DNA from: Escherichia phage PSD2001
Sequence record: OK254198.1
Length of the DNA: 64,000 nucleotides
Reading direction: 5' to 3' (one strand)
The notes beneath the pieces were generated by a model, which was given only the letters and a program-made list of their open reading frames with translations, was not told the origin of the DNA and searched no databases. A program made the translations under genes and the position numbers. This document shows positions 1-64,000 of the stretch, one piece after another. Within the stretch, counting starts at the first letter, position 1. Each line of letters opens with the position of its first letter.

Positions 1-225
1 AACATATTGGTAATCTGGTTCTTCAACCGAGATAAGTCCAGCAGACACTTTGATGATAACCGTCTGAATATCGCGAGTAGTCATACCATCGCGCAGATGC
101 GGTTTGATTGTTTCGTATAATTCATATGGGTCGATATTAGTTCCTTCACATGACCAGGAAAGAACTTTAATAATTTTCTGGCCATCAAAATCTTGGGATA
201 CACCACTACTTTTTTGTACTTGCAT
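1..225 (-). CDS. nrdA: ribonucleotide reductase large subunit NrdA, N-terminal 75 aa (gene runs off the window start)
   Basis: Minus-strand ATG at 223-225 preceded by a GAGG RBS; hand translation MQVQKSSGVSQDFDGQKIIKVLSW...EEPDYQYV matches the T4 NrdA N-terminus; lies downstream of td as in T4. Confidence 0.85.
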   Translation of the reverse strand, partial: MQVQKSSGVSQDFDGQKIIKVLSWSCEGTNIDPYELYETIKPHLRDGMTTRDIQTVIIKVSAGLISVEEPDYQYV

Positions 226-258
226 GTTTTCCTCTATAGTTCAAAAGGGTTGGGAACC

Positions 259-504
259 TTAAATTGTTTCTGGTAGTTCCGAAGTCATTTCATCATTATA
301 TTCTTCTTCTGACTGGACAGTGATGTCAAAATATGACTGGACGTCACCGGCTGAATCATGACAGTAGACACGTTCATGTCTTTTGGCCAGAAATTTGATT
401 CCGTCAATAGTGATATAAGAATTTGGGGCAGGTAAATCCTGTTCGGTAAATTGTGGCATTTCAAAAATGACTTCGCCTGACTGGCGTTTAAATCGTAAAT
501 TCAT
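259..504 (-). CDS. hypothetical protein (81 aa), nrdA-upstream small ORF
   Basis: Six-frame ORF on the same strand as flanking early genes, tightly packed. Confidence 0.5.
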   Translation of the reverse strand: MNLRFKRQSGEVIFEMPQFTEQDLPAPNSYITIDGIKFLAKRHERVYCHDSAGDVQSYFDITVQSEEEYNDEMTSELPETI

Positions 505-563
505 AATTTCCTCTCATTAAATTTTAAATAATTATATCACAGTGCCCTGAAGCGGAATCGTAT

Positions 564-863
564 TTATGTACCCAAATCCTCGAGCGAAAAGGTGTCTTTG
601 AAAAGTTTGTTAACGACTAGAGCGATAATATCACCATGACATGACTTCGGTTTGCATGTGCAGGCTAATCGCATTCCGCGGAGAGTTTCAAGGTGTTCTC
701 TTTTGATTTCACCCGATTTAATCTTTGCTATGAAATATTCTTTAAAGTTCTTTATGTTTTCTTCTCGGGTACCATCTTTATATGGATTTCCCCACATGGT
801 ACCCCGTTGAATATTCACATCAAAGTCGGATTGATATTTGTTAACAACCCGACAGGCTTTCAT
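564..863 (-). CDS. hypothetical protein (99 aa) with Cys/His motif (CTCKPKSCHGD), possibly DUF4326-like
   Basis: ORF track; GNPY...R...CxC...CHGD pattern; domain assignment is from memory only. Confidence 0.5.
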   Translation of the reverse strand: MKACRVVNKYQSDFDVNIQRGTMWGNPYKDGTREENIKNFKEYFIAKIKSGEIKREHLETLRGMRLACTCKPKSCHGDIIALVVNKLFKDTFSLEDLGT

Positions 864-924
864 AGTAGGAAGTTAAGCCCGACCATTACGGCCAGAAATA
901 AAATACCGACAATTTGAATTTTCA

Positions 925-2701
<1,777 letters not shown>

Positions 2702-2711
2702 TATATTTTCC

Positions 2712-2951
2712 TCACGCTTTCTTAGCGATTTTCCAGTCAGCTTTAAATTGGTCAACATCAGAGTGGTGAATCCAGAAACCAGATGAGCTACCATCTTCAT
2801 AAAGAGGACAACCATCACACTCATCTTTCCAACCCATTGCACACAAAGTTTCTTCAGCTTTTTCCAGAGCTTCTGGATTGTTACCCTGGATTGTAAAGTA
2901 CCATTTGCCTTTAACTTCTGAATCTTTGATGCTCTCACGTTGTAATTTCAT
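2712..2951 (-). CDS. hypothetical Cys-rich protein (79 aa)
   Basis: ORF with GGAG RBS; CAMGWKDECDGC motif; early promoter cassette directly upstream. Confidence 0.55.
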   Translation of the reverse strand: MKLQRESIKDSEVKGKWYFTIQGNNPEALEKAEETLCAMGWKDECDGCPLYEDGSSSGFWIHHSDVDQFKADWKIAKKA

Positions 2952-2991
2952 TTTATTCTCCAGGGTTTTAGTTGTTAACTCAGTATGGGAC

Positions 2992-3030
2992 CATTATGTC
3001 ATAGCCCCATTTGGTTGTACACTACTTTTT
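2992..3030 (-). promoter_or_regulatory. T4-type early promoter cassette (UP A-tract, -35 GTGTACA, -10 ATAATG, conserved leader)
   Basis: Plus-strand pattern cattat-N16-gttgtacactacttttt; member of a repeated family. Confidence 0.6.
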
Positions 3031-3295
3031 AAATTTTATCAAGCCATTTTCCAAGTTTAGTCATTTCCTTGGTGGCTTTTTCCATACTTCTGAACTTAAC
3101 TAATAAAGGATAGGTATCTACACCCATCACCAGATTGGTTGCAAGACTATGTTCACCCACAAGCCATAATGAGTATGTTTGAACATCCAGACCATAATTT
3201 CTGTCTTTATGTAAACGTACACCCATTACTTCAAACTGTTCACTCGCCCTTTCTACTGCGTCCAGGAAATCATCTTTAGTCATATTAGACCCCAA
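3029..3295 (-). CDS. hypothetical protein (84-88 aa)
   Basis: ORF track; start may be the internal Met at 3283. Confidence 0.45.
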   Translation of the reverse strand: MGSNMTKDDFLDAVERASEQFEVMGVRLHKDRNYGLDVQTYSLWLVGEHSLATNLVMGVDTYPLLVKFRSMEKATKEMTKLGKWLDKI

Positions 3296-3647
3296 AAGTT
3301 GCTTTAATCAATGCAATGACTTCCGCAGCATTTTTGTGATTGACTTGCACATGAATGGTTTGGGTATCAACATCAGGAGCATCGCCATCAACTTCCAGGA
3401 AGTGGCGGAATTCACTTTCAGAGAGTTCAAAATAATCATCAGCTCCATCGCTATTCAGGATGGTACCATCTTTCATTTCAACTTTTTCAACAAAATAATC
3501 ACCTTCAATATAACACATATCCAGGACTTTGAAGGAATTACCATGTTGTTCCATCAACTTGACCATACACGAATTAGATTTAGGATTTTCTTTAATGAAA
3601 CGTTTTTTGGCAGCAGGGTCTAATACGTAAAATTTACCAGTTTCCAT
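3285..3647 (-). CDS. hypothetical protein (120 aa), paralog of 3994..4356
   Basis: Start moved to internal Met with GAGGA RBS; shares the DDYFELSE.EF motif and C-terminal helix with 3994..4356. Confidence 0.6.
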   Translation of the reverse strand: METGKFYVLDPAAKKRFIKENPKSNSCMVKLMEQHGNSFKVLDMCYIEGDYFVEKVEMKDGTILNSDGADDYFELSESEFRHFLEVDGDAPDVDTQTIHVQVNHKNAAEVIALIKATFGV

Positions 3648-3704
3648 TTTAATTTCCTCATATTCAATTGGGAACATATTATCATGTTCCCGTTGGTTTG
3701 TATA

Positions 3705-3932
3705 CTAAGCTTCAATCAAATTCATATAAAATTCAGCGTCTTCCGGGTGCATCCCTTCGCAATACTCATCAGCCATAAAGCGGGTAAGGTCTTCAAGAGG
3801 ACCTTGGACTTCAATTTGCATACTACAGAATTGCTTATCTTTAATGTAAGTCATGCACAAAGAAGGATAACGATTGCGAATAACTTCGTAAGTGTATTCA
3901 AAATCAACGATATCAATATTAACCTTAGCCAT
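3705..3932 (-). CDS. hypothetical protein (75 aa)
   Basis: ORF track; early promoter cassette upstream. Confidence 0.5.
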
Positions 3933-3959
3933 TTTATTTTCCTCATGTAGTTGATAGGT

Positions 3960-3995
3960 CTATAGTATCTCAACCATAGACCCTTGTAAACTGCT
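3960..3995 (-). promoter_or_regulatory. early promoter (-35 GTTTACA)
   Basis: Plus-strand ttgtaaac with -10-like element ~16 nt away; upstream of 3705..3932. Confidence 0.5.
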
Positions 3996-4356
3996 ATTTG
4001 AAAGCTTTTTGTAGAAGTTCAATGATTTGGTCAACGTTATTAGCATCCACAACACAATTAATAGAAACCGCACCTGAAGGTGTTTTTGCATAACTAGAGT
4101 ATTCACGGAAGCAATAAAACTCTTCTTCACTAAGTTCAAAATAATCATCGCCCATACCATCATCATTATAGATTGCACCATTAGCACAAATGATTTCGGT
4201 TACATAATCATAGCCGTCTGCACTTGATATTGATTTAACTTCAAACCAACCGCCATTTTCTTGGATGATGTCGACCATACCAGCATTCGATGAACTAATA
4301 TCAATGAAAGATTTAATACGATGTGGATTGAACTCATATTTTTTGCCGATTTCCAT
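3994..4356 (-). CDS. hypothetical protein (120 aa), paralog of 3285..3647
   Basis: ORF track; shared motif with 3285..3647; early promoter cassette upstream. Confidence 0.6.
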   Translation of the reverse strand: MEIGKKYEFNPHRIKSFIDISSSNAGMVDIIQENGGWFEVKSISSADGYDYVTEIICANGAIYNDDGMGDDYFELSEEEFYCFREYSSYAKTPSGAVSINCVVDANNVDQIIELLQKAFK

Positions 4357-4393
4357 TTTAATTTCCTCAGTTGTTATCAGTAGTTGATGGAAT

Positions 4394-4433
4394 CATTATG
4401 CCTTAGCTCAAAGGACTTGTACACTACTTTTTG
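4394..4433 (-). promoter_or_regulatory. early promoter cassette
   Basis: cattat...cttgtacactactttttg directly after the gene 32 terminator. Confidence 0.6.
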
Positions 4434-4444
4434 AAAATAAAAAA

Positions 4445-4460
4445 GGGACCCGAAGGTCCC
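4445..4460 (-). terminator. rho-independent terminator after gene 32
   Basis: gggaccCGAAggtccc followed by a T-run on the minus strand. Confidence 0.75.
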
Positions 4461-4466
4461 CTTATA

Positions 4467-5378
4467 TTAAAGGCCAGCCAGAAGGTCGTCAAGACCATCA
4501 TCAGAAGGCTCTGGAGTGCTTGGAGCAGTCGCAGTGCGTTCAGACTTAGCAGGTTTGCTGGAAGTGAAGTCTTCCATATCTTTATCAAAATCGTCCAGGT
4601 CAGCACCCAGTTTATCGGCTTGCGCAGCAGCTTTAGAAGCAGCACCACCGAGAGCAGCTGTACCCATTACTTTAGAGAATTTCTTCTGATTCTCTTCAAG
4701 AGATTTAAATACCAGCAATTCATTCAGGTCAGACATTTCGTCCCAAAGTTTTTTCTGGAATGCTTCATCATTGATGCCAGCGATTTCAGACTGGTTCATG
4801 AATTTGGAATCATCGTAGTTTTTATAATTGGAAACCATTTTAGATTTCAGTACGAAGTTCGCACCTTCAAAAGGACAGGTTACATCAACAGCTGTTTCGC
4901 CCATGTCAACATCGACTTCAACCATCTGGTTGATTTTGTCCATGATTTTCTTACCAAAGCGATATTTGAATACTTGACCTTCGTTAGACGGAACTGCAGG
5001 GTCTTTAATGACCAGGATGTTAGCCCAGTAAGAAGTATTACGCTTCAGTTTACGATATTCGGATTCGTTTGTATTGTACAGGTCATTCTTATTCATGTAC
5101 GCACACACAGGGCAGTTTTCATAATCGCCGTGAGTAGAAGTACAGTTTTCAATATACCATTGACCAGCATTTTTAAAGCCGTGGTTAACGAGCTTGATGA
5201 ATGGAGATGGATTTTCTTCATTCTTAGAAGGCAGGAAACGAATAACCGCAGAGCCGACGCCATCAGTATCTTTCAGTTTCCATTCTTTTTTATCGTCAGA
5301 AGAGAAACCAGAACCACCTTTAAGAGCGTTAAGGGAAGCAGCCAGGTCAGCAGGGTTTTTACGTTTAAACATAGACAT
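4467..5378 (-). CDS. 32: single-stranded DNA-binding protein gp32
   Basis: 303 aa; [23 protein letters not shown]...; Zn-binding Cys/His cluster; acidic C-terminus; terminator hairpin immediately downstream. Confidence 0.95.
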
Positions 5379-5438
5379 ATGATTTTCCTTAGATTATTTG
5401 ATTTTTAGCAGTTGTTTTGATTACGTATTAATTATACT

Positions 5439-6107
5439 TCAAAGTGCTTGAAGCGTTATTTGACAGTTTTTAACGGTCTCGATGAACAATTTACGAGCTT
5501 CAAGAGAATCTATATTTAAGATTTTCTTATAGGCATTTAGTTTGGTTGAATACTTTTCCCAAACCAAGTCGTTAGTCTGTTCATCATGTTTATTTATAAT
5601 ACCTAAAAATGAATCAAGCAAACAAAACGTTTCAAATGAGATAACATTCGATTGGAGAAGTTTGAAAATATAACTTGTGTTTACTTTAGTATTATACTCG
5701 AAAATCTCTTGGAGCGATTTGACTTCGACTTTCTTACTGAAGTAATATATGTTCTTTATATCATCTTCGTATACTTGTCTAATTCTTTTAAGTCGGCCAA
5801 TGTATTCCCTATAAAATATTAGAGCATCGGCATCACTTATATCGCCTATCCATGCATCCTGGTTTGCAACCAGGTTTGACATGAATATTAACGTTAATTC
5901 TTTAAGAGTGTACTTATCGCTAAGCTTTTCGAAAAAATACTTATCGCGACGTTTTTGATAAGCACTATCGGAGATTCGCATGGTCCAGTTATATTTGATA
6001 ATATCATAACGACCCGAAAAATGCTGTTTGATGGATAAGTACAGTTGGTATACTGATTTACCATTTATATATCGGTTGTTATTTGGAGGCATGCGAATCG
6101 TAATCAT
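5439..6107 (-). CDS. 59: helicase loader gp59
   Basis: 222 aa; MITIRMPPNNNRYINGKSVYQLYL... matches T4 gp59 along its length. Confidence 0.92.
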   Translation of the reverse strand: MITIRMPPNNNRYINGKSVYQLYLSIKQHFSGRYDIIKYNWTMRISDSAYQKRRDKYFFEKLSDKYTLKELTLIFMSNLVANQDAWIGDISDADALIFYREYIGRLKRIRQVYEDDIKNIYYFSKKVEVKSLQEIFEYNTKVNTSYIFKLLQSNVISFETFCLLDSFLGIINKHDEQTNDLVWEKYSTKLNAYKKILNIDSLEARKLFIETVKNCQITLQAL

Positions 6108-6397
6108 AACAAAAAGTCCAGCGTATTAGTTTTCTGTGTACGAGACATACTCGGACGAAGCAAGTTATCATCATATGCTTCATTCATAATCTTATCGACG
6201 ATTCCCGCAGGGATATATCGCGCAAAATTGCCTTCAGGAATTCCACGTTCTTCCAACCAGGCAGTCGCAGCTTCCAGATAAGACATTTCAGTTGACTCGA
6301 CCATAGCTTCAATATCAAGCCCGTTTTGCTGCTTACTAATCGCCCCGGAAGGCGATTCAGTTTTCTGTGTATCAAAATTAACTAAAGAGGACATCAT
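6104..6397 (-). CDS. 33: late transcription accessory protein gp33
   Basis: C-terminal 97 aa of the track ORF (start at internal MM) match T4 gp33 (...YLEAATAWLEERGIPE...KTNTLDFLL); upstream part of the track ORF overlaps dsbA. Confidence 0.8.
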   Translation of the reverse strand: MMSSLVNFDTQKTESPSGAISKQQNGLDIEAMVESTEMSYLEAATAWLEERGIPEGNFARYIPAGIVDKIMNEAYDDNLLRPSMSRTQKTNTLDFLL

Positions 6398-6647
6398 AGA
6401 GCTCCACAGCTTCGGTTTTTTCATCTTCAAAACGCTCACGAGTGCCTTTATGATACAGGCCGAGCTGTGTATTGAACATCTTACCGTCAACACCTAATTC
6501 AGTTTTTGCCTTGTCTTTAAGGTCTTTAATTTCGTCTGCATATGCTTCCATTTTTAATTTGGTATCGGAAGCAGCTTTAATCAGCTTGGCCAGTTCAGCA
6601 CCATGAGTATCAGGACAAAATTCAACTTTCACTTTTTTCTCTTTCAT
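6378..6647 (-). CDS. dsbA: dsDNA-binding protein DsbA (late transcription)
   Basis: 89 aa, same size as T4 DsbA, between rnh and 33. Confidence 0.8.
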   Translation of the reverse strand: MKEKKVKVEFCPDTHGAELAKLIKAASDTKLKMEAYADEIKDLKDKAKTELGVDGKMFNTQLGLYHKGTRERFEDEKTEAVELYDVLFS

Positions 6648-6655
6648 AATATACC

Positions 6656-7600
6656 TTAATAAAATTCGGCAATGTTTGCAGTTAGTTTAGACAGACCAGA
6701 CTTAACAAAGTAAGGATAAACTTTACTTTTAGCCGGGATAACGTAGTTATTATATCGTTCTAAGATTGAAGCGGATATTTCCGTTGGGATAAAGTCCATA
6801 TCAATCAACAATTGATTTTCACAGAATCTATTATATTGTTCTTCTGTTAAAAGCGTTTTCAAAACATCGTGGTCGTAATAGTTGAGTGCAATTTGTTCAA
6901 GCTCAGCGGCGCGGGTCGGTGGAGTGCGTTCGCCTTCTTCGTGGGTGTAATAAAAATCACCACGAACCTTGATGCTTGACACGTTATCTTTTTTGTCACC
7001 TTTAACAACCTTTGTCACGCAATCCATAAGGGCATCGCCTGATTTAGTTTTGACATATTTTTTCTGCATCGGGGACCATTGTTTCACCCCAGGGAATTTA
7101 TGTAGCTGTGTAAAGTCACCATCCGAAGAAACAATCATAACCGGATGTCCTAGACCAGTGAGCAACTTCGTTAATACTGCAATATGGTCATCAGCCTCGA
7201 CTTTATCCATATTCATCACGATGTAAGGCATATGTTTTTCCATTTCATCGATGATGATATGCATGGCAGCATGTAGACCTTCCCAATCGAATTGAGACTC
7301 TTCACGAGCTTTCGCACGGTTTTTCTTATAGTAATAAGATTTAGTCCGGCGCCAATAACCGTTCTTCGAGTTATCAACACAAATAATCGGAATCGTATAA
7401 CCGAGCTTCTTGAACTGCACAATATTTTTTCGGATAGAGTTTAGAACCAGGTGTCTGGTCATTGCAGTTGTTACCTTCGGAAAGCCTGCGTCTTTGCCGA
7501 ATTCCTGGAAGGCTGCAGCCATGATGAGCTGACTAAAATCGAGTAACTGAAAACCATCTTTTTGACGGTCTTCTTCAGGGAGTAAAAAATCTAAATTCAT
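6656..7600 (-). CDS. rnh: RNase H / FEN-type 5'-3' exonuclease
   Basis: 314 aa; ...GYWRR...YYKKNRAKAREES..DWEG...SSDGDFTQLHK... matches T4 RNase H. Confidence 0.93.
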   Translation of the reverse strand: MNLDFLLPEEDRQKDGFQLLDFSQLIMAAAFQEFGKDAGFPKVTTAMTRHLVLNSIRKNIVQFKKLGYTIPIICVDNSKNGYWRRTKSYYYKKNRAKAREESQFDWEGLHAAMHIIIDEMEKHMPYIVMNMDKVEADDHIAVLTKLLTGLGHPVMIVSSDGDFTQLHKFPGVKQWSPMQKKYVKTKSGDALMDCVTKVVKGDKKDNVSSIKVRGDFYYTHEEGERTPPTRAAELEQIALNYYDHDVLKTLLTEEQYNRFCENQLLIDMDFIPTEISASILERYNNYVIPAKSKVYPYFVKSGLSKLTANIAEFY

Positions 7601-7628
7601 ATGAACCTCTGTTCAATTAGTTGACTCG

Positions 7629-7658
7629 ATTATATTAGCATAAAATTTTTAAAGCAAT
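7629..7658 (-). promoter_or_regulatory. MotA-dependent middle promoter for rnh (MotA box ATTGCTTTA plus -10 TATAAT)
   Basis: Reverse complement reads ATTGCTTTA-N12/15-TAATATAAT, ~25 nt upstream of the rnh ATG. Confidence 0.6.
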
Positions 7659-7665
7659 ATAAATA
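7657..7665 (+). promoter_or_regulatory. T4-type late promoter (TATAAATA) for gene 34
   Basis: TATAAATA ~35 nt upstream of the gene 34 ATG. Confidence 0.7.
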
Positions 7666-7696
7666 CACATATACCAAATCAATAAGGATAAAGCAC

Positions 7697-10600
7697 ATGG
7701 CCGATATTTTAAAACCAGCATTCAGAGCAACATCCGGTCTCGATGCTGCTGGTGAGAAAGTCATTAATGTCGCAAAAGCTGATTACTCAGTTTTATCAGA
7801 CGGCGTTAACGTAGATTTCTTTATAGAAGAAAACACAGTTCAACAATATGATGCAACACGCGGATACAAAAAGAACTTTGCAGTTATTAATGATAACCGT
7901 ATTTGGGTTGCTCAACGTGATATCGCGGCTCCTGCGGGAGCATTTACCCCTCAGTATTGGTTAGCAACTCGTACTGACCCGAAATGGGAAACTGTTGCAT
8001 CTCCAACTCGTCAGCTTAACTCGGGTGAATTTATCGCCGTCGACTCGGCTGCAAGCTTTACCACATTTACATTGCCTCCAAACCCGGTTGACGGTGATAC
8101 CATCGTTATTAAAGATATCGGTGGGAACGTTGGTTACAATGAAATTAAAATCCAGTCAAGCAACGTACCAGGGGCAGGTAACCAAAAGATTGTTCGCTTT
8201 GGTAATCAGTATCCGGAAATTTTAATTACCAAACCATTCTCTTATAACATGCTTATCTTTTCAAACCGCTTATGGCAATTTTGGGAAGCTGGCAACGAAG
8301 AACGTGGCATCAGAGTAGAACCATCAACGGGTCGTTTCCATGCACAAGCTGGCGACTTTATTATGCGTCGTTATACAACTGGTGCACCGATTACTTTCAT
8401 TCTTCCTAAGTATGCAAACCAGGGTGATATTGTCAAATCTGTTGATATCGATGGCATGGGACCAACGTTCCACCTGATGGTTGAAACTTTTGACACCAGT
8501 TCCAGTCTTGGAAAAGCTGGCCAGCATCAAATGGAATTCCGTACCACAGGTGATGGTTTCTTCGTTTATAATGCTGCCGAAAAACTCTGGTATGTTTGGG
8601 ACGGTGATAATAAAACTCGTCTGCGCGTTATTCGTGACAGTGTTAAACTTTTACCAAACGAAAGCATCATTGTATTTGGCGAAGATAACTCAACTCCGGC
8701 AACGATTAATATCGATTTACCAACTAATGTTTTACAAGGTGACATTGTTAAAATTGCGCTGAACTATCTCCGCAAATCACAGACCGTTAATATAAGAGCT
8801 GCTGTTGGTGATAAGATTGCATCTGACATTAAATTGCTACAATTCCCTAAACGTTCCGAGTATCCACCGGATACAACTTGGGTGCTGGTTGATTCATTAA
8901 CCTTTAATGGCAACATCAGTTATACTCCGGTTATTGAATTGTCATATGCAGAAGATACAGTGGCTGGAACAAGTTATTGGGTTGTCGCTCAGAACGTCCC
9001 GACTGTCGAACGAGTTGACTCATTAAATGATTCCACGCGCGCACGTCTTGGTGTTATTGCTCTGGCAAACCAGACTCAGGCAAACGTTGACCATGAAAAT
9101 AATCCAGAGAAAGAACTTGCAATTACCCCTCAGACTTTAGCCAACCGTGTTGCTAAAGAGAACCAACGAGGCATTGCCAGAATCGCAACGACTGCTCAAG
9201 TAAATCAGAACAGTGATTTTGCATTTGTTGATGATGTAATTATTTCTCCGAAAAAACTCAATGAACGTACGGCAACAGAAACGAGACGTGGGCTCGCAGA
9301 ACTCGCCACACAGCAAGAAACCGATGCAGGTGTAGATGATACCACAATTATCACTCCAAAGAAACTGCAAGCGCGTCAGGGCTCAGAATCGCTATCTGGT
9401 ATTGTAACTTACGTTTCAACGACTGGTACAACTCCTGCTGCTTCACGTGAATTAAATGGTACAAACGTTTATAATAAAAATACGGTTAATCTGGTTGTTT
9501 CCCCGAAAGCTCTTGACCAGTACAAAGCTACTTACACTCAGCAAGGCGCGGTTATTCTTGCGGTTGAAAGTGAAGTAATTGCTGGTACTTCTCAATCTGG
9601 ATGGGCAAACGCAGTCGTTACTCCAGAAATGTTACATCGCAAAACTGCTCTTGATTCCCGTATCGGTTTAATCGAGATTGCTACCCAGGTTGAAACAGAT
9701 GCAGGAACCGATTATACCAGAGCTGTGACTCCCAAAACGTTAAATGACCGTAAAGCATCAGAAACGTTAACCGGCATAGCCGAGATTGCTACGCAATCAG
9801 AATTTGATACTGGAACTGATGATACTCGTATCTCAACCCCATTAAAAATTAAAAATAGATTTAATAATACTGCTCGTACTTCTGTTAATGCATTAAGTGG
9901 TTTAGTAGAAACAGGGACGCTCTGGGACCATTATAGCCTGAATATTCTTGAAGCAAATGAGACTCAGCGTGGCACAGCAAGATTAGCAACTCAGGGCGAA
10001 GTCAATACTGGCACTGACGATAAAACAATCGTTACTCCGCTTAAATTGATGTCGAAAAAAGCTACTGAAAATGCCGAAGGTATTGTTCGCATCGCGACAA
10101 ACGCAGAAGCAACAGCAGGCACATCAAAAGTCTTGGCCATTAGTCCGTCTGCGCTGAAATATATTGCACAAACGGAAACAACCTGGGAAGCATCTGAAAC
10201 ACTGCGTGGATTTGTTCGTTTATCTTCTGGTGCAGCTACTTCGGCCGCAACTACAACGACTGGTGCAGGATTTACATATGCAAATGGTGTGTATACTCCG
10301 GACCCAAGTAAACTGGTTAGCTATGCAAAATCTGGATATGCAGTTTCGCCTTACGAATTAAACCGCGTATTGCAAAACTTCTTACCGATAAATGCAATGG
10401 CTGTTAATGCCGAAAAACTGGATAACCTCGATTCGACCCAGTTTATTCGTCGTGATATTGCTCAGACTGTTGAAGGTGCGTTAACTCTTACTAAACAGAC
10501 AAATATCTCTGCTCCGGTTGTATCGACGAGCACTGCAGTGTTTACTGATGTAACGGCTGGCACTTCGACGTTCGGAACTGTGAATGTTGTTAACGGAACT

Positions 10601-11653
10601 AACAAGTGGAAAATCACTGCTCCTTCCGCCGGAACGACAATGACTATTGGCGATACGACTAACGTATTGACATTAAACACCGCCTCGGGTAATGTTGCTG
10701 TATTGAACAACCTCAGCGCCGGTAACGATGTTCAAGCCAAAAATAATTACGTTCTAAATGGTCGTACTATTGCAACCACGACGGGTGAAGCTTCTGGCGC
10801 AACTCTGGCTCTGGGTGATAACTCGCAGAATTTAGTGCTTAAAACTCTTGATGCTGGTAATATCATAGCAAACGGTGGCGGTGCATTTAAAGTCCTGACC
10901 GAGAAAAACGCTGTTGAGATTGTAGATAGAAACTTTGTTAACCAAGCCGGTGATACAATGTCTGGTGTGCTCCGTGTGAATGCTCCAGTCCGCGTATTCG
11001 GTACGAAACCAAGTCTTATCGCACAAGCCCCGACCGCAGATACTGTTGGCTTCTGGTCTGTCGATATCAATGATGAACCGACTTACAGCCAGTTCCCTGG
11101 CTACTGGACAATGAAGTTAAAACGTCAGGTAAACATTGATACAGTTCAAACTAAACCTGCTGGGGTAACTGATGAAGTTTGGAATGCTTCTGGTTGGTTA
11201 ACTGAAAACGGAACTTTCGCCTCGCCTGCTATTCGTTATCGTAATGATGACGGCTCGCTCGGTGACGAAGTATTGAGTAGTTCTGGTCAGAAACTGCGCG
11301 GAACCTGGTTTGACTATTCAGTTCGTGATAAACAAATTAAATATCCTGGTACATTGACTCAGTTCGGTAATACGCTGGATTCGTGCTATCAAGATTGGGT
11401 TTGCTATCCAACTGGATTGAACGGTGGTACTATTCGTTATACCCGTACCTGGCAGAAAAATAAATCTGCATGGACGACTTTCGCAATGGTTTACACCGCG
11501 GATAACCCTCCATCTGCAGAGGATGTTGGTGCATTACCGGCTGACAACACAACGATGGGGAACTTAACCATTCTCGATTGGTTGCGTATCGGTAACGTGC
11601 GTATCATCCCAGACCCGACCACTAAATCCGTTAAGTTTGAATGGATTGAATAA
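7697..11653 (+). CDS. 34: long tail fibre proximal subunit gp34
   Basis: 1318 aa; N- and C-terminal similarity to T4 gp34 (C-terminus ...GNVRIIPDPTTKSVKFEWIE); late promoter upstream. Confidence 0.95.
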   Translation: MADILKPAFRATSGLDAAGEKVINVAKADYSVLSDGVNVDFFIEENTVQQYDATRGYKKNFAVINDNRIWVAQRDIAAPAGAFTPQYWLATRTDPKWETVASPTRQLNSGEFIAVDSAASFTTFTLPPNPVDGDTIVIKDIGGNVGYNEIKIQSSNVPGAGNQKIVRFGNQYPEILITKPFSYNMLIFSNRLWQFWEAGNEERGIRVEPSTGRFHAQAGDFIMRRYTTGAPITFILPKYANQGDIVKSVDIDGMGPTFHLMVETFDTSSSLGKAGQHQMEFRTTGDGFFVYNAAEKLWYVWDGDNKTRLRVIRDSVKLLPNESIIVFGEDNSTPATINIDLPTNVLQGDIVKIALNYLRKSQTVNIRAAVGDKIASDIKLLQFPKRSEYPPDTTWVLVDSLTFNGNISYTPVIELSYAEDTVAGTSYWVVAQNVPTVERVDSLNDSTRARLGVIALANQTQANVDHENNPEKELAITPQTLANRVAKENQRGIARIATTAQVNQNSDFAFVDDVIISPKKLNERTATETRRGLAELATQQETDAGVDDTTIITPKKLQARQGSESLSGIVTYVSTTGTTPAASRELNGTNVYNKNTVNLVVSPKALDQYKATYTQQGAVILAVESEVIAGTSQSGWANAVVTPEMLHRKTALDSRIGLIEIATQVETDAGTDYTRAVTPKTLNDRKASETLTGIAEIATQSEFDTGTDDTRISTPLKIKNRFNNTARTSVNALSGLVETGTLWDHYSLNILEANETQRGTARLATQGEVNTGTDDKTIVTPLKLMSKKATENAEGIVRIATNAEATAGTSKVLAISPSALKYIAQTETTWEASETLRGFVRLSSGAATSAATTTTGAGFTYANGVYTPDPSKLVSYAKSGYAVSPYELNRVLQNFLPINAMAVNAEKLDNLDSTQFIRRDIAQTVEGALTLTKQTNISAPVVSTSTAVFTDVTAGTSTFGTVNVVNGTNKWKITAPSAGTTMTIGDTTNVLTLNTASGNVAVLNNLSAGNDVQAKNNYVLNGRTIATTTGEASGATLALGDNSQNLVLKTLDAGNIIANGGGAFKVLTEKNAVEIVDRNFVNQAGDTMSGVLRVNAPVRVFGTKPSLIAQAPTADTVGFWSVDINDEPTYSQFPGYWTMKLKRQVNIDTVQTKPAGVTDEVWNASGWLTENGTFASPAIRYRNDDGSLGDEVLSSSGQKLRGTWFDYSVRDKQIKYPGTLTQFGNTLDSCYQDWVCYPTGLNGGTIRYTRTWQKNKSAWTTFAMVYTADNPPSAEDVGALPADNTTMGNLTILDWLRIGNVRIIPDPTTKSVKFEWIE

Positions 11654-11661
11654 GAGGTAAT

Positions 11662-12792
11662 ATGGAAAAATTTATGGCAGAGTTTGGACAAGGATACGTC
11701 CAAACGCCAGTTATATCAGAAAATAATGCCGTTAAATTTAAAATGAGTATAGCAGGGAGCTGTACTCTTTCCACGGTGAAATCGTATATCAAATTTCAGG
11801 ATGAACGAATTGGACCAACTACTTTTGGTAATGGTCTGACTCTATTGGAAATTGATACAACTACGAATAAAATTGTTAACACGAAAAACTATTCATTAAC
11901 TAGCACACATGATGCAATCAGTCAGGCATTAATCACCTTTGTGGAATCTGTTCCAGCCGGAAGATTGATTGCTTTTATTTCTTCAGGGAAACTAAACGCA
12001 TCACAGCCATTAATTGATTGGTTCCGTAAATGCGGTTCAAGGGCATTCCCAGATAAATGGCTGATTGATAAAGTTGATACATCATACTCGGCTTTTTACA
12101 TAACCGGCCGGAACGTAATTGTTTCGGAGCATGTTAAGTATAATGACGGGAAGTTAGTTGAGGATGTTTCGACTCCGCTTGAAGTCATTTATGATACCTT
12201 TAGTGATATAGGAGCAACAGGCTATCCTGTGCGCATAACGGAAGACGAGAGCACGTATTCATCAACAGGTGATGGAACATCAACCGCAATTAGAAGGTTC
12301 CCCACAGAGGACCTGGTGACTCCTATGAGCACCTATAACCTTTTACCTTTGGATGTGCTTTACCTGAAGTTTCAGATGTCATTTGACGCCGCACTGAAAG
12401 CTGCCGGGACTGTAAGGACTTCGGTTCGATTCTTTAAAAGTCCTAGCACTTCTCCGATATCAAATACAAACATCGATATTGCGGCAAACGTTCCAGCTGG
12501 TGCATGGGCAAGTTTCGAAAGATATGTCGAGATTCCAGCGGGAGCCGATGGCTTTACAGTAGTAACATCAAGGACTGTAGCTGTGGGAACTGGGTCAATA
12601 CGTAATATTGTTATTGGCGAGATAACCAGAGGCGATTCGGCATTCAAACCAGCTGAATTTGGTGTCAACGGCATAAGGATGTCATATGCAAACGATGCAA
12701 CAAATACAGGCAATACAATTGTAACATTACCAGATGCACAAGCTCCGAGAGCCGGCAAGATATATGCAGCCGAACTACGGGAAAAACAATAG
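11662..12792 (+). CDS. 35: long tail fibre hinge protein gp35
   Basis: 376 aa; N-terminus MEKFMAEFGQGYVQTP identical in pattern to T4 gp35; terminator hairpin downstream. Confidence 0.93.
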   Translation: MEKFMAEFGQGYVQTPVISENNAVKFKMSIAGSCTLSTVKSYIKFQDERIGPTTFGNGLTLLEIDTTTNKIVNTKNYSLTSTHDAISQALITFVESVPAGRLIAFISSGKLNASQPLIDWFRKCGSRAFPDKWLIDKVDTSYSAFYITGRNVIVSEHVKYNDGKLVEDVSTPLEVIYDTFSDIGATGYPVRITEDESTYSSTGDGTSTAIRRFPTEDLVTPMSTYNLLPLDVLYLKFQMSFDAALKAAGTVRTSVRFFKSPSTSPISNTNIDIAANVPAGAWASFERYVEIPAGADGFTVVTSRTVAVGTGSIRNIVIGEITRGDSAFKPAEFGVNGIRMSYANDATNTGNTIVTLPDAQAPRAGKIYAAELREKQ

Positions 12793-12814
12793 GACTCTTC
12801 GGAGTCCTTTTTTC
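12791..12814 (+). terminator. rho-independent terminator after gene 35
   Basis: aggactcTTCGgagtcct + TTTTTT. Confidence 0.8.
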
Positions 12815-12816
12815 GT

Positions 12817-12824
12817 TATAAATA
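12817..12824 (+). promoter_or_regulatory. late promoter (TATAAATA) for gene 36
   Basis: Exact TATAAATA right after the gp35 terminator. Confidence 0.7.
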
Positions 12825-12859
12825 CAAAATATCATATGCCGGTTGAAGAGGACTTATAA

Positions 12860-13507
12860 ATGGCAGATTTAAAACTAGGCTCAACAGCCGGAGGTTCGGT
12901 CCTCTGGCACCAGGGTAATTTCCCATTAACACCAGTCAGTAATGACTTATATTTCAAAACTTATAAAATTTATTCCGAATATAACAAGCCACAAGCCGTC
13001 GATAACGATTTCGTTTCTAAAGCTCTTGGCGGTAATTATAAAGCAAATGTATATTTCGAACAAGGCCTGACATTTAACGATTCAAATGGTTACGGGATTA
13101 AGTTGGGAGCGAGAACGGGCGGTGTACCATTTACCGCATCTTTCCGTATTAAGGGGCCGTTTGGATTTGAGACTGAAACGGGAACACCATTCGTTATTTT
13201 TGACCCTGACACTACAACAAGAGCAAAACGTCTTACTGTTATGGGTGATACGTTAGCTCGACAAATTTATGATGAAACAGGTCGTGTATTTTCTCCAGGG
13301 AATACTCCGTCAAAAGCTCAAGTTGGTCTTGGTAATGTAACTAACCAGCAACAGGTGGAACTAAATAATAGTACATTGCAAACAATGACAGGTAACTTGT
13401 CAGCACCTAATTTCTTCTCTAGGAACCCTGCATCAGACCCGGCCCATGTGCCTCGTTTTGACCAAATCGTTCTTAAAGACTCCGTACAAGATTTTGGATA
13501 TTATTAA
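12860..13507 (+). CDS. 36: long tail fibre distal connector gp36
   Basis: 215 aa; position and size; TATAAATA late promoter upstream. Confidence 0.88.
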   Translation: MADLKLGSTAGGSVLWHQGNFPLTPVSNDLYFKTYKIYSEYNKPQAVDNDFVSKALGGNYKANVYFEQGLTFNDSNGYGIKLGARTGGVPFTASFRIKGPFGFETETGTPFVIFDPDTTTRAKRLTVMGDTLARQIYDETGRVFSPGNTPSKAQVGLGNVTNQQQVELNNSTLQTMTGNLSAPNFFSRNPASDPAHVPRFDQIVLKDSVQDFGYY

Positions 13508-13515
13508 GAGGCATT

Positions 13516-16500
13516 ATGGCTACTTTAAAACAAATACAATTTAAAAGAAGTAAGGTTGCCGGCGTTCGCCCGGCGCCAACAGTTCTTGCTGAAGGTGAAC
13601 TGGCTATCAACCTGAAAGACCGCTTACTTTTTACTAAAGATGACACCGGCGCCATCATCGACCTTGGCTTTGCCAAAGGTGGTAATATCGACGGAAACGT
13701 TATTCATAACGGTAACTACAATCAAACCGGTGATTATACCCTAAATGGTACCTTTACCCAAACAGGTGATTTTAATTTAACCGGTATTGCTCGTGTAACT
13801 CGTGATATTATTGCTGCAGGTCAGATAATGACTGAAGGCGGAGAACTTATTTCTAAGAGTGCTTCAACTTCTCATTTGAGATTCTTTGATGGTGCATCAC
13901 GTGAACGTGGTATTATCTTTTCTCCTAATAATGCAGGTTTGACAACTCAGGTAGTTAATATCCGCGTTCAAGATTATGCCGCTGATAGCGAAAGCATTTA
14001 TGCGTTTTCAGGCAACGGTGTATTTTCTTCACCTGAAGTATCGGCACGGAAATCTATTTCATCCCCACAAATTCTGACCGATAAAGTTATTACAGATGGG
14101 AAGAAGACGGGCGATTATGATATATCTTCATTAGCAAATAATAATTCTGACACGGATAAAAACTATTTGCGCATTGTACGTACCGACCCAGCGTCTGCAA
14201 TACTTCATGAAATTTGCGAAAATAACGGCATAAGTTGGTATTCAGGTTCGACTCCAACTGAGTATATGTTGTCATTTTCTTATTCCGGTGGGGTGCAGGC
14301 AGGACATTCTATTGCAGTAGGTATGGAATCAGGCCCGATGGTTGGTTCTGCCTTAGGTAAAGGTTCAATTGCCCTCGGTGATAATGATACCGGATTTAAA
14401 TGGCATCAAGATGGGTATTTTTTTAGCGTTAATAACGGCACAAAAACTTTCCTTTCTGGCCCGGCGGAAACCACCAGTCTTAGAAAAATGGTTATGGGTT
14501 ATTCTGTAAACGGTACCGATTTAACCACTCCTCCGGTGGAAAATTATGCTTTGGCTACTGTTGTCACTTATCATGATAATAACGCGTTTGGAGATGGTCA
14601 GACTCTTTTGGGTTATTATCAAGGTGGTAATTATCACCACTATTTCCGCGGTAAGGGTACTACAAACGTTAACACTGCTGGCGGTTTGTTAGTTACTCCT
14701 GGCAATATTGATGTTGTTGGTGGTTCTGTTAATATTGATGGCCGAAATAACAACTCAGTTTTGCTTTTTAAAGGTTATACCACTGGTCAGAGCTCTGTTG
14801 ATAATATGTCTATTGCCGTATGGGGTAACACCTTTAATACAGTAGATGGCATCCGTAAAAACGTGATGGAAATTTCTGATGCAACTAGTTGGATGCATTA
14901 TATTCAACGAACAACTGCAGGTAAAGTCGAATCTGTTATAAATGGCACCCAGATTGTTAATGAAAACTTGACAGTAGTAAAAAATGCTACATTTGACGGT
15001 ACAATCAGCGCAGCCGGTGAAATCGCGACAAATGCTGTAAATGGTCTTCGTATTTGGAACAATGATTACGGTGCCATTTTTAGACGTTCAGAAGGAAGTC
15101 TTCATATTATTCCTACAGCATTTGGCGAAGGACAGAATGGTGATATCGGCCCACTTCGTCCATTTAGTATATCTTTAGATACAGGTAAGGTTGTTATTCC
15201 TGACTTGGATTTGAGTTATGCTTCTTTTGCAGCAAACGGCTATATTAAATTCGGTGGGCATGGCGCTGGTGCAGGCGGTTACGATATTCAATATGCACAA
15301 GCAGCTCCTGTTTTCCAAGAAATTGATGATGACGCGGTAAGTAAATATTATCCTATTGTTAAGCAGAAATTCTTACAAGGAAAAGCTGTTTGGTCTTTAG
15401 GTACTGAAATTAATTCCGGGACTTTTGTTTTGCATCATTACAAAGAAGACGGGACCCAAGGTCATACATCAAGATTTAATGCCGATGGTACAGTTAACTT
15501 CCCGGATAACGTCCAAGTTGGTGGTGGTGAAGCTACTATTGCTAAAAATGGCAATATTTTCTCTGATATTTGGAAAACATTTACTTCAGCTGGCGATGTA
15601 ACTAATATTCGAGACGCTATTGCCACCCGTGTTGCTAAAGAAGGCGATACAATGACCGGCAAATTAATCGTTAAAAGAGACTCCGACGCTATTAATATTG
15701 CTGCTGGTGATGAAACTGATTCTGGCTATTTACTTGGAACAGCAGGTGGAGTAAATTCTTGGTACGTTGGTAAAGGTGGAGCAGATGACAGTGTTTCATT
15801 TTATAATTTCAAAACTACCGCAGGAATTACTCTTAATAGTGTAGGTGATATTGATTTTAATGTTAAAAATCAAGCTACTGCAGCTTCATTAAATTTTTAT
15901 CGCTTATATTTAAATGGAAGACAGTGGGTTGCTACACAAGGTCACGGTTATGGAAACCAATGGCAAACAGAAGCTCCTTATTTCGTCGACTTCGGTGAAT
16001 CTGTTCCTAAAGATAGTTATATGCCAATTATCAAAGGAAAAAGCACTCTAATTACCGATGGATATTCTACTAAAGCAGACTTCGGTATTATTCGATTGGG
16101 TGGAGCTGCTACTTGGGGTTCTGCTGTTATTCGTGTGGGTTCTGCTGAAAGTGGCGATGCAAGTCACCCTAATGCTATATTCGTTTTTGGGGCCGACGGC
16201 ACCTTAACCGCTCCCAATGCTTTGAATGCCTCAGGTCGAATGGGCATTGGTACAGCATGTACATTACCAAATGCTTCTCTTGCCATAGGTGATAACGATA
16301 CAGGCTTTGCCACTAGAGGCGACGGAAGCCTAGGAGCCTATGCCAACGGTCAGAGTGTGTTCTTCTGGGAATTTAACGGTATTACGACCGAGCAAAATAA
16401 GTTTTTAAACGTTAATGCCGGTATGTATGTTCGTGATAATATTGACGTTAATGACGTTTATATTCGTTCTGATATCCGTTGTAAGTCAGAAATTAAGCTT

Positions 16501-16785
16501 ATTGATAACGCCCAAGAGAAATCCAAACTCTTAGGTGGTTACACTTATTTGCTTAAAAACTCCGTTACTGATGAAGTTAAACCCTCTGCTGGTTTGATTG
16601 CACAGGAAGTTCAAGAAGTATTGCCTGAACTTGTGACTGAAGATAAAGAGACTGGCTTACTTCGTTTGAATTATAACGGTATTATCGGTTTAAATACTGC
16701 TACTATCAACGAGCATACTGACGAAATCAAGGAATTGAAATCTGAAATTGCTGAATTGAAAGCATTAATTAAATCATTATTATAA
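13516..16785 (+). CDS. 37: long tail fibre distal subunit gp37, with C-terminal intramolecular-chaperone-like domain
   Basis: 1089 aa; Gly-rich repeats; C-terminal ~110 aa ([10 protein letters not shown]...[14 protein letters not shown]...[13 protein letters not shown]) resemble the autoproteolytic chaperone domains of phage fibres. Confidence 0.9.
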
Positions 16786-16789
16786 GAAA

Positions 16790-16803
16790 GGGCCTTCGGG
16801 CCC
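16790..16803 (+). terminator. stem-loop after gene 37 (no clear T-run; may be attenuating or structural)
   Basis: gggccTTCGggccc immediately before the gp38 RBS. Confidence 0.4.
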
Positions 16804-16814
16804 TGGAGGTTTTT

Positions 16815-17600
16815 ATGGCAGTAGTAGGAATACCTGGTTGGATTGGAACATCAGCAGTGGCCGAAACAGGTCAACGTTGGATGTCTGCAGCTTCTAGAGA
16901 ATTGCGTCTAGGGAACCCATCTTGGATGTCGCAATTTGCTGGTCGGTCAAGAGAAATTATTCACACAGTAAGTGAAAACCATAACTTTAACGGTCAATGG
17001 TTCCGCGACCGTTGCTTTGAAGCTGGCGCTGCCCCTATTGTGTTTAATATCGTCGGGAATATTGTATCTTATACTCGTGATGTTCCGTTGTTCTTTATGT
17101 ATGGCGATACACCTAATGAATACGTTACTTTGAATATCCACGGCGGTGTTCATATGTGGGGACGTGGTGGGAATGGCTGGGCAGCAGGGGCGATAAATGC
17201 CTCAAACGGCGGGGATGTTATACAAAATGATATTGGGGGTCGATTACGTATATGGAACTATGGTGTCATTGCTTCAGGTGGCGGCGGTGGCGGTGGATAT
17301 TCAATGGCCAACAACTGGGCTGGTAAGTATGTGGCCGGTGGTGGTGGTGGTCGTCCATATGGTTTAGGCGGTACTAATGGTGCCGCTTGGCCCGGTGGTA
17401 ATGCTTCTTATGAAAGTCCAGGAGCTGGTGGTAATACAGGGCAATATTGGGCCGGTGCAGGTGGCGATGCTGGTGCCCCTGGTCAGGCTGCAAATCCTGG
17501 TCATGGTTATTCTACCCCTCCTATGGCCGCCGGACGCGCGGTGTTCGGAAGTTCTCCTGCTTGGGGGGCAACGGGCACTATCTATGGCTCATGGTTATAG
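16815..17600 (+). CDS. 38: tail fibre adhesin gp38 (T2/T6-type, glycine-rich motifs)
   Basis: 261 aa; poly-Gly motifs ([21 protein letters not shown]) separated by variable segments; GGAGG RBS; directly after gp37. Confidence 0.88.
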
Positions 17601-17611
17601 TACATAAGCGC

Positions 17612-17619
17612 TATAAATA
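17612..17619 (+). promoter_or_regulatory. late promoter (TATAAATA) for holin t
   Basis: Exact TATAAATA 18 nt upstream of the t RBS. Confidence 0.7.
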
Positions 17620-17637
17620 TCTTTAAAGGAGAAAAGT

Positions 17638-18291
17638 ATGGAACCAAAAGTAGGAATATCAATACCCGACCTACTTTTTGGACTTCTTGATAGAATTTTT
17701 AAAGATAATGCGACCGGGAAAGTTGTTTTTTCCAGGGTACTAGTTATTGTTCTATTATTTTTAATGGCGGTAATCTGGTATAAAGGTGATGCACTTTTAG
17801 ATGCGTACAGGGATGCTTCATATGCCTCATACACTGAAATGATAAGGCAAGACCAGGATAACAGATTTAAAATTGCAGCTATCGAGCAAATCCAGATAGT
17901 CCACTCGTCAAGTGGGGCAGACTTTACAGCAATATATTCTTTTAGACCAACTAACCTTAACTACTTTGTGGATATGGTGGGATACGAGGGGATATTGCCT
18001 GATACAGTCGACGAAAAAAATTTAGGTGGGTTTCCAATAGATAAAACTTCGGCGGAATATTTGGCGGGGGTTAATGGTAATTATTTTGAATCCAGTACGG
18101 AATCTGTATTCTTACCAACAAAGAAAAAAAGCAGCTTCACATATATGTTCAGCTGCCCATTCTTTAATTTGGAAAACGTTTATGCAGGTACAGTCTCACT
18201 GTACTGGTATAAGCAAAAACCTAACCTTGGTTTTGATAGGCTTTCTGCTATGTGTGGACAAGCAGGTCGTACGCTCGGGCGTACACGTTAG
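17638..18291 (+). CDS. t: holin T
   Basis: 217 aa; ...LLFGLLDRIFKDNATGKV...single TM...; matches T4 holin; late promoter TATAAATA upstream. Confidence 0.93.
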   Translation: MEPKVGISIPDLLFGLLDRIFKDNATGKVVFSRVLVIVLLFLMAVIWYKGDALLDAYRDASYASYTEMIRQDQDNRFKIAAIEQIQIVHSSSGADFTAIYSFRPTNLNYFVDMVGYEGILPDTVDEKNLGGFPIDKTSAEYLAGVNGNYFESSTESVFLPTKKKSSFTYMFSCPFFNLENVYAGTVSLYWYKQKPNLGFDRLSAMCGQAGRTLGRTR

Positions 18292-18563
18292 AATCCGGAG
18301 GTATACATCATAAGATAACGGTGTATATCTTCGAATCCTTCGTTAAATTGTTCAATGATTTGTTCAATTTCATCTTCAGATAAACTTTTAAACAATTTGT
18401 TAAACGATACATTGTTTAACTCATTCCCATTCTCATTTCTCAATCCCAACTCATTCAAAAACGCGATAAACACATCACGCTTCATCGTAATATCTTCCCG
18501 GTCGGTTTTAATCAAAATTGAAGTTACAGTAACAATTTCAGAAACGATTTCAAATTTAGTCAT
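18288..18563 (-). CDS. asiA: anti-sigma70 factor AsiA
   Basis: 91 aa; ...VTVTSILIK...FIAFLNE...EQFNEGFEDIHRYL matches T4 AsiA. Confidence 0.9.
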   Translation of the reverse strand: MTKFEIVSEIVTVTSILIKTDREDITMKRDVFIAFLNELGLRNENGNELNNVSFNKLFKSLSEDEIEQIIEQFNEGFEDIHRYLMMYTSGF

Positions 18564-18621
18564 TTTAATTTACTCAAGTATTCAATAAGACATTCAATTA
18601 TTCAGTAAGGATATTGTACTA

Positions 18622-18786
18622 TTATTCCTCTGGGTTGTACACATGATTTTCCATCTGTACAACATATTCCTGATACATCTGTTCAACCGGTTCCTGGAAC
18701 TTAAAATCAGTCCCAAGGAATTCATCAAAGCAAGTCTGTTCGCGTGTGCGTTGCCCAGTGATGGTGTTCTCTAAGTTATGACTCAT
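18622..18786 (-). CDS. hypothetical small protein (54 aa); not in ORF track
   Basis: Hand-translated; GAGGAG RBS; fills the asiA-arn gap; coordinates approximate. Confidence 0.4.
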   Translation of the reverse strand: MSHNLENTITGQRTREQTCFDEFLGTDFKFQEPVEQMYQEYVVQMENHVYNPEE

Positions 18787-18796
18787 AGTTTACTCC

Positions 18797-19078
18797 TCAA
18801 TCAATATAATCTTCTAAACCAAAATCATCAATTTCTTCTTGAATTTCTCTTAATACTTGTTCTTCATCTAGACCAGGACCAAAAATCACTTTAGCGTAGC
18901 CAGGTCGTTCACTAGAGAATCGAATTGTATATTCCGGTTGAATATAGCCAAAGCTGCTATCCAAATCACAAAGAATTTCTGCATAGATTTCGGCTGGAAC
19001 TGAAGCATGGATTTTAAAAAGCTCATCAATAAGAATAACCAATTCAGTTGCTTGATATGTATGGAGTTTAGTAATCAT
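18797..19078 (-). CDS. acidic protein in the T4 arn position (candidate Arn-like anti-restriction DNA mimic)
   Basis: 93 aa, strongly acidic C-terminus (EEQVLREIQEEIDDFGLEDYID); position between asiA and motA. Confidence 0.45.
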   Translation of the reverse strand: MITKLHTYQATELVILIDELFKIHASVPAEIYAEILCDLDSSFGYIQPEYTIRFSSERPGYAKVIFGPGLDEEQVLREIQEEIDDFGLEDYID

Positions 19079-19187
19079 AGCCTTTACCCTTGTGCTTCTG
19101 CTTGCGTTTGGACTGCATTTCAGTTTTCTTCTTATCCTTATGGACAGACGCCTTATTGAAATCGTGTTTAGCTACCAGGTTGTTCAT
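19068..19187 (-). CDS. hypothetical very basic small protein (39 aa); not in ORF track
   Basis: Hand-translated MNNLVAKHDFNKASVHKDKKKTEMQSKRKQKHKGKGYDY; overlaps the arn-like start by 11 nt; coordinates approximate. Confidence 0.3.
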   Translation of the reverse strand: MNNLVAKHDFNKASVHKDKKKTEMQSKRKQKHKGKGYDY

Positions 19188-19446
19188 GTAATTTCCTTAA
19201 TTGGTATTCAAGAGAGCTAATAATTTCTTTATTAGTCGCAATATACATATCACGCAGGAAGGGCTTCAGGCCTTCCCTAACTCTATATGTGTTATCACTA
19301 ATATCCTTTATATATTCATGGTCTAAAGCATCCCAACCTGGCTGGTTAACATAAGTTCCCCAGTTGTCTTCCATCATAGTATTCAGATGTTTGATATGAT
19401 TAATATGGTTTTCAATCGCATCAATTTGGAGTTGTTTAAGGTTCAT
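19168..19446 (-). CDS. hypothetical protein (92 aa)
   Basis: ORF track; tightly packed with neighbours. Confidence 0.5.
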   Translation of the reverse strand: MNLKQLQIDAIENHINHIKHLNTMMEDNWGTYVNQPGWDALDHEYIKDISDNTYRVREGLKPFLRDMYIATNKEIISSLEYQLRKLHEQPGS

Positions 19447-19907
19447 TAGTAAAGGTCCTCTGAATAAAGTTCTTTCTCACTACCGCCACGTTCAATACGC
19501 ACCTGATTTGCATAAGTCGCAATAATCATTGCTTCTTCGCGGGTCCAGTAATTGCTGTATTGGTCAATAAACCCTTGGTTATCACCGCAAACATGGTCTG
19601 ACACAAGTTTATCACTTACCTGGTCAAGCACTTCTGCCATATCTTTTGAATAATGTCTGGCACCAGGAATAACCAGAGTCCCACCATCTTTTAACTTAAA
19701 GCGGTTGGCTGCGCACACAATCCTGCGCTGATATTTTTCATTGTTGTTCCAATGAGCAATCTGCCAACAGATTTCAGGAACTTCCTTTAGAATATCTTCT
19801 TCTGTGCATTTATAACCATGTGCTTTAAATTTTTCAGCAAGACTTTCTGGAGTCTCACGAGATAAAGGAACATTCAGCATTTTTAAACGATTAATAAATG
19901 GGTTCAT
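19446..19907 (-). CDS. hypothetical protein (153 aa)
   Basis: ORF track; 1-nt overlap with neighbours. Confidence 0.55.
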
Positions 19908-20236
19908 TTAAACCATCCTTTAACACGTTGCCACAGACTTTTCTGTTGAGCTTTATTAACACCAATTGAGCGAATAACTGGTTGTGATTCCAGGTATTCT
20001 TTATAGTCAGCTTTATAGACTTCATATGCTGCTGGAACAAAGGCACCAATCGCCGCCATGAAGTTCTTGCGAGCACCAAATGGAGCTACTGCATCATCCT
20101 GGCGATGGATAAGATACTGACCAGCTTTGACCTTGACAATAGTCCCAAGGTAAGCGCCATGATACCAAACATCCCAACCCTCTTGAGTAGGTTCTACGCA
20201 AGCACGCAATTCATTAACAATATTCAGCTTATTCAT
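19904..20236 (-). CDS. hypothetical protein (110 aa), motA.1-like position
   Basis: ORF track. Confidence 0.5.
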
Positions 20237-20243
20237 AATTTCC

Positions 20244-20852
20244 TCACTTTAAGATGTTAATAACATGTTGAATGTTTTCAGTTGACATATGATTGTCAAT
20301 GTAGGTATTCAATCCACCTACTTTAACGCTAAATCCCACGTCTGTAAACTGTTTTACTATCTTTTGTTCAGTATTATACGCATGCACGCGAATCTGACCA
20401 TCACGACGTACATCAATCTGTTTTAATGTCTTGACACGCTTGAACTTCACAATCAGATTGCTGCGGTCTTCTGAAATGCTCTTAAAGTCAATACCAATAG
20501 ACAACAATTGCTCTTTGATATATTCTGCAGTCGCTTCCATTTCATCAGTCACACCGCGTTTTGTTCTTGTCTTCTTCACTTCCAGAAGGTCAGGATTATT
20601 TTCATTCGCCCAAAGTTCAGCTGCATCCAGAATAAGGTCAACGCCTTTTTCTGTAACCATCAAACCATCACCAGAAGCTTCAACATAGTTGTTATTCAAC
20701 AATGTCTGCACACTATCAATTGATGTGTTCTGCTGGTCTAAAACAACCTCTGGACTCACGAAGTTGTTTTTGTATACAAACACCAGAGCATTGACATCAG
20801 TCTCATGCAGCGCGTTCTGGGAGCATTTAACGATATAATTTAACTTGTTCAC
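20244..20852 (-). CDS. motA: middle-transcription activator MotA
   Basis: 202 aa; SGDGL motif and overall resemblance to T4 MotA. Confidence 0.85.
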   Translation of the reverse strand: MNKLNYIVKCSQNALHETDVNALVFVYKNNFVSPEVVLDQQNTSIDSVQTLLNNNYVEASGDGLMVTEKGVDLILDAAELWANENNPDLLEVKKTRTKRGVTDEMEATAEYIKEQLLSIGIDFKSISEDRSNLIVKFKRVKTLKQIDVRRDGQIRVHAYNTEQKIVKQFTDVGFSVKVGGLNTYIDNHMSTENIQHVINILK

Positions 20853-20854
20853 AA

Positions 20855-21082
20855 TTATCCCTTAATAGATTTCATGTAATTTGATGCATATGATTGTACC
20901 ACAGTACGTTTCATATGGGAAGTAGAAACAATCACATCAATTGCTTGTTTACGTTCTTCTTTAGAGTTTGCCAGTTTGAACATGTCAAAGTAGTAGTAGC
21001 AAGCTTCTTTGTTAGATTTGAATTTGATGTTGATGTATTCTTGACCTTCATTCTGTTGTGCAGTAAACATTTTATTCTCCAA
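20855..21082 (-). CDS. hypothetical protein (75 aa)
   Basis: ORF track; early promoter cassette immediately upstream. Confidence 0.5.
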   Translation of the reverse strand: MENKMFTAQQNEGQEYINIKFKSNKEACYYYFDMFKLANSKEERKQAIDVIVSTSHMKRTVVQSYASNYMKSIKG

Positions 21083-21098
21083 AGTTTTTGTGATTCAG

Positions 21099-21151
21099 TG
21101 TGTAACTCAGTATGGAATCATTATGTCCTAAGACAAGGGGGTTGTACACTA
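21099..21151. repeat. 53-bp exact direct repeat, copy 1 (partner at ~47422-47474)
   Basis: tgtgtaactcagtatggaatcattatgtcctaagacaagggggttgtacacta read identically at both places. Confidence 0.85.
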
Positions 21152-21160
21152 CTTTTTTTA
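21119..21160 (-). promoter_or_regulatory. early promoter cassette (copy inside the 53-bp exact repeat)
   Basis: cattat...gttgtacactactttttttaaaa; upstream of 20855..21082. Confidence 0.65.
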
Positions 21161-21170
21161 AAATAAAAAA

Positions 21171-21186
21171 GGACCCCGAAGGGTCC
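21171..21186 (-). terminator. rho-independent terminator after the gene 52 unit
   Basis: ggaccccGAAgggtcc with a T-run on the minus strand. Confidence 0.7.
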
Positions 21187-21284
21187 TAGTCTTTATCTAT
21201 CTTATTACCAATAAACATACCAACAATCACACCTGCGATTGCCGCAAAAATACAAAGCAATGCAAACTCAACTCCAAAACTCAT
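21186..21284 (-). CDS. small hydrophobic peptide (32 aa), translationally coupled to the gene 52 stop; not in ORF track
   Basis: ATGA overlap with gene 52 stop; MSFGVEFALLCIFAAIAGVIVGMFIGNKIDKD; ends inside the terminator hairpin. Confidence 0.4.
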   Translation of the reverse strand: MSFGVEFALLCIFAAIAGVIVGMFIGNKIDKD

Positions 21285-22660
21285 AGAGCCTCCAAGTCAT
21301 TAAGGTATTCAGTTTTAACATCAGTTGTCTTCCAGTATTCATGCTCAGCTTTCTTAGCCTTTGCTTCGTCTGCAAGCTTCTTGGCTTCATCAGAGGTCAT
21401 ATGGTAGATGTTCATCGCCACTAACTTCTCTGCATAATCGCCATATATTTCACTTGCCTGGAGTTCCTCAATCAACTTCTTACGAGGTTTCCCCTGGATA
21501 ACAACCTTACCGTCAATCACTTCTTTAATAAAGAAGACTTTTGCCCGGGCCAGTTTAAATGCTGCTTCAGTTTCTTTAATCTTACTGTCAATTCGCACTT
21601 GAACATAAGTCTTACGGACATCAACGAAATCGCGAATCAGGTCAAGCGTGTTGGTGTATTCGGCCAGCTTACCTTTGTGATTAAGCACCGTTAAGTTCTG
21701 GGAGAGCTTCTCAATCAGACCGAAGTCTTTCATGATTTTCTCATGATTCTCTTCTTCAGTACCATCCAACTTGTATTCTTTGCGGAATTTAATCTTAAAC
21801 CCAAAACCATGCTCGCCGCAGTTATCTTTCCAGGTGATAAAACCTTTCTCTTCCAGCGGGTCCAGGATTTTACTTGTATACTTTTCCAGGTTCCATTGGA
21901 CCGGGATTTCAGTAATTTCCATTTGGGTCCTGGAGGTCATTTTGTATGTGCCATGAAGTTCATACTTACCAGGCTCTTCCAGCTCAACAACTTCACCGCG
22001 GAATTCTGGATATTTTACTTTCGGAGCAACCGGCTCACGACCTTCCACGATAGCTTTAACAGCTTCCTTGACGTCCTGGAACGAATGAGGAAGTATATCA
22101 GTAGCGAAGCCAACAGCAATCCCAGAAGTGGCGTTAAGTAATACAGTAGGAATAACAGGAAGATAAAAAGCAGGAGGCTTATGTTCTTCATCAGGATGGA
22201 CCGGAGCATATTCTGTATCCTTAAACAAGTTATAAAAGTTCTTTGAAACCCTTGCGAATACATAACGAGCTGATGATGCTTCTGGCACCATTCTGGAACC
22301 AAAGTTGCCTTGCCCATCAAACATGGGGTATTCATTTTTATATGTTGCGACCAGACCAGAAGTTGCTTCTTCCGCCGATGCTTCGCCATGGTGATAACCA
22401 TAATCAGCTACGCCGCCGGCGATAGATGCAACTTTATGGAATTTATTCTTATCACCACGAGCCAGGTCTAATGCTCTCGCCATAACAAATCTGTGAACTG
22501 GTTTAAAACCATCAATCATGTTTGGGATGGCACGACCTTCCACAGTGTAGATAGCATATGATAATGCTTCCACATCAATAATGTCTTTTAGACTGCGTGG
22601 GTTAAGGGTCCCCATGGAATCACTGAACTGTTTGGACATCATACTTAAAACGTCAGACAT
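21281..22660 (-). CDS. 52: DNA topoisomerase II medium subunit gp52
   Basis: 459 aa; GyrA/ParC-like N-terminus (...AIPNMIDGFKPVHRFV...) as in T4 gp52. Confidence 0.93.
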   Translation of the reverse strand: MSDVLSMMSKQFSDSMGTLNPRSLKDIIDVEALSYAIYTVEGRAIPNMIDGFKPVHRFVMARALDLARGDKNKFHKVASIAGGVADYGYHHGEASAEEATSGLVATYKNEYPMFDGQGNFGSRMVPEASSARYVFARVSKNFYNLFKDTEYAPVHPDEEHKPPAFYLPVIPTVLLNATSGIAVGFATDILPHSFQDVKEAVKAIVEGREPVAPKVKYPEFRGEVVELEEPGKYELHGTYKMTSRTQMEITEIPVQWNLEKYTSKILDPLEEKGFITWKDNCGEHGFGFKIKFRKEYKLDGTEEENHEKIMKDFGLIEKLSQNLTVLNHKGKLAEYTNTLDLIRDFVDVRKTYVQVRIDSKIKETEAAFKLARAKVFFIKEVIDGKVVIQGKPRKKLIEELQASEIYGDYAEKLVAMNIYHMTSDEAKKLADEAKAKKAEHEYWKTTDVKTEYLNDLEAL

Positions 22661-22668
22661 ATATCACC

Positions 22669-22809
22669 TTACCAGATTAACGAATGTACTGCCATTATAG
22701 CATCAGAAATAAAAAGCACAACCTGCACTAATGCAAACATAACTCCATAATACAACGCCACCAATAAGGTAGCAAGGGCTAACGAGTAGCCCAGGATTTT
22801 CTTAATCAT
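22669..22809 (-). CDS. small membrane protein (46 aa); not in ORF track
   Basis: ATGA overlap with the upstream gene stop; hydrophobic; ends 8 nt before the gene 52 ATG. Confidence 0.4.
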   Translation of the reverse strand: MIKKILGYSLALATLLVALYYGVMFALVQVVLFISDAIMAVHSLIW

Positions 22810-22991
22810 TTGTTAACCGCTGATTCCAGAAATTTGACTAAGGCATCCAGTACAAACCATGTGCAAATAAATCCTGCAAAAAGAGTACTTGGGACCCATA
22901 CACCTGTAGCAAAAAGAGTCACAGCAACGATAACAGCTACGAGCCAGATAAAAGTAAAAACTGTTTGCATATTTTCCTCAAGGGCGTCCAA
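22806..22991 (-). CDS. small membrane protein (61 aa), in the T4 ac/stp region
   Basis: ORF track; two predicted hydrophobic helices. Confidence 0.5.
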
Positions 22992-23059
22992 AGACGCCAG
23001 TTAATTTCAGATTATGACGATGCCATTGCATCACGTGCTCATTATGGAAATTACTCATA

Positions 23060-23509
23060 TTAATAGCTCTGCAGAATGAATTTAAAGTTATCAGCAAGCA
23101 TGCGATTCATTTCTGAAAGGGTCTGACAATCAGAACTATGTGAGCGTGTGAACGCCATCGCAATTTGACCTTTACCATAACCAGTTGTCAAAGGTTTCAT
23201 TTTAGAAACTGGAACAAACAGGACTTCATAGATAACACCATTGTTCGCCATTGTGCGCGACAGTTGTGAACGCTGTTTGCGGATGTGACTTAATACAGTG
23301 TCAAACCCTTGTTGTGAACGTTGGTTACCAACGTAAAAACGTGCAGCAACAATACGTGATTCGCCTTCACCTTTAACCACGAAATAAAAACCTGGTTGGG
23401 TGATAGCTTCTTTAGTTGGACGCCCTACAACATAATTGCCATTATGGATGTGAGCAACAGTGGTAGCGCCAGCATTCAGTACGTCACGACGGGTCATGTA
23501 AGTAGTCAT
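23060..23509 (-). CDS. ndd: nucleoid disruption protein Ndd
   Basis: 149 aa; ...PGFYF...[29 protein letters not shown]...[12 protein letters not shown]...AFTR...[15 protein letters not shown] matches T4 Ndd. Confidence 0.9.
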
Positions 23510-23552
23510 ATTAATTTCCTCAGTAAGTTAAAGTTTTGTGCTCCAGTGGGGT

Positions 23553-23592
23553 CATTATACTCTGACCCCAAGAGTTTGTACACTATTTTTGA
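23553..23592 (-). promoter_or_regulatory. early promoter cassette with stem-loop spanning the -10 region
   Basis: ggggtcattatactctgacccc ... tttgtacactattttt. Confidence 0.55.
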
Positions 23593-23927
23593 AGTTGTTC
23601 TAAAATAAATCCGCTGGTGTAAAAGGGAGCATTATAAACCTTGTTCAGTGGGTTCAAAGCCTGTCCGTAAGTATCACATAGTTCTTTGATAACATTTTCA
23701 TAGCTTACATAATAACCACTATGATAATACGGGTCCATACTCATACGAAATTTAATGAACCGATAAAAGCCTGTTTCTGGGTCTTGAACGAAAACGAAAT
23801 CAGCACTCGTCATAATTTTTGAATCTACGCCGGGAATCATACTTTGATTGAATGCCGCCGATGCATCCTGAAGGCTGAGTTGTTTAAAGAACATCACCTT
23901 AGCATTACCAAAAAAGATTTTAGACAT
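23583..23927 (-). CDS. hypothetical protein (114 aa)
   Basis: Start set at internal Met with AAGGA RBS. Confidence 0.5.
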   Translation of the reverse strand: MSKIFFGNAKVMFFKQLSLQDASAAFNQSMIPGVDSKIMTSADFVFVQDPETGFYRFIKFRMSMDPYYHSGYYVSYENVIKELCDTYGQALNPLNKVYNAPFYTSGFILEQLQK

Positions 23928-23937
23928 GATAATTTCC

Positions 23938-24150
23938 TTATTCAGCGTCAACAGAAATAGCCATCAGTTCATCAACAGTAAGACACTGTACACTAGGACC
24001 TACGCAAAAACGCTTAGTTGAATCATTGAGGTCTGTAGCATTAACAGGTTGTAATTCGGTCCCAACTTGCAAAGGAGAAATACGAATAAGTTGTTGGCCA
24101 TTATGCAATACAAAGCTCTCACCGACTACCACATCTTTAAAAAGTTTCAT
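23938..24150 (-). CDS. hypothetical protein (70 aa)
   Basis: ORF track; GAGG RBS. Confidence 0.5.
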   Translation of the reverse strand: MKLFKDVVVGESFVLHNGQQLIRISPLQVGTELQPVNATDLNDSTKRFCVGPSVQCLTVDELMAISVDAE

Positions 24151-24167
24151 AATATTTTCCTCAGTAA

Positions 24168-24314
24168 TTAAAGAATTTCTTCAATTTGAATGTATTTGCT
24201 ATAACCTTCCTCAATGAGGATATCACGAGCACAATCAGCACTGATATAAGCATTAAAGCTAAGGGTTTTAATCACTTTACCATGCAGCTTTACTTTATAA
24301 ATTCGATTACCCAT
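24168..24314 (-). CDS. hypothetical protein (48 aa)
   Basis: Internal Met with GAGG RBS; intergenic cassette near-identical to that of 23938..24150. Confidence 0.45.
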   Translation of the reverse strand: MGNRIYKVKLHGKVIKTLSFNAYISADCARDILIEEGYSKYIQIEEIL

Positions 24315-24324
24315 AATATTTTCC

Positions 24325-24435
24325 TCAGAAGTTAAAGAATACGCGTACATGGTCAATCATAAAAACAATTGGGAAAATGCTCAGGACAACAAACAGTACA
24401 AACATGTTCCAAATGGCTTTAAGTAACTTTTTCAT
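24325..24435 (-). CDS. small hydrophobic peptide (36 aa); not in ORF track
   Basis: GGAG RBS and early promoter cassette upstream; coordinates approximate. Confidence 0.35.
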   Translation of the reverse strand: MKKLLKAIWNMFVLFVVLSIFPIVFMIDHVRVFFNF

Positions 24436-24460
24436 AATCATCTCCAGTAGTTGATAGGTT

Positions 24461-24498
24461 CATTATACTACAACCACTGGAGATGTACACTCTTTTAT
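24461..24498 (-). promoter_or_regulatory. early promoter cassette
   Basis: cattatacta...gatgtacactctttt. Confidence 0.55.
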
Positions 24499-24580
24499 GC
24501 AAGTTTCAATAATAATAAACTAAAACAAACGCAAATTACTGGGATGCACAACATCCAGATAAAACACCAGGTTCTGCTGC

Positions 24581-24844
24581 TCACAATTCCACCTCAATGA
24601 TTTCAAGTTGATTTTCAACAATTGCATGCTGAATACATTTATACACATCAATGGACCAGGAATTATTATATTGCCCATCAATCAAACGTTGAAGGTCTTC
24701 GCGAGTTGACAGATATGGTTGGTCTGATTCCCATTTTGATAAAAACATTGTGGTGTATGTATCGCCTTCGCCGGTGACAAAGGTCGCGGATGCAACAAAT
24801 TCCCCAGTAACTTTATGCTTGACATAGTAAAATTTAAATTTCAT
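24581..24844 (-). CDS. hypothetical protein (87 aa)
   Basis: Internal Met with GGAG RBS; early promoter cassette upstream. Confidence 0.5.
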   Translation of the reverse strand: MKFKFYYVKHKVTGEFVASATFVTGEGDTYTTMFLSKWESDQPYLSTREDLQRLIDGQYNNSWSIDVYKCIQHAIVENQLEIIEVEL

Positions 24845-24872
24845 TTTGTTTCTCCAGTCTGTTTGGTAACTC

Positions 24873-24912
24873 AGTATGAAGCCATTATGCACTGACTCCA
24901 TACTGATGTACA
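24873..24912 (-). promoter_or_regulatory. early promoter cassette
   Basis: aactcagtatgaagccattat...gatgtacactatttt. Confidence 0.55.
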
Positions 24913-24917
24913 CTATT

Positions 24918-25193
24918 TTAATTGTGCATTTGTTCTTTAACTTCTTTATATGCGCCAACTGCATTCACGACCCCAGTAAAATCTGCAGTACCGCGATAGA
25001 GATATAAAGCAATTTCAGTCAGGTGGTAGACTTCAAATTCTGAAAGATAAACGATAACGTCATAATATGCAACTTGACCCTGGACTTCGTTGAATACCAC
25101 ATCAAAAATTTCATGAGTTGGAAAATTGATGTTGTTGTTTTTGAGTGCTTGGATAAGAATTTGTTTGATGTTGTGAGTAGTAACGTGTTCCAT
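24918..25193 (-). CDS. hypothetical protein (91 aa)
   Basis: Internal Met with GAGGA RBS; the track ORF's 5' extension overlaps the next gene. Confidence 0.5.
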   Translation of the reverse strand: MEHVTTHNIKQILIQALKNNNINFPTHEIFDVVFNEVQGQVAYYDVIVYLSEFEVYHLTEIALYLYRGTADFTGVVNAVGAYKEVKEQMHN

Positions 25194-25222
25194 GATAATG
25201 TCCTCATTTGTTGGTATGAGGA

Positions 25223-25256
25223 CATTATTACACAGTTGGTTCAGCTTGTAAACCGG
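25223..25256 (-). promoter_or_regulatory. early promoter (-35 GTTTACA)
   Basis: cattattacacag...cttgtaaacc; hairpin cctcat...atgagg adjacent. Confidence 0.5.
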
Positions 25257-25834
25257 TGATAGGGAAATTTTTCTTCTGAACAAGAACGGAGGTACCAGCC
25301 ATCCCCTTGTGACTTTTGCACAAGACCAGACTCAGGAACGAAAGCACCAGGTCCAGCAAGGAATTTTGGCTTAAAACGATAACCTTTGATAGTCTCTTTT
25401 ACATTAAACATAATCATAAGGTCAGCAAGCTTGTGTTGCATAAAAGGACCAAGATTGACCCCGTAACCATGCGGATAATCGCCCTGGTGACCAGTATGCA
25501 CGGATATCCATTTGGAACCGGACTGATGAGTCTTGACTTCAATTCTTACGCCTTCTTTCGAAACTACATCAAATGCAAAGGAATAAGGATTATCGTAATC
25601 TTCATCACCGCCGCATAAAAAGCCGGAGGTCCATTTGGCAATAGCTTGTTCTGCCATTGTAGCCACCATACATCTTTGCATGACTTGCTCACGGTCCTGG
25701 CCAGGGTCTTTACGTAATGAATACCTGGCAGTGTCTACAATCTTTTGCAGTGATTCTGGGGTTAAGTCTTCTTTTGTATAAAGAAAGGAAGGCATCTTTT
25801 TCAGATGCTCCCATGTTTTACTCTTCTGAATCAT
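25241..25834 (-). CDS. hypothetical protein (197 aa) in the T4 denB (endonuclease IV) position
   Basis: Size and position next to rIIB resemble T4 denB; sequence identity not confirmed from memory. Confidence 0.45.
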   Translation of the reverse strand: MIQKSKTWEHLKKMPSFLYTKEDLTPESLQKIVDTARYSLRKDPGQDREQVMQRCMVATMAEQAIAKWTSGFLCGGDEDYDNPYSFAFDVVSKEGVRIEVKTHQSGSKWISVHTGHQGDYPHGYGVNLGPFMQHKLADLMIMFNVKETIKGYRFKPKFLAGPGAFVPESGLVQKSQGDGWYLRSCSEEKFPYHRFTS

Positions 25835-26087
25835 CTTTTACCTCATCGATACCGACGATTCCCCGGATATGAAGCTCGCCATAGTACAAACGGTCATTAG
25901 CATCAAATGTATCAGAATCCGGGTCAGGAAATTCCCCAACAACTACTTCATCACATTCCAACCAGCCATAGTGAACATCACCTTCATGCTTGATAAGCTT
26001 ACCACAGTAAACTATTCCTGCATAATGATGACCCCGGAGATTTGAAACTTTGATGTCACGGTCTGACACATTGAAATGCTTAATCAT
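25818..26087 (-). CDS. hypothetical protein (89 aa)
   Basis: ORF track. Confidence 0.5.
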   Translation of the reverse strand: MIKHFNVSDRDIKVSNLRGHHYAGIVYCGKLIKHEGDVHYGWLECDEVVVGEFPDPDSDTFDANDRLYYGELHIRGIVGIDEVKDDSEE

Positions 26088-26090
26088 AAT

Positions 26091-26288
26091 TTATTCACCA
26101 AAATAAGAGATACGAGTTGCCAGTACATGAGCATATGCGCCCATCGCATCTAACTGGGCAATCAAAAGACCTTGTTGACGAGCATCGAGAGTTTCAAAAA
26201 CTCCACCCTTAATAAACTCTTCAAGAGCATTAATTTTCAAAACCAGCTGGTCATATTCTTCAACTACACGTGCTTGGAAACCTAACAT
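26091..26288 (-). CDS. hypothetical protein (65 aa)
   Basis: ORF track; directly downstream of rIIB. Confidence 0.5.
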   Translation of the reverse strand: MLGFQARVVEEYDQLVLKINALEEFIKGGVFETLDARQQGLLIAQLDAMGAYAHVLATRISYFGE

Positions 26289-26300
26289 AAAGCCTCATTA

Positions 26301-26314
26301 GGGGCCGAAGCCCC
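26301..26314 (-). terminator. stem-loop terminator after rIIB
   Basis: ggggcCGAAgcccc. Confidence 0.55.
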
Positions 26315-26321
26315 GATTAAT

Positions 26322-27296
26322 TTAGAATTGTTCAGTTACATCATCAAGGACCAGATAACCACATACCCTCATTTTGGAATCATTATAATCCACCGGGATG
26401 CTTACAACATCGCGCGGGTGAACTTTACAGGATACGATGCGCCCATCACCATGACCAAAGCCACTTCCGATATAACCTTTAGAACAAACGTGCAGCCCAG
26501 TTGAACAGGTCTGTTCGTCATTGTCATTCACACGAGAGCGCGGCATTTTAACATATTGGCCAGGGCTGTTGTCGAATGTGTTTGAGTGGCAATCTTTGTA
26601 GGTTGAACGAACCATTTTCCATGCGATGAAATGGCCGTCTTCGGTGATTTCGATATCGTTCGCAACCAGGAAGTCAAACAAACGCTGTACGGCTTTCTCA
26701 CTCGGGTTCTCAAGGAGATTCTCAAGGAACGGCAGATAAAATTCAAAGTCTTCGCCATTTTGCATTGAATCAATGATACGAGTAACCAGGCCAGAGCGCA
26801 GTTCAATTCCCTGATAGAACAGACTACCACCTTCAATACGCACATCGCCTTTTACATATTTTTGTACTGCAGCTTTGATTGAAATAAACTCGATAGCATC
26901 ATCAAAACGAGATTCAATCAATGCCTGAATAATATCATTAAAGTGTTTATGGTCTTTTGTTGCGTTCCAGACTGTACGACCTTCAGTGATGGAAACGAAT
27001 TTGCTTGATGCGTTCCATACGATTTCTGGACGGCTACCGCCGATTGTATCTTCAACAACCGGAACTTCAACCGTTACTGTCACTGGAGCATTAATCGCCA
27101 CACCAACAGCTGCTTTCAGTGATGCAGAAATGGTTTTAGATAATTTTGATTCTTTATCATTTTTCAAAACACGGCGAATGGTGTCAACCGATACACCGAA
27201 ATTATCTGCTAGTTCCTGTTGGGTATAATTACCAGTTTTATAAAGAGAAACTACCTGGTTTTGGTCAAATTTGGATAAAGCTTTAATATTAAACAT
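26322..27296 (-). CDS. rIIB: rIIB membrane-associated protein
   Basis: 324 aa; ...YTQQELAD.FGVSVDTIRRVLKN... matches T4 rIIB. Confidence 0.93.
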   Translation of the reverse strand: MFNIKALSKFDQNQVVSLYKTGNYTQQELADNFGVSVDTIRRVLKNDKESKLSKTISASLKAAVGVAINAPVTVTVEVPVVEDTIGGSRPEIVWNASSKFVSITEGRTVWNATKDHKHFNDIIQALIESRFDDAIEFISIKAAVQKYVKGDVRIEGGSLFYQGIELRSGLVTRIIDSMQNGEDFEFYLPFLENLLENPSEKAVQRLFDFLVANDIEITEDGHFIAWKMVRSTYKDCHSNTFDNSPGQYVKMPRSRVNDNDEQTCSTGLHVCSKGYIGSGFGHGDGRIVSCKVHPRDVVSIPVDYNDSKMRVCGYLVLDDVTEQF

Positions 27297-27297
27297 A

Positions 27298-29532
27298 TTA
27301 TTCCTTATTGGCCGCTTCCACGGCTTTCATGATTTGAGCAACGTTCTGTACTTGTTCAGTTGACATGGCGTTACGGTTATATAAAAAGTGTGAAACAATC
27401 GGGTGATTCTTTTCAAATTCAAAAACCATTTTATCGCTTGTTACCGAAGCGTTTTTGGTCAGGTCGTCATAAATCTTATTACAAAGGACCAGTGTTTCCT
27501 GCATGGTCTTATCAACCGTTCCACTGTTATATGCGTTATAAGCAAAGAACTTATTGAACTGCATTAGTTCGGCATAGTCAGTATTCACATCTTTCTGAAC
27601 ATCTTTTGCATAAAAATACTTGAACATAAAATTCAGTTCTGCATATTCAGACAGGATAGGAATATAATAACGCGAACGGCTTGAAGCGGCAATGTACTGG
27701 TCAGCATCAACCGCATCAATCAATTCCACATAACGATTGACTGCAGCTTCAATCAGACAATCACACTGCGCCAGCTTGGTAACCTTTTTCTGAAGCTGTG
27801 GACGAATAACACAGAATTCATTGATTTCCAACAGGTTTGCCAGTTTACACAATGTCTGGGTCCCGAAGGTCGTGGTGCCATATTCTTGATTCAACGGGGA
27901 AATGCTACTGCGGTTAATGAATACAGCATAACCATCGATTTCCTCTGCATCAGCTGCACATGTAAATTCTTCAACAGACTGCCATTTGCCATTAGTTTTA
28001 GTCCAACGAATCAATGATGGAGTCTTTGACTTAACGCGCGCTTTCGGGTCAGCAACCGGAATCCAGTCTTTTACAAGGGCGGTCAGTTCAGACGTACGAT
28101 AGATATTAACTGTATCGCCTTTAAATCGTTCTTGAAGTTGAACCATCAGACGTGTTTGAATTTCGCTGGTTGGGTCAACGAACAATAGACTACTACCTTG
28201 TACAGTCGGGACTTTACCAGATGCTTTGAGCTTTTTGGCTTTCGCGCTGGTGTCATATAGCATTGAACTGATACCACGAATCATCGCAATTCGCCCTTTA
28301 GCATCGTCAATAACAATGTTCAAGGTATTATTCTGAATACCAAACATGCTCGTCAGACTTGCAGTATTCGTGTTCGAGCTTGAGTTACGCAGACGTTTCA
28401 GACGGGTAGTGCTATAGATATCATAGACAACCCCGGCATTAATAAGGTCTTTGTCCAGCTCGAACATTTCATACATCTGGTTAAAGGTCAATTGCGATTT
28501 CGTAAATTTCGTTTCAGCATTACGAGCTTTCAGAAAATTACGAGCTTCATAACTCAGACTCTGTAATTCGCGATACGTGTGGCGGATACATTCTGATTCC
28601 TGCCATTTCTTACAATCATCTTCCATGACTTTCTTATCAAGGGATTCAATACGTTCAACGATATTTGCGACCGTACGTTTATCCAGTGATAATGCTTCGC
28701 GAGAAGGTGCAATATCCAACGAACCCATCGGGAACTTAATAAAGACAACATCATTTTTGGCAGTCATCCAGGTTTTCTTTGTATAACCGTCGGCAATTGG
28801 ATAAACAATTCCACCGTAAATTGCATAAAGACCATAACGTTCTGGGCTGCTATAATTAATACGCTCTGGAGCATAATAATCATCAAATTCCGGGAAATAA
28901 TTAATTTCGCCTACGCCTTGTACTTCAGCCAGTCCAGCAAATGGGCGCATGATATATGCAATCTCGTGGCGGAACTTACCAAAATCATTACTATCAACCG
29001 GGACAACAACTTCAATCCCTGTGCGGTCGCCAGGTTTCATTGGTTCGCTAAAGGTTGGCTTAATCTGTGGACCATCACCATCCATATAAGCGACATAACC
29101 ATTAACTTGACCATCATGATACGAAATCAGGCTAAACGTCTCTGTATAACTGAACGGAGATTTAGAACCCAGACCAAAGCCACCAATAAAATCATTGGAT
29201 TCAGCCTTGGATGATGCAAAGAAACTGTTATACAGACCTGGGGTATTTTCATCACCACGAATCTGGAAATCACTCATACCCGGACCAAAGTCACGACACA
29301 CAAAACGTGGGTCCAGTTCACCAGGAGCCTGGACAATGAATTTATCCTGACAACCATTGAGCATATGAGCATCAATCATATTGGTAATCAGCTCACGAAC
29401 AACCGCACGCACCTTGTTTGTATAAAGGTCGCTGGTCAGAATCTTAAACACCTTTGGAGATGCCTGGATTGTGAATGCTGATGCCTTGGCACCATTACCA
29501 AGGATTGTTTCCTTTTCAGTTTCTAAAATCAT
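27298..29532 (-). CDS. rIIA: rIIA protein
   Basis: 744 aa; N-terminus ...KETILGNG.K...SPKVFKIL.SDLYTNK.RAVVRELITNMIDAH... matches T4 rIIA. Confidence 0.95.
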   Translation of the reverse strand: MILETEKETILGNGAKASAFTIQASPKVFKILTSDLYTNKVRAVVRELITNMIDAHMLNGCQDKFIVQAPGELDPRFVCRDFGPGMSDFQIRGDENTPGLYNSFFASSKAESNDFIGGFGLGSKSPFSYTETFSLISYHDGQVNGYVAYMDGDGPQIKPTFSEPMKPGDRTGIEVVVPVDSNDFGKFRHEIAYIMRPFAGLAEVQGVGEINYFPEFDDYYAPERINYSSPERYGLYAIYGGIVYPIADGYTKKTWMTAKNDVVFIKFPMGSLDIAPSREALSLDKRTVANIVERIESLDKKVMEDDCKKWQESECIRHTYRELQSLSYEARNFLKARNAETKFTKSQLTFNQMYEMFELDKDLINAGVVYDIYSTTRLKRLRNSSSNTNTASLTSMFGIQNNTLNIVIDDAKGRIAMIRGISSMLYDTSAKAKKLKASGKVPTVQGSSLLFVDPTSEIQTRLMVQLQERFKGDTVNIYRTSELTALVKDWIPVADPKARVKSKTPSLIRWTKTNGKWQSVEEFTCAADAEEIDGYAVFINRSSISPLNQEYGTTTFGTQTLCKLANLLEINEFCVIRPQLQKKVTKLAQCDCLIEAAVNRYVELIDAVDADQYIAASSRSRYYIPILSEYAELNFMFKYFYAKDVQKDVNTDYAELMQFNKFFAYNAYNSGTVDKTMQETLVLCNKIYDDLTKNASVTSDKMVFEFEKNHPIVSHFLYNRNAMSTEQVQNVAQIMKAVEAANKE

Positions 29533-29539
29533 GTTTTTC

Positions 29540-29749
29540 TCACTTTATGTTACGTTTGATTAATTCTGCAACTTCAAGAAGTTCATCCTTTGTTGCGGTG
29601 TCTGAAGCTATTTTAATACGGATTTCTTTGAAGCGTTCTTTAAACTCTTCAGCTTCTCTTATATCAAAAAATCGTTGGATAACGCGGTATTCTTTATGGA
29701 CAGCCTTATCAAACAGTTCCATATTAACTTTGAAGTTCGTCATTTCCAA
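29540..29749 (-). CDS. hypothetical protein (60-69 aa), rIIA.1-like position
   Basis: ORF track; an alternative start at ~29722 sits 2 nt before the upstream stop. Confidence 0.45.
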   Translation of the reverse strand: MEMTNFKVNMELFDKAVHKEYRVIQRFFDIREAEEFKERFKEIRIKIASDTATKDELLEVAELIKRNIK

Positions 29750-30008
29750 TCTCCTGTAATATTTTTCTCATACTACGCATGGTAGCTTTATGTTCTTGGT
29801 CATGGTATATCAATGCAAGGAGTGCTTCAATTCGCTCCTCAGGAACCTTCTGACCAGCTTTAATGCTCATGGCTGTTGTTCTTACAGCCAACAAGTAACT
29901 TCGCTTCCTGTCGCTATCTGGGAGCTCCTGCACCTTCCTCAGGCCTGCTTCCATAATACAACGAGCAACATTCTGTAGATTAACTAAACTTCCGTCAGAC
30001 ATAATCAT
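29724..30008 (-). CDS. hypothetical protein (94 aa)
   Basis: ORF track. Confidence 0.5.
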   Translation of the reverse strand: MIMSDGSLVNLQNVARCIMEAGLRKVQELPDSDRKRSYLLAVRTTAMSIKAGQKVPEERIEALLALIYHDQEHKATMRSMRKILQEIGNDELQS

Positions 30009-30063
30009 ATTTTCACCTCAAGGACATCTTAACGCAATTTTTATGGCTTGTACATAATAAAAA

Positions 30064-30079
30064 AGGACCCGAAGGTCCT
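30064..30079 (-). terminator. rho-independent terminator downstream of the gene 39 unit
   Basis: aggaccCGAAggtcct + T-run on the minus strand. Confidence 0.7.
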
Positions 30080-30084
30080 TTTGG

Positions 30085-30237
30085 CTACTCAACTTTATAG
30101 ACTTGCCCATATGCGGTATAGTATTCACCATCCCAGGTCTCGCACATAATGGTGACAAAGGATGCAAACAGGGGTTTAGTATCGGCCCACAGATAACCGT
30201 ATTCGCCATTTGACAACGTAACCCACCACTTTTTCAT
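30085..30237 (-). CDS. hypothetical small protein (50 aa); not in ORF track
   Basis: Hand-translated MKKWWVTLSNGEYGYLWADTKPLF...; followed by a terminator hairpin. Confidence 0.4.
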   Translation of the reverse strand: MKKWWVTLSNGEYGYLWADTKPLFASFVTIMCETWDGEYYTAYGQVYKVE

Positions 30238-30279
30238 GGACTTCTCCTATAAGACGGGAGAATATTCTCCCACATCTAT

Positions 30280-32112
30280 TTATAGCGTCGCATTCATCCA
30301 GTCTTTACGCTGCTGGGAATCTTTACCGAATAGCATTTCGAACAGTTCTTTCCAGTTGTCGGGCAATTGAACAACTTCGAATACCGGTTCGAGCAATACA
30401 CGTTTATACTCGGAATCTTCCAGAGAACCAAGTCCCTTGATATATCGGATGGTGTGCTTCGGAAGTTTATCCTTAGCTTCTTCATAGTCAGGAAGAGAAT
30501 AGAACCATTCTTGTTTATCTTTGAGCTGTGCAATAATAACAGGAGTTTTCACAAAGCGAATTCGTCCTTCATGGAACAGCTCCGGCCAGTTACTGAAAAA
30601 CGCCAATAATGATGGATAGATACTACCGACACCATCCACATCCGCATCTGTCATGATAGCAATGTTTCGGTAATTCATATTCTCGGCCGGCTGACCAATC
30701 GTTAACCCAGTAATTGCACACACATCAAAGGCTTCGGCGTTCTTCATAACGTCAACGGCTTTCAGACCCCATGTGTTTTTAAACTTACCACGTAATGGAT
30801 AAGCACCTTGCAATTCACGGTCGCGAACCTTGATAAATGGACCAGTTGCAGAATCACCCTCGGTCAGGAACAGAGTCGTTTCCAGCTTATCATTGCCCCA
30901 TTCGTTGGCCTTGATATGCTTCTGTACCTTGGCCTTTGAAGCTTTCTTATTTGCCTTAGTCTCTGCTGCTTTCTCTGCAGCCAATTTACGGGCTAACGCA
31001 GCTTCAACAATCGGCATAATCAGCGGTTCATTTTTCAGAATAGCTTGCGCGATTTTCTTAGCATCAATCTTAATGTGATTTCGGATTTCACCAGCCGGAG
31101 AAGTCAATCGCTCCTTGGTCTGGGAATCAAATCGCATGTTGCTCATATCGCGGATGAACATAAGCATGGTGAGACATTCTTTAACTCGTGCCTTGGTCAC
31201 CTCGATGCCTTTATATTTGCGCTTAATCGCCGGCTGAAGGTGTTCACAGATATCATCCATAACACATTCAACGTGGTGTCCGCCATTCTTTGTATGAATG
31301 TTGTTGACATAAGTCAGCTGACGGAAACCGTCCGGGCTGGTCGTAAAGGCCATCGATACTGTATCAGTTTCCTGGATAACAACTTCAGTCCCGAATTGCT
31401 TGGAGAACTTCTTGAAATTACCATCAACCTTTTTACCATTAAAGGTGAACTGAATATCCGGATAAACAACCGCGAGAGTTTGCAGACGGTCCAATGTAAT
31501 ATCCAGATAAATCTGGGACAGACTATTTTCTTCAAAGTGACTAAAATCTGGAACAAATATAACAGTTGTACCTTTGCCCTTAGATTTCTTGGTGGACCAA
31601 CCTTTGTTTTCCATACCGTTGGAGCAGTTAACGGTGATTTCATTTGCACCATCAGCGGTAATCCCGGTGAACAATACAGAGAAAATATTGGTCAGAGAAG
31701 ACCCGACACCATTCATCCCGCCAGTTTTACGTTCAGCATCATCACCGAAGTTGCCACCGGCTTTTGGAATAGTCCATGCTGCAACAGGGCCAGGGATTTG
31801 TTCACCGTTTTGGTCTGTAACCATTGCTTGTGGAATACCACGGCCATTATCAGAAACCGAAATCTGATTATCTTTAATTTGGACATCAATTTTATTGGCA
31901 AATTTAAAACTGGTGCGAATTGCTTCATCAACAGAGTTATCGATAATTTCATCAATCAGTTTTACAATACCAGGAACATAGCTTACGGACTTATATTCAC
32001 CAAACAAGAATCGCTCATGCGCTTCATTTGAACTGGAACCAATATACATCCCGGAACGTTTTTTGATATGTTCGACGTCCGAGAGTACTTTAATTTCATT
32101 ATTAATCATCAT
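30280..32112 (-). CDS. 39: DNA topoisomerase II large (ATPase) subunit, uninterrupted 39+60 fusion form
   Basis: 610 aa single ORF; GyrB-like N-terminus; longer than the split T4 gp39 as recalled, consistent with a contiguous 39+60. Confidence 0.93.
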   Translation of the reverse strand: MMINNEIKVLSDVEHIKKRSGMYIGSSSNEAHERFLFGEYKSVSYVPGIVKLIDEIIDNSVDEAIRTSFKFANKIDVQIKDNQISVSDNGRGIPQAMVTDQNGEQIPGPVAAWTIPKAGGNFGDDAERKTGGMNGVGSSLTNIFSVLFTGITADGANEITVNCSNGMENKGWSTKKSKGKGTTVIFVPDFSHFEENSLSQIYLDITLDRLQTLAVVYPDIQFTFNGKKVDGNFKKFSKQFGTEVVIQETDTVSMAFTTSPDGFRQLTYVNNIHTKNGGHHVECVMDDICEHLQPAIKRKYKGIEVTKARVKECLTMLMFIRDMSNMRFDSQTKERLTSPAGEIRNHIKIDAKKIAQAILKNEPLIMPIVEAALARKLAAEKAAETKANKKASKAKVQKHIKANEWGNDKLETTLFLTEGDSATGPFIKVRDRELQGAYPLRGKFKNTWGLKAVDVMKNAEAFDVCAITGLTIGQPAENMNYRNIAIMTDADVDGVGSIYPSLLAFFSNWPELFHEGRIRFVKTPVIIAQLKDKQEWFYSLPDYEEAKDKLPKHTIRYIKGLGSLEDSEYKRVLLEPVFEVVQLPDNWKELFEMLFGKDSQQRKDWMNATL

Positions 32113-32162
32113 CTTTCCTCTTGTGTATGGAGGTATTATAAGTCACATATTTTAAAGCAAAA

Positions 32163-32176
32163 AGGCCCGAAGGCCT
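32163..32176 (-). terminator. rho-independent terminator after 32178..32582
   Basis: aggccCGAAggcct + T-run. Confidence 0.65.
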
Positions 32177-32177
32177 T

Positions 32178-32582
32178 TTATTTGAATCGAAGCTGCTCTA
32201 ACATTTTAATAGCTTGTAGGCGCCCGGCTTCAGTTTTAACCGTAATAATAACATCGCCGCCGGTAACAACGATATCCTCTTTTGATTCCTGTTCGGTTAT
32301 TTCAGAATCATATTCCTTTATCGGGGTTTCTTCAAAATATTTAAATTCATCACCAAAAATAAGACCGGTTCCATTACGGCTATGGAAAGAAAATTCAGTT
32401 CCATCGATAGTACTAAATTCCGTAACAACATTTGCTTCCATCTTAGTGACTGAAAACTCTTTGGTAGTAACCAAATCAATGATAGAGGTTCCTTGTTGGT
32501 TCAAAATGCTACCAGGCATACCGACATGTTTAAGGAAGCCATCTAAATCTTTAATGTGATAACTCTTTCCAATTTTAAACAT
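32178..32582 (-). CDS. hypothetical protein (134 aa)
   Basis: Internal Met with GAGGA RBS; upstream extension overlaps the lipoprotein gene; terminator hairpin directly downstream. Confidence 0.5.
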   Translation of the reverse strand: MFKIGKSYHIKDLDGFLKHVGMPGSILNQQGTSIIDLVTTKEFSVTKMEANVVTEFSTIDGTEFSFHSRNGTGLIFGDEFKYFEETPIKEYDSEITEQESKEDIVVTGGDVIITVKTEAGRLQAIKMLEQLRFK

Positions 32583-32589
32583 AATATCC

Positions 32590-32850
32590 TCATTCGAATC
32601 GGATGGTTGAATTCTTAAACAGCAATCCAGAACAAACAGTTCCTTTAACTTTCTTACCAGTTGGCCCGACGGCCGTAAAGCCTGTATGTTGGAAATCATC
32701 TTCAGAGCAACCCATCCAGTTATATCCGGTGATTTGGATTTGCTCATAGCCGTTTGCATCTAATACACGAATGGCATTATCTGCATCAGTACAACCAGCC
32801 AATGAAACCGCCAGTACCAGTGCTGCAATAGAACGATTAATGTATTTCAT
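32590..32850 (-). CDS. small lipoprotein (86 aa; signal peptide with LAGC lipobox)
   Basis: MKYINRSIAALVLAVSLAGCTD... lipoprotein signal peptide. Confidence 0.6.
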   Translation of the reverse strand: MKYINRSIAALVLAVSLAGCTDADNAIRVLDANGYEQIQITGYNWMGCSEDDFQHTGFTAVGPTGKKVKGTVCSGLLFKNSTIRFE

Positions 32851-32856
32851 AATTTC

Positions 32857-33033
32857 TCACTTAGTCAGCAGGTCGTAAAAACCGCCATTAACATGTTTAG
32901 GAGCCGAGACTAACCGAACAGCCAGCCGATGGCAATCAGGACAAACATCATTATCTCTTTCAGAGATTTTCTTGATTTTTTCGTATTCTTTCGCGCAGTC
33001 ATTGGATTGGCATTTGTAGTCATAAAGTGGCAT
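32857..33033 (-). CDS. zinc-ribbon protein (58 aa; FmdB-like CxxxxC...CPDC); not in ORF track
   Basis: Hand-translated MPLYDYKCQSNDCAKEYEKIKKISERDNDVCPDCHRLAVRLVSAPKHVNGG...; AAGGA RBS. Confidence 0.55.
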   Translation of the reverse strand: MPLYDYKCQSNDCAKEYEKIKKISERDNDVCPDCHRLAVRLVSAPKHVNGGFYDLLTK

Positions 33034-33034
33034 G

Positions 33035-33409
33035 TTATTCCTTAAAATGTGCTTTCAACATCTGGTAAACGGTCCAGGCTTCAGAGTTATTAGAAATAGT
33101 GATTTTAGTCAAAGGGAATTCGCTTGGTTCAAATGCTTCATCAGCGTCTTCACATTCATCTTCAGTATCGTCATCTTTTTCTTCTTCAAAGAAACGACGT
33201 TCATCTTCCTTTATGAATATTCTCTCTATTCCACCGGTCGAAAATTCTATCCGATATACATCACCACCTTCAATTCCGACTGGTCTAAATCCTTCACCAT
33301 TGATTATAGCATCAGCTATATTATCATTATCAGAGCATAACAAACGGAATCTGCTTTCAGCAACATTATCTTTAAAATAATACCATTTATCAGTTTCAAA
33401 TTTCAACAT
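33035..33409 (-). CDS. hypothetical acidic protein (124 aa)
   Basis: Internal Met with AGGAGA RBS; acidic tract EEEKDDDTEDECEDADEAFEPSEF. Confidence 0.5.
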   Translation of the reverse strand: MLKFETDKWYYFKDNVAESRFRLLCSDNDNIADAIINGEGFRPVGIEGGDVYRIEFSTGGIERIFIKEDERRFFEEEKDDDTEDECEDADEAFEPSEFPLTKITISNNSEAWTVYQMLKAHFKE

Positions 33410-33626
33410 GATAAGTCTCCTTCCAAAAATCTGTACCATCTTCTGATTCTTCGCGGAACAGCGCATAGCTGGGTAGTTCCGCACCTTCATACGCATACAC
33501 ATAAATGATGTCAGTGGTGCAAAGAAATTCATTGATATTTTTCTTAACAATCACTTTATCACTTTCAGCGGTTTCCCAGAACTCTTCAGCGGTCAGGGAA
33601 GTGGTCACGCAATCTTCATTAAACAT
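33396..33626 (-). CDS. hypothetical acidic protein (76 aa)
   Basis: ORF track; GAGGAG RBS. Confidence 0.5.
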   Translation of the reverse strand: MFNEDCVTTSLTAEEFWETAESDKVIVKKNINEFLCTTDIIYVYAYEGAELPSYALFREESEDGTDFWKETYHVEI

Positions 33627-33672
33627 AATATTCTCCTCAATGATAGGGCAAAAACCCTATCATTTTTATAAT

Positions 33673-34164
33673 TTAGGCAAAATGAATATCAGCATACTCA
33701 ACGATAAAGCTCTCAGGAACAACCTTAAAGGTTCCAAGGAATACGATATTATACAGTTTGACACCTTCTTCAACCCACTGGTCGGTGATGTAACCGGACA
33801 TACTAGTGGTTTCATAAGTCGGACCGTACTTGCAATTGTATTCAAACGGTTTAGGTGAAACGAAAAAGACACCTTTACCTAATTTCCATTTAAAATCAAC
33901 CCCAACATGAGACTGGTCGATGGTTTCAACTTCTTCAACCACAGGGGCGATATATCCAGTAAATTCAGTTGATTCCAGGAATTTAGGATGTACATAAGCC
34001 AATTGAGTTTCAGCATGACCATGTTTAGGAATAATACGCACTTTAACTTCTTTAATTCCACCCACTAAATTAGTGCGAAGACCTACAACCTCAACAAAAC
34101 GACCAGCAGCTTTAGAACGAGATTCTTTAGAAACACGTACAATATCACCAGCTTCAACTTTCAT
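33673..34164 (-). CDS. hypothetical protein (163 aa), paralog of 34244..34999 by C-terminal domain
   Basis: Shared C-terminal motif GY.TDQW.E.GV.L.N.V..G.F.VVP.S..VE; early promoter cassette upstream. Confidence 0.6.
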   Translation of the reverse strand: MKVEAGDIVRVSKESRSKAAGRFVEVVGLRTNLVGGIKEVKVRIIPKHGHAETQLAYVHPKFLESTEFTGYIAPVVEEVETIDQSHVGVDFKWKLGKGVFFVSPKPFEYNCKYGPTYETTSMSGYITDQWVEEGVKLYNIVFLGTFKVVPESFIVEYADIHFA

Positions 34165-34204
34165 AATTTTCTCTCTTGGTTAATAAGTTTATTCTCCAGT
34201 GGGA

Positions 34205-34240
34205 CCATTATACTCTGGCCCCAAGAGTTTGTACACTTTA
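34205..34240 (-). promoter_or_regulatory. early promoter cassette with stem-loop
   Basis: gggaccattatactctggcccc...tttgtacact; upstream of 33673..34164. Confidence 0.55.
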
Positions 34241-34243
34241 AAT

Positions 34244-34999
34244 TTAATTAAAAATTTCAACAACCATGGAACGTGGTACAACAGTAAATTCACCAGCATG
34301 GACAACGTTCAGGAGTTCAACACCATCCTCAATCCACTGGTCTGTTACCCAACCACAAATGGAACTGTTAAATGGGCGTTTGATTTGAACTGGTTTACAC
34401 AACAAGTCAATAGGGTCACCCAGTTCGCTAACTTCTTTCAGCAGCACAGATTCACGCGGATAAAGGATAGCTTCAAGATTGTCACCTGATTCATTGACTG
34501 CAGTAAATTCAAAGATGCTTTGGTGATTGTGGTACTTAACTGTTTTAACGGTAAATGGAGTAAATCCAAAAATACCTTTCAGTACGCGCCAACCAGCATG
34601 CATTGCAACAGTCTTTCCAAATTGACTATCATCTTCAATAAGCTGATAGGTTTTACCAACTTTGATAGGAGTTTCTTCAACTTCTTTGAAGAGTTCAATC
34701 TCAGCTTCATAAACCATAATTTTTTCTACTTCATTAGTATCAAGGCGACGTGCATGCAGAATATATGCTTTATCAAACCAGTTACTTTTTACAAAAGTTT
34801 CAACAATAAATTCGCCTTCACCTAAAGCATCAGTCAAAGTATTATATCCAGAAACCATAGCTGCGTTTTGAATAATAGGTTCAATCAGTTGATAAGTTTT
34901 GTTAATTTCAATAGTCATATTTTGTTTCTCAAGTTTTAATGGTTTAATTGGGCGAACATACATACTTACAACATCAAAGTCAATAAATTCTGGTTTCAT
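34244..34999 (-). CDS. hypothetical protein (251 aa) with internal repeat and C-terminal domain shared with 33673..34164
   Basis: Internal duplication (..NKTYQLIEP.. / ..GKTYQLIEDD..); shared C-terminal domain. Confidence 0.6.
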   Translation of the reverse strand: MKPEFIDFDVVSMYVRPIKPLKLEKQNMTIEINKTYQLIEPIIQNAAMVSGYNTLTDALGEGEFIVETFVKSNWFDKAYILHARRLDTNEVEKIMVYEAEIELFKEVEETPIKVGKTYQLIEDDSQFGKTVAMHAGWRVLKGIFGFTPFTVKTVKYHNHQSIFEFTAVNESGDNLEAILYPRESVLLKEVSELGDPIDLLCKPVQIKRPFNSSICGWVTDQWIEDGVELLNVVHAGEFTVVPRSMVVEIFN

Positions 35000-35256
35000 T
35001 ATGCAACCTTATTGAACATCGCCAGTTGATTAGGTTGTACAACCATAATTTCACGACGACCTTTTGCATTTGACACGTTCAGGTAGATGCCTTTGTTCAT
35101 GTCTGTTTCTTTATCATATACCGCAATTTTATTGACAGTAAAGATTTTACCACGAATATTTGTAAATGCACATTCAAACGCTTTAGTCAGACCTGCTTCA
35201 GCAGCTTGAAGAGCAGACATTTCATATTGTTGGCCAATTTCAAAAGAAGTAATCAT
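34999..35256 (-). CDS. hypothetical protein (85 aa)
   Basis: Internal Met with GAGGA RBS; the track ORF's 5' extension (STTDEDNK) is the translated conserved leader cassette. Confidence 0.5.
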   Translation of the reverse strand: MITSFEIGQQYEMSALQAAEAGLTKAFECAFTNIRGKIFTVNKIAVYDKETDMNKGIYLNVSNAKGRREIMVVQPNQLAMFNKVA

Positions 35257-35287
35257 TTTGTTATCCTCATCAGTAGTTGATGAGATG

Positions 35288-35325
35288 ATTATGTCTCTTT
35301 CCATTGGCCTTGTACACTACTTTTT
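35288..35325 (-). promoter_or_regulatory. early promoter cassette
   Basis: gattatg...cttgtacactactttttat; between dexA and 34999..35256. Confidence 0.5.
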
Positions 35326-36010
35326 ATCGTTTTTTCGGCAAAGATAATGGGTCTGCATCTTCTTCGGAAGGAACTTCATCTAAACCAAGAGCATAGCGCT
35401 GGGCATACTTCAACATCAAAATATCTTTCGCGCAGTCATGTACCGAATCGTGCGCCACAAATCCATCTAAAGTCCCTTTTGGTAATGGGGTTTCACACAT
35501 CTTACGGACGAGTGACAGGGCTTCGATTGCTGTCCTAATATCACGCTGGTTCCAGAATACAACCGGCTCCAGGTCATAGGTATTCAATTCACGCTCAGGA
35601 ATCCCCTCATTGCGCTGTAGGTCGCGGATAAGGTCAACAAACAACGGGAAGTCAAAAGACATTCCACGGCACCACATAAGGCTTTCGTATTTGTTAATTC
35701 CATTGCCATTCAGATAGTCAATCGCCTGTTGGATACCGGTCAGAGTATCAATATCATGCGCAGAAGGAGCCAGGTTAACACGAGCTTCTGGTGATTGTTT
35801 TTTCCACCAACCCATGGTTGTTGTGTCGAACAACCGCTTACCTTTTTGGTATTCGAGGCTGAACTTAATACGTTTGCCGCGATTAACCAGGGTTTCGAAT
35901 GATTCCACAATAGCAGGGTCAGATTCGAATGTAATCAGAGCCAGGTCAATAACGGCCCCCTTCGAGCCGTTTCCCAGAGTTTCAAAGTCAATAATAGCAT
36001 CAATCATCAC
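35324..36010 (-). CDS. dexA: exonuclease A (DexA)
   Basis: 228 aa; ...IDFETLG...AVIDLA...WCRGMSFDFP..VDLIRD...LPKGTLDGFVAHDS.HDCAKDI.M.KYA.RYA.GL... matches T4 DexA. Confidence 0.92.
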   Translation of the reverse strand: MMIDAIIDFETLGNGSKGAVIDLALITFESDPAIVESFETLVNRGKRIKFSLEYQKGKRLFDTTTMGWWKKQSPEARVNLAPSAHDIDTLTGIQQAIDYLNGNGINKYESLMWCRGMSFDFPLFVDLIRDLQRNEGIPERELNTYDLEPVVFWNQRDIRTAIEALSLVRKMCETPLPKGTLDGFVAHDSVHDCAKDILMLKYAQRYALGLDEVPSEEDADPLSLPKKR

Positions 36011-36239
36011 ACATCTCTTTTAATTTCTGAATTTCGCCAGCAACATAATCAGAGATAAAAATCCCTGGCTCTTCATTGTTAAAATATTCAATCGCGGCCA
36101 TACGTTTCCGAATAAGATTCAGTTCCAGTAAAACGTAATTACCCTGTTGGACGATAGTCGGATTATCTTCGAAAAATTCAACCGCGTCCTGAATACCATA
36201 GATAAGAGTATCTAAATCTTCTTTATGTACTTTATACAT
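36000..36239 (-). CDS. hypothetical protein (79 aa), dexA.1-like
   Basis: ORF track; short overlaps with dda and dexA. Confidence 0.45.
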   Translation of the reverse strand: MYKVHKEDLDTLIYGIQDAVEFFEDNPTIVQQGNYVLLELNLIRKRMAAIEYFNNEEPGIFISDYVAGEIQKLKEMCDD

Positions 36240-37560
36240 AATATGCGTCGTACCTCGCTCGTGTGATTCCTACATAAGCCAACTGGCTCGCTAATGAAGC
36301 TTCGGCCATATGGATGCATGGAGTATAGATGAATGCTTTGTCCACTGAAACGCCCTGGGCCTTGTGGATTGTACTGACCGGAAGAGCACGAACTTTCAAG
36401 AAGGTCCGGCGAGCTTTCCAGAAGTCTTTCCACTCTGGACGTTTACCAGCGGCTTTCATCTGTTTGTATGTGTCAGCAACTTTAGCCAGATATGCCTGGA
36501 ATTTCGGTTGCTGGTCTTCTGGTAAAACTTTGATGCGGTCAACCTGATATTCTTCATCTTCATCAATTGACTCAACTTCCAGGTCCCAGTAATTAATCAC
36601 TAACTGGTGCGATTCACCTTTACAACGGAGAATTGTGGAAGTGTATTTGCAATCCTTGATGCGAACCAACTGACCATTATTAAAAATGGTTTCGCTGAAT
36701 TTCTTACCTTCAAATTCCAGCTCTTTCATGTGTGGCTCTTGCATAACCAGGACTTCATACGGTAAAAATGCTTTATCCGTTTCATAGAGCTTACGGCGAA
36801 TGATATTGTTCAGTTTTTCAACTGATTTATTCGTGTAAGCATACATCCGGTTTTCCATCAACATATCAGCATCTTTTACAATACTGAAATAGTTTATCAT
36901 GAAATCCTTTAAAGCGGTTTGTGAGGTGAAACCTTGTACGCCATGACCTTCATACATACAATCACGGAACCAGCCACCATTACGAATTTCTGTCGCCACT
37001 TCAATGATAGGAGCATTGCTTCGCATGACCTCAGTCAGATGAATCTGTTTGAACTTAGGATGCGTAAAGAATGGGCTTATCTTTTGTTGTGTGCTTCCTG
37101 GGTCAACTGGTTGCAGCTGGTGCATATCACCAATCCCAAGAATAGTACACCATTCAGGAACAGAGTTAAGAATAATCTTAAACAGAGACCCGTCATACAT
37201 ACTTGCTTCATCACAAACCAGAACATTGCATTTTGACATGTCAGGCATTTCGCGCTGTTCAAAAACGTTTTGGTCTTCATATGTGGTCGGGTTAATCTTC
37301 AGAATACTATGGATTGTATTCGCCGTTTGACCAGACAATTTAGATAGAACCTTTTTTGCCTGGTGAGTTGGTGCAGCAAGCACAATTCCCATAACTCCAT
37401 TACGCACTAAGTGGTCAATGACAAATTTTGTCAGAGTAGTTTTACCTGTGCCAGCTGGGCCATTCAGAGTGATACATTCCCCTGAACGTCGCTGAATAGC
37501 TTCAGTGATATAATCAAAAGCTTCTTTTTGTCCTGTGTTCAAGTCTTCAAATTTAATCAT
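36232..37560 (-). CDS. dda: Dda DNA helicase (SF1)
   Basis: 442 aa; Walker A GPAGTGKTTLTKF; matches T4 Dda throughout. Confidence 0.95.
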   Translation of the reverse strand: MIKFEDLNTGQKEAFDYITEAIQRRSGECITLNGPAGTGKTTLTKFVIDHLVRNGVMGIVLAAPTHQAKKVLSKLSGQTANTIHSILKINPTTYEDQNVFEQREMPDMSKCNVLVCDEASMYDGSLFKIILNSVPEWCTILGIGDMHQLQPVDPGSTQQKISPFFTHPKFKQIHLTEVMRSNAPIIEVATEIRNGGWFRDCMYEGHGVQGFTSQTALKDFMINYFSIVKDADMLMENRMYAYTNKSVEKLNNIIRRKLYETDKAFLPYEVLVMQEPHMKELEFEGKKFSETIFNNGQLVRIKDCKYTSTILRCKGESHQLVINYWDLEVESIDEDEEYQVDRIKVLPEDQQPKFQAYLAKVADTYKQMKAAGKRPEWKDFWKARRTFLKVRALPVSTIHKAQGVSVDKAFIYTPCIHMAEASLASQLAYVGITRARYDAYYV

Positions 37561-37856
37561 GCCAATTTTACTCGCTTAACATATAAAGTATCTAAAACTA
37601 ATTTCAATTCTCGTGCGTGTTCTTCAGTAGGAAAAACTGTTTTTGTTTCGCGCTTATCAAACCACCATTTTCTGGGAATATACCGTGTTTCAATACGTCC
37701 CATGCGTAAATAGCGGTTTGTAGTATATGAATAGTTGGCAAGTTCATATTCTGCGCCCGCTTTTGTGGTGTATAAGGTAACCTTTCCATCATACTCCAAT
37801 GGGCGTTCAAAACCATCTTTATCTTTGTGAACCAGCACATATGCGTAGTACATCAC
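37557..37856 (-). CDS. hypothetical protein (99 aa), dda.1-like
   Basis: ORF track; 4-nt overlap with dda. Confidence 0.5.
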   Translation of the reverse strand: MMYYAYVLVHKDKDGFERPLEYDGKVTLYTTKAGAEYELANYSYTTNRYLRMGRIETRYIPRKWWFDKRETKTVFPTEEHARELKLVLDTLYVKRVKLA

Positions 37857-37857
37857 A

Positions 37858-38601
37858 TTAACCTCTAATCAGTTTAAAAATTGACGCGTTCAAAGGTAGA
37901 CCACGTTTCAGTTTAAGGCGGTCAATGAATGACAACTTATCTAAACGCTCCAGACCTTGAATAATTTTATCATACATATCGTAACGCGTTTCAGCGTCAG
38001 ATGATTTCATTTTCAGACGCCAGTCAGGACCACCCATAACCATTTTCAGCCCACGTTGACTAGTTCCGATGGAAGCCATTTGTCCATGGATACGAGCCTT
38101 GACTGCAATCACAGAAGGGGTGGTATCTTTAGCGCCACTTTTATAAAGCTCTTTTAAATGTTTTTGACGTTTCTTGATTCCACGTTCGGTATCTTTAATA
38201 TTTTTAACAATTTTGCGAATTTTATAATAGTCAGCAGGAGTTACTTTAAAACTATTGGGCATCTTAGAACCGCCATTAATACGCACCGCCAAACGAGTCT
38301 GCGCACGTTTAAGTTCATCAAGAGATAAATCAGCACGTAAACCGTTGTACTTAGTTTTGACAGGGATAACATTGCCTTCAATATAACCTATATCATTGTT
38401 AAAGCGTTCAAAGGAAACTTTATCTTGAGTTGAATTTTCATCAAAACGTTCACCAGAATACGCACAGAATTCTTGTTTCAAAAGATTGGCGATATACTTA
38501 CTAGACAGATTGAAATCCTTGTTACGACGTTTTGCAGACGTTTTGGTATGCTCGCGACGTTTGTAAACTTTTAATTCAAACTCTTCTTTTGACATATTCA
38601 T
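37858..38601 (-). CDS. hypothetical protein (247 aa) in the T4 srd position; contains a possible degenerate HNH/His-Me-finger-like segment
   Basis: Position and size; CAYSGERF...SFERFNNDIGYIEGNVIPV segment; assignment uncertain. Confidence 0.45.
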   Translation of the reverse strand: MNMSKEEFELKVYKRREHTKTSAKRRNKDFNLSSKYIANLLKQEFCAYSGERFDENSTQDKVSFERFNNDIGYIEGNVIPVKTKYNGLRADLSLDELKRAQTRLAVRINGGSKMPNSFKVTPADYYKIRKIVKNIKDTERGIKKRQKHLKELYKSGAKDTTPSVIAVKARIHGQMASIGTSQRGLKMVMGGPDWRLKMKSSDAETRYDMYDKIIQGLERLDKLSFIDRLKLKRGLPLNASIFKLIRG

Positions 38602-38646
38602 GATATTTTTCTCATCTTACGGACGATTGAAAACTCAGTATGGATT

Positions 38647-38685
38647 CATTATACACTATACATCTTTTATGTACACTACTTTTTA
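38647..38685 (-). promoter_or_regulatory. early promoter cassette
   Basis: aactcagtatggattcattat...tgtacactactttttag; upstream of the srd-slot gene. Confidence 0.55.
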
Positions 38686-38757
38686 GCCTTTAACGCTTTT
38701 ATTTTTACTGTGTATAATGGTTCTAAGGTCTTTGGCCTTTTGTTAACCCAGAATACT

Positions 38758-39372
38758 TCAGTAAGAAAGAACGGAAAGATTCCATAATTTATAGTCTTCC
38801 CATCTATAAATGCTCTCAATAGAGTCCACGCGTAGCGTAGTTCCCGCAGGGAACATCATCTCATCTTCATCATTTACTAATTGCAAGTTTGAAGAACGAG
38901 TTATTTCAGGATATAGTCCATTGAACTCTTCAGGAGGTGCCGCACAAATCATTTTAAAAATCGCTTCCTGATAATCAAATGCGAATGGTGCATCATTAAT
39001 ACAGAAAATATTTTTGGTTCCATAGAAGCTAAAGGAAGCAAAGTTACGCGCAACACTGAAATCTTTGGAGAAACTCATTACACGGTCAAACTCAATCGTA
39101 GCACCAACACATCCTACGGTTTCAAGATATGCCAAAGTTTTCTTAGAAATCCCGCGATATAACTTACCAGGCACAACAGAAGTCAAATTCTTACGAATAA
39201 TTTTGTTCAAAGTTTCCTGGATAGTGTCTGGCTTATTTTCCATGCACTGCCAGAGTGTACTCTGTTCCAACTCAGAGTAAATTTCATCAATTTCAATCTG
39301 GGTATTTTCACGAAAATATTCACATTTAACTGCATTGATGTACTCTGCTAATTGGTGACTTGCGTACAGCAT
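38758..39372 (-). CDS. modA: ADP-ribosyltransferase, ModA-like
   Basis: 204 aa from internal Met with GAGGA RBS; R (LYRGIS), S (SFS) and E-x-E-like (EDEMMF) motifs; paralog of the next gene; position after srd slot. Confidence 0.6.
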   Translation of the reverse strand: MLYASHQLAEYINAVKCEYFRENTQIEIDEIYSELEQSTLWQCMENKPDTIQETLNKIIRKNLTSVVPGKLYRGISKKTLAYLETVGCVGATIEFDRVMSFSKDFSVARNFASFSFYGTKNIFCINDAPFAFDYQEAIFKMICAAPPEEFNGLYPEITRSSNLQLVNDEDEMMFPAGTTLRVDSIESIYRWEDYKLWNLSVLSY

Positions 39373-39416
39373 TTTATTATCCTCATCAGTAGTTGATAGG
39401 AACATCTTAACGTGTC

Positions 39417-39977
39417 TTATTGCTCTTGTATACAGTCAAGAACATAATAATCACCAACAAATCCAGCATCAACTATCACGAATTTCTGGTCAACTGGAAC
39501 AAACCATTCAAGCTCAGAATCAATCATGTCCATGTATTCTTCACGTCTTAACGTTGCCGCCTGTTCGGAACCAGAAGCAGTATTGAAGAATTCCAGTGGA
39601 ACGTCAAGCGCGATTTTGCGCATCGCATCATGGTAACAAAAAGCTTTGGTCTGATTCAATCTGATGATAGTCCTTGACACATATTCCATTGCAGCAAAAT
39701 CCCTGGCAATACCATAGTCTTCTGTAAAGGAGGTTATCCTTCCAAATTCAAAAGGTTGCATTGATTCTTTTGCTTCATCTAACAAATCAATCTCTTGCTG
39801 GGTTACCCCACGATACAAGACTGTATCAGGTACAGATAACCTTGACTTGATGATTGAGTTAACGTTTGAATGCAAGGTCTTATCGACTTTTGATGTGCGG
39901 CATTCAAATAATGAAGCTATCTCCATTTCACTAAATTTTAACTGGTTGGGTTCGGTATCAGATTTGATGATGTTCAT
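39417..39977 (-). CDS. modB: ADP-ribosyltransferase, ModB-like
   Basis: 186 aa; R (VLYRGV), S-x-T (SFTEDYG), E-x-E (ELEWFVP) motifs. Confidence 0.6.
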   Translation of the reverse strand: MNIIKSDTEPNQLKFSEMEIASLFECRTSKVDKTLHSNVNSIIKSRLSVPDTVLYRGVTQQEIDLLDEAKESMQPFEFGRITSFTEDYGIARDFAAMEYVSRTIIRLNQTKAFCYHDAMRKIALDVPLEFFNTASGSEQAATLRREEYMDMIDSELEWFVPVDQKFVIVDAGFVGDYYVLDCIQEQ

Positions 39978-40033
39978 AATGGCCTCTCTGTTGTAAGAAA
40001 GACCATTATGTCATTAGGAGGGGAGTAAGTAAA

Positions 40034-40267
40034 CTACTTAAATACTCCAAGTGGGACGCCAAAGACTGCAATGTCTGCGGCCATGCCAATCGGAGATTGA
40101 TATGATGAGTAAGAACTTTTCGATTCTGTCGGGCGTTTGACTTTAATTGTCTCGGATTCAGTCTTAATCCTTTGTAAGCGATTAATTTTTTGTTGCTCAA
40201 TTTCCTTATGAGCGTGTTTACGGTCGATATCCAGCGCCGATGTGGGAATATTTGTTAACCAGTTCAT
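40034..40267 (-). CDS. hypothetical protein (77 aa) with C-terminal SSYSSY motif
   Basis: Start set at the Met that gives an ATGA overlap with the upstream ORF. Confidence 0.45.
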   Translation of the reverse strand: MNWLTNIPTSALDIDRKHAHKEIEQQKINRLQRIKTESETIKVKRPTESKSSYSSYQSPIGMAADIAVFGVPLGVFK

Positions 40268-40443
40268 CGTTTCACCCATGGTGCCCATGGAGGTGGGTCG
40301 TCGTAATATGAGGCCAGGTCGCGTAGAACTTCCATTGGGAGACTAAAACCATGCTTCTGTATAATCGCATCAAGTTCGTCAACTAGGTCCACACGGGCTT
40401 CCGTAGGAGCTTTAGGCTCTTCAAAAAGTTCAAATAAATCCAT
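40264..40443 (-). CDS. hypothetical acidic protein (59 aa); not in ORF track
   Basis: Hand-translated [28 protein letters not shown]...; start codon overlaps the upstream stop by 1 nt. Confidence 0.4.
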   Translation of the reverse strand: MDLFELFEEPKAPTEARVDLVDELDAIIQKHGFSLPMEVLRDLASYYDDPPPWAPWVKR

Positions 40444-40931
40444 TAGTAACCACCAATCGGACCGTAACCATACATACGAGCACGCATTTTAGTATCTTGA
40501 ATAGCTTCTTCTGTTAAAGTAAAGCGTAGACCAATATCAAAGTGCTTCCAAATCTGACGTTCAACTTCAGCAAGGTCGTCGGTAGTGGAAATCAGATATG
40601 TGCGACCTTTAAGGCGTTCTTCTGAAATTCTATCGGTATCTTTATAGAAGATATCCGCAGTACCTTCTGCATAAGGGTCCGGGTGACGATAGCCTTTAAT
40701 GTGTAGAGCTTCGGAAACAGTAAACGGACACCCTTCAGCCACATTAACGTTTTTGTTATGAAATACCTTCATCGTGATATTTTCTGGCATTGTCAGGTTC
40801 ATTAATTTTGTTTCCAACTCAGTAACCGAATCCATGCCATTATATGCAAAGATAAGACAGGCTGTTGCATCGTAAGGTCGTGTTTGCCCAGCAGAATCAC
40901 GGACATAGAATTCTAATTCATATACTTTCAT
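40443..40931 (-). CDS. hypothetical protein (162 aa), mrh/srh region
   Basis: ORF track. Confidence 0.55.
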
Positions 40932-41077
40932 AATGTTTTCCTCTTACCAACTAATGGACCATCAGGAACTTTATTTTCCTTGATGTACTTTTCATTTTCT
41001 TCCATCATTTTACTGCCAATTTTCAAAAGCAAATCCAGTGCTTCTTTTGCCTGACGTTCAGCTTCTTCTTGTGTCAT
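40928..41077 (-). CDS. hypothetical small protein (49 aa); not in ORF track
   Basis: Hand-translated; overlapping start/stop with both neighbours. Confidence 0.35.
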
Positions 41078-41268
41078 GATTTATCTCCGTAGATATCACG
41101 CATCAGTTTAAGCACAGCTCGTTCGGTCTTCTTTTCCTGCATATCTTTGACGCTTGCGGCGGCCCATTCTTCAGCTTCGCGCTGCATTTCTTCCTCGGCT
41201 CTGGCCACCCAGGAATCATCAATCCCCGGGGTAACCAACCAATCTTTAAGCCAACTTGTAATTCTCAT
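41074..41268 (-). CDS. hypothetical protein (64 aa)
   Basis: ORF track. Confidence 0.5.
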
Positions 41269-41628
41269 TTAATCACACGAGCTGGAAGATGAATCACAGC
41301 TTCCTGAATCATAGGAGGAATAAGACGAATCACCAGTCCACGAACTGACAGCGGCCGCAGTAACCACAATCGGAGTCATATCAATATGCGGTGTAGTATC
41401 GACATGGCTTGTAGAACGTCTTGAATCCAGATGCTCTTTTAACTTTTTCGAATTCAATGGCAATGCGCCTGGTCCGACATTACCGGCTTTTTCTGGGCGG
41501 CGACGAACTTCTTCCATCATACCATCGCCCATGTAAACATATTCTCTTAGTTTAACATCTGGCAGGCTAACAGGAACCACCCCTTCACCAGGTTTAGTCT
41601 TGAATAAATTCTTGAGCCAACTAATCAT
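41269..41628 (-). CDS. hypothetical protein (119 aa) with Ser/Cys-rich C-terminal tail
   Basis: ORF track; tail ...DSSYSSYDSGSCDSSSSSCD. Confidence 0.45.
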   Translation of the reverse strand: MISWLKNLFKTKPGEGVVPVSLPDVKLREYVYMGDGMMEEVRRRPEKAGNVGPGALPLNSKKLKEHLDSRRSTSHVDTTPHIDMTPIVVTAAAVSSWTGDSSYSSYDSGSCDSSSSSCD

Positions 41629-41822
41629 AGGAAACCTCGTTTAAATTCAACTTGACCATCATCATAACGGATTTCAATATTGAATTCTAAAGAATCATCA
41701 TCGTGCATCATGAATGAATGTACGATAACCTCATCAAACACACCCAGACCATACTTAAAATGCACATCATGGGCAATAACTTCATCTAAAGTTTTATTTG
41801 GTTTAATCCAACGGTTTAACAT
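41625..41822 (-). CDS. hypothetical protein (65 aa)
   Basis: ORF track. Confidence 0.5.
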   Translation of the reverse strand: MLNRWIKPNKTLDEVIAHDVHFKYGLGVFDEVIVHSFMMHDDDSLEFNIEIRYDDGQVEFKRGFL

Positions 41823-41877
41823 AGTATTCTCCTCTGTAGTTGAGATAATTATACCATCTCTATTAAAAGCAAAAAAG

Positions 41878-41895
41878 GGAACCCGAAGGTTCCCT
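41878..41895 (-). terminator. rho-independent terminator after soc
   Basis: gggaaccCGAAggttccc + T-run on the minus strand. Confidence 0.75.
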
Positions 41896-41899
41896 ATAA

Positions 41900-42133
41900 T
41901 TAAACTACTGGGGTAGGCGTAAACATCGCCGCGTTCTTAGTTCGCCAATCGGCTGCATCAGTCACTACAGTAGTATAGGCTGCAACGGCCGAAGGGAAAG
42001 TCTGATAATGAGCATTGGCAATACGGTGCTCGTTTGAATAGATTTCAAACGGAACAGATACTTCAACACCTTTAACTTCTTTACCTTCACCAGCTGGATG
42101 CGTAAAGGTTTTGATATTAACGAAACCACCCAT
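41900..42133 (-). CDS. soc: small outer capsid protein Soc
   Basis: 77 aa; ...VNIKTF...AHYQTFPS..AAY.TV... matches T4 Soc; minus-strand late promoter upstream and terminator downstream. Confidence 0.9.
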   Translation of the reverse strand: MGGFVNIKTFTHPAGEGKEVKGVEVSVPFEIYSNEHRIANAHYQTFPSAVAAYTTVVTDAADWRTKNAAMFTPTPVV

Positions 42134-42164
42134 AATAAACTCCTTTGTTGTTTAATTACAGGTG

Positions 42165-42172
42165 TATTTATA
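42165..42172 (-). promoter_or_regulatory. late promoter (TATAAATA) for soc
   Basis: Reverse complement TATAAATA ~30 nt upstream of the soc ATG. Confidence 0.65.
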
Positions 42173-42174
42173 AC

Positions 42175-42456
42175 TTACAATTTGGCGGCTTGGACTGCTT
42201 TATTGGCTTCAGTCATTTTAGCTAGATTTTCAGCAGTAGGATTGACAATGTATTCGGCTGTAGCTTGAGCAAAAACATTATGAGTTTCGATTACATTTTT
42301 AGCATTTTCAATATTCATATCAATTTCTTGTTTAGATAAATTTTTTAGTTGATTGGCTAAGAGTTCTACAAAGATTTCAACATTAGCGTTTTCAATTATA
42401 TCATTAATATGCTTCTTACGAGCTTTCTTAAGCTGACGTTTATTTAAACGAGGCAT
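42175..42456 (-). CDS. hypothetical protein (93 aa)
   Basis: ORF track; start overlaps the gene 56 stop. Confidence 0.5.
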   Translation of the reverse strand: MPRLNKRQLKKARKKHINDIIENANVEIFVELLANQLKNLSKQEIDMNIENAKNVIETHNVFAQATAEYIVNPTAENLAKMTEANKAVQAAKL

Positions 42457-42974
42457 TAATAACCTCGGTCCTGACGAGCAAAGTTCTCGGCATTTTTCAG
42501 GTAATACAGTTTAAAGATTTCTTCTGCAGTCAGTCCAAGACCATGGAACATATTTAGAACGAAATGTAGAATATCAATCATCTCGAATTTAATTTCTAGC
42601 TGGTCTTCAGGAGACAATTCATCAATACGACGATTACGGAATTCAGCATGTTGCGCTTTCCACGGCTTCCAGCAACTGGATGCGGCTTTCTCACCATTAG
42701 ACATGCCACCGAGCGAAGTCAGAAGTTCACGGAATTCGTCGTCAACATAATCTTTCTGGTTGCGAAGCCATGCAACAACATCGCCTGCGGTTGCCAATTC
42801 ATCTGGATGTGCGTTATATTCTGGTTTTTCTGTAGCCAGACGAACCTGCAAAGATTTCTGCATATCAAGCATAATCTGCAGAGGGTCATCATTGCCTTTT
42901 AGGACATCATTATACGCATCTTGCGCTTTATCAACACCAGCAATCAGTTGAGAACACTCGTTAAAATGAGCCAT
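42456..42974 (-). CDS. 56: dCTP pyrophosphatase (dCTPase/dUTPase, MazG-like) gp56
   Basis: 172 aa from Met with AAGGA RBS; size and position of T4 gp56; MazG-like helical pattern. Confidence 0.8.
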   Translation of the reverse strand: MAHFNECSQLIAGVDKAQDAYNDVLKGNDDPLQIMLDMQKSLQVRLATEKPEYNAHPDELATAGDVVAWLRNQKDYVDDEFRELLTSLGGMSNGEKAASSCWKPWKAQHAEFRNRRIDELSPEDQLEIKFEMIDILHFVLNMFHGLGLTAEEIFKLYYLKNAENFARQDRGY

Positions 42975-43058
42975 TATATTTTTCCTTATCAATTCATATT
43001 GTTTGTATGTTAATTATATCATATTGGTTTAAAGCATAAATACAAGAAAGGAGGATGT

Positions 43059-43256
43059 ATGCTCAAACTATCTAGTCTAATTCAAGCCATCAAAGGCAGT
43101 CGTAAGCGAACGATTCTGGTCCTTTCGATACTCTGTTTTGTTCTACTCTGGAATTTCATTGTTGCCCCTATTGCATTGACACATGGTGTTATATTACCAG
43201 TCGTCGCGCTCGAATCAGTTGTAGATGTTTCACTAGCATTAATCGGCCTTATATAG
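43059..43256 (+). CDS. small membrane protein (65 aa) on the opposite strand to its neighbours
   Basis: Strong AAGGAGG RBS; two hydrophobic helices; ATAAATA late-promoter-like motif ~30 nt upstream. Confidence 0.5.
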   Translation: MLKLSSLIQAIKGSRKRTILVLSILCFVLLWNFIVAPIALTHGVILPVVALESVVDVSLALIGLI

Positions 43257-43364
43257 GTGGAACTTACTGGTTGTGCCCATCGCTGCAACACAAGGGGTGC
43301 ACTTACCCCAGGTCACAATGGAACATATCCATTCCATCATCGGTTACTTTACCGGAATCCCTTC

Positions 43365-44393
43365 CTAAACTTTTGCGTACTTCGAAAGTCGCATTCTCGC
43401 CATCAATCCTTGAGCAACGTTATCGGCCATATATGATTCGATTTGTTCAGGGGTTGCCCCTTCTGATTTAACCATCTCATTTATGTCTTTTGTATGCCAT
43501 GGCGCATTGTCCCAGAACATAACAGCTTCGCCAGCTTCAACGAGCTTCTTCATACGTTTAATCGTATCCGGATGTCTTGGCTCGTTGTCCATCACCCACA
43601 CTCTGGTTTCTGGATAAGGAACAGCTTCTAATGCTAATGTTCCACCGGTTATCGCAATGCTGTTAGGGATAAACAAACTATCAATCGGACCTTCCATTAC
43701 CCATACACGTTTACGCTCATCAATCTTGTCTACGCCATAGACTTTGGAAGCTTCTGGGTGAGCTTTGATTGTGATATATTTTTGTGGTGCATCTTTGCGA
43801 AGAGCTCGTCCTTGGAAAGATTCGATTTCTTTTTTGCCGTTGAAGATAGGAATAACCAAGCGTGGTTCATTCGTTTCATTCTTATACGTCCCAGGATTAA
43901 CGGAGTTAACTAATGCAGGCCATTGGTTTGTAAACCATAGTCGGTTCCAAACATTGCTTGGAATACATCGACTTTTTACATACTTAACTATCGGATGTGC
44001 TTCTGGTAAAGTATCGAGTCTTTCACAAAAAGCAAGCTGCTCGATAACCGGAGTTTTTTCTGGTTCTTTCGGAGTTTCAATGACTTCATTGCGTTGTCGC
44101 CCGAAGGCGTTCTCCTTGTACTTCTCAACCATATATTCCCGGTGTAAATCAGGCTCAAACTCTTTTATGTATTTGCTTATATGCGTGGAGTAGTCACAGT
44201 TAAAACATTTCACATAAACCGCACCATCAGACGGATTGGTATACGCCCAGAATCGAGCCTTGTGTGAATCTTTCTGGGAGTCCCCGCAAACCTTACAACG
44301 ACAGTTTGCTTTAAATGTGCTCCCGGTGACTTCTCTATAACGTGGTTGATACGATAAAGCTCTGACTGCAAATTCTTTATCAATATATGACAT
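43365..44393 (-). CDS. 61: DNA primase gp61
   Basis: 342 aa; N-terminal zinc-ribbon CRCKVCGDS...CFNC; same length as T4 gp61. Confidence 0.93.
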   Translation of the reverse strand: MSYIDKEFAVRALSYQPRYREVTGSTFKANCRCKVCGDSQKDSHKARFWAYTNPSDGAVYVKCFNCDYSTHISKYIKEFEPDLHREYMVEKYKENAFGRQRNEVIETPKEPEKTPVIEQLAFCERLDTLPEAHPIVKYVKSRCIPSNVWNRLWFTNQWPALVNSVNPGTYKNETNEPRLVIPIFNGKKEIESFQGRALRKDAPQKYITIKAHPEASKVYGVDKIDERKRVWVMEGPIDSLFIPNSIAITGGTLALEAVPYPETRVWVMDNEPRHPDTIKRMKKLVEAGEAVMFWDNAPWHTKDINEMVKSEGATPEQIESYMADNVAQGLMARMRLSKYAKV

Positions 44394-44424
44394 AGTTTCC
44401 TCATTTCAATGGCCCCGAGGACCA

Positions 44425-44592
44425 TTATACTGTAGGTTTATCGTCTTTGTTCTTACGCTTTTTTGATGGGATTTGTTCAGGGCCTTTATTGACAACTGCC
44501 CCGGAAGTGGTACCTGTTGCGATATTAGTTGGGTTTCCACCTGCATCGCCAGCAACCATATCTTCGTTGATAAAATCTTTGAATGTTTTCAT
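44425..44592 (-). CDS. hypothetical small protein (55 aa); not in ORF track
   Basis: Hand-translated MKTFKDFINEDMVAGDAGGNPTNIATGTTSG...; G-rich RBS; coordinates approximate. Confidence 0.35.
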   Translation of the reverse strand: MKTFKDFINEDMVAGDAGGNPTNIATGTTSGAVVNKGPEQIPSKKRKNKDDKPTV

Positions 44593-44611
44593 AACACCCC
44601 CTTTCCGCTAT

Positions 44612-44803
44612 TTATACAACGAAGATAGCTTTATCACCATTTGCATCAGTCACTTCATAAGTGTCTTCATGATACAACGGAATAATCCAGGTAACACCAT
44701 CATCAGCGATAACATGGATTGCTTCTTGGTCTTGCGACACGATTTCATATTCTTCAAAAATCTGGAAGACCGAAATCTTAGAGCCCGTACACATTGCACT
44801 CAT
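44612..44803 (-). CDS. hypothetical protein (63 aa)
   Basis: ORF track. Confidence 0.4.
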   Translation of the reverse strand: MSAMCTGSKISVFQIFEEYEIVSQDQEAIHVIADDGVTWIIPLYHEDTYEVTDANGDKAIFVV

Positions 44804-44999
44804 ATTGTTCCCTTCTTTTAATTAGTTGACGATGCGCCTTTTTAAGTTTACGAATCTGGCGTTTAGTTGGTCGAGCAACGTAAGCTTGAGTAGTTACTCG
44901 TCCAAAAACTCCATACTTGGGAGACGGCGTATCAATAAAGACTTCCCATTGGCAAGAGTAACTATATATTGCTTTAGAGAATTGGGTCAAAACAAACAT
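44778..44999 (-). CDS. hypothetical basic protein (73 aa)
   Basis: ORF track; basic C-terminal region. Confidence 0.45.
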   Translation of the reverse strand: MFVLTQFSKAIYSYSCQWEVFIDTPSPKYGVFGRVTTQAYVARPTKRQIRKLKKAHRQLIKRREQYECNVYGL

Positions 45000-45000
45000 A

Positions 45001-45046
45001 TTAACCTCGCTTCATGAAGGCATTAAAAATCTGGTCGTCGACAGAC
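45001..45046. repeat. ~45-bp near-identical direct repeat at the 3' ends of two adjacent genes (partner at ~45356-45401)
   Basis: ttaacctcgcttcatgaaggcattaaaaatctggtcgtcgac vs ttaatctcgcttcatgaaagcattaaaaatctggtcgtcaac. Confidence 0.8.
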
Positions 45047-45354
45047 TGTTCTTGAGCTTTGACCCAAGCCCCTTCCAAAATGTCATTTGCTTCAGTAGAT
45101 AGCATGACCCCAATTTCAGGGTTTCCGGTTATCCATGCTGCACAATCACGTACATTCTTTTTATCAAATGGATAGCCGCGAGTATCTTCATAAGGTCCAT
45201 TCATTACCATAAATGAGCGAGCCTTTATGATAACACCATCTTTAACGATAATATAACCAATCGCCTGATTAAACCGAGGCTCACGAAATTCATAATGAGC
45301 ATTACCATCATTATTGCTCGTCAGTTCAAAATTCAGAAAATTATAATAACTCAT
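45001..45354 (-). CDS. hypothetical protein (117 aa) with C-terminal tail SVDDQIFNAFMKRG shared with the next gene
   Basis: ORF track; ~45-bp near-identical DNA repeat at the 3' ends of both genes. Confidence 0.55.
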   Translation of the reverse strand: MSYYNFLNFELTSNNDGNAHYEFREPRFNQAIGYIIVKDGVIIKARSFMVMNGPYEDTRGYPFDKKNVRDCAAWITGNPEIGVMLSTEANDILEGAWVKAQEQSVDDQIFNAFMKRG

Positions 45355-45355
45355 A

Positions 45356-45796
45356 TTAATCTCGCTTCATGAAAGCATTAAAAATCTGGTCGTCAACTGA
45401 ATAAACAGGGGTTTCCAGAAGTTTCAAAAGACTGTTTTTGATGTACTTACCAGGGATACCCATATTAACAATACTGTCATTCAATTCATTATCTGGGATG
45501 ATGTCTTTAAATTCAAACCCGTCAAACTCAACCTTGTCAGGAATACCGTCAGCGAAAAAATAAACCAATTGGTGCATTGTATTGCGCGAAAATAATTTAG
45601 ACTTGACCGCAATAAGTTCTTGCCAATGGTTTAATTCTTTGTTAAGAAGTTTATGAGCAAACGTAATTCTATTGTCACTATCGACAAGAAAATAACCCAG
45701 GTATTGAATGGGTTCGTCGCTCCAAAACATCCTGTATGCTTGTGCATTTTGATTTTTACAACGAAGTTTTTTGATAACTAAATTTCTGTTAATCAT
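45356..45796 (-). CDS. hypothetical protein (146 aa) with C-terminal tail SVDDQIFNAFMKRD
   Basis: Internal Met start lying 1 nt after the sp stop; shared C-terminal tail. Confidence 0.55.
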   Translation of the reverse strand: MINRNLVIKKLRCKNQNAQAYRMFWSDEPIQYLGYFLVDSDNRITFAHKLLNKELNHWQELIAVKSKLFSRNTMHQLVYFFADGIPDKVEFDGFEFKDIIPDNELNDSIVNMGIPGKYIKNSLLKLLETPVYSVDDQIFNAFMKRD

Positions 45797-45797
45797 T

Positions 45798-46091
45798 TTA
45801 TTCACCTGTAACCCATTGAACAATCTTGCTGTTGTCAAATGAAGCATCGCAATACAGAACATAGTTATACTGCATAACGTCACCAGAAGCCAGTTGGTCA
45901 GATACTTCTTTAACCATATCAGGGTGGTCACGTTTAGTAATGTTCATGATATCAGCATAAATCTGATGTTCAACATCGGTCTGGTCAGCAGTCATGGACC
46001 ACTCACAAAGGTCTTTATCAAGTCCAGCAGTAACTGGAGCTGTACCACATGATGCTACGGTAAGAATTGCTGCGATTAATAACTTTTTCAT
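45798..46091 (-). CDS. sp: Spackle periplasmic protein (superinfection exclusion / lysozyme inhibitor)
   Basis: 97 aa; signal peptide; ...DKDLCEWSMTADQT.VE.QI.ADIMNI.KRD.P.M...GDVMQYNYVLYCD... matches T4 Sp. Confidence 0.9.
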   Translation of the reverse strand: MKKLLIAAILTVASCGTAPVTAGLDKDLCEWSMTADQTDVEHQIYADIMNITKRDHPDMVKEVSDQLASGDVMQYNYVLYCDASFDNSKIVQWVTGE

Positions 46092-46109
46092 TTCAATCTC
46101 CTCAGTAGT

Positions 46110-46152
46110 TGATAGGGATAATATACTGCATTATCCCTTTGATGTACACTTA
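46110..46152 (-). promoter_or_regulatory. early promoter with stem-loop (gggataat...attatccc)
   Basis: gatgtacact plus a perfect 8-bp inverted repeat; upstream of sp. Confidence 0.45.
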
Positions 46153-46491
46153 TTTTTCACCTTCAACTGAAAAACCGGTCAATTTGTAATATTCGGCACG
46201 TGCAATATGAAGAGCTGCTTCAATATCAGTAAGGCAGATTTCTTCATTTAACAGTTGCGCTTCAACGGTCAAAATCAGATTACGCAATGCGGTACCCTTA
46301 CGCATGTCTACTTTATGAATTAGCTTGTCATCAACAAAAGCTTCAACCAGCGCATTATAGTTATCAGCAGTCTTCTGGACATACCAGTGAATACCTGCGG
46401 GGTGGAACATGCTAGAACGTTCAAAAGATGGTACACCAACAGCACTCACTTTGATTGTTACTTTTACGCGGTCTTCTGGATTAAAAGCCAT
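46150..46491 (-). CDS. hypothetical protein (113 aa), tandem paralog of 46492..46704
   Basis: Shared segment NYNALVEAFVDDKLIHKVD vs VNNALVKAFVNDNKVFECD. Confidence 0.5.
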   Translation of the reverse strand: MAFNPEDRVKVTIKVSAVGVPSFERSSMFHPAGIHWYVQKTADNYNALVEAFVDDKLIHKVDMRKGTALRNLILTVEAQLLNEEICLTDIEAALHIARAEYYKLTGFSVEGEK

Positions 46492-46704
46492 TTAGATTTC
46501 CTCAGATAAGTGGATACGATAATCACATTCAAAAACTTTATTGTCATTAACAAAGGCTTTCACCAGCGCATTATTCACTTCTGCATACTGCACTGTAACC
46601 CATTCAATCATATTTTGGTCACTAACATCCAGCGCAGTTTCTTTGGTAAACATATTACCATTTTCAAACCAACCAATAAACACTACGTTCTCTAATTTAT
46701 ACAT
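46492..46704 (-). CDS. hypothetical protein (70 aa), tandem paralog of 46150..46491
   Basis: ORF track; shared motif. Confidence 0.5.
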   Translation of the reverse strand: MYKLENVVFIGWFENGNMFTKETALDVSDQNMIEWVTVQYAEVNNALVKAFVNDNKVFECDYRIHLSEEI

Positions 46705-47022
46705 TTAGATTTCCTCACAAAACGCCCAGTCTGCATGATAAACTGTTGCGCCTTTAGTATCATTTAAACAAACCACGTCAACAGGTGCAATCACACGATA
46801 AAGACGGGGTTCTCCTCCATACGAGCGAGCTGCTCTTCCTGCATAGATACGCGCCAAACCAATATCTTCAGTAAAAAACACACGCCCTAAATTTTTCTTA
46901 CGCCCAACTTCTGACAGAACACCAGTTACATCAGGAGGACAAAGCATATTTTGGATTCCAGCATTAGAGCTTGACCCATGATAATAAACTTTGTATTCTG
47001 CCTTGCAATCAATGGTTTTCAT
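46705..47022 (-). CDS. hypothetical protein (105 aa)
   Basis: ORF track; early promoter cassette upstream. Confidence 0.5.
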   Translation of the reverse strand: MKTIDCKAEYKVYYHGSSSNAGIQNMLCPPDVTGVLSEVGRKKNLGRVFFTEDIGLARIYAGRAARSYGGEPRLYRVIAPVDVVCLNDTKGATVYHADWAFCEEI

Positions 47023-47065
47023 TTTATTCTCCAGTAGTTGATAGAGTCATTATAACATAAGAAAA

Positions 47066-47082
47066 AGGGGCTGTAAGCCCCT
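47066..47082 (-). terminator. rho-independent terminator after 47091..47393
   Basis: aggggcTGTAAgcccct + T-run. Confidence 0.65.
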
Positions 47083-47090
47083 TTATTCAC

Positions 47091-47393
47091 TTACGCCAAC
47101 TCATAGTTGTGCATAGTCAGACAACGAATTTTCCCAGTAGTTGGGTGCATAACAGTCACACTAATTGTGTAATCATCGCACACGTTAACAAAAGGTTCAG
47201 CGATAACATATACTTCACCGCCTGCAAGCAGATACTCACGAAGAGAGCTGCGAACAGATGAAGGTTGAACATCGCTTTTGAGCTTTATTAATTTACCAGT
47301 TTGAATGCCTGATGCGATAAGAGCAGCACAGTTTTCATCACGGCGAGCGAATTGTCCAAAATAGTAACGATTCATGTCGGTTTGATTAAACAT
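47091..47393 (-). CDS. hypothetical protein (100 aa)
   Basis: ORF track; terminator hairpin downstream. Confidence 0.5.
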   Translation of the reverse strand: MFNQTDMNRYYFGQFARRDENCAALIASGIQTGKLIKLKSDVQPSSVRSSLREYLLAGGEVYVIAEPFVNVCDDYTISVTVMHPTTGKIRCLTMHNYELA

Positions 47394-47421
47394 ATGGTTT
47401 TCCTTTTAACAGTTGGTTTAT

Positions 47422-47474
47422 TGTGTAACTCAGTATGGAATCATTATGTCCTAAGACAAGGGGGTTGTACACTA
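47422..47474. repeat. 53-bp exact direct repeat, copy 2
   Basis: Same 53-mer as at ~21099-21151. Confidence 0.85.
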
Positions 47475-47480
47475 TTTTAA
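47442..47480 (-). promoter_or_regulatory. early promoter cassette (second copy of the 53-bp exact repeat)
   Basis: Identical to the 21.1-kb copy. Confidence 0.65.
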
Positions 47481-47720
47481 TTCATTAATTAAATGAAAAT
47501 CTTGTGCATTGAAAGTAATGAAAAAATAATCATTCCCTTCAACTGAAGCATGACAAGCAACACTACACCAGCGCCTTGCTCTGTTCAATGAGCAATCCAA
47601 AATTTTAAAAGGCTTCAGACCAACAATGTCAGCTGTTCTTTTATTATGCTCACAAATATCAGCATACTTTTGGAGAGCTTCTTCAGATTTGAACTGGTAA
47701 TGCACATTAACTAATAACAT
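47472..47720 (-). CDS. hypothetical protein (82 aa) in the slot next to gene 41 where T4 carries dmd
   Basis: Position only; GAGGA RBS. Confidence 0.45.
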   Translation of the reverse strand: MLLVNVHYQFKSEEALQKYADICEHNKRTADIVGLKPFKILDCSLNRARRWCSVACHASVEGNDYFFITFNAQDFHLINELK

Positions 47721-47794
47721 TTTATTATCCTCATCAGTAGTTGATGGGATAATAGTACACTCTTTTTATGGTGATGTAAACCCCTAAATGAAAA

Positions 47795-47808
47795 AGACCC
47801 GAAGGTCT
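47795..47808 (-). terminator. rho-independent terminator after gene 41
   Basis: agaccCGAAggtct + T-run right after the stop codon. Confidence 0.65.
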
Positions 47809-49248
47809 TTAGAATTTCATTTGAGCAGCAAGGTCGTCCAGGTCGCTCCTGTTGACCCTGGTTTGTCTATTCATTTCAGCCTGGCGATTCATCTCACCGG
47901 TGGCTTCTTTAACCGTAGGGCCTTGTTTAGGAGCTGAATCATCATCAATCTCGTACCAGCGCTGATTGCCTTTCTTAACACCCATCTTGAATTTATTATA
48001 GTAGTTCTTATCGCCATAACGAGACTTAAGCTGTTTGATTAACTGTAGTCCCATTTGAGCGAATTCTTCGGTCTCAACAACACCCAACATAAAGTCGGCC
48101 GTGTGAGCAATACCAAAGGATTCTGCGATGTCAGCCATATCAATCTCAGCTGCAACGTTTGCGCCCCTTGTTGTCTGCGCTGCAGTCCACAGGACTACAT
48201 TTTTCTCGACCGCCAGACCACGAAGTTCTTCTGCAACCATCTTAATCAGACCGTAACTGTTTTCGGTAAACGTTTTCAGTCTTGAGCTTGCACAGATTGC
48301 CAGGTAGTCAACAATAATCACATCCGGCACAAACCCTTGCTTCAGTTTGTATTCATTCAATAATGCACGGAAGGTATCCGCATGAGCACCGCCAGTTGGA
48401 TATTGTTTTATCTTCAGAGTCCCAAGAGTCCCGGCTGCACGCCATTTTTCCATCTTAGCTTTATATTCCGCCCATGACACATGACCTTCATCAATATCAT
48501 CCAGAGATACATCCAGCAAGTTGGCATCAATACGTTTGGCACATACTTCTTCAGCCATTTCCATGCTTATATAAAGCACGTTATGACCAGTCTGAAGATA
48601 GTCGGCCGCTAACGAACAAAGTCCCAGAGATTTCCCGACGTTGGTCCCGGCCAGTAAAACGTTCTCTGTGCCGTACTCAACTCCACCCTTCGTGATTTTA
48701 TTCAGGATGTTAATGCGGAACGGAACCTTTTTCGATTTGTTCAGATAAGTCTGGAATCGAGCTTCGTAATCGTTTAACCAATCATGGCCCAGAGCAGAGT
48801 CAAAACAGATAGACAATGCATCGCGCATGATGTCGGGGATAGCACCAATATCCGGGATTCGTTTATCACGTTTATCTTTCGGAAGTTCGGCATTACTCTG
48901 GATTTCGATAATCCTGGATGTGGCATTGAACATCGCAGATTTCTGCACATACTTCTCGGTTTCTCTAACCAACCATTCTTGGTCTTCTGGAGTATCGGCC
49001 AGGACTCCTAAGAGTTTCTTTGTGCCTTCATATTCGACTTCAGAAAGGTCAGAACTGTCGAGCGCGATATCAAGTGCAGTCTTAGTTGGTACCGCTTGAT
49101 ATTCTTTTACGTGTTCGTTAATCGTATTAAAAAGGGTCTTCGCGGGACCCTTTTCAAAATATGTGTTATTCAGATACGGCCAGACTTTAACAAAATATTC
49201 CTTGTTAAAGAGTAGCTGGGATAAAATAGTTTCTACCACTTCCACCAC
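47809..49248 (-). CDS. 41: replicative DNA helicase gp41 (DnaB-like)
   Basis: 479 aa; Walker A ...GTNVGKSLGLCSLA...; close to the T4 gp41 length. Confidence 0.95.
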   Translation of the reverse strand: MVEVVETILSQLLFNKEYFVKVWPYLNNTYFEKGPAKTLFNTINEHVKEYQAVPTKTALDIALDSSDLSEVEYEGTKKLLGVLADTPEDQEWLVRETEKYVQKSAMFNATSRIIEIQSNAELPKDKRDKRIPDIGAIPDIMRDALSICFDSALGHDWLNDYEARFQTYLNKSKKVPFRINILNKITKGGVEYGTENVLLAGTNVGKSLGLCSLAADYLQTGHNVLYISMEMAEEVCAKRIDANLLDVSLDDIDEGHVSWAEYKAKMEKWRAAGTLGTLKIKQYPTGGAHADTFRALLNEYKLKQGFVPDVIIVDYLAICASSRLKTFTENSYGLIKMVAEELRGLAVEKNVVLWTAAQTTRGANVAAEIDMADIAESFGIAHTADFMLGVVETEEFAQMGLQLIKQLKSRYGDKNYYNKFKMGVKKGNQRWYEIDDDSAPKQGPTVKEATGEMNRQAEMNRQTRVNRSDLDDLAAQMKF

Positions 49249-49577
49249 CTCTTTTTCATTTTAATCTTATCAATTTCATCTTGTATTTGCATTGTAACAC
49301 ACTTTTCTACATGCACTGCAAGCTCCGCTTTGCGGTCTTCAGAAGGGGTGCCGAAATCAACTGAAACTTTTCCAGATGGTTCAATTTTAATTCCGGTTAC
49401 GTACACAATGTGACTGGACCCATCAGGGAGTGATAACAGAATTTCCTGCCGTACAGTTCCCATGGATTGCCGGATAATCTCCAAACTTTTTTCGTAGTAA
49501 GGTACAGAAGGAGCCTTAGCTCCCTCCGCATCTTTCTCGAAATTATCTAAATCAGATAAATCGATATCATTCATCAA
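49233..49577 (-). CDS. 40: head vertex assembly chaperone gp40
   Basis: 114 aa between 41 and uvsX; size and position match T4 gene 40. Confidence 0.6.
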   Translation of the reverse strand: MMNDIDLSDLDNFEKDAEGAKAPSVPYYEKSLEIIRQSMGTVRQEILLSLPDGSSHIVYVTGIKIEPSGKVSVDFGTPSEDRKAELAVHVEKCVTMQIQDEIDKIKMKKRWWKW

Positions 49578-50745
49578 GGTCTTCCATCATATCTAAATCG
49601 TTTTCGATATCTGCCGCAGATGGTTTTGCCTTACCTTCAGGAGCAGTGTATTTTTCAACCTTGGAGGCAATAAGCGCATCAACTTCGGCATCAACAACAG
49701 CATTGCTATCGATTGCACCCAGTTGGTAATGGCGTTTGATTGCATCACGGAAAGGTTCGTGTTTGAACAGTGGGCCCCAGAATTCGGTGCAGTTAGTATC
49801 TTTTGCGCGCCATGATTTTTCTTCGCGGACCATTTCACCGGTCTCAACATCAAGATATTCACGGTTATACCAACCAACTTTTGGTTTCACCACAAATCCG
49901 ATTTCCATTGCCATATCAAGCAGGCCAGAATACGGGTCAATACCGCCATCGAATTTTACATCAATGAAGAATTTACTTTTCTCTTTGACCATACGAGATT
50001 TTTCGGCGTTCAGAACAAATTGGAAGCCTTCAAGTTCTTTACCAGTTTCTTTAATCTGGCGTTTGCCGATAATGAATACGGTGTCCGCGGAATACATAAC
50101 ACCTGTACCGCCGGTCATAACGGTTTTGCTATACATCTCAATCGTCTCGATTGTATGGTTAACCGCGACACAAGGAATATCCTTGATGCTAAAATACGGG
50201 GTAACAATACGGAACAGAGATTTCAGGGATTTGGCACGAGTCATATCACCAACGACTTTTTCGTTCATTGCATCTTCTGTTTCTTTTTTCGACGCCATGT
50301 TACCGATTGAGTCAATAAAGATAATGACTTTTTCACCACGCTCAATTGCTTCAAGCTGATTAACCATATCAACTTTCAATTGTTCAACCGACTGGATTGG
50401 TGTATGGATAACACGTTCCGGGTCAACTTTCATTGCACGAAGATATGCTTCTGTGATACCAAATTCTGAATCATAGAACAAACAGATTGCATCGGGGTAT
50501 TTGTTCATATATGCAGAGACCATCGTTAAACCCATATTGGATTTAAAGTGTTTTGACGGACCAGCAAAAATAGTCAAACCTGACTGCATACCACCATCTA
50601 GTGCACCGCTGATTGCAATGTTCAGCATCGGGATTTTTGTACGAACTACATCTTTATCATTAAAGAACTTGGACTTGGTAAGAGTCGCGGTCATTTTGGA
50701 TGTAGAAGCTTTAATCAAACGGGATTTCAAATCTGCAATAGACAT
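49567..50745 (-). CDS. uvsX: UvsX recombinase (RecA-like)
   Basis: 392 aa; N-terminus MSIADLKSRLIKASTSKMTA...; RecA-fold ATPase motifs. Confidence 0.95.
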   Translation of the reverse strand: MSIADLKSRLIKASTSKMTATLTKSKFFNDKDVVRTKIPMLNIAISGALDGGMQSGLTIFAGPSKHFKSNMGLTMVSAYMNKYPDAICLFYDSEFGITEAYLRAMKVDPERVIHTPIQSVEQLKVDMVNQLEAIERGEKVIIFIDSIGNMASKKETEDAMNEKVVGDMTRAKSLKSLFRIVTPYFSIKDIPCVAVNHTIETIEMYSKTVMTGGTGVMYSADTVFIIGKRQIKETGKELEGFQFVLNAEKSRMVKEKSKFFIDVKFDGGIDPYSGLLDMAMEIGFVVKPKVGWYNREYLDVETGEMVREEKSWRAKDTNCTEFWGPLFKHEPFRDAIKRHYQLGAIDSNAVVDAEVDALIASKVEKYTAPEGKAKPSAADIENDLDMMEDLDE

Positions 50746-50830
50746 TCATTTTTTCCATAGGCACCATTATATTTTTCTCACAGGTTTAAGATAGGATAAT
50801 TATATCACTGTATTTTCAGAGCAATTAATG

Positions 50831-51334
50831 TTAGTTAATACCTTGGCGTGCTTTCTCTTTAGCTACACATTTATTAATATAGCTCAGACGGTTTTGAGCA
50901 GAACGCTGATACATATCGCGATACTCATTGGCTTTTGGAGAACCCGTCTCCGCTGCCTGATAAGCTTCAGCGCGCATGATGTTTATCTGCATATTGATAT
51001 ATGACATGCAGACCTGTGAAATCTGGTTAACAGTATCCAGGTCATTTTGTCGCTTGGTTTTTGCTTCCAGCTTGGCAATGATTTCGTCATGCTTCGCCGC
51101 TTGCTCGCGTTTGTACTCAATTTCACGTTGAGCATATTTCGCGCAGTTGTTTCCGCATTGATTGTTGTCGCGTTTGTAGATAAGTCCAGTACCACCTTTG
51201 AAATCAAAGGAACCATTATGCACCTGACGGTCCGCAGCAATTCGCGCTTTACCAATCTCGTTGGCATTAACAACATCACCCTGGTAAGCACAACCAGATA
51301 GCAGCATAACAGCTGCGATAGCTAACTTTTTCAT
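50831..51334 (-). CDS. lipoprotein (167 aa; signal peptide with LLSGC lipobox)
   Basis: MKKLAIAAVMLLSGCAYQG...; occupies the slot where T4 has beta-gt/42. Confidence 0.6.
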   Translation of the reverse strand: MKKLAIAAVMLLSGCAYQGDVVNANEIGKARIAADRQVHNGSFDFKGGTGLIYKRDNNQCGNNCAKYAQREIEYKREQAAKHDEIIAKLEAKTKRQNDLDTVNQISQVCMSYINMQINIMRAEAYQAAETGSPKANEYRDMYQRSAQNRLSYINKCVAKEKARQGIN

Positions 51335-51342
51335 TTTGCTTC

Positions 51343-51486
51343 CTAATTAAAACATTCATAGCGGGCTTGGAGCCCCAAAAATACCCAACCCAAAATTAAA
51401 GTTGGAATCATATGTGGAGTCATTATTGCCCAGTAGATTGACATACTAAAAAATGCAATCAGTACAATAATTGTAATTATCTTCAT
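51343..51486 (-). CDS. small membrane protein (47 aa); not in ORF track
   Basis: ATGA overlap with the imm stop; hydrophobic; AGGAAG RBS for the lipoprotein follows. Confidence 0.4.
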   Translation of the reverse strand: MKIITIIVLIAFFSMSIYWAIMTPHMIPTLILGWVFLGLQARYECFN

Positions 51487-51725
51487 TTTGCTTCCTTGAT
51501 GATAATTACTTGTGCGTTTGATTTACGTTCAGCAACGAGTGCCCAGATAAATGCAATAAACCATCCGACCATTGTCCAACCTAACAGGAGGTTAACAAAG
51601 AAGATTCCGCAATTACTTTTGGTTCCACGCAGTAGCGCGATAATCCACGGCAGAAAATATGCTAGTGCAGCCAGGAAGAAAGAACCTGCACCAAGAACAA
51701 CAGTACCCGCAATTAATGTTTCCAT
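51483..51725 (-). CDS. imm: superinfection immunity protein Imm-like (two TM helices)
   Basis: 80 aa; ...LPWIIALLRG...FFVNLLLGWTMVGWFIAFIWAL... resembles the Imm family; directly upstream of 43 as in T4. Confidence 0.65.
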   Translation of the reverse strand: METLIAGTVVLGAGSFFLAALAYFLPWIIALLRGTKSNCGIFFVNLLLGWTMVGWFIAFIWALVAERKSNAQVIIIKEAK

Positions 51726-51759
51726 TTTAATATCCTTAAGTTATTCATCAGTTGATGAG

Positions 51760-51795
51760 GTAATCATACGGCAATCCATTGCCGTTGTAAACACT
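51760..51795 (-). promoter_or_regulatory. early promoter (-35 GTTTACA) with 8-bp stem-loop in the spacer, upstream of imm
   Basis: acggcaatccattgccgt hairpin followed by ttgtaaacac. Confidence 0.45.
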
Positions 51796-54509
51796 TAAAA
51801 GTCAAACATGTCAAAAAGAGTTGCTTTCTTTTCGTAATCAACCTTTGCAGCTTCAGAGAAACCTGTTAATGGCTTAACAAAAGTCTTCTGGAACAGTGTG
51901 TTGTAGTCCATCCACTGCAGAACCTGGTCACGGATTTCAATCGGGAGTTCAATCCCAGATGGCCATGCAATCACGGTTTCACCAAACGGGTTACCAACTT
52001 TAAGAGGAAGTACATACACCTTTTCCCCTTCCATGATTTGCGGAACAGTCTTCAGACCTTTAGTTGCACGCATATATGCAAGCACACCTTTGATATGAGC
52101 AGGACACTTAAATCCAGGGAAACCGCCTTCATTATATTTCTGGATGTTGTTAACCGATGATACACCAGCGATGGTCATGTAGTTAAGCTCATTAAATTCC
52201 TTATTGAATTCCTTGAAGTATGTCTGCAGAGATTCTTCGCCTTCTTGCAGCATACGGCGGATACATTCTTTCAGAGCTTTCTGACATGCCTTTGGAGTAC
52301 TCGACTTTTGAGTTTCCAGACCCATGATTTTCAGTTTCGGAACAGCATATCGCGTGCCTTCCATATCGTACACGTTCAACGCATAACGCTTCTTCGCCGT
52401 CCAGAATCCACCCACACCTTTAGAACCCAGCGGAGGACATGCAATCGCCTCACGGTCCATAAACATAAGGTGCTGTTTGTTGTTCATGTATTCAGCCAGC
52501 TCACGGAAAGCTTTATCGATTGCCGGTTCCAGACGGTCTTTCGCAAACTTGTCCATGAAGTCAACCAGGTGGTTTGTATCACGGAATTTAGATTCGCCAC
52601 CAACCTTTTTAATCAGGTTATCGCATTGGATATAAATGGAGTCAGTATCGCCATAGAACACATAAGTTTCGCCGCTTGTCCCACAAACACTATCGAAGTA
52701 TTCGTTAACTTTACGCTCAATCCACTGCAATGCAAGTTGTCCGAAAGATGTAATCGCGGTTGCATTTCGCAGGTCAAAGTAACGGAACCAGATATTGCCC
52801 AGAGCGCCATAACAACTGTTGATAAGCAGTTTACGGTTAATCTGTGCGGTCATGCCTGCAACTTCTTCCATCTGTGCTTTGTACAACATACCATTCAGGA
52901 CTGTTTGATTCAGACCATGCAAGGTTGTTTTCATATTGTCATCAAAGTCATGACGATAATCAACTTCAGGCTCGGTTGTACCAGTTCCTGGATTACGCAG
53001 AGCTTCCTTAATCAGTTCACCATTACGTTGAGCCGCAAGCATATAGCCTTTGTGTTCTTTACGCTGATTAAACACCTTGGTGACTTCTGTCGGAATAATA
53101 CCCGCAACATCTTTAAAATACATCATACCATTTGGAGCACAACTAAATGTATCAGACGGACGGTCAGCAGTTCCTGCGATGTATTCATACATCTGGGCTG
53201 GTGCAAATGAACCGGCAATCGTTTCTGGACTGATGTTAATCTGTCGGATAATGCTTGGATACAGAGATGTTAAGTCACAGCTCATTACATATTTGTATGC
53301 GTTCGGAATCGGTTCCTTAACAAATGCACCAGGGAATGATTGACGAACATGTGATTTGGTTTCCGGAATGACTTTGTTTTGAGTCTTCAGGCTGTTAAAG
53401 ATAATCGCATCCCAAGTTTTGATTGGGCTGAATACAGACTGAATCTGCATTTTTGCATAATAACCCATTGACTGGCTCAGATTAATAAACTGTCGCTTAC
53501 GGTCAATCTGCACAACACGATAAACGTCGATGATGTTATAAGAAATATACCGCTGGTGATTTGATTCGCGCAGTTTAGAAATCGGGCCATCATACGGGAG
53601 TTTACCAACACCCAGTTCAGATTCCGCAACATAATCCAACGAATAAGACGGTTGGTTTGTGAAGCTGAACTTTTTATACAGGTCCAGATAATCCAGAACA
53701 GAGATACCCAGAATCTGAATGATTTCTTGTTCTTCACCAAAGCCATTGTTAATGACCTTAACTTTTGTACGACGATGTGGACTCAGACGTTTTGCCGTAG
53801 CTTCACCAAATACATTTTTAAGGCGGTTGTAGATATATGGAATATCAAATTTCTCGATGTTCCAACCAGTTAACATAACCGGAGTTTTCTCGTTCCAGAA
53901 TACCAAATACTGCTGGAGCATTTCTTCTTCTGAATCGAAAGCCATATAAACAATTTTTTCCAGGATTTCTTCAGGGACTTCATCGCCACCGTCTTCCTGC
54001 AGCTTAGCAGCAATATCAATAGACCATTGCTCCACAGTGGCGTATGGTGAGCTCAAAAGGTCAAAGACATAGAATTTATCGTCTACCGAATCATAGTGCG
54101 TCAGGGCATCAATAGGGTGACGTGCTTCAGACGGCTCAGGAAACCCATCGGGAGATGTCACCTCGATATCGAAGTTAGCAACACGGATTTTACTTGAATC
54201 ATATTTGATTTCGTGCGGGTAACGGTCGGACAAGTATGCGAGTTTAAAGTCGTCCATACCCATAGCTTCGAGACCCATGTCATTCATTCGCTTCATCCAC
54301 TGGGATGCATCACGCATGGAATCGAATTCTTTTTTCACACAACCTTTATTATAGATGTCTGTATACTTTGCAGCTTGGTCTTCACGGGCGTGCATAAACA
54401 AGCATGGAGCATAAGGGATTTCACGAACACGTTCATGACCATTCTTGTCAATATATCGTTCGTGTAGGTTGTCACCGATTTGTTCGATAGTTAAATAAAA
54501 TTCTTGCAT
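51795..54509 (-). CDS. 43: DNA polymerase gp43 (family B), single uninterrupted ORF
   Basis: 904 aa; N-terminus MQEFYLTIEQIGDN..ERYIDKNG.ER.RE..Y matches T4 gp43; exonuclease and polymerase motifs. Confidence 0.97.
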   Translation of the reverse strand: MQEFYLTIEQIGDNLHERYIDKNGHERVREIPYAPCLFMHAREDQAAKYTDIYNKGCVKKEFDSMRDASQWMKRMNDMGLEAMGMDDFKLAYLSDRYPHEIKYDSSKIRVANFDIEVTSPDGFPEPSEARHPIDALTHYDSVDDKFYVFDLLSSPYATVEQWSIDIAAKLQEDGGDEVPEEILEKIVYMAFDSEEEMLQQYLVFWNEKTPVMLTGWNIEKFDIPYIYNRLKNVFGEATAKRLSPHRRTKVKVINNGFGEEQEIIQILGISVLDYLDLYKKFSFTNQPSYSLDYVAESELGVGKLPYDGPISKLRESNHQRYISYNIIDVYRVVQIDRKRQFINLSQSMGYYAKMQIQSVFSPIKTWDAIIFNSLKTQNKVIPETKSHVRQSFPGAFVKEPIPNAYKYVMSCDLTSLYPSIIRQINISPETIAGSFAPAQMYEYIAGTADRPSDTFSCAPNGMMYFKDVAGIIPTEVTKVFNQRKEHKGYMLAAQRNGELIKEALRNPGTGTTEPEVDYRHDFDDNMKTTLHGLNQTVLNGMLYKAQMEEVAGMTAQINRKLLINSCYGALGNIWFRYFDLRNATAITSFGQLALQWIERKVNEYFDSVCGTSGETYVFYGDTDSIYIQCDNLIKKVGGESKFRDTNHLVDFMDKFAKDRLEPAIDKAFRELAEYMNNKQHLMFMDREAIACPPLGSKGVGGFWTAKKRYALNVYDMEGTRYAVPKLKIMGLETQKSSTPKACQKALKECIRRMLQEGEESLQTYFKEFNKEFNELNYMTIAGVSSVNNIQKYNEGGFPGFKCPAHIKGVLAYMRATKGLKTVPQIMEGEKVYVLPLKVGNPFGETVIAWPSGIELPIEIRDQVLQWMDYNTLFQKTFVKPLTGFSEAAKVDYEKKATLFDMFDF

Positions 54510-54573
54510 TTGGTTTCCTTTATAGTCGAGTGATTGACTTTTGTTTTATGACTTGACGCTATTATACTACAAA

Positions 54574-54589
54574 AGGGACCGAAGTCCCT
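54574..54589 (-). terminator. rho-independent terminator after regA
   Basis: agggacCGAAgtccct + T-rich tail. Confidence 0.7.
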
Positions 54590-54599
54590 TTGCTTTAAA

Positions 54600-54968
54600 T
54601 CAATTACCAATTGTATATTTGGCTACGAGCTTCCAGTCGTCTTTTTGTTTGAATGAAATAACACGGAAGTTATTTGTTACTGCGAACAATTCATTATGCT
54701 CTTCTTCTTTGATAGCAATTAAGCCCCAGTCTTCAAGCAGTTGGGCGATGGAATCACGGCGCTGATAGTCTTCGCCGTCAATATCAACCTGACGACCATC
54801 CATGCGCAGCATTTCTTTGAAGTGAACAATATAATAACGACCTTGCTTTTGGAGGATGTGGCAGCTCTGGTACAGTACACGGTCTTTATTATTTGCGATG
54901 CCCATACGGGTCAGAGTTTCTTTAACTTTCAGGAAGTCTTCAGGTTGCTTTAATGTAATTTCAATCAT
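54600..54968 (-). CDS. regA: translational repressor RegA
   Basis: 122 aa; near-identical in pattern to T4 RegA (MIEITLK.PEDFLKVKETLTRMGIANNKD.VLYQSCHILQK...). Confidence 0.95.
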   Translation of the reverse strand: MIEITLKQPEDFLKVKETLTRMGIANNKDRVLYQSCHILQKQGRYYIVHFKEMLRMDGRQVDIDGEDYQRRDSIAQLLEDWGLIAIKEEEHNELFAVTNNFRVISFKQKDDWKLVAKYTIGN

Positions 54969-54969
54969 T

Positions 54970-55548
54970 TTACCATTCCAATATTTGTTTTTTAATTTCT
55001 TTTTGTTCTTTCACATTACTGGTAACGGTCTTTAAGAATTCATCCGTTACCAGACCTTTTGTCTTTTTCAAAACATCTTTAAGACTACCTTTGACTTTCA
55101 ATGTTTCCATATACATCAAAGCATCATCTGCATTAATTGTATAATATTTCATCAAAAGCTTAAGCACAAGCTGGACGTTGACTACATCCGGTTCAGCCTT
55201 GGCCCATTTGCCATAACGCTTGCCTTGTGGAACTGCATGCAGCAAATAATTATAATGCTGCTGGTCTGTTAACCCGGAACCGATTAAGTTCATCACGTTC
55301 ACCTGCATGATGCAATCAACATGTTGACTCAATGCGTTATCCAGCCAGAATTTATTGTAGTTTTCCGATTGAATCAGGTTCCGTGGTTTTTTGCTAACGG
55401 TTATGTCGTTAAGAATCGCGAACAATTCATTTTCTGCTTTCTCTTTGTATGAATCGGACAATTCCTGAATTTTGTTAAAGTCGCGTGATTTCCACGCAAC
55501 TTCATGTTCGTTTAATTGAACGTCATCATCAAAGAGACTTACAGCCAT
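54970..55548 (-). CDS. 62: clamp loader small subunit gp62
   Basis: 192 aa; position between regA and 44. Confidence 0.85.
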   Translation of the reverse strand: MAVSLFDDDVQLNEHEVAWKSRDFNKIQELSDSYKEKAENELFAILNDITVSKKPRNLIQSENYNKFWLDNALSQHVDCIMQVNVMNLIGSGLTDQQHYNYLLHAVPQGKRYGKWAKAEPDVVNVQLVLKLLMKYYTINADDALMYMETLKVKGSLKDVLKKTKGLVTDEFLKTVTSNVKEQKEIKKQILEW

Positions 55549-56498
55549 TTCATTTCCCCAGCCAGTTGAGCAAACAGATAAGTCAAGTGAACTTCGGTAT
55601 TGGCCGCAATGCCATGATACTGATTATTCTCACCCACAATCTCATACATGCGGATGATACTTGCACCAGTCAGTTTGCCATACATTTCATCAGCCAGCTT
55701 TGCAATGAAGCTTGAATAATCATTTGCATGCTTAGGAGCCAGCCCACGGAGAACTTTAAAGTTACGGTCCTTAAGGGCATCAATCACATCATCAATTGGC
55801 GTGCGATTGTTTGTCACGATACTCAGAATACCAGAATCGATAACACCCTTTGCAGAGTAACGGTCAAGCTCGTTAATTGTCTTACGCAGGTCCGGGAAGT
55901 TATGCTTAACCAGAGCAGCAACAACTTTCAGGTCTTCGATTTCAACACCTTCATTTTTACATACCGCAACTGCACGATGAATCATCTCTTTCATCATGGT
56001 AGTCTGGTCAGCCGGAGTTGCTTCACCAAACTTAATTACGCGACAACGAGACTGCAACGGAGTAATGATGCCATCGATATTGTTTGCAGTCATAATGATT
56101 GAACAGTTGCTCGAATAAGCTTCCATAAAGCTACGGAGGTGACGTTGTGATTCAGCCAGCCCCGCGCGGTCGAACTCATCGATAACGATTACCTTGCGGC
56201 GACCTTCGATTGATTTAGATGATGCAAAGCGAGTCAATTCATTACGCACAAAGTCAATTCGGCAATCGGAGCCGTTAACAAACAGCATATCAGAATTCGT
56301 ATCTGCACACATAGCTTTTGCAACTGTTGTCTTACCAGTACCAGGGGAACTACTGACCAGAATCAAGTTAGGAATCAAACCTTTTTTAACAATCGCCTCT
56401 AATGTTTCTTTATCATGAGCCGGGAGAATACACTCTGATAATGTACCTGGGCGGTATTTTTGTTCCCACATGAATTCTTTGTCATTAACCGTTAACAT
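55539..56498 (-). CDS. 44: clamp loader large subunit gp44 (AAA+)
   Basis: 319 aa; Walker A SPGTGKTT; same length as T4 gp44. Confidence 0.95.
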   Translation of the reverse strand: MLTVNDKEFMWEQKYRPGTLSECILPAHDKETLEAIVKKGLIPNLILVSSSPGTGKTTVAKAMCADTNSDMLFVNGSDCRIDFVRNELTRFASSKSIEGRRKVIVIDEFDRAGLAESQRHLRSFMEAYSSNCSIIMTANNIDGIITPLQSRCRVIKFGEATPADQTTMMKEMIHRAVAVCKNEGVEIEDLKVVAALVKHNFPDLRKTINELDRYSAKGVIDSGILSIVTNNRTPIDDVIDALKDRNFKVLRGLAPKHANDYSSFIAKLADEMYGKLTGASIIRMYEIVGENNQYHGIAANTEVHLTYLFAQLAGEMKWL

Positions 56499-56532
56499 AT
56501 ATTTTCCTCATATTAGTTTCTACTTTGTACTC

Positions 56533-56550
56533 CATGGGGCCGGAGCCCCA
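56533..56550 (-). terminator. rho-independent terminator after gene 45
   Basis: atggggcCGGAgccccat + T-rich tail. Confidence 0.7.
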
Positions 56551-56554
56551 TTTA

Positions 56555-57250
56555 TTAATCTTGGAATTCGTGGCTAGAGCCTTGTTCCATTGCAATCACA
56601 TAGCTTGCTTGTGTACCTTCAAACTTCGTAGCAAATTTATCATCTTTCGCCCAAAGCATAACACGGTAATCAGCCGGAATCATTTTCATGTTCAGTTTGT
56701 TAATGATAAATTTGAACGCTGCATCGCCTTCGTAATCGCCACACACCAGGGAATACAATGGACGTGCTAATTCTTTATCTTCGAGCTGGTTATAACCATG
56801 GATAACAATCTTACCGTCTTTGTTGGTGATTGCAAAGGTGTCTAGAGACAAACCACCAGCCACACGCAGAAGCTGCTGCAGGTCACTGCCTTTCAGGTCG
56901 AAGATAACCTTAGCTACCGGGAAAGGAATCTTCTTAGCAGGAAACACGATAGTGCTCGGGTCTGCTGCAGGCCAGTGAATCGTTGAACGTTGGTCTTTGA
57001 TAATGATATTCGATGCATCTTCAGCCAGGGATACTTCAGCTTGGTCAGTTACCAGACCCAGGATACTTAAGAAGCCATTCAGGTCATAAATTGCAGCTTC
57101 AAAGTCGATTGTATCATTGATTTCAGATTCACCATATGACGCTCCAGTTACGGAACGAGTCAGGATGGTATTACCTGGCTTAAGCATAATGCCAGAGTAG
57201 ATAGAAGTGAAGTTTTTCAGAACTGCGATAGTGTCTTTAGAGAATTTCAT
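56555..57250 (-). CDS. 45: sliding clamp gp45
   Basis: 231 aa; matches T4 gp45 (...IYDLNGFL..L.LV.D.AE...WPAADPST.V.P...LQQLLRV...). Confidence 0.95.
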   Translation of the reverse strand: MKFSKDTIAVLKNFTSIYSGIMLKPGNTILTRSVTGASYGESEINDTIDFEAAIYDLNGFLSILGLVTDQAEVSLAEDASNIIIKDQRSTIHWPAADPSTIVFPAKKIPFPVAKVIFDLKGSDLQQLLRVAGGLSLDTFAITNKDGKIVIHGYNQLEDKELARPLYSLVCGDYEGDAAFKFIINKLNMKMIPADYRVMLWAKDDKFATKFEGTQASYVIAMEQGSSHEFQD

Positions 57251-57280
57251 TTAATTACCTTTTATTCAAATCAAAATTAA

Positions 57281-57712
57281 TTAAGCAACAACTGCCATTT
57301 GTTTGCGGATAGCTTCTGGAAGAGATTCAATATACTCTGGAAGTTGCGCAGCAATAATAGAACCAGCTTGCGCCAGATGGTCATCAGAGTTAACACAATA
57401 ATCATCTTCAAGACGTTCGGAACCGTCACGGTCGATAACCAGTTTAGCACCAGCAGCCAGTGAATCGTTGTAATGACGTTGCATCAGTTCAATCCACTTA
57501 TCAGATACATCAGTATCAATCACACCGTACAGCATGAATTTAACTTCTTGAGGAAGTGATTTCAAACGGGTGGCAGATACTTCATCACATGCCAGGACCC
57601 AGGATTTGCGGATGCGGTTTTGGTTATGTGGGTTAGCGTCGGTGCGGATGGTTTTAACTTGGATATCTTTAGCAGTTACGTTGTTCATAATATTCTCTCT
57701 ATTCATTATCAA
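57281..57712 (-). CDS. hypothetical protein (143 aa) in the T4 rpbA position (RNA polymerase binding protein A)
   Basis: Position between 45 and 46; sequence not verified from memory. Confidence 0.5.
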   Translation of the reverse strand: MIMNRENIMNNVTAKDIQVKTIRTDANPHNQNRIRKSWVLACDEVSATRLKSLPQEVKFMLYGVIDTDVSDKWIELMQRHYNDSLAAGAKLVIDRDGSERLEDDYCVNSDDHLAQAGSIIAAQLPEYIESLPEAIRKQMAVVA

Positions 57713-57931
57713 TTAATCAAAGTATTCATATGCAAACCAGGCATTGTGTCTGTTCGCGATTATTTTAACATATTCTTCACCGAAAGCGTTTTGTAAGTCA
57801 CGTTCAGTAACAAGGTGTTCATCTTTCGAAAAGGTATTAACTAACACATACCGTTTAATTTCAGGGACAGCCAGTAAATGCTGCCCGGTTAAAAAATTGC
57901 TCATAAATAATATTATCCGTTGCAGTATCAA
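57713..57931 (-). CDS. hypothetical protein (72 aa), 45.2-like position
   Basis: ORF track. Confidence 0.5.
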   Translation of the reverse strand: MILQRIILFMSNFLTGQHLLAVPEIKRYVLVNTFSKDEHLVTERDLQNAFGEEYVKIIANRHNAWFAYEYFD

Positions 57932-58666
57932 ACAAGGGTCTGATATGAATTATAACATCATTTACCAAAAGCTTATTAGCAGAGCATTGAATCGCAAATT
58001 AACCACATACTCTGAAAGTCATCACATTATACCCCGTTGTATGGGTGGGGCAGACGATGCTTCAAATCTTGTTGATTTAACTCCCGAGGAACATTTCGTT
58101 TGTCATCAACTGTTGGTCAAAATGCATCCAAATAATGCTTCTTTGGTCTATGCCGCGCGCATGATGACAGTTTCCTCACCAAACGCCGACAGAAGCAAAA
58201 ACAAATTATTTGGATGGCTTCGTCGTAAAAACTTGGAAGCTCAACAAAATAAAATTTTCTCCGATGAAACCAGAAAGAAAATGTCAGAATCCGCCAAATT
58301 AAAACCGAGAGTTGAATGTCCACACTGTGGAAAAACCGGTCTCGTTGGCAATATGAATCGTTGGCATTTTGATAACTGTTCCAAAGGTCCAAACAAGGTT
58401 GTTCATACTATTCCAGAAAAACAAAAGCAAAAAATTTCAGTAGGATTAAAACAAGCTAAACATGAAATTTTAACTTGTGAATTTTGTGGTCTTGAAGGTA
58501 AAAAGTGTGTTATATCCACTCACCAACAATTCTGCAAATCCAATCCAAACCGGAAGAAAAAGGTGGACCCCAAAATTCAGTGTCCACATTGTAATGTAGT
58601 CGGTACGCCAGCCAATATGAAACGTTGGCATTTTGATAACTGCAAAATGAAGCCTCAATAAGAGGC
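57932..58666 (+). mobile_element. putative homing endonuclease insertion between 45.2 and 46
   Basis: Single oppositely oriented HNH gene filling an intergenic slot in a conserved replication gene block; boundaries inferred. Confidence 0.5.
57945..58661 (+). CDS. free-standing HNH homing endonuclease (mob-like) with tandem zinc-binding repeats
   Basis: 238 aa from internal Met; HNH motif SHHIIPRCMGGADDASNLVDLTPEEHFVCH; repeats CPHCGKTGLVGNMNRWHFDNC / CPHCNVVGTPANMKRWHFDNC; opposite strand to all neighbours. Confidence 0.8.
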   Translation: MNYNIIYQKLISRALNRKLTTYSESHHIIPRCMGGADDASNLVDLTPEEHFVCHQLLVKMHPNNASLVYAARMMTVSSPNADRSKNKLFGWLRRKNLEAQQNKIFSDETRKKMSESAKLKPRVECPHCGKTGLVGNMNRWHFDNCSKGPNKVVHTIPEKQKQKISVGLKQAKHEILTCEFCGLEGKKCVISTHQQFCKSNPNRKKKVDPKIQCPHCNVVGTPANMKRWHFDNCKMKPQ

Positions 58667-60349
58667 TCATTCCAGAACAGTAAATCGACCGACTTTTTTC
58701 ATTTGAAGATGCTGCCCATATGCTTCTGGGTCGTGTTCACGATGGCTAATGATAAACACGTTTTGACCTTCCAATTTATTAATAATTGCCTGGATAGCTT
58801 TGATGCCTTCGGCGTCAGTGGCTGAATCCATGACCTCATCCAGAATCAACGTACTAATTTGCACACCAGATACTTTCGCAGCAATATCACGCCATGTAAA
58901 CAGCAATGCAATATCGATACGAGCTTTTTCGCCCTGGCTAAATGATGCATAGCTGAAGTCTTCACGTCCACGAGATTTAATCGTTTCGTTGAACTCTTCA
59001 TCTAACGTAAAACTATAATCAGCTTCCATAACTTTAAGGTAAGCGTTTATCTGCTTATTAAAGATAGGAATATATTTCTTAATAATCGCACCTTTGATAC
59101 CAGAATCTTTCAACATATCCGTTAGGATGCCACGTTGATATTTTTCCATCACAAGGTCAGATTTCTGTTTGACTATTTTATCAAGCTGGTCTTGAAGCAT
59201 TTTAATGTCTGCTGCATGGTCAATAAATTCTGACTTAGCTTGCTCGATTAATGCTTTAACCTTTTTAGCCTTTTCAACAGTCTGGACTAAGGTTTGTTTC
59301 TTAGTTTGAATGTCTTGGGCTATTGTACGCTGGTTTTGTCTTGCAGCAGAATACGTATCAAATTGCTCCTGAACAGCATTCTGACGAGCTTTATGCTTAT
59401 CAGCTGATGCATTACATTCTTCAATCTTTGACTCAATCCTGGCGACAATGGGGTCTCCTGGATGCAACTGACTGGCACAAGTCTGACAGCAACCACCTTT
59501 CTCGTACAGACCAACAACCTTTCGGTAATCGTCAATCTTCGATTTAATCAGGAATGATTCCTGCTTTAACTTCGTGAGTTCATGCTCAGGGTCTTCTCCC
59601 AAGATTATCTCGGTCAGTCTTGTCGTTGCTTCTTCGATAGTCGTTTTGATTCCACGTGCTTCCGTGGCAAGTTCATCATACATCGTTTGCAGCCGCAACA
59701 GATTATCACCTGATAATTTTCTTTGACGGTCTTCGTTGTCCTGATAGATTTTAATCTGTTGAACAATACCATCATGCTGCACATCCATCACCTGGATTTG
59801 ACTATTGACTTCGCGGATAAGAGATTTGTTCAGCTTATCCATATCGGCCAGTACAGAAACCTCTAAAAGGTCTTCGACAAGTTTTCTTCTTGCAGGAGTG
59901 GATAGGCCCATAAAAGGGGTATATCCAGCTGTGCCGAGTACGACAATCTGTTTGAAGCTTGCATAGGACATTCCGATAAGCTGTTCAAATTCTGCTTGGA
60001 AGTCTTTACTGCTGGCAGATTCATCAAGACGTTTACCGCCACAAGAGATTTCAAAAACATTGGGTTTTTGCCCGCGTTTGATATAGTATTCTTTTCCATC
60101 ATATTCCATCCACAATTCAACGAGCATATCTTTTTTGTTGCTCGAGTTAATCAACTGGCCTTTCTTTACATCACGGAAAGGCTTACCGAACATAGCAAAG
60201 GTAACCGCTTCAAGGAACGTAGATTTACCCGCACCATTCTTACCGGTGACCAGAGTTTTTTGGACTTTATCCAGTTCAACAGTAATCGGTTGAGCACCAA
60301 CCGACATAATATTTTTATAGATAACTTTCTTAAGCTTAAAAGTCTTCAC
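58667..60349 (-). CDS. 46: recombination endonuclease subunit gp46 (Rad50/SbcC-like ATPase)
   Basis: 560 aa; Walker A GKNGAGKSTFLEA; coiled-coil middle; same length as T4 gp46. Confidence 0.95.
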   Translation of the reverse strand: MKTFKLKKVIYKNIMSVGAQPITVELDKVQKTLVTGKNGAGKSTFLEAVTFAMFGKPFRDVKKGQLINSSNKKDMLVELWMEYDGKEYYIKRGQKPNVFEISCGGKRLDESASSKDFQAEFEQLIGMSYASFKQIVVLGTAGYTPFMGLSTPARRKLVEDLLEVSVLADMDKLNKSLIREVNSQIQVMDVQHDGIVQQIKIYQDNEDRQRKLSGDNLLRLQTMYDELATEARGIKTTIEEATTRLTEIILGEDPEHELTKLKQESFLIKSKIDDYRKVVGLYEKGGCCQTCASQLHPGDPIVARIESKIEECNASADKHKARQNAVQEQFDTYSAARQNQRTIAQDIQTKKQTLVQTVEKAKKVKALIEQAKSEFIDHAADIKMLQDQLDKIVKQKSDLVMEKYQRGILTDMLKDSGIKGAIIKKYIPIFNKQINAYLKVMEADYSFTLDEEFNETIKSRGREDFSYASFSQGEKARIDIALLFTWRDIAAKVSGVQISTLILDEVMDSATDAEGIKAIQAIINKLEGQNVFIISHREHDPEAYGQHLQMKKVGRFTVLE

Positions 60350-60564
60350 AAAAGATTCCTTTTAATGTATCTTTTAGACCATTCTATCATATCATCATAA
60401 TCTAAAAAGCATTCATCAAATTCAGCCATGCAAACCACTCCCTGCGCCGTTTTTGATGTGATATAAATTATTCCGACATATCTCGAATCTTCTTCGGTAT
60501 AATCAATATTTGCTACAAATTCATCATCAAGATTAAATTCAAAAGTCTTCATCATAATAAGCAT
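60346..60564 (-). CDS. hypothetical protein (72 aa), 46.1-like
   Basis: ORF track. Confidence 0.5.
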   Translation of the reverse strand: MLIMMKTFEFNLDDEFVANIDYTEEDSRYVGIIYITSKTAQGVVCMAEFDECFLDYDDMIEWSKRYIKRNLL

Positions 60565-60802
60565 CCTTGATGCATGATTCAGCCATATGAATTAATGTCT
60601 CTGGGGTATCATCTTCCATTACATTAAAGCTAAATTCTACGGCCCAATCGGTGACTACATAGACTTTGATAAGTTGACCGGTTTCCCGGTCAGTGATAGC
60701 TTCAAACCAATACTTAATAGTATTCGGTTGATTATCGTCGTCAACCACATCACATTCGCGGATATGTTCAAGACCCGCTTCATTAAAATCATAAAGTCTC
60801 AC
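60539..60802 (-). CDS. hypothetical protein (87 aa), 46.2-like
   Basis: ORF track. Confidence 0.5.
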   Translation of the reverse strand: MRLYDFNEAGLEHIRECDVVDDDNQPNTIKYWFEAITDRETGQLIKVYVVTDWAVEFSFNVMEDDTPETLIHMAESCIKDAYYDEDF

Positions 60803-61818
60803 GGTTGCACCTCAAGGTATAATTTGTTGGCCAATGCTTTGAGAGCTTTTGACTCTTTCTCATTGGCGTCAGGTAATGCATCGATATATTCTGCCATCAT
60901 ATCTGTTAAGCGTTTTATGTCTAACTCTTCATCAGAGTCTGATGTGTCAACACTGTTATCAACCTTATTGACAACACGCAATTCATGCACACGCTTTTCT
61001 AATTCAGATTCAAACTTGGTCAGGTCTTTATCGACTTTTTCTACAATAACACGGACTGATAAGTCTTTGAAGTCGTCGTAATTAATAGTTTCGTTTGGAT
61101 AGAAAATCTTCCGATGCCAGGTGGTTTCATTCGGAATAAATTTCATCTCTTCGGTTTCTGTATCAAATTCCCAGAATCCGCGCGGGTCATTCTCATCACC
61201 TGCTGTTAATGTCCATGGTGTCCCGATGTACTTAACGTTTGCAGCTTCTGAAATTGTGTGGAAGTGACCAGACCAAACTTGCTTGTACTTCTTAAGGAAA
61301 TCAGGCTCAAGTCCGTGAGATTTCAATCCTTTATAGAAATAAAACCCAGTTAATTCCCAGTGACCGATGCAATATTCAGCCCCAGAAGTTTTGATGTGTT
61401 GATGAATGTCAGTTGCGTTCTCGTCGCACATCCATGGAATCATATCAATCTGGCAACCGTCAAAATCAACAGTCGTTGGCTTATCATAGATTTTAACATG
61501 GTCATACTTATTCAGGAGTTCGGTGATAGCATTAGGATGAATCTTATTCTTCAGATTCATGTCATGATTCCCGACTATCGTGTGCATAGTAATTCCTGCT
61601 TCACGAAGGAGTTCCATAATCTCACGGCTGAATTCCATCGTCTTATGCGTTACGGCCTTACGGACGTCAAAAATATCCCCATATTGAATCCAGACTTTAA
61701 TCCCATTCGCTTTGGAATATGCAATCGCTTGTAAAATACCATCGCGTTGAATGTTTTGAGCCCATGGGTCGTCAGCTTTGACACCTAAGTGCCAATCACC
61801 TAAATTTAAAATTTTCAT
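60799..61818 (-). CDS. 47: recombination endonuclease subunit gp47 (Mre11/SbcD-like)
   Basis: 339 aa from internal Met MKILNLGDWHLG (phosphoesterase motif I); GNHD motif. Confidence 0.93.
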   Translation of the reverse strand: MKILNLGDWHLGVKADDPWAQNIQRDGILQAIAYSKANGIKVWIQYGDIFDVRKAVTHKTMEFSREIMELLREAGITMHTIVGNHDMNLKNKIHPNAITELLNKYDHVKIYDKPTTVDFDGCQIDMIPWMCDENATDIHQHIKTSGAEYCIGHWELTGFYFYKGLKSHGLEPDFLKKYKQVWSGHFHTISEAANVKYIGTPWTLTAGDENDPRGFWEFDTETEEMKFIPNETTWHRKIFYPNETINYDDFKDLSVRVIVEKVDKDLTKFESELEKRVHELRVVNKVDNSVDTSDSDEELDIKRLTDMMAEYIDALPDANEKESKALKALANKLYLEVQP

Positions 61819-61958
61819 AAGCCAAGCACCGTTATCGCAATGCAAAATAAAATTACTGAAATGAACCCGTCAGGAGTAGAAAAGAATCCTATCCAACAAG
61901 CTCTTGTGAATGTGTAGAATGCCATGAATAACACGACATATCCTAAAAATAATTCCAT
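61815..61958 (-). CDS. small membrane protein (47 aa), translationally coupled to gene 47; not in ORF track
   Basis: GAGGAG RBS; stop overlaps the gp47 ATG; hydrophobic. Confidence 0.4.
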   Translation of the reverse strand: MELFLGYVVLFMAFYTFTRACWIGFFSTPDGFISVILFCIAITVLGL

Positions 61959-62008
61959 ATACTCTCCTCAGTTGGTTCATTTTATCATCCCGAATATAAA
62001 GCAAAAAA

Positions 62009-62027
62009 GGAAGCGCTAGGCTTCCTT
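62009..62027 (-). terminator. stem-loop terminator in the 47-55 region
   Basis: aggaagcGCTAggcttcct + T-run. Confidence 0.5.
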
Positions 62028-62189
62028 TCCAATTAATACACCGTACAGAGGTTCGTGAGAAGACCTGAACTTGATAGGCTTATAGGTAATAGTACCTTCA
62101 TTTTCTGCTTTAATGCGAGCGGCTTCAAATTGAAGAATCATCTCGTTTTTGTCAGATTTAATCTTATCAAAATCCATCGAATTCATCAT
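62016..62189 (-). CDS. hypothetical small protein (57 aa); not in ORF track
   Basis: Hand-translated; AAGAGG RBS; coordinates approximate (+/-1). Confidence 0.3.
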   Translation of the reverse strand: MMNSMDFDKIKSDKNEMILQFEAARIKAENEGTITYKPIKFRSSHEPLYGVLIGKEA

Positions 62190-62247
62190 TCATATAACCT
62201 CTTAAACTTTTTCGTATTCGTCGTTCATTAGCCTGCTGTCCATGTTA

Positions 62248-62454
62248 TCATCGTTGCCACCATTTCTTAAGTTGATGTGAGTCTACCCAAACTTTGGATG
62301 TCGGCTCAATTTTAACAATACCTTTTGGAACACCATAAGGGCCAAGGAGCTTACATTCGGTTTCGGTCTGCTTGATACAGATATCACCATATGAGCGAAA
62401 TCTGAAAGCGGCCCCTACACGAAGCCGCTTAAACGGTTTATTTACTAATGCCAT
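62248..62454 (-). CDS. hypothetical protein (68 aa)
   Basis: ORF track. Confidence 0.45.
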   Translation of the reverse strand: MALVNKPFKRLRVGAAFRFRSYGDICIKQTETECKLLGPYGVPKGIVKIEPTSKVWVDSHQLKKWWQR

Positions 62455-62749
62455 TTACGATTTCCCAAATTTGTTTGCGAGTAGTTTCCCACATCAACTT
62501 AATCAGGTCTTCCGTAACTGGTTGGCGGTAAATTCCACGCAGTTTAACTAAAGCATATTTGTATGCTTCAAAATTGTTTTCCAGCACTGCCCCTTGAGCA
62601 TGCTTATTCAGTCGTGCAATTTCACGAGCATTCTTTTTCAGAATCTTTGCTGCTTGACTCTGTGCTTCGAGTGCGTTCGCTTCTTCGAGACGTTCCTGTG
62701 CTTCTTCAATCTGCTTATCGGTCAGTTGAGAAATATCTGGAGCTTGCAT
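62438..62749 (-). CDS. hypothetical protein (103 aa)
   Basis: ORF track. Confidence 0.5.
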   Translation of the reverse strand: MQAPDISQLTDKQIEEAQERLEEANALEAQSQAAKILKKNAREIARLNKHAQGAVLENNFEAYKYALVKLRGIYRQPVTEDLIKLMWETTRKQIWEIVNGISK

Positions 62750-62750
62750 A

Positions 62751-63002
62751 TTAATCCTTGGGAGTTAACTCAATTGTAAAATATAGATTAGCATTATCCA
62801 CATGATAACGGTAATCAACGTTATTATCCGGTGAAGTAAATTCCAGATTCCGGACGTTTAAAGGGTCGATATCAATTGGAAGACCTTTTATGTCTCGTAG
62901 ATAAAGTTTAATGAAATATGGGAGAGCCGTAAAGTCTTCCTCGATTTTATCTAAAAAATCGGTAATATCAAATTGATGTTCCATATAAAAAATCCAAATC
63001 AC
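62751..63002 (-). CDS. hypothetical protein (83 aa)
   Basis: ORF track. Confidence 0.45.
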
Positions 63003-63525
63003 CCTCTTTATCTTTGGCGCTCTTATCAGACCCTGGCGCTTTAACTAAAGAGGATTCGTACTGTGTCATTTTGTCATAGATGTCCTGGATAAATGTTTCA
63101 TCAGCCAGAGCCACCATATCGTCGTCACGTGAATCATATACGTTATGGACGAAGTAGCTATATTTCTTTGCCATTTCTTTACGTTCTTTTTTGATACGCT
63201 GAACGAAAGCATTGAAGCAAGCCATTGTTATGTAAGCATGTGGATTATCGTATTTTGTTTCGTCGAAGTTGTGAAGACCTTTTATTGCGGCCTCAATTCC
63301 GTCTGCTATCATTTCTTGCTTCCAGGATTGGGTATATCCGGAGAAGTTGAAACGTTTGCTAAGACCTTCGGCTATAAGCATAATCGCCAGACCGATAACA
63401 TCGTTCTGGCGAATAATTTTGTTCGGGTCGGTGTTCGCATTCAGCTTCTGTTTCCACTCCGAAATAGCTTTCAAAAGCTCTTTATTATTTACATAGTTAT
63501 TCTTGGTTAATTTAATTTCGTTCAT
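62968..63525 (-). CDS. 55: late sigma factor gp55
   Basis: 185 aa; ...[13 protein letters not shown].......[111 protein letters not shown] matches T4 gp55. Confidence 0.95.
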
Positions 63526-63573
63526 ATCGCCTCACTTAGTATATGAATATTATATCATCCTTAATACAAAGCA

Positions 63574-63840
63574 TTAGCGAAGTAAACAGTAAGCCTGGAA
63601 GACCTTCTCCATAATTGCCTTAAATTCATGGATGTCAATATAAGGGATAACCTCGGCATCACTAATGAATTCCATCAGACGGTCATGCTCGTTGCGGTAT
63701 TGTCCTTCATTCAACATACTGATATGGGACTCCCAAGAGCCATACCCTTCTGCGTGTGGGAAGAATGTTATTTTCATGAATTCATCCACCCAAAACGTTC
63801 CCAGGTCCTGGATGGATATCATTGTATGATTGATGTGCAT
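63574..63840 (-). CDS. hypothetical protein (88 aa), 55.1-like
   Basis: ORF track. Confidence 0.5.
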   Translation of the reverse strand: MHINHTMISIQDLGTFWVDEFMKITFFPHAEGYGSWESHISMLNEGQYRNEHDRLMEFISDAEVIPYIDIHEFKAIMEKVFQAYCLLR

Positions 63841-64000
63841 CAGTACACCATCTGGGCAGCTTCTAAAACATCGTCAAGCTTATCAAACTGGTCAACATAA
63901 TCAATCCCACCTACTTCATCTTTAGCATACAACCAATACTGGTGGAATTCATATTCAATAATAAAGTGGTCACCTTCAATCTGGAGAACCCCATCACCAT
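63840..64000 (-). CDS. C-terminal fragment of a hypothetical protein (gene starts beyond the window end)
   Basis: Open frame to the window edge ending ...DKLDDVLEAAQMVY; stop overlaps the next ATG by 1 nt. Confidence 0.4.
   Translation of the reverse strand, partial: GDGVLQIEGDHFIIEYEFHQYWLYAKDEVGGIDYVDQFDKLDDVLEAAQMVY

Follow-up and report, generated by a model that had tools for sequence, protein, structure and literature searches.

The rIIB-to-ndd early-gene block of a Gaprivervirus coliphage: a T4-type hyperplastic region with PeSL-like junction cassettes

Related Systems in T4-Like Phages

Endonuclease IV (DenB) of T4 cuts single-stranded dC-containing DNA and helps to destroy host and plasmid DNA, and its usual logic requires a phage DNA without plain cytosine. 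T4 also holds promoters inside RNA hairpins: at genes e, soc, 49, and I-TevI, the promoter lies within a hairpin that hides the ribosome-binding site on long transcripts. The T4 rII-ac region ("D region") can be deleted (PMC12115623).

Promoter-early stem-loops (PeSLs) have been described for RB49/phi1, T4/PST, and KVP40/nt-1 (Arbiol et al. 2010, PMC2839356; Comeau et al. 2014, PMC4122927), T4 ndd.4/.5 compared with phage PST being one example (Comeau et al. 2014, PMC4122927). For recombination of the T4 type, homology of less than 50 bp is enough, and PeSL crossovers located between the -10 element and the ATG have been sequenced (PMC2839356 / PMC4122927). As for the Sequestin sponge family (PF21825), the 64-aa T4 member Y16O, engineered into SBSphiJ, is reported to have conferred resistance to type I Thoeris, and R7, E11, Q45, and R59 is the numbering given for the pocket residues of SequestinB (bioRxiv 10.1101/2025.07.12.664507).

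Gene Content of the Island

The window analysed here (64,000 nt of Escherichia phage PSD2001) belongs to a T4-like Gaprivervirus phage. Its interval 23583-26288, hereafter the island, is nothing unusual for a T4-like coliphage: it is the rIIB-to-ndd early-gene block, which has already been annotated. Positions 23000-26400 are 93.5% identical to Escherichia phage P479. The island holds ten tightly packed genes, nine with short ORFs of 36/38 to 197 aa and a tenth of 29 aa, all on the minus strand (Table 1), and ndd, whose product is 61% identical to T4 Ndd, forms its lower boundary. Where no promoter intervenes, neighbouring genes either lie -17 to +17 nt apart or have overlapping start and stop codons. 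Purifying selection or conservation out to T4 holds for all ten genes, with dN/dS of 0.01-0.5 for the nine ORFs tested, in each informative comparison.

A previous reading made from the letters alone (the sequence-only reading) had described eight or more small early ORFs of 36-197 aa; the dense minus-strand packing agrees with it, but the count is ten, one gene having been missed. The 197-aa ORF, which it had placed at the T4 denB position, does lie between rIIB and ndd, as in T4. Its idea of an accessory reservoir is right in part: DenB.1 belongs to the Sequestin anti-Thoeris family and the T4 rII-ac region is deletable, but the scaffold is shared with T4. Five of the ten genes (denB.1, denB, ndd.6, ndd.4, and ndd.1) follow the order of T4, a phage of a different genus, and nine have homologues in JS10 and/or IME341, both Dhakavirus phages. 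The island thus cannot be called a free-for-all: a few of its slots vary on a conserved scaffold. The same reading had set one observation against an accessory role, namely conservation of the island, gene for gene, in distant T4-like phages; half of this is seen.

Table 1. Genes, promoters, hairpins, and linkers in and around the island.
Feature	Position	Strand	Basis or details
ndd, nucleoid disruption protein, 149 aa	23060..23509	-	Pfam Phage_T4_Ndd E 3.7e-69
Third linker copy, diverged, 76% identical, ends at ndd ATG	23507..23535	-	
Promoter for ndd, GTGTACA-N17-TATAAT	23547..23583	-	8-bp hairpin (UGGGGUCA/UGACCCCA), -10 hexamer in loop
o114, 114 aa, two allele classes	23583..23927	-	phrog_10053
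ndd.1, 70 aa, T4 Ndd.1 orthologue	23938..24150	-	precomputed Pfam family PF26909
Linker copy B ATTCTTTAATTACTGAGGAAAATATTATG	24148..24176	-	o48 end, Shine-Dalgarno sequence, ndd.1 ATG
o48, 48 aa, movable one-gene module	24168..24314	-	dN/dS, relatives' junctions
Linker copy A ATTCTTTAACTTCTGAGGAAAATATTATG	24312..24340	-	ndd.4 end, Shine-Dalgarno sequence, o48 ATG
ndd.4, 38 aa (second ATG: 36 aa), small membrane peptide	24325..24441	-	T4 Ndd.4 / Pfam Phage_T4_Y16N
Promoter GTGTACA-N16-TATAAT in 18-pair hairpin (repeat I10)	24438..24490	-	fold -26.8 kcal/mol, z -5.6
Ndd.6-like hydrophobic peptide, 29 aa	24495..24584	-	GTG start, T4 Ndd.6 relative
o87, 87 aa, most variable slot	24581..24844	-	phrog_2390
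Promoter GTGTACA-N17-CATAAT, putatively driving o87 (repeat I5)	24866..24913	-	14-bp hairpin, fold -22.6 kcal/mol, z -3.9
o91, 91 aa, lineage-restricted	24918..25193	-	phrog_17571
Promoter-like GTTTACA-N17-(TG)AATAAT and perfect 13-bp hairpin (repeat I16)	25190..25253	-	RNA fold -24.9 kcal/mol, z -5.3
denB, 197 aa, endonuclease IV orthologue	25241..25834	-	PHROG, T4 comparison, predicted fold
DUF7418 protein, 89 aa	25818..26087	-	Pfam DUF7418 E 3.4e-33
denB.1, 65 aa, Sequestin-family sponge (PF21825)	26091..26288	-	Pfam, T4 DenB.1 comparison
GGGGC-UUCG-GCCCC tetraloop hairpin	26301..26314	-	between rIIB stop and denB.1 start

DenB and DenB.1

The 197-aa ORF, previously raised as a possible denB to be checked by profile search, matches the PHROG "DenB-like DNA endonuclease IV" (E 1.7e-80) and aligns with T4 DenB over 178 aa at 46% identity (E 6e-56; database of 15 T4 proteins). 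The residues G71, D89, E99-V-K101, S175 (T4 S176), and G179 are invariant, and W180 is nearly so. The retron-Eco2 escape sites G71R, G180E, and W181* coincide with the conserved G71, G179, and W180, and Ser176, the subject of a published paper, corresponds to S175. Judged by its sequence, the ORF is a true DenB orthologue, with the residues known to matter retained. Its dN/dS is 0.01-0.05, a PD-(D/E)xK nuclease fold is predicted by an AlphaFold2 model (pLDDT 78.6, pTM 0.80), and enzyme activity is likely. The phage retains a dCTPase as well as DenB, but a dCMP hydroxymethylase gene was sought and not found; set beside the usual logic of DenB, this is a puzzle that counts against the explanation favoured below.

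The product of denB.1 matches PF21825 well above the cut-off (E 1.1e-19; 70.5 bits versus 24.8), is 52% identical to T4 DenB.1, which likewise matches this family, and retains R7, E11, Q45, and R59, with dN/dS of 0.07-0.23. Y16O is probably T4 DenB.1, because the latter is a 64-aa protein that matches PF21825 and is encoded in the denB-rIIB interval. From these matches, the island protein is predicted to bind 3'cADPR and to block type I Thoeris.

Other Small Genes

The 3' end of the DUF7418 gene, stop codon included, and the start of denB share 17 nt. Alleles of the DUF7418 gene fall into two classes, of 89 and 106 aa, with 34% identity at the aa level and swap edges at 26080 and 25834. Its dN/dS is 0.08-0.46, and searches for a T4 counterpart of its protein and for a relative in the PDB found none. 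For o91 (dN/dS 0.03-0.19), a single 90% cluster appears among 5.8 billion proteins, and one more real relative among 1.84 billion representatives, located on a metagenomic contig in the same position after denB. The o87 slot holds one or two genes in relatives, including paralogous copies of the o87 family, and the last o87 codons double as the Shine-Dalgarno sequence of the next gene.

The Ndd.6-like gene is missing from both the P479 annotation and the list of the sequence-only reading. Its GTG start overlaps the o87 stop (GTGA); a scan of 16 relatives other than T4 shows ATGA, GTGA, or TTGA at this overlap. The peptide is kept in 17 of 17 other phages compared, T4 Ndd.6 included. The ndd.4 product is 61% identical to T4 Ndd.4 (phrog_3098; dN/dS 0.04-0.16), and PF26889 is assigned to the equivalent gene in L021. 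Ndd.1 is predicted to be a small SH3/Tudor-like barrel, and o48 (dN/dS 0.03-0.25) gave no match in PHROG, Pfam, or NCBIfam.

Promoters and Hairpins

The coding strand bears four sigma-70-type promoter sites for ten genes, all of which may be used: three read GTGTACA-N16/17-[TC]ATAAT (23583, 24490, and 24913), and the fourth, at 25253, is a weaker GTTTACA-N17-AATAAT. The proposal that each ORF has its own promoter cassette thus fails, the remaining genes being joined by the short gaps given above. All four sites are embedded in a stable hairpin, with the -10 hexamer in the loop at three of them and at two more elsewhere in the window. In the hairpin at ndd.4, the loop includes the -10 hexamer and the 3' arm contains the GGAG Shine-Dalgarno sequence and the first ndd.4 ATG; this structure is present in the Gaprivervirus-type relatives compared (n=14), fDHCT2 excepted. 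The loop of the o87 hairpin is the -10 hexamer itself, with a variant stem in relatives. At o91, the -10 hexamer forms part of the 5' arm, and the 3' arm holds the Shine-Dalgarno sequence and ends one base before the ATG; relatives keep this hairpin with wobble-compatible changes only.

The ndd promoter hairpin is kept by compensatory changes: among eight related sequences from three promoter positions, 100% of the cells are paired and five of the eight pairs are changed on both sides, with a covariation score of 0.71 versus 0.33 in shuffles (0/500 reach it) and at most 0.25 in slid controls. No U tract follows the island promoter hairpins, and therefore they are not classical terminators as reported for PeSL stem-loops. 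A U tract is also absent after the tetraloop hairpin upstream of denB.1, which presumably acts as an RNA stabiliser or attenuator, by analogy with T4 C(UUCG)G hairpins.

Junction Linkers and Module Exchange

The near-identical repeated spacers seen earlier at ribosome-binding sites are real: exact copies of the 17-mer CATAATATTTTCCTCAG (minus strand CTGAGGAAAATATTATG) lie at 24148-24164 and 24312-24328, and one with two mismatches lies at the ndd start (23507-23523). Copies with up to three mismatches number 12 in the window versus 0.31 expected from shuffles (0/100 reach 12), although GAGGAAA with an AT-rich spacer and ATG makes a strong ribosome-binding site, so this similarity may be partly convergent. 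The 17-mer sits in a 29-nt direct repeat (24148-24176 and 24312-24340, 93% identity, spacing 164 nt) that flanks o48. Its copies A and B are identical over 12 nt upstream of the Shine-Dalgarno sequence, within two different coding regions, and their common ATTCTTTAA is translated in different frames; therefore, protein constraint cannot explain the identity. A stranded Shine-Dalgarno-like remnant, ACTGGAG, lies upstream of the third copy.

In fDHCT2 and IME341, o48 is absent and a single linker copy joins A's left flank directly to B's right flank. EAWsc9 and pEC-M719 hold o48 in another slot, with a closely similar CTGAGGAAAATATTATG junction between ndd.1 and o48; the same linker joins o48 to an ndd.3-like gene in VR20, and CJ20 has a closely similar CTGAGGAAAATATTATG junction between ndd.1 and o114. 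Five different gene-to-gene junctions in relatives bear the same linker or a closely similar CTGAGGAAAATATTATG. The repeated junction cassettes mark sites of gene gain, loss, and movement between relatives, and recombination at the linkers is the probable cause of the rearrangements.

Among phages more than 90% identical elsewhere, o48, o87, o91, DUF7418, the ndd.3-like gene, and an HNH gene vary in presence, copy number, position, and allele class. The o114 and ndd.1 genes of the window are ~100% identical to phage 212 and 92-95% to Dhakavirus IME341; o114 is just 60-66% identical to that of P479, as is ndd.1 to that of VR20. Of the 16 distinct homology breakpoints, 11 are no more than 10 nt away from a start or stop codon, whereas 12.9% of island positions are so placed (binomial P = 4e-7); breakpoints would also accumulate at gene ends through selection against disrupted genes. 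In the allele swaps of DUF7418, ndd.1, and o87, some "breakpoints" need no special linker, since homologous recombination in conserved neighbours, combined with a middle gene that diverged long ago, would look the same.

Proposed Mechanism and Alternatives

The interval is probably the Gaprivervirus counterpart of the dispensable rIIB-to-ndd ("D region") block of T4, with module exchange and hairpin gating. Transcription would run leftwards, through read-through from the rII genes and from the four internal sigma-70-type early promoters. DenB would act as a PD-(D/E)xK nuclease against host and plasmid DNA and DenB.1 would soak up the Thoeris signal 3'cADPR, and further predicted products would be the membrane peptides Ndd.6 and Ndd.4, the SH3-like Ndd.1, and the DUF7418, o91, o87, o48, and o114 proteins. 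The block may evolve by exchange of single-gene modules around a fixed scaffold (denB.1, denB, ndd.6, ndd.4, ndd.1, and ndd), short conserved junctions serving as homology patches for insertion, deletion, movement, and replacement; these would be the 29-nt "stop - Shine-Dalgarno - ATG" linker, the promoter cassettes, and a few codons at either end of neighbouring genes. The promoter-wrapping hairpins would form in read-through RNA only. At ndd.4 and o91 they would hide the ribosome-binding site, so that both genes may be translated mainly from own-promoter transcripts that start inside the hairpin; T4 genes e, soc, and 49 follow the same logic.

The cassettes could instead be convergent, optimised ribosome-binding sites with no role in recombination, the rearrangements being due to illegitimate recombination and selection for intact genes. 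The scatter of twelve similar GAGGAAA...ATG sites over the window suits a preferred ribosome-binding site, several allele swaps have borders without linker, and selection concentrates visible breakpoints at gene ends whatever the mechanism. We consider this unlikely, however, given that A and B share 12 identical nt ahead of the Shine-Dalgarno sequence in different coding regions and frames, that fDHCT2 and IME341 carry the exact single-copy product of a crossover inside the repeat, that CTGAGGAAAATATTATG-like junctions recur at five places in relatives, and that T4-type recombination needs so little homology, with PeSL crossovers sequenced. It is similarly improbable that the hairpins act on DNA, as cruciforms or single-strand hairpins exposing the -10 or attracting a nuclease such as endonuclease VII, which would make the sites recombination hot spots or alter promoter opening. 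The recurrent -10 hexamers in loops and the breakpoints adjoining promoter cassettes favour such a role, compensatory stem changes suit DNA or RNA pairing equally, and GGGG...CCCC stem-loops have been speculated to be protein targets for recombination (Arbiol et al., PMC2839356). Nevertheless, 8- to 14-bp stems are not readily extruded from duplex DNA, the tolerated G-T pairs (UG and GU types) are more typical of RNA, and two hairpins mask precisely the Shine-Dalgarno sequence and start codon, which has a meaning at the RNA level and a precedent in T4.

Least probable of all is that the island is essentially core, a fixed host-takeover operon whose small ORFs are needed in every host. The T4 order of five genes plus ndd, the Dhakavirus homologues of nine, and the purifying selection on all of them would fit, but T4 deletions from rII to ac, denB and ndd included, are viable (PMC12115623), the six variable genes listed above differ among otherwise closely related phages, and the DenB.1 family counters a defence system that only some hosts carry.

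Comparison with Known Systems

The island is of a known type, a T4 hyperplastic region with PeSL-like cassettes. It shares with the rIIB-denB-ndd-ac region of T4 its position (rIIB to gene 52), strand, and early expression class, and the order denB.1, denB, ndd.6, ndd.4, ndd.1, ndd, five of which scored 46-61% aa identity. Of the two phages, only that of the island has DUF7418, o91, o87, o48, and o114, and only T4 has ndd.2, ndd.2a, ndd.3, ndd.5, and stp; the island DenB has a 12-residue C-terminal extension compared with T4 DenB. With regard to the Sequestin family, the 65-aa ORF resembles the tested T4 protein in family match and identity, but 3'cADPR binding and anti-Thoeris activity are predictions in its case.

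Like PeSLs, the island cassettes are intergenic repeats that combine an A-rich upstream tract and a sigma-70-type early promoter with a stem-loop, a Shine-Dalgarno sequence, and an ATG, and they cluster in variable regions, at indel or replacement borders between close relatives. Unlike in PeSLs, the stem-loop is not upstream of the -35 but encloses the -10 and twice also the ribosome-binding site, the -35 is GTGTACA, terminator function is doubtful for want of a U tract, and the clearest gain or loss (o48) proceeds via a promoter-less linker. As in T4 e, soc, 49, and I-TevI, the Shine-Dalgarno sequences of ndd.4 and o91 (and the first ndd.4 ATG) lie in the 3' arm, and the -10 lies in the loop or 5' arm, so that only own-promoter RNA would have a free ribosome-binding site. 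However, the internal promoters of T4 are late (TATAAATA), while those of the island are putative promoters of the sigma-70-type early class.

Gene content and setting

The interval 23583-26288, between rIIB and ndd of Escherichia phage PSD2001, is a real but ordinary and well-annotated variable early region of the T4 type; its genes for DenB, Ndd and Sequestin belong to kinds already known, as does its shuffling by cassettes. Three features appear to be new for this group of phages: a linker of 29 nt, lacking a promoter, on either side of a movable 48-aa gene, hairpins wrapped around the -10 hexamer, and an unannotated Ndd.6-like gene. The segment 23000-26400 matched 94 GenBank phage records by megablast, almost all of them from T4-like phages of Escherichia or Shigella, with the best match in Escherichia phage P479 (Gaprivervirus; 93.5% identity across the whole query). 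Every real gene of this region lies on the minus strand, in the layout found in T4 (rIIB, denB.1, denB, ndd.6 to ndd.1, ndd, stp, ac, 52.1 and 52).

Genes, linker copies and promoter hairpins discussed in the text (ORFs named o plus a number are designated by their length in amino acids)
Feature	Coordinates	Strand	Remarks
gene 52 (topoisomerase)	21281-22660	minus	followed by 52.1 and a 61-aa membrane ORF
ndd	23060-23509	minus	Pfam Ndd, E 3.7e-69
o114	23583-23927	minus	
ndd.1	23938-24150	minus	
linker copy B	24148-24176		flanks o48
o48	24168-24314	minus	
linker copy A	24312-24340		flanks o48
ndd.4	24325-24441	minus	
ndd.6-like	24495-24584	minus	hydrophobic membrane peptide, 29 aa; matches T4 Ndd.6
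o87	24581-24844	minus	
o91	24918-25193	minus	
denB	25241-25834	minus	
DUF7418	25818-26087	minus	
denB.1	26091-26288	minus	
rIIB	26322-27296	minus	rIIA beyond rIIB
gp56 (dCTPase)	42459-42974		70% identical to T4
167-aa ORF	50834-51334		phrog_1754; weakly similar to T4 Imm.1
o91 promoter hairpin			-24.9 kcal/mol, z -5.3; -10 in 5' arm; 3' arm holds the Shine-Dalgarno and reaches one base before ATG
ndd.4 promoter hairpin			-26.8 kcal/mol, z -5.6; -10 in loop; 3' arm holds GGAG and the first ATG
o87 promoter hairpin			-22.6 kcal/mol, z -3.9; -10 in loop; ribosome-binding site outside 3' arm
ndd promoter hairpin			about -20 kcal/mol, z -2.3 to -3.6; -10 in loop; ribosome-binding site outside 3' arm

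The short ORFs that the sequence-only reading had placed in this interval are present, and the island holds ten genes, because the 139-nt "gap" after o87 encodes an Ndd.6-like peptide. This gene, missing from that reading and unannotated in the closest GenBank record (P479), is kept in 17/17 other phages compared. Its GTG start shares bases with the upstream stop codon (GTGA), and across 16 non-T4 relatives the start/stop overlap reads ATGA, GTGA or TTGA. A candidate terminator hairpin in the same 139-nt stretch was rejected, being no better than shuffles (z -0.33) and lying inside the Ndd.6-like coding sequence. The remaining island genes, those without a promoter of their own, are separated by -17 to +17 nt.

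Purifying selection acts on all tested ORFs of the island. By the Nei-Gojobori method, with homologues from 16 related loci and T4, dN/dS is 0.01-0.05 for denB and 0.03-0.5 for the small ORFs in all informative comparisons; o48 shows values of 0.03-0.25 despite having no family match. A GGGGC(UUCG)GCCCC tetraloop hairpin (26301-26314), with no U tract downstream, separates the rIIB stop codon from the start of denB.1; extra-stable hairpins of the UUCG tetraloop type are known in T4 intercistronic regions.

DenB and a possible cytosine replacement

The 197-aa ORF, suspected of encoding endonuclease IV (denB), proved to be homologous to T4 DenB over its full length (46% identity across 178 of its 197 aa; E 6e-56 against a database of 15 T4 proteins). 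The profile check against this enzyme agreed: residues 1-196 match phrog_1360 ("DenB-like DNA endonuclease IV", E 1.7e-80), and PF26887 (Phage_T4_End_IV) is precomputed for 17/17 database relatives of the protein. The gene also lies between rIIB and ndd, as in T4. By homology, the product is a DenB orthologue, which would be expected to have endonuclease activity, and it is predicted to fold as a nuclease and to carry an acidic/lysine motif that binds metal; a sequence search of the PDB found no solved structure related to it. The T4 enzyme carries out dC-specific cutting of single-stranded DNA (PMC1635256, PMC2095790).

When the protein is aligned with those of T4, Dhakavirus and remoter relatives, G71, D89, E99-V-K101, S175 and G179 are invariant, and W180 is kept in all sequences but one, so that the residues genetically shown to matter (G71, S176, G180 and W181 in T4/T2 numbering) have kept their counterparts. 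S175 aligns with Ser176 of T4 DenB, which is reported to be crucial for polarised dC-specific cleavage (PMC2175332). The substitutions G71R, G180E and W181* are those of T2 DenB mutants escaping retron Eco2, which is triggered by DenB (PMC12916289). The comparison loci were drawn from GenBank phage records; a scan of IMG/VR with DenB returned only three loci.

The DNA of T4 has hmC in place of cytosine and for that reason is spared by DenB. The lineage of PSD2001 keeps the T4 "anti-cytosine" toolkit, with DenB (Ser176 conserved) and the dCTPase gp56 in the window, and DenA and Alc in VR7. Homologues of gp42 (dCMP hydroxymethylase), beta-gt (beta-glucosyltransferase) and Dam were found nowhere in the whole window, including the slot of gp42 from uvsX to gene 43, which holds a 167-aa ORF. 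In the 133 of 169 kb of RefSeq VR7 that were covered, the remainder being the late structural block, alc, denA, td, cd and gp56 are present and no sequence resembling gp42 or beta-gt was found at E below 1; a search of this lineage for a second thymidylate-synthase homologue also returned none. Gaprivervirus has been described as having no HmC gene (PMC12115623, 2025), and an earlier paper reported modified, unglycosylated cytosines in VR7 DNA. As a tentative reading, on the doubtful side of even, cytosine would be replaced through a pathway that is not of the thymidylate-synthase type, and the self/non-self discrimination of DenB would rest on that base. Alternatively, the DenB of the window may have a changed specificity.

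DenB.1 and Thoeris

The 65-aa denB.1 product matches Pfam PF21825 over residues 4-61 of 65 (E 1.1e-19, 70.5 bits vs a cut-off of 24.8), as does T4 DenB.1 (68.6 bits), to which it is 52% identical. Its profile score, above the curated cut-off, places it in this family, whose form (short and helical, 60-80 aa) it also fits. The family is named Sequestin, and binding of 3'cADPR and inhibition of type I Thoeris were shown for its members; the 64-aa T4 Y16O, engineered into a Thoeris-sensitive phage, conferred resistance to type I Thoeris, and R7, E11, Q45 and R59 are the pocket residues of SequestinB (bioRxiv 10.1101/2025.07.12.664507). All four are found in the DenB.1 proteins of the window and of T4, the match being drawn from residue numbering and from their conservation between these two proteins. 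DenB.1 is, judged from its sequence, likely to be a Thoeris inhibitor. TadIV-1, the anti-type-IV-Thoeris sponge of T4, was also considered as an island gene and proved to be Vs.3, which lies outside the island.

Other small proteins

Ndd.4 and Ndd.6 are small membrane peptides, the former 61% identical to T4 Ndd.4. Ndd.1 is 53% identical to its T4 counterpart, belongs to the precomputed family PF26909 and has a predicted structure resembling an SH3/Tudor barrel (pLDDT 79.9). Neither Pfam, searched at E up to 10, nor NCBIfam had a match for o114, ndd.1, o48, o87 or o91, and profile searches of PDB sequences gave nothing significant for Ndd.1, o114, DUF7418 or o87, the DARPin rows returned being compositional matches. 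No informative match was obtained for DUF7418, o87, o114 or o48. In the island of EAWsc9 (PQ341120), the product names KTSC, MafI immunity protein, YopX, DUF2829 and COesterase have no Pfam support at E 10 and are best not propagated.

The o91 protein is close to being an orphan and forms one cluster in 5.8 billion proteins. A search of 1.84 billion representatives added one further real relative, which is 54% identical, is the only distant relative found and is placed after denB in a metagenomic contig; this placement argues that the o91 slot after denB is older than the genus Gaprivervirus. The contig (Logan SRR24146912, 4340 bp) is T4-like and carries rIIB, Sequestin, DUF7418, DenB, an unrelated 81-aa ORF, the o91 relative and Ndd.4.

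Conserved scaffold and variable slots

Gene order, compared across 16 related loci and T4, follows a scaffold common to Gaprivervirus and Dhakavirus: denB.1, DUF7418, denB, (o91), one or two genes in the o87 slot, ndd.6, ndd.4, (o48, an ndd.3-like gene or both), ndd.1, o114 and ndd. T4 has denB.1, denB, ndd.6, ndd.4, ndd.1 and ndd in common with the island. Several slots of this scaffold vary. DUF7418 occurs in two allele classes, and ndd.1 and o114 in two classes each; o91 is lost outside Gaprivervirus, the o87 slot varies in copy number and allele, and o48 in presence and position. In VR7 and 212, rIIB and denB.1 are separated by an HNH endonuclease gene, a homing-endonuclease gene inserted at 4977-5468 of the VR7 locus and a related insertion at 5057-5377 of the phage 212 locus; the window, where the borders would fall at 26330 and 26288, is without it.

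The allele classes are incongruent between loci. The ndd.1 and o114 genes of the window are ~100% identical to those of phage 212 and 92-95% to those of Dhakavirus IME341; identity is just 60-66% for ndd.1 vs VR20 and for o114 vs P479. The island of phage fDHCT2 is of hybrid make-up, with denB.1, DUF7418 and denB of the Gaprivervirus type (91-98% nt) and ndd of the Dhakavirus type (72%); it has kept the o91 promoter-hairpin, o91 itself having shrunk to a 32-codon remnant.

The sequence-only reading had regarded the island as a reservoir of accessory functions, which the comparative genomics bears out in part. The variable slots speak for it, and so do the T4 deletions from rII to ac, which are viable (PMC12115623) and thus make the block accessory in the laboratory sense; the scaffold common to two genera, with six genes extending to T4, speaks against it. 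In T4-type phages, DenB and Ndd prevent the transduction of host DNA, and their presence therefore matters for the choice of therapy phages (PMC12115623). As DenB triggers retron Eco2 and DenB.1 is a likely Thoeris inhibitor, this 2.7-kb block would bear on which hosts permit growth.

Junction linkers and rearrangement breakpoints

The repeated ribosome-binding-site spacer claimed near 24150 and 24314 was confirmed as a 17-mer, exact at 24148-24164 and 24312-24328 and present with two mismatches at the ndd start. Twelve copies with up to three mismatches occur in the window vs 0.31 expected, a number reached in 0/100 shuffles. The identity of the repeat runs to 29 nt (93%), a "stop - Shine-Dalgarno - ATG" linker. 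Four more near-copies of this GAGGAAA...ATG junction cassette lie on the minus strand at 2699-5392, clustered beside two promoter cassettes, which suggests a second variable region of like build.

BLASTN against each locus gave recurrent breakpoints at 26288, 26080, 25834, 24840, 24807, 24605, 24581, 24312, 24176/24148, 24071 and 23952/23938. Of 16 distinct breakpoints, eleven are no more than 10 nt away from a start or stop codon, although just 12.9% of island positions are that close to one (binomial P = 4e-7), and this enrichment rises further when the Ndd.6 start is added.

At the o48 module, the window has ...gtATTCTTTAACTTCTGAGGAAAATATTATG-ggtaat before o48 and ...aaATTCTTTAATTACTGAGGAAAATATTATG-aaactt before ndd.1. 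In fDHCT2 and IME341, the flank upstream of o48 passes through one linker copy directly into aaactt. The same linker stands between o48 and the ndd.3-like gene in VR20, and a closely similar junction between ndd.1 and o48 in EAWsc9 and pEC-M719, and between ndd.1 and o114 in CJ20. The sequence ATTCTTTAA, common to both copies, is translated as ..FFN in ndd.4 and as IL-stop in o48, two different frames, and its identity is therefore not explicable by protein constraint. The single copy in fDHCT2 and IME341 would be the product expected from a deletion by recombination between cassettes, and the junction pattern matches that predicted by recombination between short linkers. It also fits the model of the promoter-early stem-loop (PeSL) cassettes of T4-like phages, which recombine to give deletions and mini-circles and whose sequenced crossovers lie between the -10 and the ATG, with T4 ndd.4/.5 as an example (PMC2839356, PMC4122927). 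For DUF7418, ndd.1 and o87, the swaps of alleles can do without a linker, since exchange within conserved neighbouring genes explains them. The o48 module is an unusually clean natural case of the gain, loss and relocation of a single-gene cassette via a 29-nt linker.

Promoters and their hairpins

A promoter for each ORF, as proposed from the sequence alone, did not hold: on the coding strand, the island has three sites, aaaa(g)taGTGTACA-N16/17-[TC]ATAAT at 23583, 24490 and 24913, and one weaker site, GTTTACA-N17-AATAAT at 25253. Early-promoter cassettes with aaaa(a)(g)ta upstream number three in the island and 10 in the window, or 11 with the weaker GTTTACA site. The seven outside the island (aaaaagtaGTGTACA-N17-[TC]ATAAT) are on the minus strand at 3022, 4424, 21149, 34236, 35317, 38676 and 47472. 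The bases right after the -10 of all ten cassettes fall into three recurring classes, CCATACTGAGTT, ATCAACTACTG and CCCACTGGAG, and the copy at 21149 holds a 23-nt stretch 100% identical to the o87-slot promoter of several relatives. Neither MotA-box middle promoters nor late promoters were found in the island.

All four island promoters are enclosed by stable hairpins; among the seven promoters of this class outside the island, the same GGGG...CCC hairpin is present at two, and the other five are without any hairpin. In an alignment of eight ndd-type hairpins from three promoter positions and two genera, 64/64 cells are standard pairs, and five of the eight pairs have changed on both sides; Dhakavirus, for instance, has GAGAAUCA/UGGUUCUC where Gaprivervirus has UGGGGUCA/UGACCCCA. 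Covariation scores 0.71 vs 0.33 in shuffles (0/500 reach it), and at most 0.25 with slid partners. An Rfam search at E up to 1 returned only sub-threshold noise.

These hairpins are expected to form in read-through RNA. At ndd.4 and o91, the hairpin would hide the ribosome-binding site, so that translation would depend on the gene's own promoter. The same logic of hiding the ribosome-binding site operates in T4 genes e, soc and 49, with late promoters. Alternatively or in addition, the hairpins may have a role at the level of DNA. The promoter-proximal Shine-Dalgarno sequences are GGAG, the target motif of RegB, which is encoded in the relative VR7; a tie between them is only a lead.

Comparison with known cassettes

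Like the PeSL cassettes, those of the island are repeats in which an A-rich tract leads into an early promoter of the sigma-70 type, with a Shine-Dalgarno sequence and ATG after it, and they lie at the borders of insertions, deletions and replacements between close relatives. [quoted passage not shown] The existing picture of the hyperplastic regions of T4-like phages is not overturned by these findings, and the island represents a variant of PeSL in which the hairpin surrounds the -10 hexamer and is maintained by compensatory changes.

Follow-up and report, generated by a model that had tools for sequence, protein, structure and literature searches.

Three small genes upstream of topoisomerase gene 39 in an Escherichia phage: a putative GroEL modulator, a predicted lipoprotein and a GoF-family paralog

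The three small genes that stand just upstream of topoisomerase gene 39 in OK254198.1 are best read as encoding unrelated accessory proteins of different compartments, gathered at the end of a Gaprivervirus early transcription unit, a reading to which we give a probability of about 0.7. Across related phages the three genes vary independently; they are neighbours and not one envelope or exclusion module, as a preliminary description of this DNA had proposed, and what groups them is the common descent of T4-like phages and the way these pack their operons. As a finding this is ordinary, and most of it has been annotated already. One member of the trio, the predicted lipoprotein gp39.1, belongs to a very large family and is treated here at greater length.

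The locus and its early transcription unit

The analysed stretch of 64,000 nucleotides from OK254198.1 (hereafter the window) is closest to Gaprivervirus genomes of the SP18/CJ20 type, with 97 to 98% identity. On its minus strand, open reading frames of 58, 86 and 134 aa lie closely packed at the coordinates given in the preliminary description, separated by 6 nt between 39.2 and 39.1 and by 7 nt between 39.1 and the 134-aa frame, and a UUCG hairpin, conserved and located shortly before gene 39, closes the trio. The features of the locus are as follows.

33396..33626, minus strand: cef, 76 aa, overlapping the start of goF and sharing an early transcription unit with it
33035..33409, minus strand: goF, 124 aa, directly upstream of 39.2 and translationally abutting it; paralog of the 134-aa gene
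32857..33033, minus strand: gene 39.2 (NwgI ortholog), 58 aa, FmdB-family zinc ribbon
32590..32850, minus strand: gene 39.1, predicted prolipoprotein of 86 aa, matching phrog_902 at 1.7e-36
32590..32601, minus strand: microhomology CGATTCGAATGA, 12 nt, at the end of 39.1; one putative cassette boundary
32178..32582, minus strand: ORF134, 134 aa, GoF-family paralog of the RB69ORF005c/RB32ORF005c type
32178..32189, minus strand: microhomology CGATTCAAATAA, 12 nt, at the end of the 134-aa gene; the other putative cassette boundary
32160..32179, minus strand: UUCG hairpin AAAAGGCC-UUCG-GGCCUUUU with an 8-bp stem, beginning within the last gene's stop codon
32135..32159, minus strand: MotA-dependent middle-promoter-like site of gene 39 (tttTGCTTTA, 12 bp, TATAAT)

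Both upstream genes were identified by similarity, cef through Pfam T4_Cef (3.5e-23) and goF through BLASTP against T4 GoF (1e-17) and phrog_622 (1.5e-29), with the SP18 annotation agreeing in each case. Since goF ends only 1 nt before the start of 39.2, the packing runs on upstream and is not peculiar to the trio. No promoter dedicated to the trio was found upstream of it, the nearest good early-type promoter being that upstream of motB; between motB and cef lies a hairpin whose coding strand carries no U-tract. An Rfam search returned nothing relevant. The genes do belong to an early transcription unit, as had been proposed, and their 856 bp would be the final three genes of a T4-type early unit, probably motB-cef-goF-39.2-39.1-ORF134. 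Homologs of 39.2, 39.1 and the 134-aa gene occur in 880, 1,064 and 550 phage records, respectively, and dN/dS relative to the Tequatrovirus orthologs is 0.05 to 0.07 for both 39.2 and 39.1.

The 3′ end of this unit would be the UUCG hairpin, overlapping the putative MotA-dependent middle promoter of gene 39. Where the preliminary description had the genes ending at a terminator, a conserved structure is indeed found: the hairpin has a folding energy of -11.1 kcal/mol, is kept in five genomes after whichever gene stands last, and in Mosigvirus MM02 shows a compensatory GGGC/GCCC swap. Against its being a terminator stand a z-score of -1.69, an interrupted U-tract (UUGCUUU) and a consensus terminator scan of the window, which did not call it; without a clean U-tract, the hairpin may stabilise the RNA rather than terminate transcription. 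We regard it as probably the 3′ end, by presumed termination, or a stabiliser of the early transcript.

The MotA box is described as (a/t)3TGCTTtA, 12 ± 1 bp upstream of TAtaaT (PMC2988021). By sequence match, the gene 39 site fits both this consensus and the spacing and is a predicted promoter; it overlaps the hairpin U-tract and is conserved in the alignment. The window contains 14 matches to the middle-promoter pattern where 4.4 would be expected, and none of 100 shuffles reached 14.

gp39.2 and the GoF-family paralog

Profile searches bear out the FmdB-like zinc ribbon that had been suspected in the 58-aa protein: gp39.2 scores 44.2 bits against Pfam PF09723, Zn_ribbon_8 (curated cutoff 34.4), and 45.5 bits against TIGR02605, CxxC_CxxC_SSSS (cutoff 31.3). 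With MPLYDYKC at the N-terminus, which carries the MP-x-Y-x-Y motif, its cysteines are arranged as C8-x4-C13 and C31-x2-C34, and all four are kept in eight orthologs; the first knuckle thus differs from that of typical FmdB proteins, which is C-x2-C. Database records often label the family as an "FmdB-like transcriptional regulator," a label for which we found no experimental support. Most phages carrying 39.2 are those of Escherichia and Shigella.

The closest well-studied relative is gp39.2 (NwgI) of T4, which in the re-sequenced genome MT984581 is likewise an FmdB-type ribbon of 58 aa with the same four cysteines and occupies the same slot after goF. It shares 54 of 58 residues (93% identity) with the protein described here, the four substitutions of the latter being N11K, N28T and the last two residues. 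The goF-39.2 order is constant in SP18, EAWsc9, RB14, Nami, MM02, phage 212 and T4. According to the accounts of Ang and Georgopoulos (2012, Genetics 190:989) given in PMC4396842 and PMC5153855, T4 NwgI moves host GroEL towards an open, GroES/gp31-binding state, and 39.2 has a genetic phenotype in T4, so it is expressed there; the same two sources describe NwgI as needed on specific groEL mutant hosts. Together with its conservation, this phenotype confirms the small zinc-ribbon frame of the preliminary description as a genuine gene. We take gp39.2 here to be the NwgI ortholog and, with the function carried over from T4 by orthology, a cytoplasmic GroEL modulator. It would bias GroEL to the open GroES/gp31-binding state and in this way aid phage growth when the chaperonin is limiting. 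The earlier picture of the zinc ribbon as a regulator paired with the lipoprotein gives way to this assignment, insofar as the T4 work is represented in those accounts.

The third gene of the trio appears in a mechanical ORF list as a 193-aa frame starting at an upstream ATG. The 134-aa start is preceded by a GAGG ribosome-binding site and agrees with the annotations of SP18 and EAWsc9. Its product, ORF134, matches phrog_622 over residues 1 to 134 (8.6e-15) and the goF family phrog_13003 (2.2e-8), and aligns collinearly with GoF with 10 invariant columns. Pairwise BLAST of ORF134 against GoF or MotB.1 was not significant, the relationship being visible to profile methods only; identity is 18 to 25% to GoF, as compared to 31 to 38% to ORF005c of Tequatrovirus and Mosigvirus. 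An N-terminal beta-rich domain, an acidic linker and a C-terminal hairpin plus helix make up its architecture. In common with T4 GoF (ComC-alpha), ORF134 has its PHROG family, an N-terminal beta domain that starts F-x-h-x-K-x-Y, an EF-x-FFEE motif, the acidic linker and a C-terminal helix of the form ...hTV...L..h.hL...FK.

GoF belongs to the LSm-like GoF/Frd.2/MotB.1 family (Kim et al. 2025, PMC12152347), whose N-terminal domain is a five-stranded bent beta-sheet of SH3/LSm-like type (PMC12152347). A low-confidence model of ORF134 (pLDDT 63) has SH3-like fold neighbours (FeoA, IdeR-type), in agreement with those reported for GoF (PMC12152347). No export signal or signal peptide was found in ORF134. 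We consider it a cytoplasmic GoF paralog, with a tentatively predicted SH3/LSm-like N-terminal barrel and a likely role in binding RNA or protein. The PinA label given to ORF005c of phage Nami was rejected, as hhalign against T4 PinA returned a probability of 2.3% with 12 N-terminal residues aligned.

ORF134 would be dispensable and carried as a cassette between the two 12-nt microhomologies listed above. The pattern CGATTCRAATRA has only two occurrences in the 64 kb, and in phage 212, T4 and RB14 the end of 39.1 is joined straight to the hairpin. The place of the ORF005c-type gene relative to 39.1 differs between genera.

The predicted lipoprotein gp39.1

By its predicted localisation, gp39.1 is the only envelope protein of the trio. 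Its N-terminus carries the charged residues K2 and R6, the hydrophobic stretch SIAALVLAVS and then LAGC, a layout that corresponds to a signal peptide of 19 aa, a lipobox with Cys20 and a mature protein of 67 aa (Cys20-Glu86). The lipoprotein signal noted in the preliminary description holds up under a PROSITE PS51257-type rule ([LVI][ASTVI][GAS]C with the Cys at position 15 to 35, a charged n-region and a hydrophobic h-region), which only 4 of 1,351 start/ORF combinations in the window pass. The lipobox pattern can mislead when used by itself, since it also matches the Spackle homolog of the window (46091..45798), and T4 Spackle is a periplasmic protein not known to be lipidated. For the Moby ortholog of gp39.1, an SPII call by LipoP is on record, and the lipobox cysteine is present in at least 85 of 94 homolog clusters, the few exceptions keeping a hydrophobic N-terminal anchor. 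Cys20 and C73 are kept in at least 90% of the aligned clusters, and C48 is invariant.

The gp39.1 of T4 (MT984581) is also 86 aa long, with 78% identity, the same signal peptide and cysteines, and LIGC instead of LAGC as its lipobox; the C-terminal motif GTVCSGL(L/F)FK(N/D)STIRF is common to both. For T4 39.1, the RNA is early and the protein has been detected. In T4 the hairpin comes directly after 39.1; here the 134-aa gene stands between the two.

The family is large: at least 2,140 clusters (50% identity, E ≤ 1e-3; metagenomic), all of small proteins, with the domain extending to the C-terminus in the best 150 of them and a C-terminal tail ...RF(x) in the 94 closer clusters. Among the relatives are variants anchored by a transmembrane helix and others with extra cysteine pairs. 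Homologs occur mainly in large myoviruses, and are found in 249 Klebsiella-phage records as well as in phages of Stenotrophomonas, Burkholderia, Rhizobium and Agrobacterium. Bacterial homologs amount to only four loci in 185,579 species genomes; one of these is clearly prophage. The protein gp39.1 ranks among the most widely conserved small proteins of predicted export in large phages of Gram-negative bacteria.

An AF2 model (pLDDT 78.7) shows one helix and a four-stranded sheet, with weak fold neighbours among periplasmic or inhibitor-type alpha+beta proteins, namely cystatins, PepSY/YpmB and the colicin M immunity protein. Foldseek of this model against viral models recovered family members only, a PDB sequence search gave no match, Pfam gave only a weak lipid-attachment-site match, and PHROGs only phrog_902, of unknown function. 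The literature search turned up no paper on either gp39.1 or ORF005c.

The protein would be exported by Sec, lipidated at Cys20 and cleaved by signal peptidase II. Because the +2 residue is Thr (in 76 clusters; Asp in 0 of 94), the predicted destination is the outer membrane, in its inner leaflet, where the mature domain would face the periplasm and probably be disulfide-bonded. A tether by lipid or transmembrane helix, together with a domain that is near-invariant across very different hosts, makes a conserved periplasmic target likeliest, and gp39.1 most likely binds such a target rather than a specific outer-membrane receptor. Tentatively, it might protect the envelope of the infected cell, either by superinfection exclusion or by inhibiting an incoming or host wall-degrading activity. 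Of the exclusion or envelope role once proposed for the whole trio, this is the part that stays plausible, for the lipoprotein alone. Work on exclusion, envelope takeover or lysis could reasonably take up gp39.1.

A broader idea, which we hold to be doubtful, is that gp39.1 is the founder of a very large phage family whose target would be a universal component of Gram-negative envelopes. Each member would be a small periplasmic domain, tethered to the membrane and disulfide-bonded, and would end in a near-invariant tail, ...GTVCSG-x2-FK-x-STIRF(x). This aromatic tail may bind in a strand-like manner to a factor for assembly or quality control of outer-membrane proteins; alternatively, gp39.1 may bind peptidoglycan. 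If true, either would make for a phage takeover or exclusion mechanism of a new kind, which would have escaped T4 genetics since the signal peptide is hidden in the reference sequence (see below).

A narrower form of the protective role appears unlikely, namely, that gp39.1 inhibits a periplasmic wall-degrading enzyme or times lysis, on the model of Spackle on tail lysozyme, Ivy/MliC on lysozymes or a modulator of lysis inhibition. A family predicted to be extracytoplasmic and membrane-tethered throughout suits a periplasmic target, its strong conservation suits a conserved one such as peptidoglycan or lysozyme, and both the protease-inhibitor and immunity proteins among the weak fold neighbours and the prevalence in large myoviruses point the same way. 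However, the phage already encodes Spackle, as a separate gene distinct from gp39.1, and Mosigviruses manage without 39.1.

More improbable still is a receptor-blocking exclusion lipoprotein of the T5 Llp or phi80/N15 Cor type, which would inactivate the phage's own outer-membrane receptor from the periplasmic face. Llp is a disulfide-dependent lipoprotein of about 60 aa, which gp39.1 resembles in size and in its extra cysteines; the early expression known for T4 39.1 and the combination of small size, an outer-membrane-type lipoprotein signal and two extra conserved cysteines would fit such a role, as would the homolog in an Achromobacter prophage, about 1.1 kb downstream of a CI-like repressor gene, a typical place for exclusion genes. 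Indeed, T5 Llp, the Cor-type lipoproteins and T4 Spackle are likewise small, early, exported proteins acting in the periplasm, but a sequence relationship of gp39.1 to any of them is not detectable (Pfam, PHROGs, PDB), nor does it resemble any exclusion family of Pfam or PHROGs. Different from the Llp/Cor type, 39.1 is conserved across hosts and adjoins topoisomerase gene 39, unlinked to genes for receptor-binding proteins. T-even phages use different receptors, and a common protein receptor is unlikely for a protein near-invariant among phages of Escherichia, Klebsiella, Stenotrophomonas, Burkholderia and Rhizobium. Moreover, the relatives tethered by a transmembrane helix, presumably in the inner membrane, would have no comparable access to an outer-membrane receptor.

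Gene order and the T4 reference sequence

Comparison of related genomes shows that both the order and the content of the trio are variable. RB14 and Nami have 39.2-ORF005c-39.1 in place of the order 39.2-39.1-ORF134 seen here. In T4 and phage 212 the arrangement is 39.2-39.1, while Mosigvirus MM02 shows 39.2-ORF005c, 39.1 being absent from Mosigviruses. The 39.1 homologs of Klebsiella phages and of phages that are not T4-like occur without 39.2, and around distant 39.1 homologs neither 39.2 nor a goF-family gene is found within 2.5 to 4 kb.

That the three genes nonetheless form one exclusion or host-envelope module, with the zinc ribbon as regulator or partner of the lipoprotein and the 134-aa protein as its third member, could draw on the 6- to 7-nt spacing, on co-transcription and on the adjacency of 39.2 and 39.1 in T4, Gapriverviruses and, with an intervening gene, RB14-type phages, but it is highly improbable and already largely refuted by this variable synteny. 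Against it also stand an unrelated cytoplasmic target of gp39.2 (GroEL, demonstrated in T4 according to the accounts cited above), a GoF paralog that has no signal peptide, and close spacing that reaches goF and cef upstream and is a property of the whole operon.

Separately, we note that 39.2-39.1 adjacency is maintained across Tequatrovirus and Gaprivervirus, such that a loose functional link is possible.

The T4 comparisons above use re-sequenced genomes, as the old reference differs from them at this locus. In NC_000866 and UniProt Q01435, gp39.1 is a protein of 65 aa with no signal peptide; the reference 39.1 has a broken lipobox (LINS) and a frameshift, and 39.2 has a frameshift as well. 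All re-sequenced T4 genomes depart from it at 12 of 191 positions, two 1-nt indels among them, and their gp39.2 (58 aa) and gp39.1 (86 aa) are intact. We had considered that 39.1 and 39.2 are decaying in T4, which was rejected on the same grounds. The 65-aa gp39.1 of NC_000866 looks like a sequence error, and users of this record and of UniProt Q01435 and Q01434 will find a gp39.1 without its signal peptide and a truncated gp39.2.

Three compact genes between goF and gene 39

The region examined shares 97 to 98% identity with Escherichia phage CJ20 and Shigella phage SP18, both of the genus Gaprivervirus (Tevenvirinae). As the preliminary description had it, three compact ORFs lie here; the intergenic gaps are 6 nt (39.2/39.1) and 7 nt (39.1/ORF134):

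33033..32857, minus strand, gene 39.2, zinc-ribbon protein, 58 aa
32850..32590, minus strand, gene 39.1, lipoprotein by signal rule, 86 aa
32582..32178, minus strand, ORF134, 134 aa

Such tight packing is not peculiar to the trio: only 1 nt separates the end of goF from 39.2, and cef and goF overlap. In SP18, the annotated order is dexA, two hypothetical genes (one being motB.1), motB, cef, goF, gp39.2, gp39.1, a hypothetical protein "similar to RB69ORF005c" (the ORF134 counterpart) and gene 39, the topoisomerase II large subunit; phage EAWsc9 labels the trio "CxxC-CXXC-SSSS domain-containing protein", "lipoprotein" and "hypothetical protein". Close relatives thus already carry annotations for all three ORFs, which represent known gene families, one of them experimentally characterised.

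The trio had also been said to end at a terminator. A hairpin with an 8-bp stem and UUCG loop (32179..32160, -11.1 kcal/mol) indeed begins within the stop codon; in five genomes compared it sits after whichever gene is last, and in a Mosigvirus it carries a compensatory GGGC/GCCC change. Termination is something we only infer, since the tail (UUGCUUU) is no clean U-run, a consensus terminator scan did not call the site and shuffling gave an equally stable fold in 13 of 200 cases. The tail doubles as a MotA box: tttTGCTTTA, 12 bp and TATAAT at 32159..32135 agree with the T4 middle-promoter consensus and spacing, so the hairpin marks the boundary between the early unit and the gene 39 middle promoter.

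Gene 39 itself is a single 610-aa ORF (30280-32112, minus), the fused 39+60 form as in RB14, and has none of the gene 60 split, mobA and translational bypass of T4. Upstream of motB, an early-promoter-like site (34207-34235, minus; AT-rich upstream DNA, GTGTACA, 17 bp, TATAAT) is likely the start of the unit containing the trio. Between motB and cef lies a perfect 10-bp hairpin (33639-33664; AATGATAGGG-6 nt-CCCTATCATT), which on the coding (minus) strand leads directly into the cef ribosome-binding site without a U-tract; a role in RNA processing or stability is more probable for it than one in termination.

The NwgI zinc ribbon and a GoF-like protein

A profile search placed the 58-aa protein above the curated thresholds of both Pfam Zn_ribbon_8 and TIGR02605, bearing out the proposed zinc ribbon. 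Comparison with Tequatrovirus orthologs shows strong purifying selection on both 39.2 and 39.1 (dN/dS 0.05-0.07); the small ORF is thus conserved. Its casting as a regulator-like module partner did not hold up: "FmdB-like transcriptional regulator", found on many records, is a family name and no tested function, and the protein is the ortholog of T4 NwgI, with 4 substitutions in 58 residues relative to gp39.2 of re-sequenced T4 and the same location after goF. As summarized in PMC4396842 and PMC5153855, the T4 39.2 product is the 58-aa peptide NwgI (Ang and Georgopoulos, 2012), it biases GroEL in favour of the open state, to which GroES or the phage co-chaperonin binds, and its deletion abolishes growth on specific groEL mutant hosts. 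By orthology, gp39.2 would likewise act on GroEL in the cytoplasm.

The T4 comparison depends on the sequence used. In the classical reference, NC_000866, 39.1 lacks signal peptide and lipobox and 39.2 is cut to 45 aa. Using the 191-nt stretch concerned as query (L003, the NC_000866 locus, 5540-5730) and comparing it with re-sequenced T4 (MT984581; L015, 480-720), we found this version to be common only to the old entries M89919, X06220, AF158101 and NC_000866. The re-sequenced T4 genomes listed all depart from it, by 6-7% of positions (12/191 in most) and with two 1-nt indels among the differences, and MT984581 encodes intact 58-aa gp39.2 and 86-aa gp39.1 (lipobox LIGC). This argues against decay of both genes in T4, the reading that NC_000866 would suggest. 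Most likely the classical reference is wrong here, or else it reflects an atypical stock; RefSeq and UniProt have probably inherited an old sequencing error, which is why UniProt does not list T4 gp39.1 as a lipoprotein.

For ORF134, PHROG profiles gave a full-length match to phrog_622 (8.6e-15), which also matches the window's GoF (1.5e-29), and a further match to the goF family phrog_13003; pairwise BLAST did not detect the ORF134-GoF relationship. ORF134 aligns collinearly with ORF005c of RB14, ORF005c of a Mosigvirus and three GoF proteins over an N-terminal F-x-h-x-K-x-Y, EF-x-FFEE, an acidic linker of variable length and a C-terminal ...TV...L...L...FK helix; hhalign against MotB.1 N-terminal domains was weak and in register. 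On this sequence evidence we consider ORF134 a GoF paralog. Neither a signal peptide nor a hydrophobic segment was found in it, and deletions of goF and motB.1 have no laboratory phenotype (Kim et al., PMC12152347); ORF134 would be a dispensable cytoplasmic GoF-type protein, possibly RNA-related. The label "PinA peptidase inhibitor", on one record of the ORF134/ORF005c family, gains no support from profile comparison. Nearby, a 251-aa MotB.1-like protein (34244-34999, minus) apparently holds two tandem GoF/MotB.1-type N-terminal domains (IEINKTYQLIE... and IKVGKTYQLIED...) and, C-terminal to them, a segment that matches the MotB family PF17613 (residues 211-247), and a 101-aa ORF (34999-35304) has a similar FEIGQQYEM start.

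The lipoprotein gp39.1

The suggested lipoprotein signal was confirmed: in gp39.1, K2 and R6 accompany a hydrophobic core and the lipobox LAGC, whose cysteine is Cys20. Of 1,351 candidate ORF starts across the window, no more than 4 pass a PROSITE-type lipoprotein rule, gp39.1 among them. Among its close homologs (94 clusters at 90% identity), Cys48 is invariant, Cys20 and Cys73 are each present in at least 90%, and the protein almost always ends in ...RF or one residue beyond. The residue after the lipid-modified cysteine is Thr in 76 of the 94 clusters and never Asp, which by the E. coli sorting rule predicts an outer-membrane location. The family is widespread: tblastn found gene 39.1 in 1,064 phage records (249 of Klebsiella phages), with matches also in Stenotrophomonas, Burkholderia, Rhizobium and Agrobacterium phages, and an HMM search run in full over 1.84 billion representatives returned 2,140 clusters at E <=1e-3 and 915 at <=1e-10. 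The best 150 representatives span 53-142 aa, most with the domain at or near the C-terminus; some relatives have one more cysteine pair, and a minority carry an N-terminal transmembrane helix in place of the lipobox. Combined, these features point to a domain that is extracytoplasmic, tethered and disulfide-bonded; its target, reachable from either membrane, would therefore lie in the periplasm.

The AlphaFold model (pLDDT 78.7) packs one helix on a four-stranded sheet; Foldseek against viral models returned family members alone, a PDB search gave no sequence relative, and our literature search found no paper on gp39.1 function. In T4, 39.1 RNA is early and the protein has been detected by proteomics. 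Going by sequence rules, gp39.1 would be exported by Sec, lipidated at Cys20 and sorted by Lol to the outer membrane, and may, as a binding protein or inhibitor in the periplasm, act on some conserved target. Protection, for instance through exclusion or through resistance to wall degradation, is a tentative reading (probability about 0.3). A strict receptor block like that of the exclusion lipoproteins Llp (T5) and Cor (phi80/N15) is unlikely because gp39.1 is conserved across hosts and lacks linkage to receptor-binding genes.

The phage already encodes a Spackle homolog (46091..45798, minus, 97 aa; phrog_1586 at 9.5e-43), whose signal peptide holds a lipobox-like VASC and likewise passes the lipoprotein rule, either a false positive or a hint of a lipidated Spackle. 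A 167-aa ORF (50831-51334, minus; phrog_1754) with a textbook signal, MKKLAIAAVMLLSGC, is a second candidate early lipoprotein.

Gene order in relatives

The trio had been read as one exclusion or host-envelope module. Synteny argues otherwise, since order and content vary among T4-like phages.

Gene order after goF
This window, SP18, EAWsc9: 39.2, 39.1, ORF134
Phage 212 (Gaprivervirus-like, 98% identity over the shared region; no genus in record): 39.2, 39.1
T4: 39.2, 39.1
RB14, Nami: 39.2, ORF005c, 39.1
Mosigvirus MM02: 39.2, ORF005c; 39.1 absent

Host distributions of 39.2 and 39.1 differ as well. Around distant 39.1 homologs (RB43, Moby, BCSR5, an Achromobacter prophage, metagenomic loci), neither 39.2 nor any GoF-family gene occurs inside 2.5-4 kb; these homologs lie within arrays of small accessory genes. 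Overall, the earlier observation is confirmed, and its interpretation partly supported, for the lipoprotein only. The sequence CGATTCRAATRA occurs just twice in the window, once at the 3' end of 39.1 and once at that of the ORF134 gene (the final 12 nt in each), and so flanks the latter, the signature expected if a cassette were gained or lost by short-homology recombination; its rarity is descriptive only, as the pattern was defined after the sequences were seen.

One distant homolog, with a transmembrane-helix anchor (L019, a 52-kb metagenomic phage contig; 1042-1299 and 7293-7478), lies in a small-gene array that includes Acb2/Tad1-like and Tad2-like anti-defence proteins. In Achromobacter veterisilvae (L007, NZ_UFQC01000010.1, region 1822-8006), a CI/LexA-like repressor gene precedes the prophage homolog (84 aa; lipobox VAGC) by ~1.1 kb, and the homolog adjoins an apparent diversity-generating retroelement that comprises an Avd-like 133-aa ORF, a reverse transcriptase containing YVDD and DUF1566-like target proteins.

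Follow-up and report, generated by a model that had tools for sequence, protein, structure and literature searches.

Organization of the motB.1-motB Locus

The two open reading frames (ORFs) considered here encode proteins of 163 and 251 amino acids and are assigned as motB and motB.1, respectively (Table 1). Both lie on the minus strand of the window, by which we mean the whole 64,000-nucleotide stretch of DNA analyzed, as does the entire neighborhood from dda to gene 39. The gene order is dda - dexA - orf85 - motB.1 - motB - cef - goF - 39.2 - 39.1 - 39, and motB thus sits between motB.1 and cef in the early 39-dexA region. The initial annotation had correctly located the two ORFs, without giving their strand, and had correctly placed them in the early region of a T4-like phage that extends from gene 39 to dexA. 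A 4-kb stretch around the pair shows 97.7% DNA identity to phage CJ20 and 97.1% to Shigella phage SP18, in which motB and motB.1 are annotated at the equivalent positions; as judged by these identities, the source is shown to be an SP18-like, T4-type phage of the genus Gaprivervirus. T4 itself has the identical gene order, with motB.1 directly upstream of motB as in the window, except that motB.2 replaces the ORF annotated with 101 aa that precedes motB.1 here.

Table 1. Features of the motB.1-motB locus and its surroundings in the window
Feature	Residues	Position	Strand	Remarks
Gene 39		30280-32112	minus	
cef, goF, zinc-ribbon 39.2, lipoprotein 39.1, GoF-like ORF		between motB and gene 39	minus	
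motB CDS	163 aa	33673..34164	minus	putative early DNA-binding "modifier of transcription" protein, by homology to T4 MotB
MotB C-terminal domain	88-163	33676..33903	minus	five beta-strands (AF2)
MotB core common to MotB.1	119-156	33697-33810	minus	
MotB N-terminal KOW-like small beta-barrel	1-66	33967..34164	minus	basic, pI about 10
Early-type sigma-70 promoter-like site		34207..34235	minus	TGTACA-17-TATAAT, 10/12 positions (promoter scan); upstream of motB
motB.1 CDS	251 aa	34244..34999	minus	leader + module A + module B + MotB-type C-terminal domain
MotB.1 C-terminal domain	193-251	34247..34423	minus	five strands, pLDDT 77-85 (AF2); pI 4.7
MotB.1 core common to MotB	211-248	34256-34369	minus	
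MotB.1 module B	109-192	34424..34675	minus	second copy of the module A fold
MotB.1 module A	28-108	34676..34918	minus	small beta-barrel plus one helix, pLDDT 79-89 (AF2)
MotB.1 leader	1-27	34919..34999	minus	conserved motif IDFDVVSMYVRPIKPL; modeled as disordered, pLDDT 42-48
Upstream ORF	85 aa from Met17	34999..35256	minus	annotated with 101 aa, to 35304
Promoter-like site		35288..35316	minus	TGTACA-17-CATAAT, 9/12 positions (promoter scan); between dexA and the 85-aa ORF
dexA		35324-36010	minus	
79-aa ORF		between dda and dexA	minus	
dda		36232-37560	minus	

The initial annotation had also given each gene its own early promoter cassette. This holds for motB, where the region containing the promoter-like site, GTGTACAAACTCTTGGGGCCAGAGTATAATGG, is nearly identical to the sequence upstream of T4 motB. 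It does not hold for motB.1: its ATG and the stop codon of the ORF before it overlap (TAATG), which leaves the gene no intergenic space of its own. Of the pair, motB alone has a predicted promoter directly upstream, and we take motB.1 to be translationally coupled to the ORF that precedes it. For that ORF, initiation at Met17 is consistent with a Shine-Dalgarno sequence, GAGGA, 8 nt before this codon, and with the match to PHROG 17795, which covers only residues 17-101 of the annotated 101-aa reading frame. The nearest candidate promoter for motB.1 is the site between dexA and the 85-aa ORF, which would serve the latter first and is a weaker match than the site in front of motB. An Rfam search of positions 32000-36500 gave no match at E≤0.1.

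Identity of MotB and MotB.1

The 163-aa protein is identified as MotB. Pfam PF17613 matches it over its full length (residues 1-162 on positions 1-161 of the 162 in the profile) with E=6.9e-51 and 172.7 bits against a cut-off of 25, and PHROG 1671 matches with E=9.5e-67. The protein of phage PSD2001 is 100% identical to it. T4 MotB and the window protein are 53% identical over their full length (E=5e-56); they have in common a KOW-like N-terminal domain, a linker and a C-terminal domain, and both genes lie downstream of motB.1 and upstream of cef. The arrangement that marks membership in the family, an N-terminal KOW-like barrel followed by a conserved C-terminal domain, is present. In the AlphaFold2 (AF2) model, which has a mean pLDDT of 78, the N-terminal barrel leads into a linker modeled as disordered (residues 68-84), after which comes a C-terminal domain of five strands (98-110, 116-132, 135-142, 145-150 and 154-157) with pLDDT values of 80-93. 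MotB proteins of the JS98 type (183-190 aa) differ in an insertion of ~21 aa in the linker (ESHDGYVCESNDIRGVV...), which the window protein lacks.

The 251-aa protein is identified as MotB.1. It matches PHROG 2333 with E=5.5e-79, and its homologue is annotated as motB.1 in SP18 and JS98, as a "MotB-like transcriptional regulator" in phage RZ and as a "MotB domain-containing protein" in UPEC01. The Pfam motB match covers only residues 211-247 here (E=1.1e-8; 35.5 bits, the cut-off being 25), and the protein consists of a MotB-type C-terminal domain joined to an N-terminal part that is not of the KOW type. The AF2 model, with a mean pLDDT of 75, predicts three compact domains behind a leader that is disordered. 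Both models are of moderate confidence (pLDDT 75-78, pTM 0.39-0.45). For both proteins, a sequence search of the PDB returned nothing useful, the only match being a marginal one to PH0828 (E=0.038). A search of NCBIfam returned no match. The initial annotation had been unable to assign a function and had named a clear match to a characterized family as evidence against its own reading. The PF17613 and PHROG 1671 matches and the 53% identity to T4 MotB provide just such a match, and with the existing motB.1 annotation of the larger ORF they overturn the statement that no function is assignable.

The Shared C-Terminal Domain

BLASTP aligns residues 119-156 of MotB with residues 211-248 of MotB.1 (20/38 identical, 29/38 positive, E=2e-12). 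The Smith-Waterman score of this core is 119, as compared with 32.4±5.3 for shuffled sequences, and is reached by 0 of 2000 shuffles. Upstream of the core, plain pairwise alignment detects no similarity (z=0.6); the alignment is extended there only by profile-profile comparison, in which hhalign pairs MotB 94-159 with MotB.1 199-251 over 53 columns (98.3% probability, E=2.4e-14), with MotB carrying an insertion of ~13 residues. These comparisons show MotB and MotB.1, at the level of protein sequence, to be true paralogues in a C-terminal domain that spans about 55-65 aa. The paralogy proposed in the initial annotation is thereby borne out, and the possibility it had raised against itself, that the shared motif is not significant, does not apply. 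The consensus string it had given for the motif is correct overall, with the exception of position 2, which is Tyr in one protein and Trp in the other.

The segment C215-R243 of the MotB.1 core is almost invariant among 31 diverse homologues, and this near-invariance across genera indicates purifying selection. At the DNA level the best identity between the two cores is about 76% over 41 nt and is lower elsewhere, from which it follows that the duplication is old. With only this 41-nt stretch reaching 76%, a recent duplication or gene conversion at the DNA level is ruled out. These observations agree with the alignment of 102 phage homologues by Patterson-West et al. in 2021, where the C-terminal domain is common to MotB and MotB.1 and conserved, the N-terminal domains differ and fall into several categories, and Gaprivervirus is among the genera covered; motB.1 is described there as immediately upstream of motB, with one gene probably a duplicate of the other (PMC7827196).

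The shared domain is modeled as a small five-stranded beta-barrel, and its predicted character is acidic. The shared cores have pI values of 4.2-4.4 (4.4 for the MotB core) as compared with about 10 for the N-terminal domain of MotB, and the net charge is -13 for MotB.1 as a whole, -8 for module A and -2 for module B. Structure searches with the whole models return resemblances, not assigned to single domains, to KOW, EF-P domain I, eIF5A, Tudor, chromo and PWWP structures. The sequence identity to the KOW, EF-P domain I and Tudor small beta-barrels is 6-20%, which is a likeness of fold only and not of family or function.

Modular Architecture of MotB.1

The initial annotation had noted an internal duplication in the larger protein, marked by NKTYQLIEP (residues 33-41) and GKTYQLIEDD (residues 115-124). 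The duplication is real. Residues 28-108 and 109-192 are collinear over ~80 aa, and their similarity goes beyond the seven residues KTYQLIE: the Smith-Waterman score is 70 against 24.3±4.6 for shuffled sequences (z=10, 0 of 2000 shuffles reach it), z is still 4.5 after removal of the first 14 residues, and the profiles of the two modules align over 79 columns in hhalign with 96.9% probability and E=1.4e-10. The two modules are also predicted by AF2 to have the same order of elements, namely strand, helix, three strands, short helix and strand. On these alignments and models, modules A and B are shown to be homologous. The upstream 85-aa ORF, GoF of the window and the GoF-like 132-aa ORF were considered as further A/B modules and rejected (Smith-Waterman z≤2.7, hhalign not significant).

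Each module has relatives of its own. Module A is the N-terminal domain type of the MotB.1 proteins, 180 aa long, that most T-even relatives encode, and the region of module B (residues 112-223) is 38% identical in BLASTP to residues 2-115 of T4 MotB.1 (E=2.6e-17). T4 MotB.1 has the module B type only and most relatives have A only, whereas the window protein has A and B in tandem; in other relatives of 247-250 aa, a further module stands in front. The classes that can be distinguished are leader + A + C-terminal domain (180 aa, most T-even relatives), B + C-terminal domain (143-144 aa, T4 type), leader + B + C-terminal domain (165 aa), B + leader + C-terminal domain (164 aa), a further N-terminal module + leader + A + C-terminal domain (247-250 aa) and leader + A + B + C-terminal domain (251 aa, this phage and close relatives). 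Of the 738 phage records with a match, about 33 have the A+B form. Together, the MotB.1 family corresponds to categories 2-4 of Patterson-West et al. (PMC7827196). In front of the C-terminal domain, MotB carries a KOW barrel as its head; in MotB.1 proteins the head is A, B, A+B or a third type.

The leader motif is conserved across the MotB.1 family, and it is present in the window protein and absent from T4 MotB.1. In MotB-like proteins of the KOW type it stands directly before the "DPTDLL" with which the C-terminal domain starts (z 6.5-9.1, 0 of 3000 shuffles reach the score). Since the motif adjoins the C-terminal domain in these proteins, the barrel modules of MotB.1 are insertions between the motif and that domain.

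The fold of the modules places them near a group described by Kim et al. in 2025, in whose model of T4 MotB.1 the N-terminal domain forms an LSm-like barrel akin to those of GoF and Frd.2 (PMC12152347). The five-stranded bent-sheet barrel of this GoF/MotB.1/Frd.2 family is also predicted in modules A and B; homology links B to the N-terminal domain of T4 MotB.1, and A to B. For GoF and the GoF-like ORFs of the window, no similarity to either module could be demonstrated at the sequence level, with only a weak match to PHROG 622 (E=0.0038). The family as a whole is small: a profile search across 1.84 billion cluster representatives gave 23 clusters at E≤0.001, and the cluster sequences inspected are all small MotB/MotB.1-like proteins of the KOW or LSm type. 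One protein of 5855 aa was matched in the same search (E=3.5e-5), probably spuriously.

Functional Interpretation

In two published studies, T4 MotB is described as an abundant early protein that binds DNA tightly and nonspecifically, copurifies with H-NS/StpA and is toxic in E. coli; it changes the H-NS footprint, part of the H-NS regulon is derepressed, and the burst size is doubled (PMC6070864, PMC7827196). By homology, MotB of the window would act in the same way: in early infection it would coat DNA and change the complexes that H-NS forms with it. It would be made early and in large amounts and would bind DNA without sequence preference, presumably through the basic KOW barrel; by changing the placement of H-NS it would derepress H-NS-silenced genes and modestly increase the burst size. 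DNA compaction by MotB is the subject of work by Son et al. (NAR, 2021), which PMC12152347 cites. That T4 MotB, on which this functional reading is based, is only 53% identical to the window protein counts against the transfer.

The shared C-terminal domain, in turn, may be a module for docking or self-association and not the main surface that binds DNA. This idea derives from the acidity of the core as opposed to the basic KOW barrel, from the near-invariance of the core while the N-terminal domains are swapped, and from the net charge of -13 on MotB.1, and a domain that is acidic and almost invariant is more suggestive of a common partner than of DNA binding. MotB.1 could then carry its pair of LSm-like barrels to whatever partner or complex MotB docks on, without coating DNA itself. 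The inference is a weak one, since charge is a poor predictor of binding, a DNA-independent contact between MotB and H-NS was sought in T4 and not found (PMC7827196), and T4 lacking motB.1 has no phenotype (PMC12152347). As a whole, the combination of the motB/motB.1 identity, the module architecture, a T4-like function of MotB and a shared docking domain is in our judgment very probably the best explanation of the locus.

Other readings of the pair assign nucleic acid binding to MotB.1. Both proteins might be DNA-binding nucleoid proteins by virtue of an OB-fold C-terminal domain, with MotB.1 as a second DNA-coating or H-NS-displacing factor. The published prediction for MotB, based on HHpred, is a KOW N-terminal and an OB-fold C-terminal domain, either of which could bind DNA (PMC7827196), and the C-terminal domain is the only part that the two proteins have in common; the acidity of the shared core and of MotB.1 overall speaks against this reading, which we regard as rather doubtful. 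MotB.1 might instead be an RNA-binding, Hfq-like post-transcriptional regulator, its LSm-like barrels binding RNA while the C-terminal domain only tethers or oligomerizes. The grouping of the T4 MotB.1 N-terminal domain with GoF (PMC12152347) would favor this, as would the homology of module B to that domain and the five-stranded barrel pattern predicted in both modules; the D25Y mutant of GoF stabilizes gene 41 mRNA (PMC12152347). However, T4 MotB.1 left RNA and protein levels unchanged in one reporter assay and yielded no confident multimer model (PMC12152347), and modules A and B both carry a net negative charge, so that regulation of this kind seems unlikely.

The initial annotation had seen in the pair duplicated early genes diverging under selection, typical of host-takeover or anti-defense factors. 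The host-takeover label fits MotB. A recently duplicated, fast-diverging pair of anti-defense factors under diversifying selection would be in keeping with the location, a stretch dispensable under laboratory conditions and variable in gene content between T4-like phages, and with N-terminal modules that are shuffled between phages, but it is at odds with the age of the duplication, with the purifying selection on the core and with the presence of both genes across several genera (PMC7827196). Neither the present analysis nor the cited MotB/MotB.1 literature, moreover, connects either gene with an anti-defense role, and we consider the proposal very improbable. As to the shared motif and the internal repeat being chance or compositional similarities, the identical stretches are indeed short (38 aa for the former, 7 aa for KTYQLIE), yet the BLASTP value, the failure of any of 2000 shuffles to reach either score and the profile-profile E values of 2.4e-14 and 1.4e-10 reduce the probability of this to practically nil.

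The docking reading can be carried further. The C-terminal barrel and the motif IDxDVxSMYxxPIxPL may form a portable docking cassette of T4-like phages, by which small-barrel heads, themselves interchangeable, would be attached to a single target or to one another. MotB and MotB.1 would then have one nucleoid complex as their common site of action, perhaps by forming hetero-oligomers, with the A+B protein as a two-headed variant. We offer this as a speculation with a low probability of being correct.

The pair as such was already known: it is annotated in near-identical phages, and published work covers both the common C-terminal domain and the N-terminal fold of MotB.1, so that its importance as a discovery is small. 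The minor additions made here are the tandem A and B modules, the pattern of insertion at the leader motif and the acidic character of the domain that both proteins have. Three points may be useful to work on host takeover by T4. The N-terminal modules of MotB.1 are shuffled (A, B, A+B, C+A) and inserted with a conserved motif on one side and the C-terminal domain on the other. The shared domain is acidic and almost invariant. Finally, a one-base frameshift, due to an extra G in NC_000866, truncates MotB.1 in the T4 reference sequence, which may affect how published constructs are to be read.

MotB.1 in T4 and the architecture of MotB-type proteins

The motB.1 gene of the T4 reference sequence NC_000866 (L003:4143-4651, in coordinates of the locus extracted from that record) contains a single additional G, reading ATTGGAAG where the newer T4 assembly OZ035787 (L004:310-741, likewise locus-relative) has ATTGAAG. 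Because of this additional G, the reference MotB.1 is shortened to 119 aa, the "13.8 kDa" protein, and its MotB-type C-terminal domain is out of frame over the final 26 residues. The 13.8 kDa size is the one given for MotB.1 in published work (PMC12152347). In OZ035787 motB.1 is intact and encodes 143 aa, and the protein search also returned a T4-type MotB.1 homologue of 144 aa.

The MotB.1-type C-terminal domain is matched at 54-67% identity in the records of PWKp16, PEi26, and PM2 (H63-H65 of the phage-record search), distant T4-like phages of Klebsiella, Edwardsiella, and Pectobacterium, and the matching proteins are annotated as MotB or as transcriptional regulator. In KOW-headed homologues from the representative search, the leader motif lies directly N-terminal to a MotB.1-type C-terminal domain. 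Combined, these matches and the placement of the leader hint that the ancestral form consisted of KOW, leader, and C-terminal domain, from which MotB.1 would be a derived paralogue.

Many MotB orthologues of 183-191 aa, of the type seen in the T4-like phage JS98 (e.g., the homologues P0153 and P0169-P0179), carry a linker insertion of ∼21 aa, ESHDGYVCESNDIRGVVAQDV, whereas both the 163-aa MotB of PSD2001 and T4 MotB lack it. As a separate observation, this insertion is similar to the "DGYVVDTDVASMY" leader-type motif in KOW-type relatives.

Features neighboring motB and motB.1

Features near motB and motB.1 in the window
Feature	Coordinates	Strand	Description
GoF-like ORF	32178-32576	-	matches PHROG 622 and PHROG 13003 (goF)
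GoF-like ORF	33035-33409	-	matches PHROG 622 and PHROG 13003 (goF)
Perfect 10-bp hairpin	33639-33664		AATGATAGGG-loop-CCCTATCATT; between motB stop codon and cef Shine-Dalgarno
ORF preceding motB.1	34999-35304	-	101 aa as annotated in phage SP18
85-aa ORF	34999-35256	-	N-terminus FEIGQQYEM, C-terminus QLAMFNKV

Module A of the 251-aa MotB.1 matches PHROG 622 weakly (E=0.0038). This match and the pair of GoF-like ORFs agree with the published idea of a single LSm-like module family distributed over several early genes of the region.

The hairpin has no match in Rfam. The coding (minus) strand lacks a U-tract at the hairpin, which therefore does not qualify as a classical terminator for transcription running in that direction.

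For the ORF that is annotated with 101 aa in SP18, the probable start codon is Met17 (35256), which would leave 85 aa. A Shine-Dalgarno sequence, GAGGA, is located 8 nt 5' of Met17, the PHROG 17795 match is limited to residues 17-101, and the annotated ATG falls within the spacer of a promoter-like site (35316..35288). Comparison of the 85-aa ORF with modules A and B, the homologous small barrels of MotB.1, reveals a weak likeness (Smith-Waterman z 2.4-2.7) and no significant match by hhalign. Its two ends resemble those of the modules (IEINKTYQL...ELFKEV), and the ORF may be another stand-alone module with the module A/B fold.
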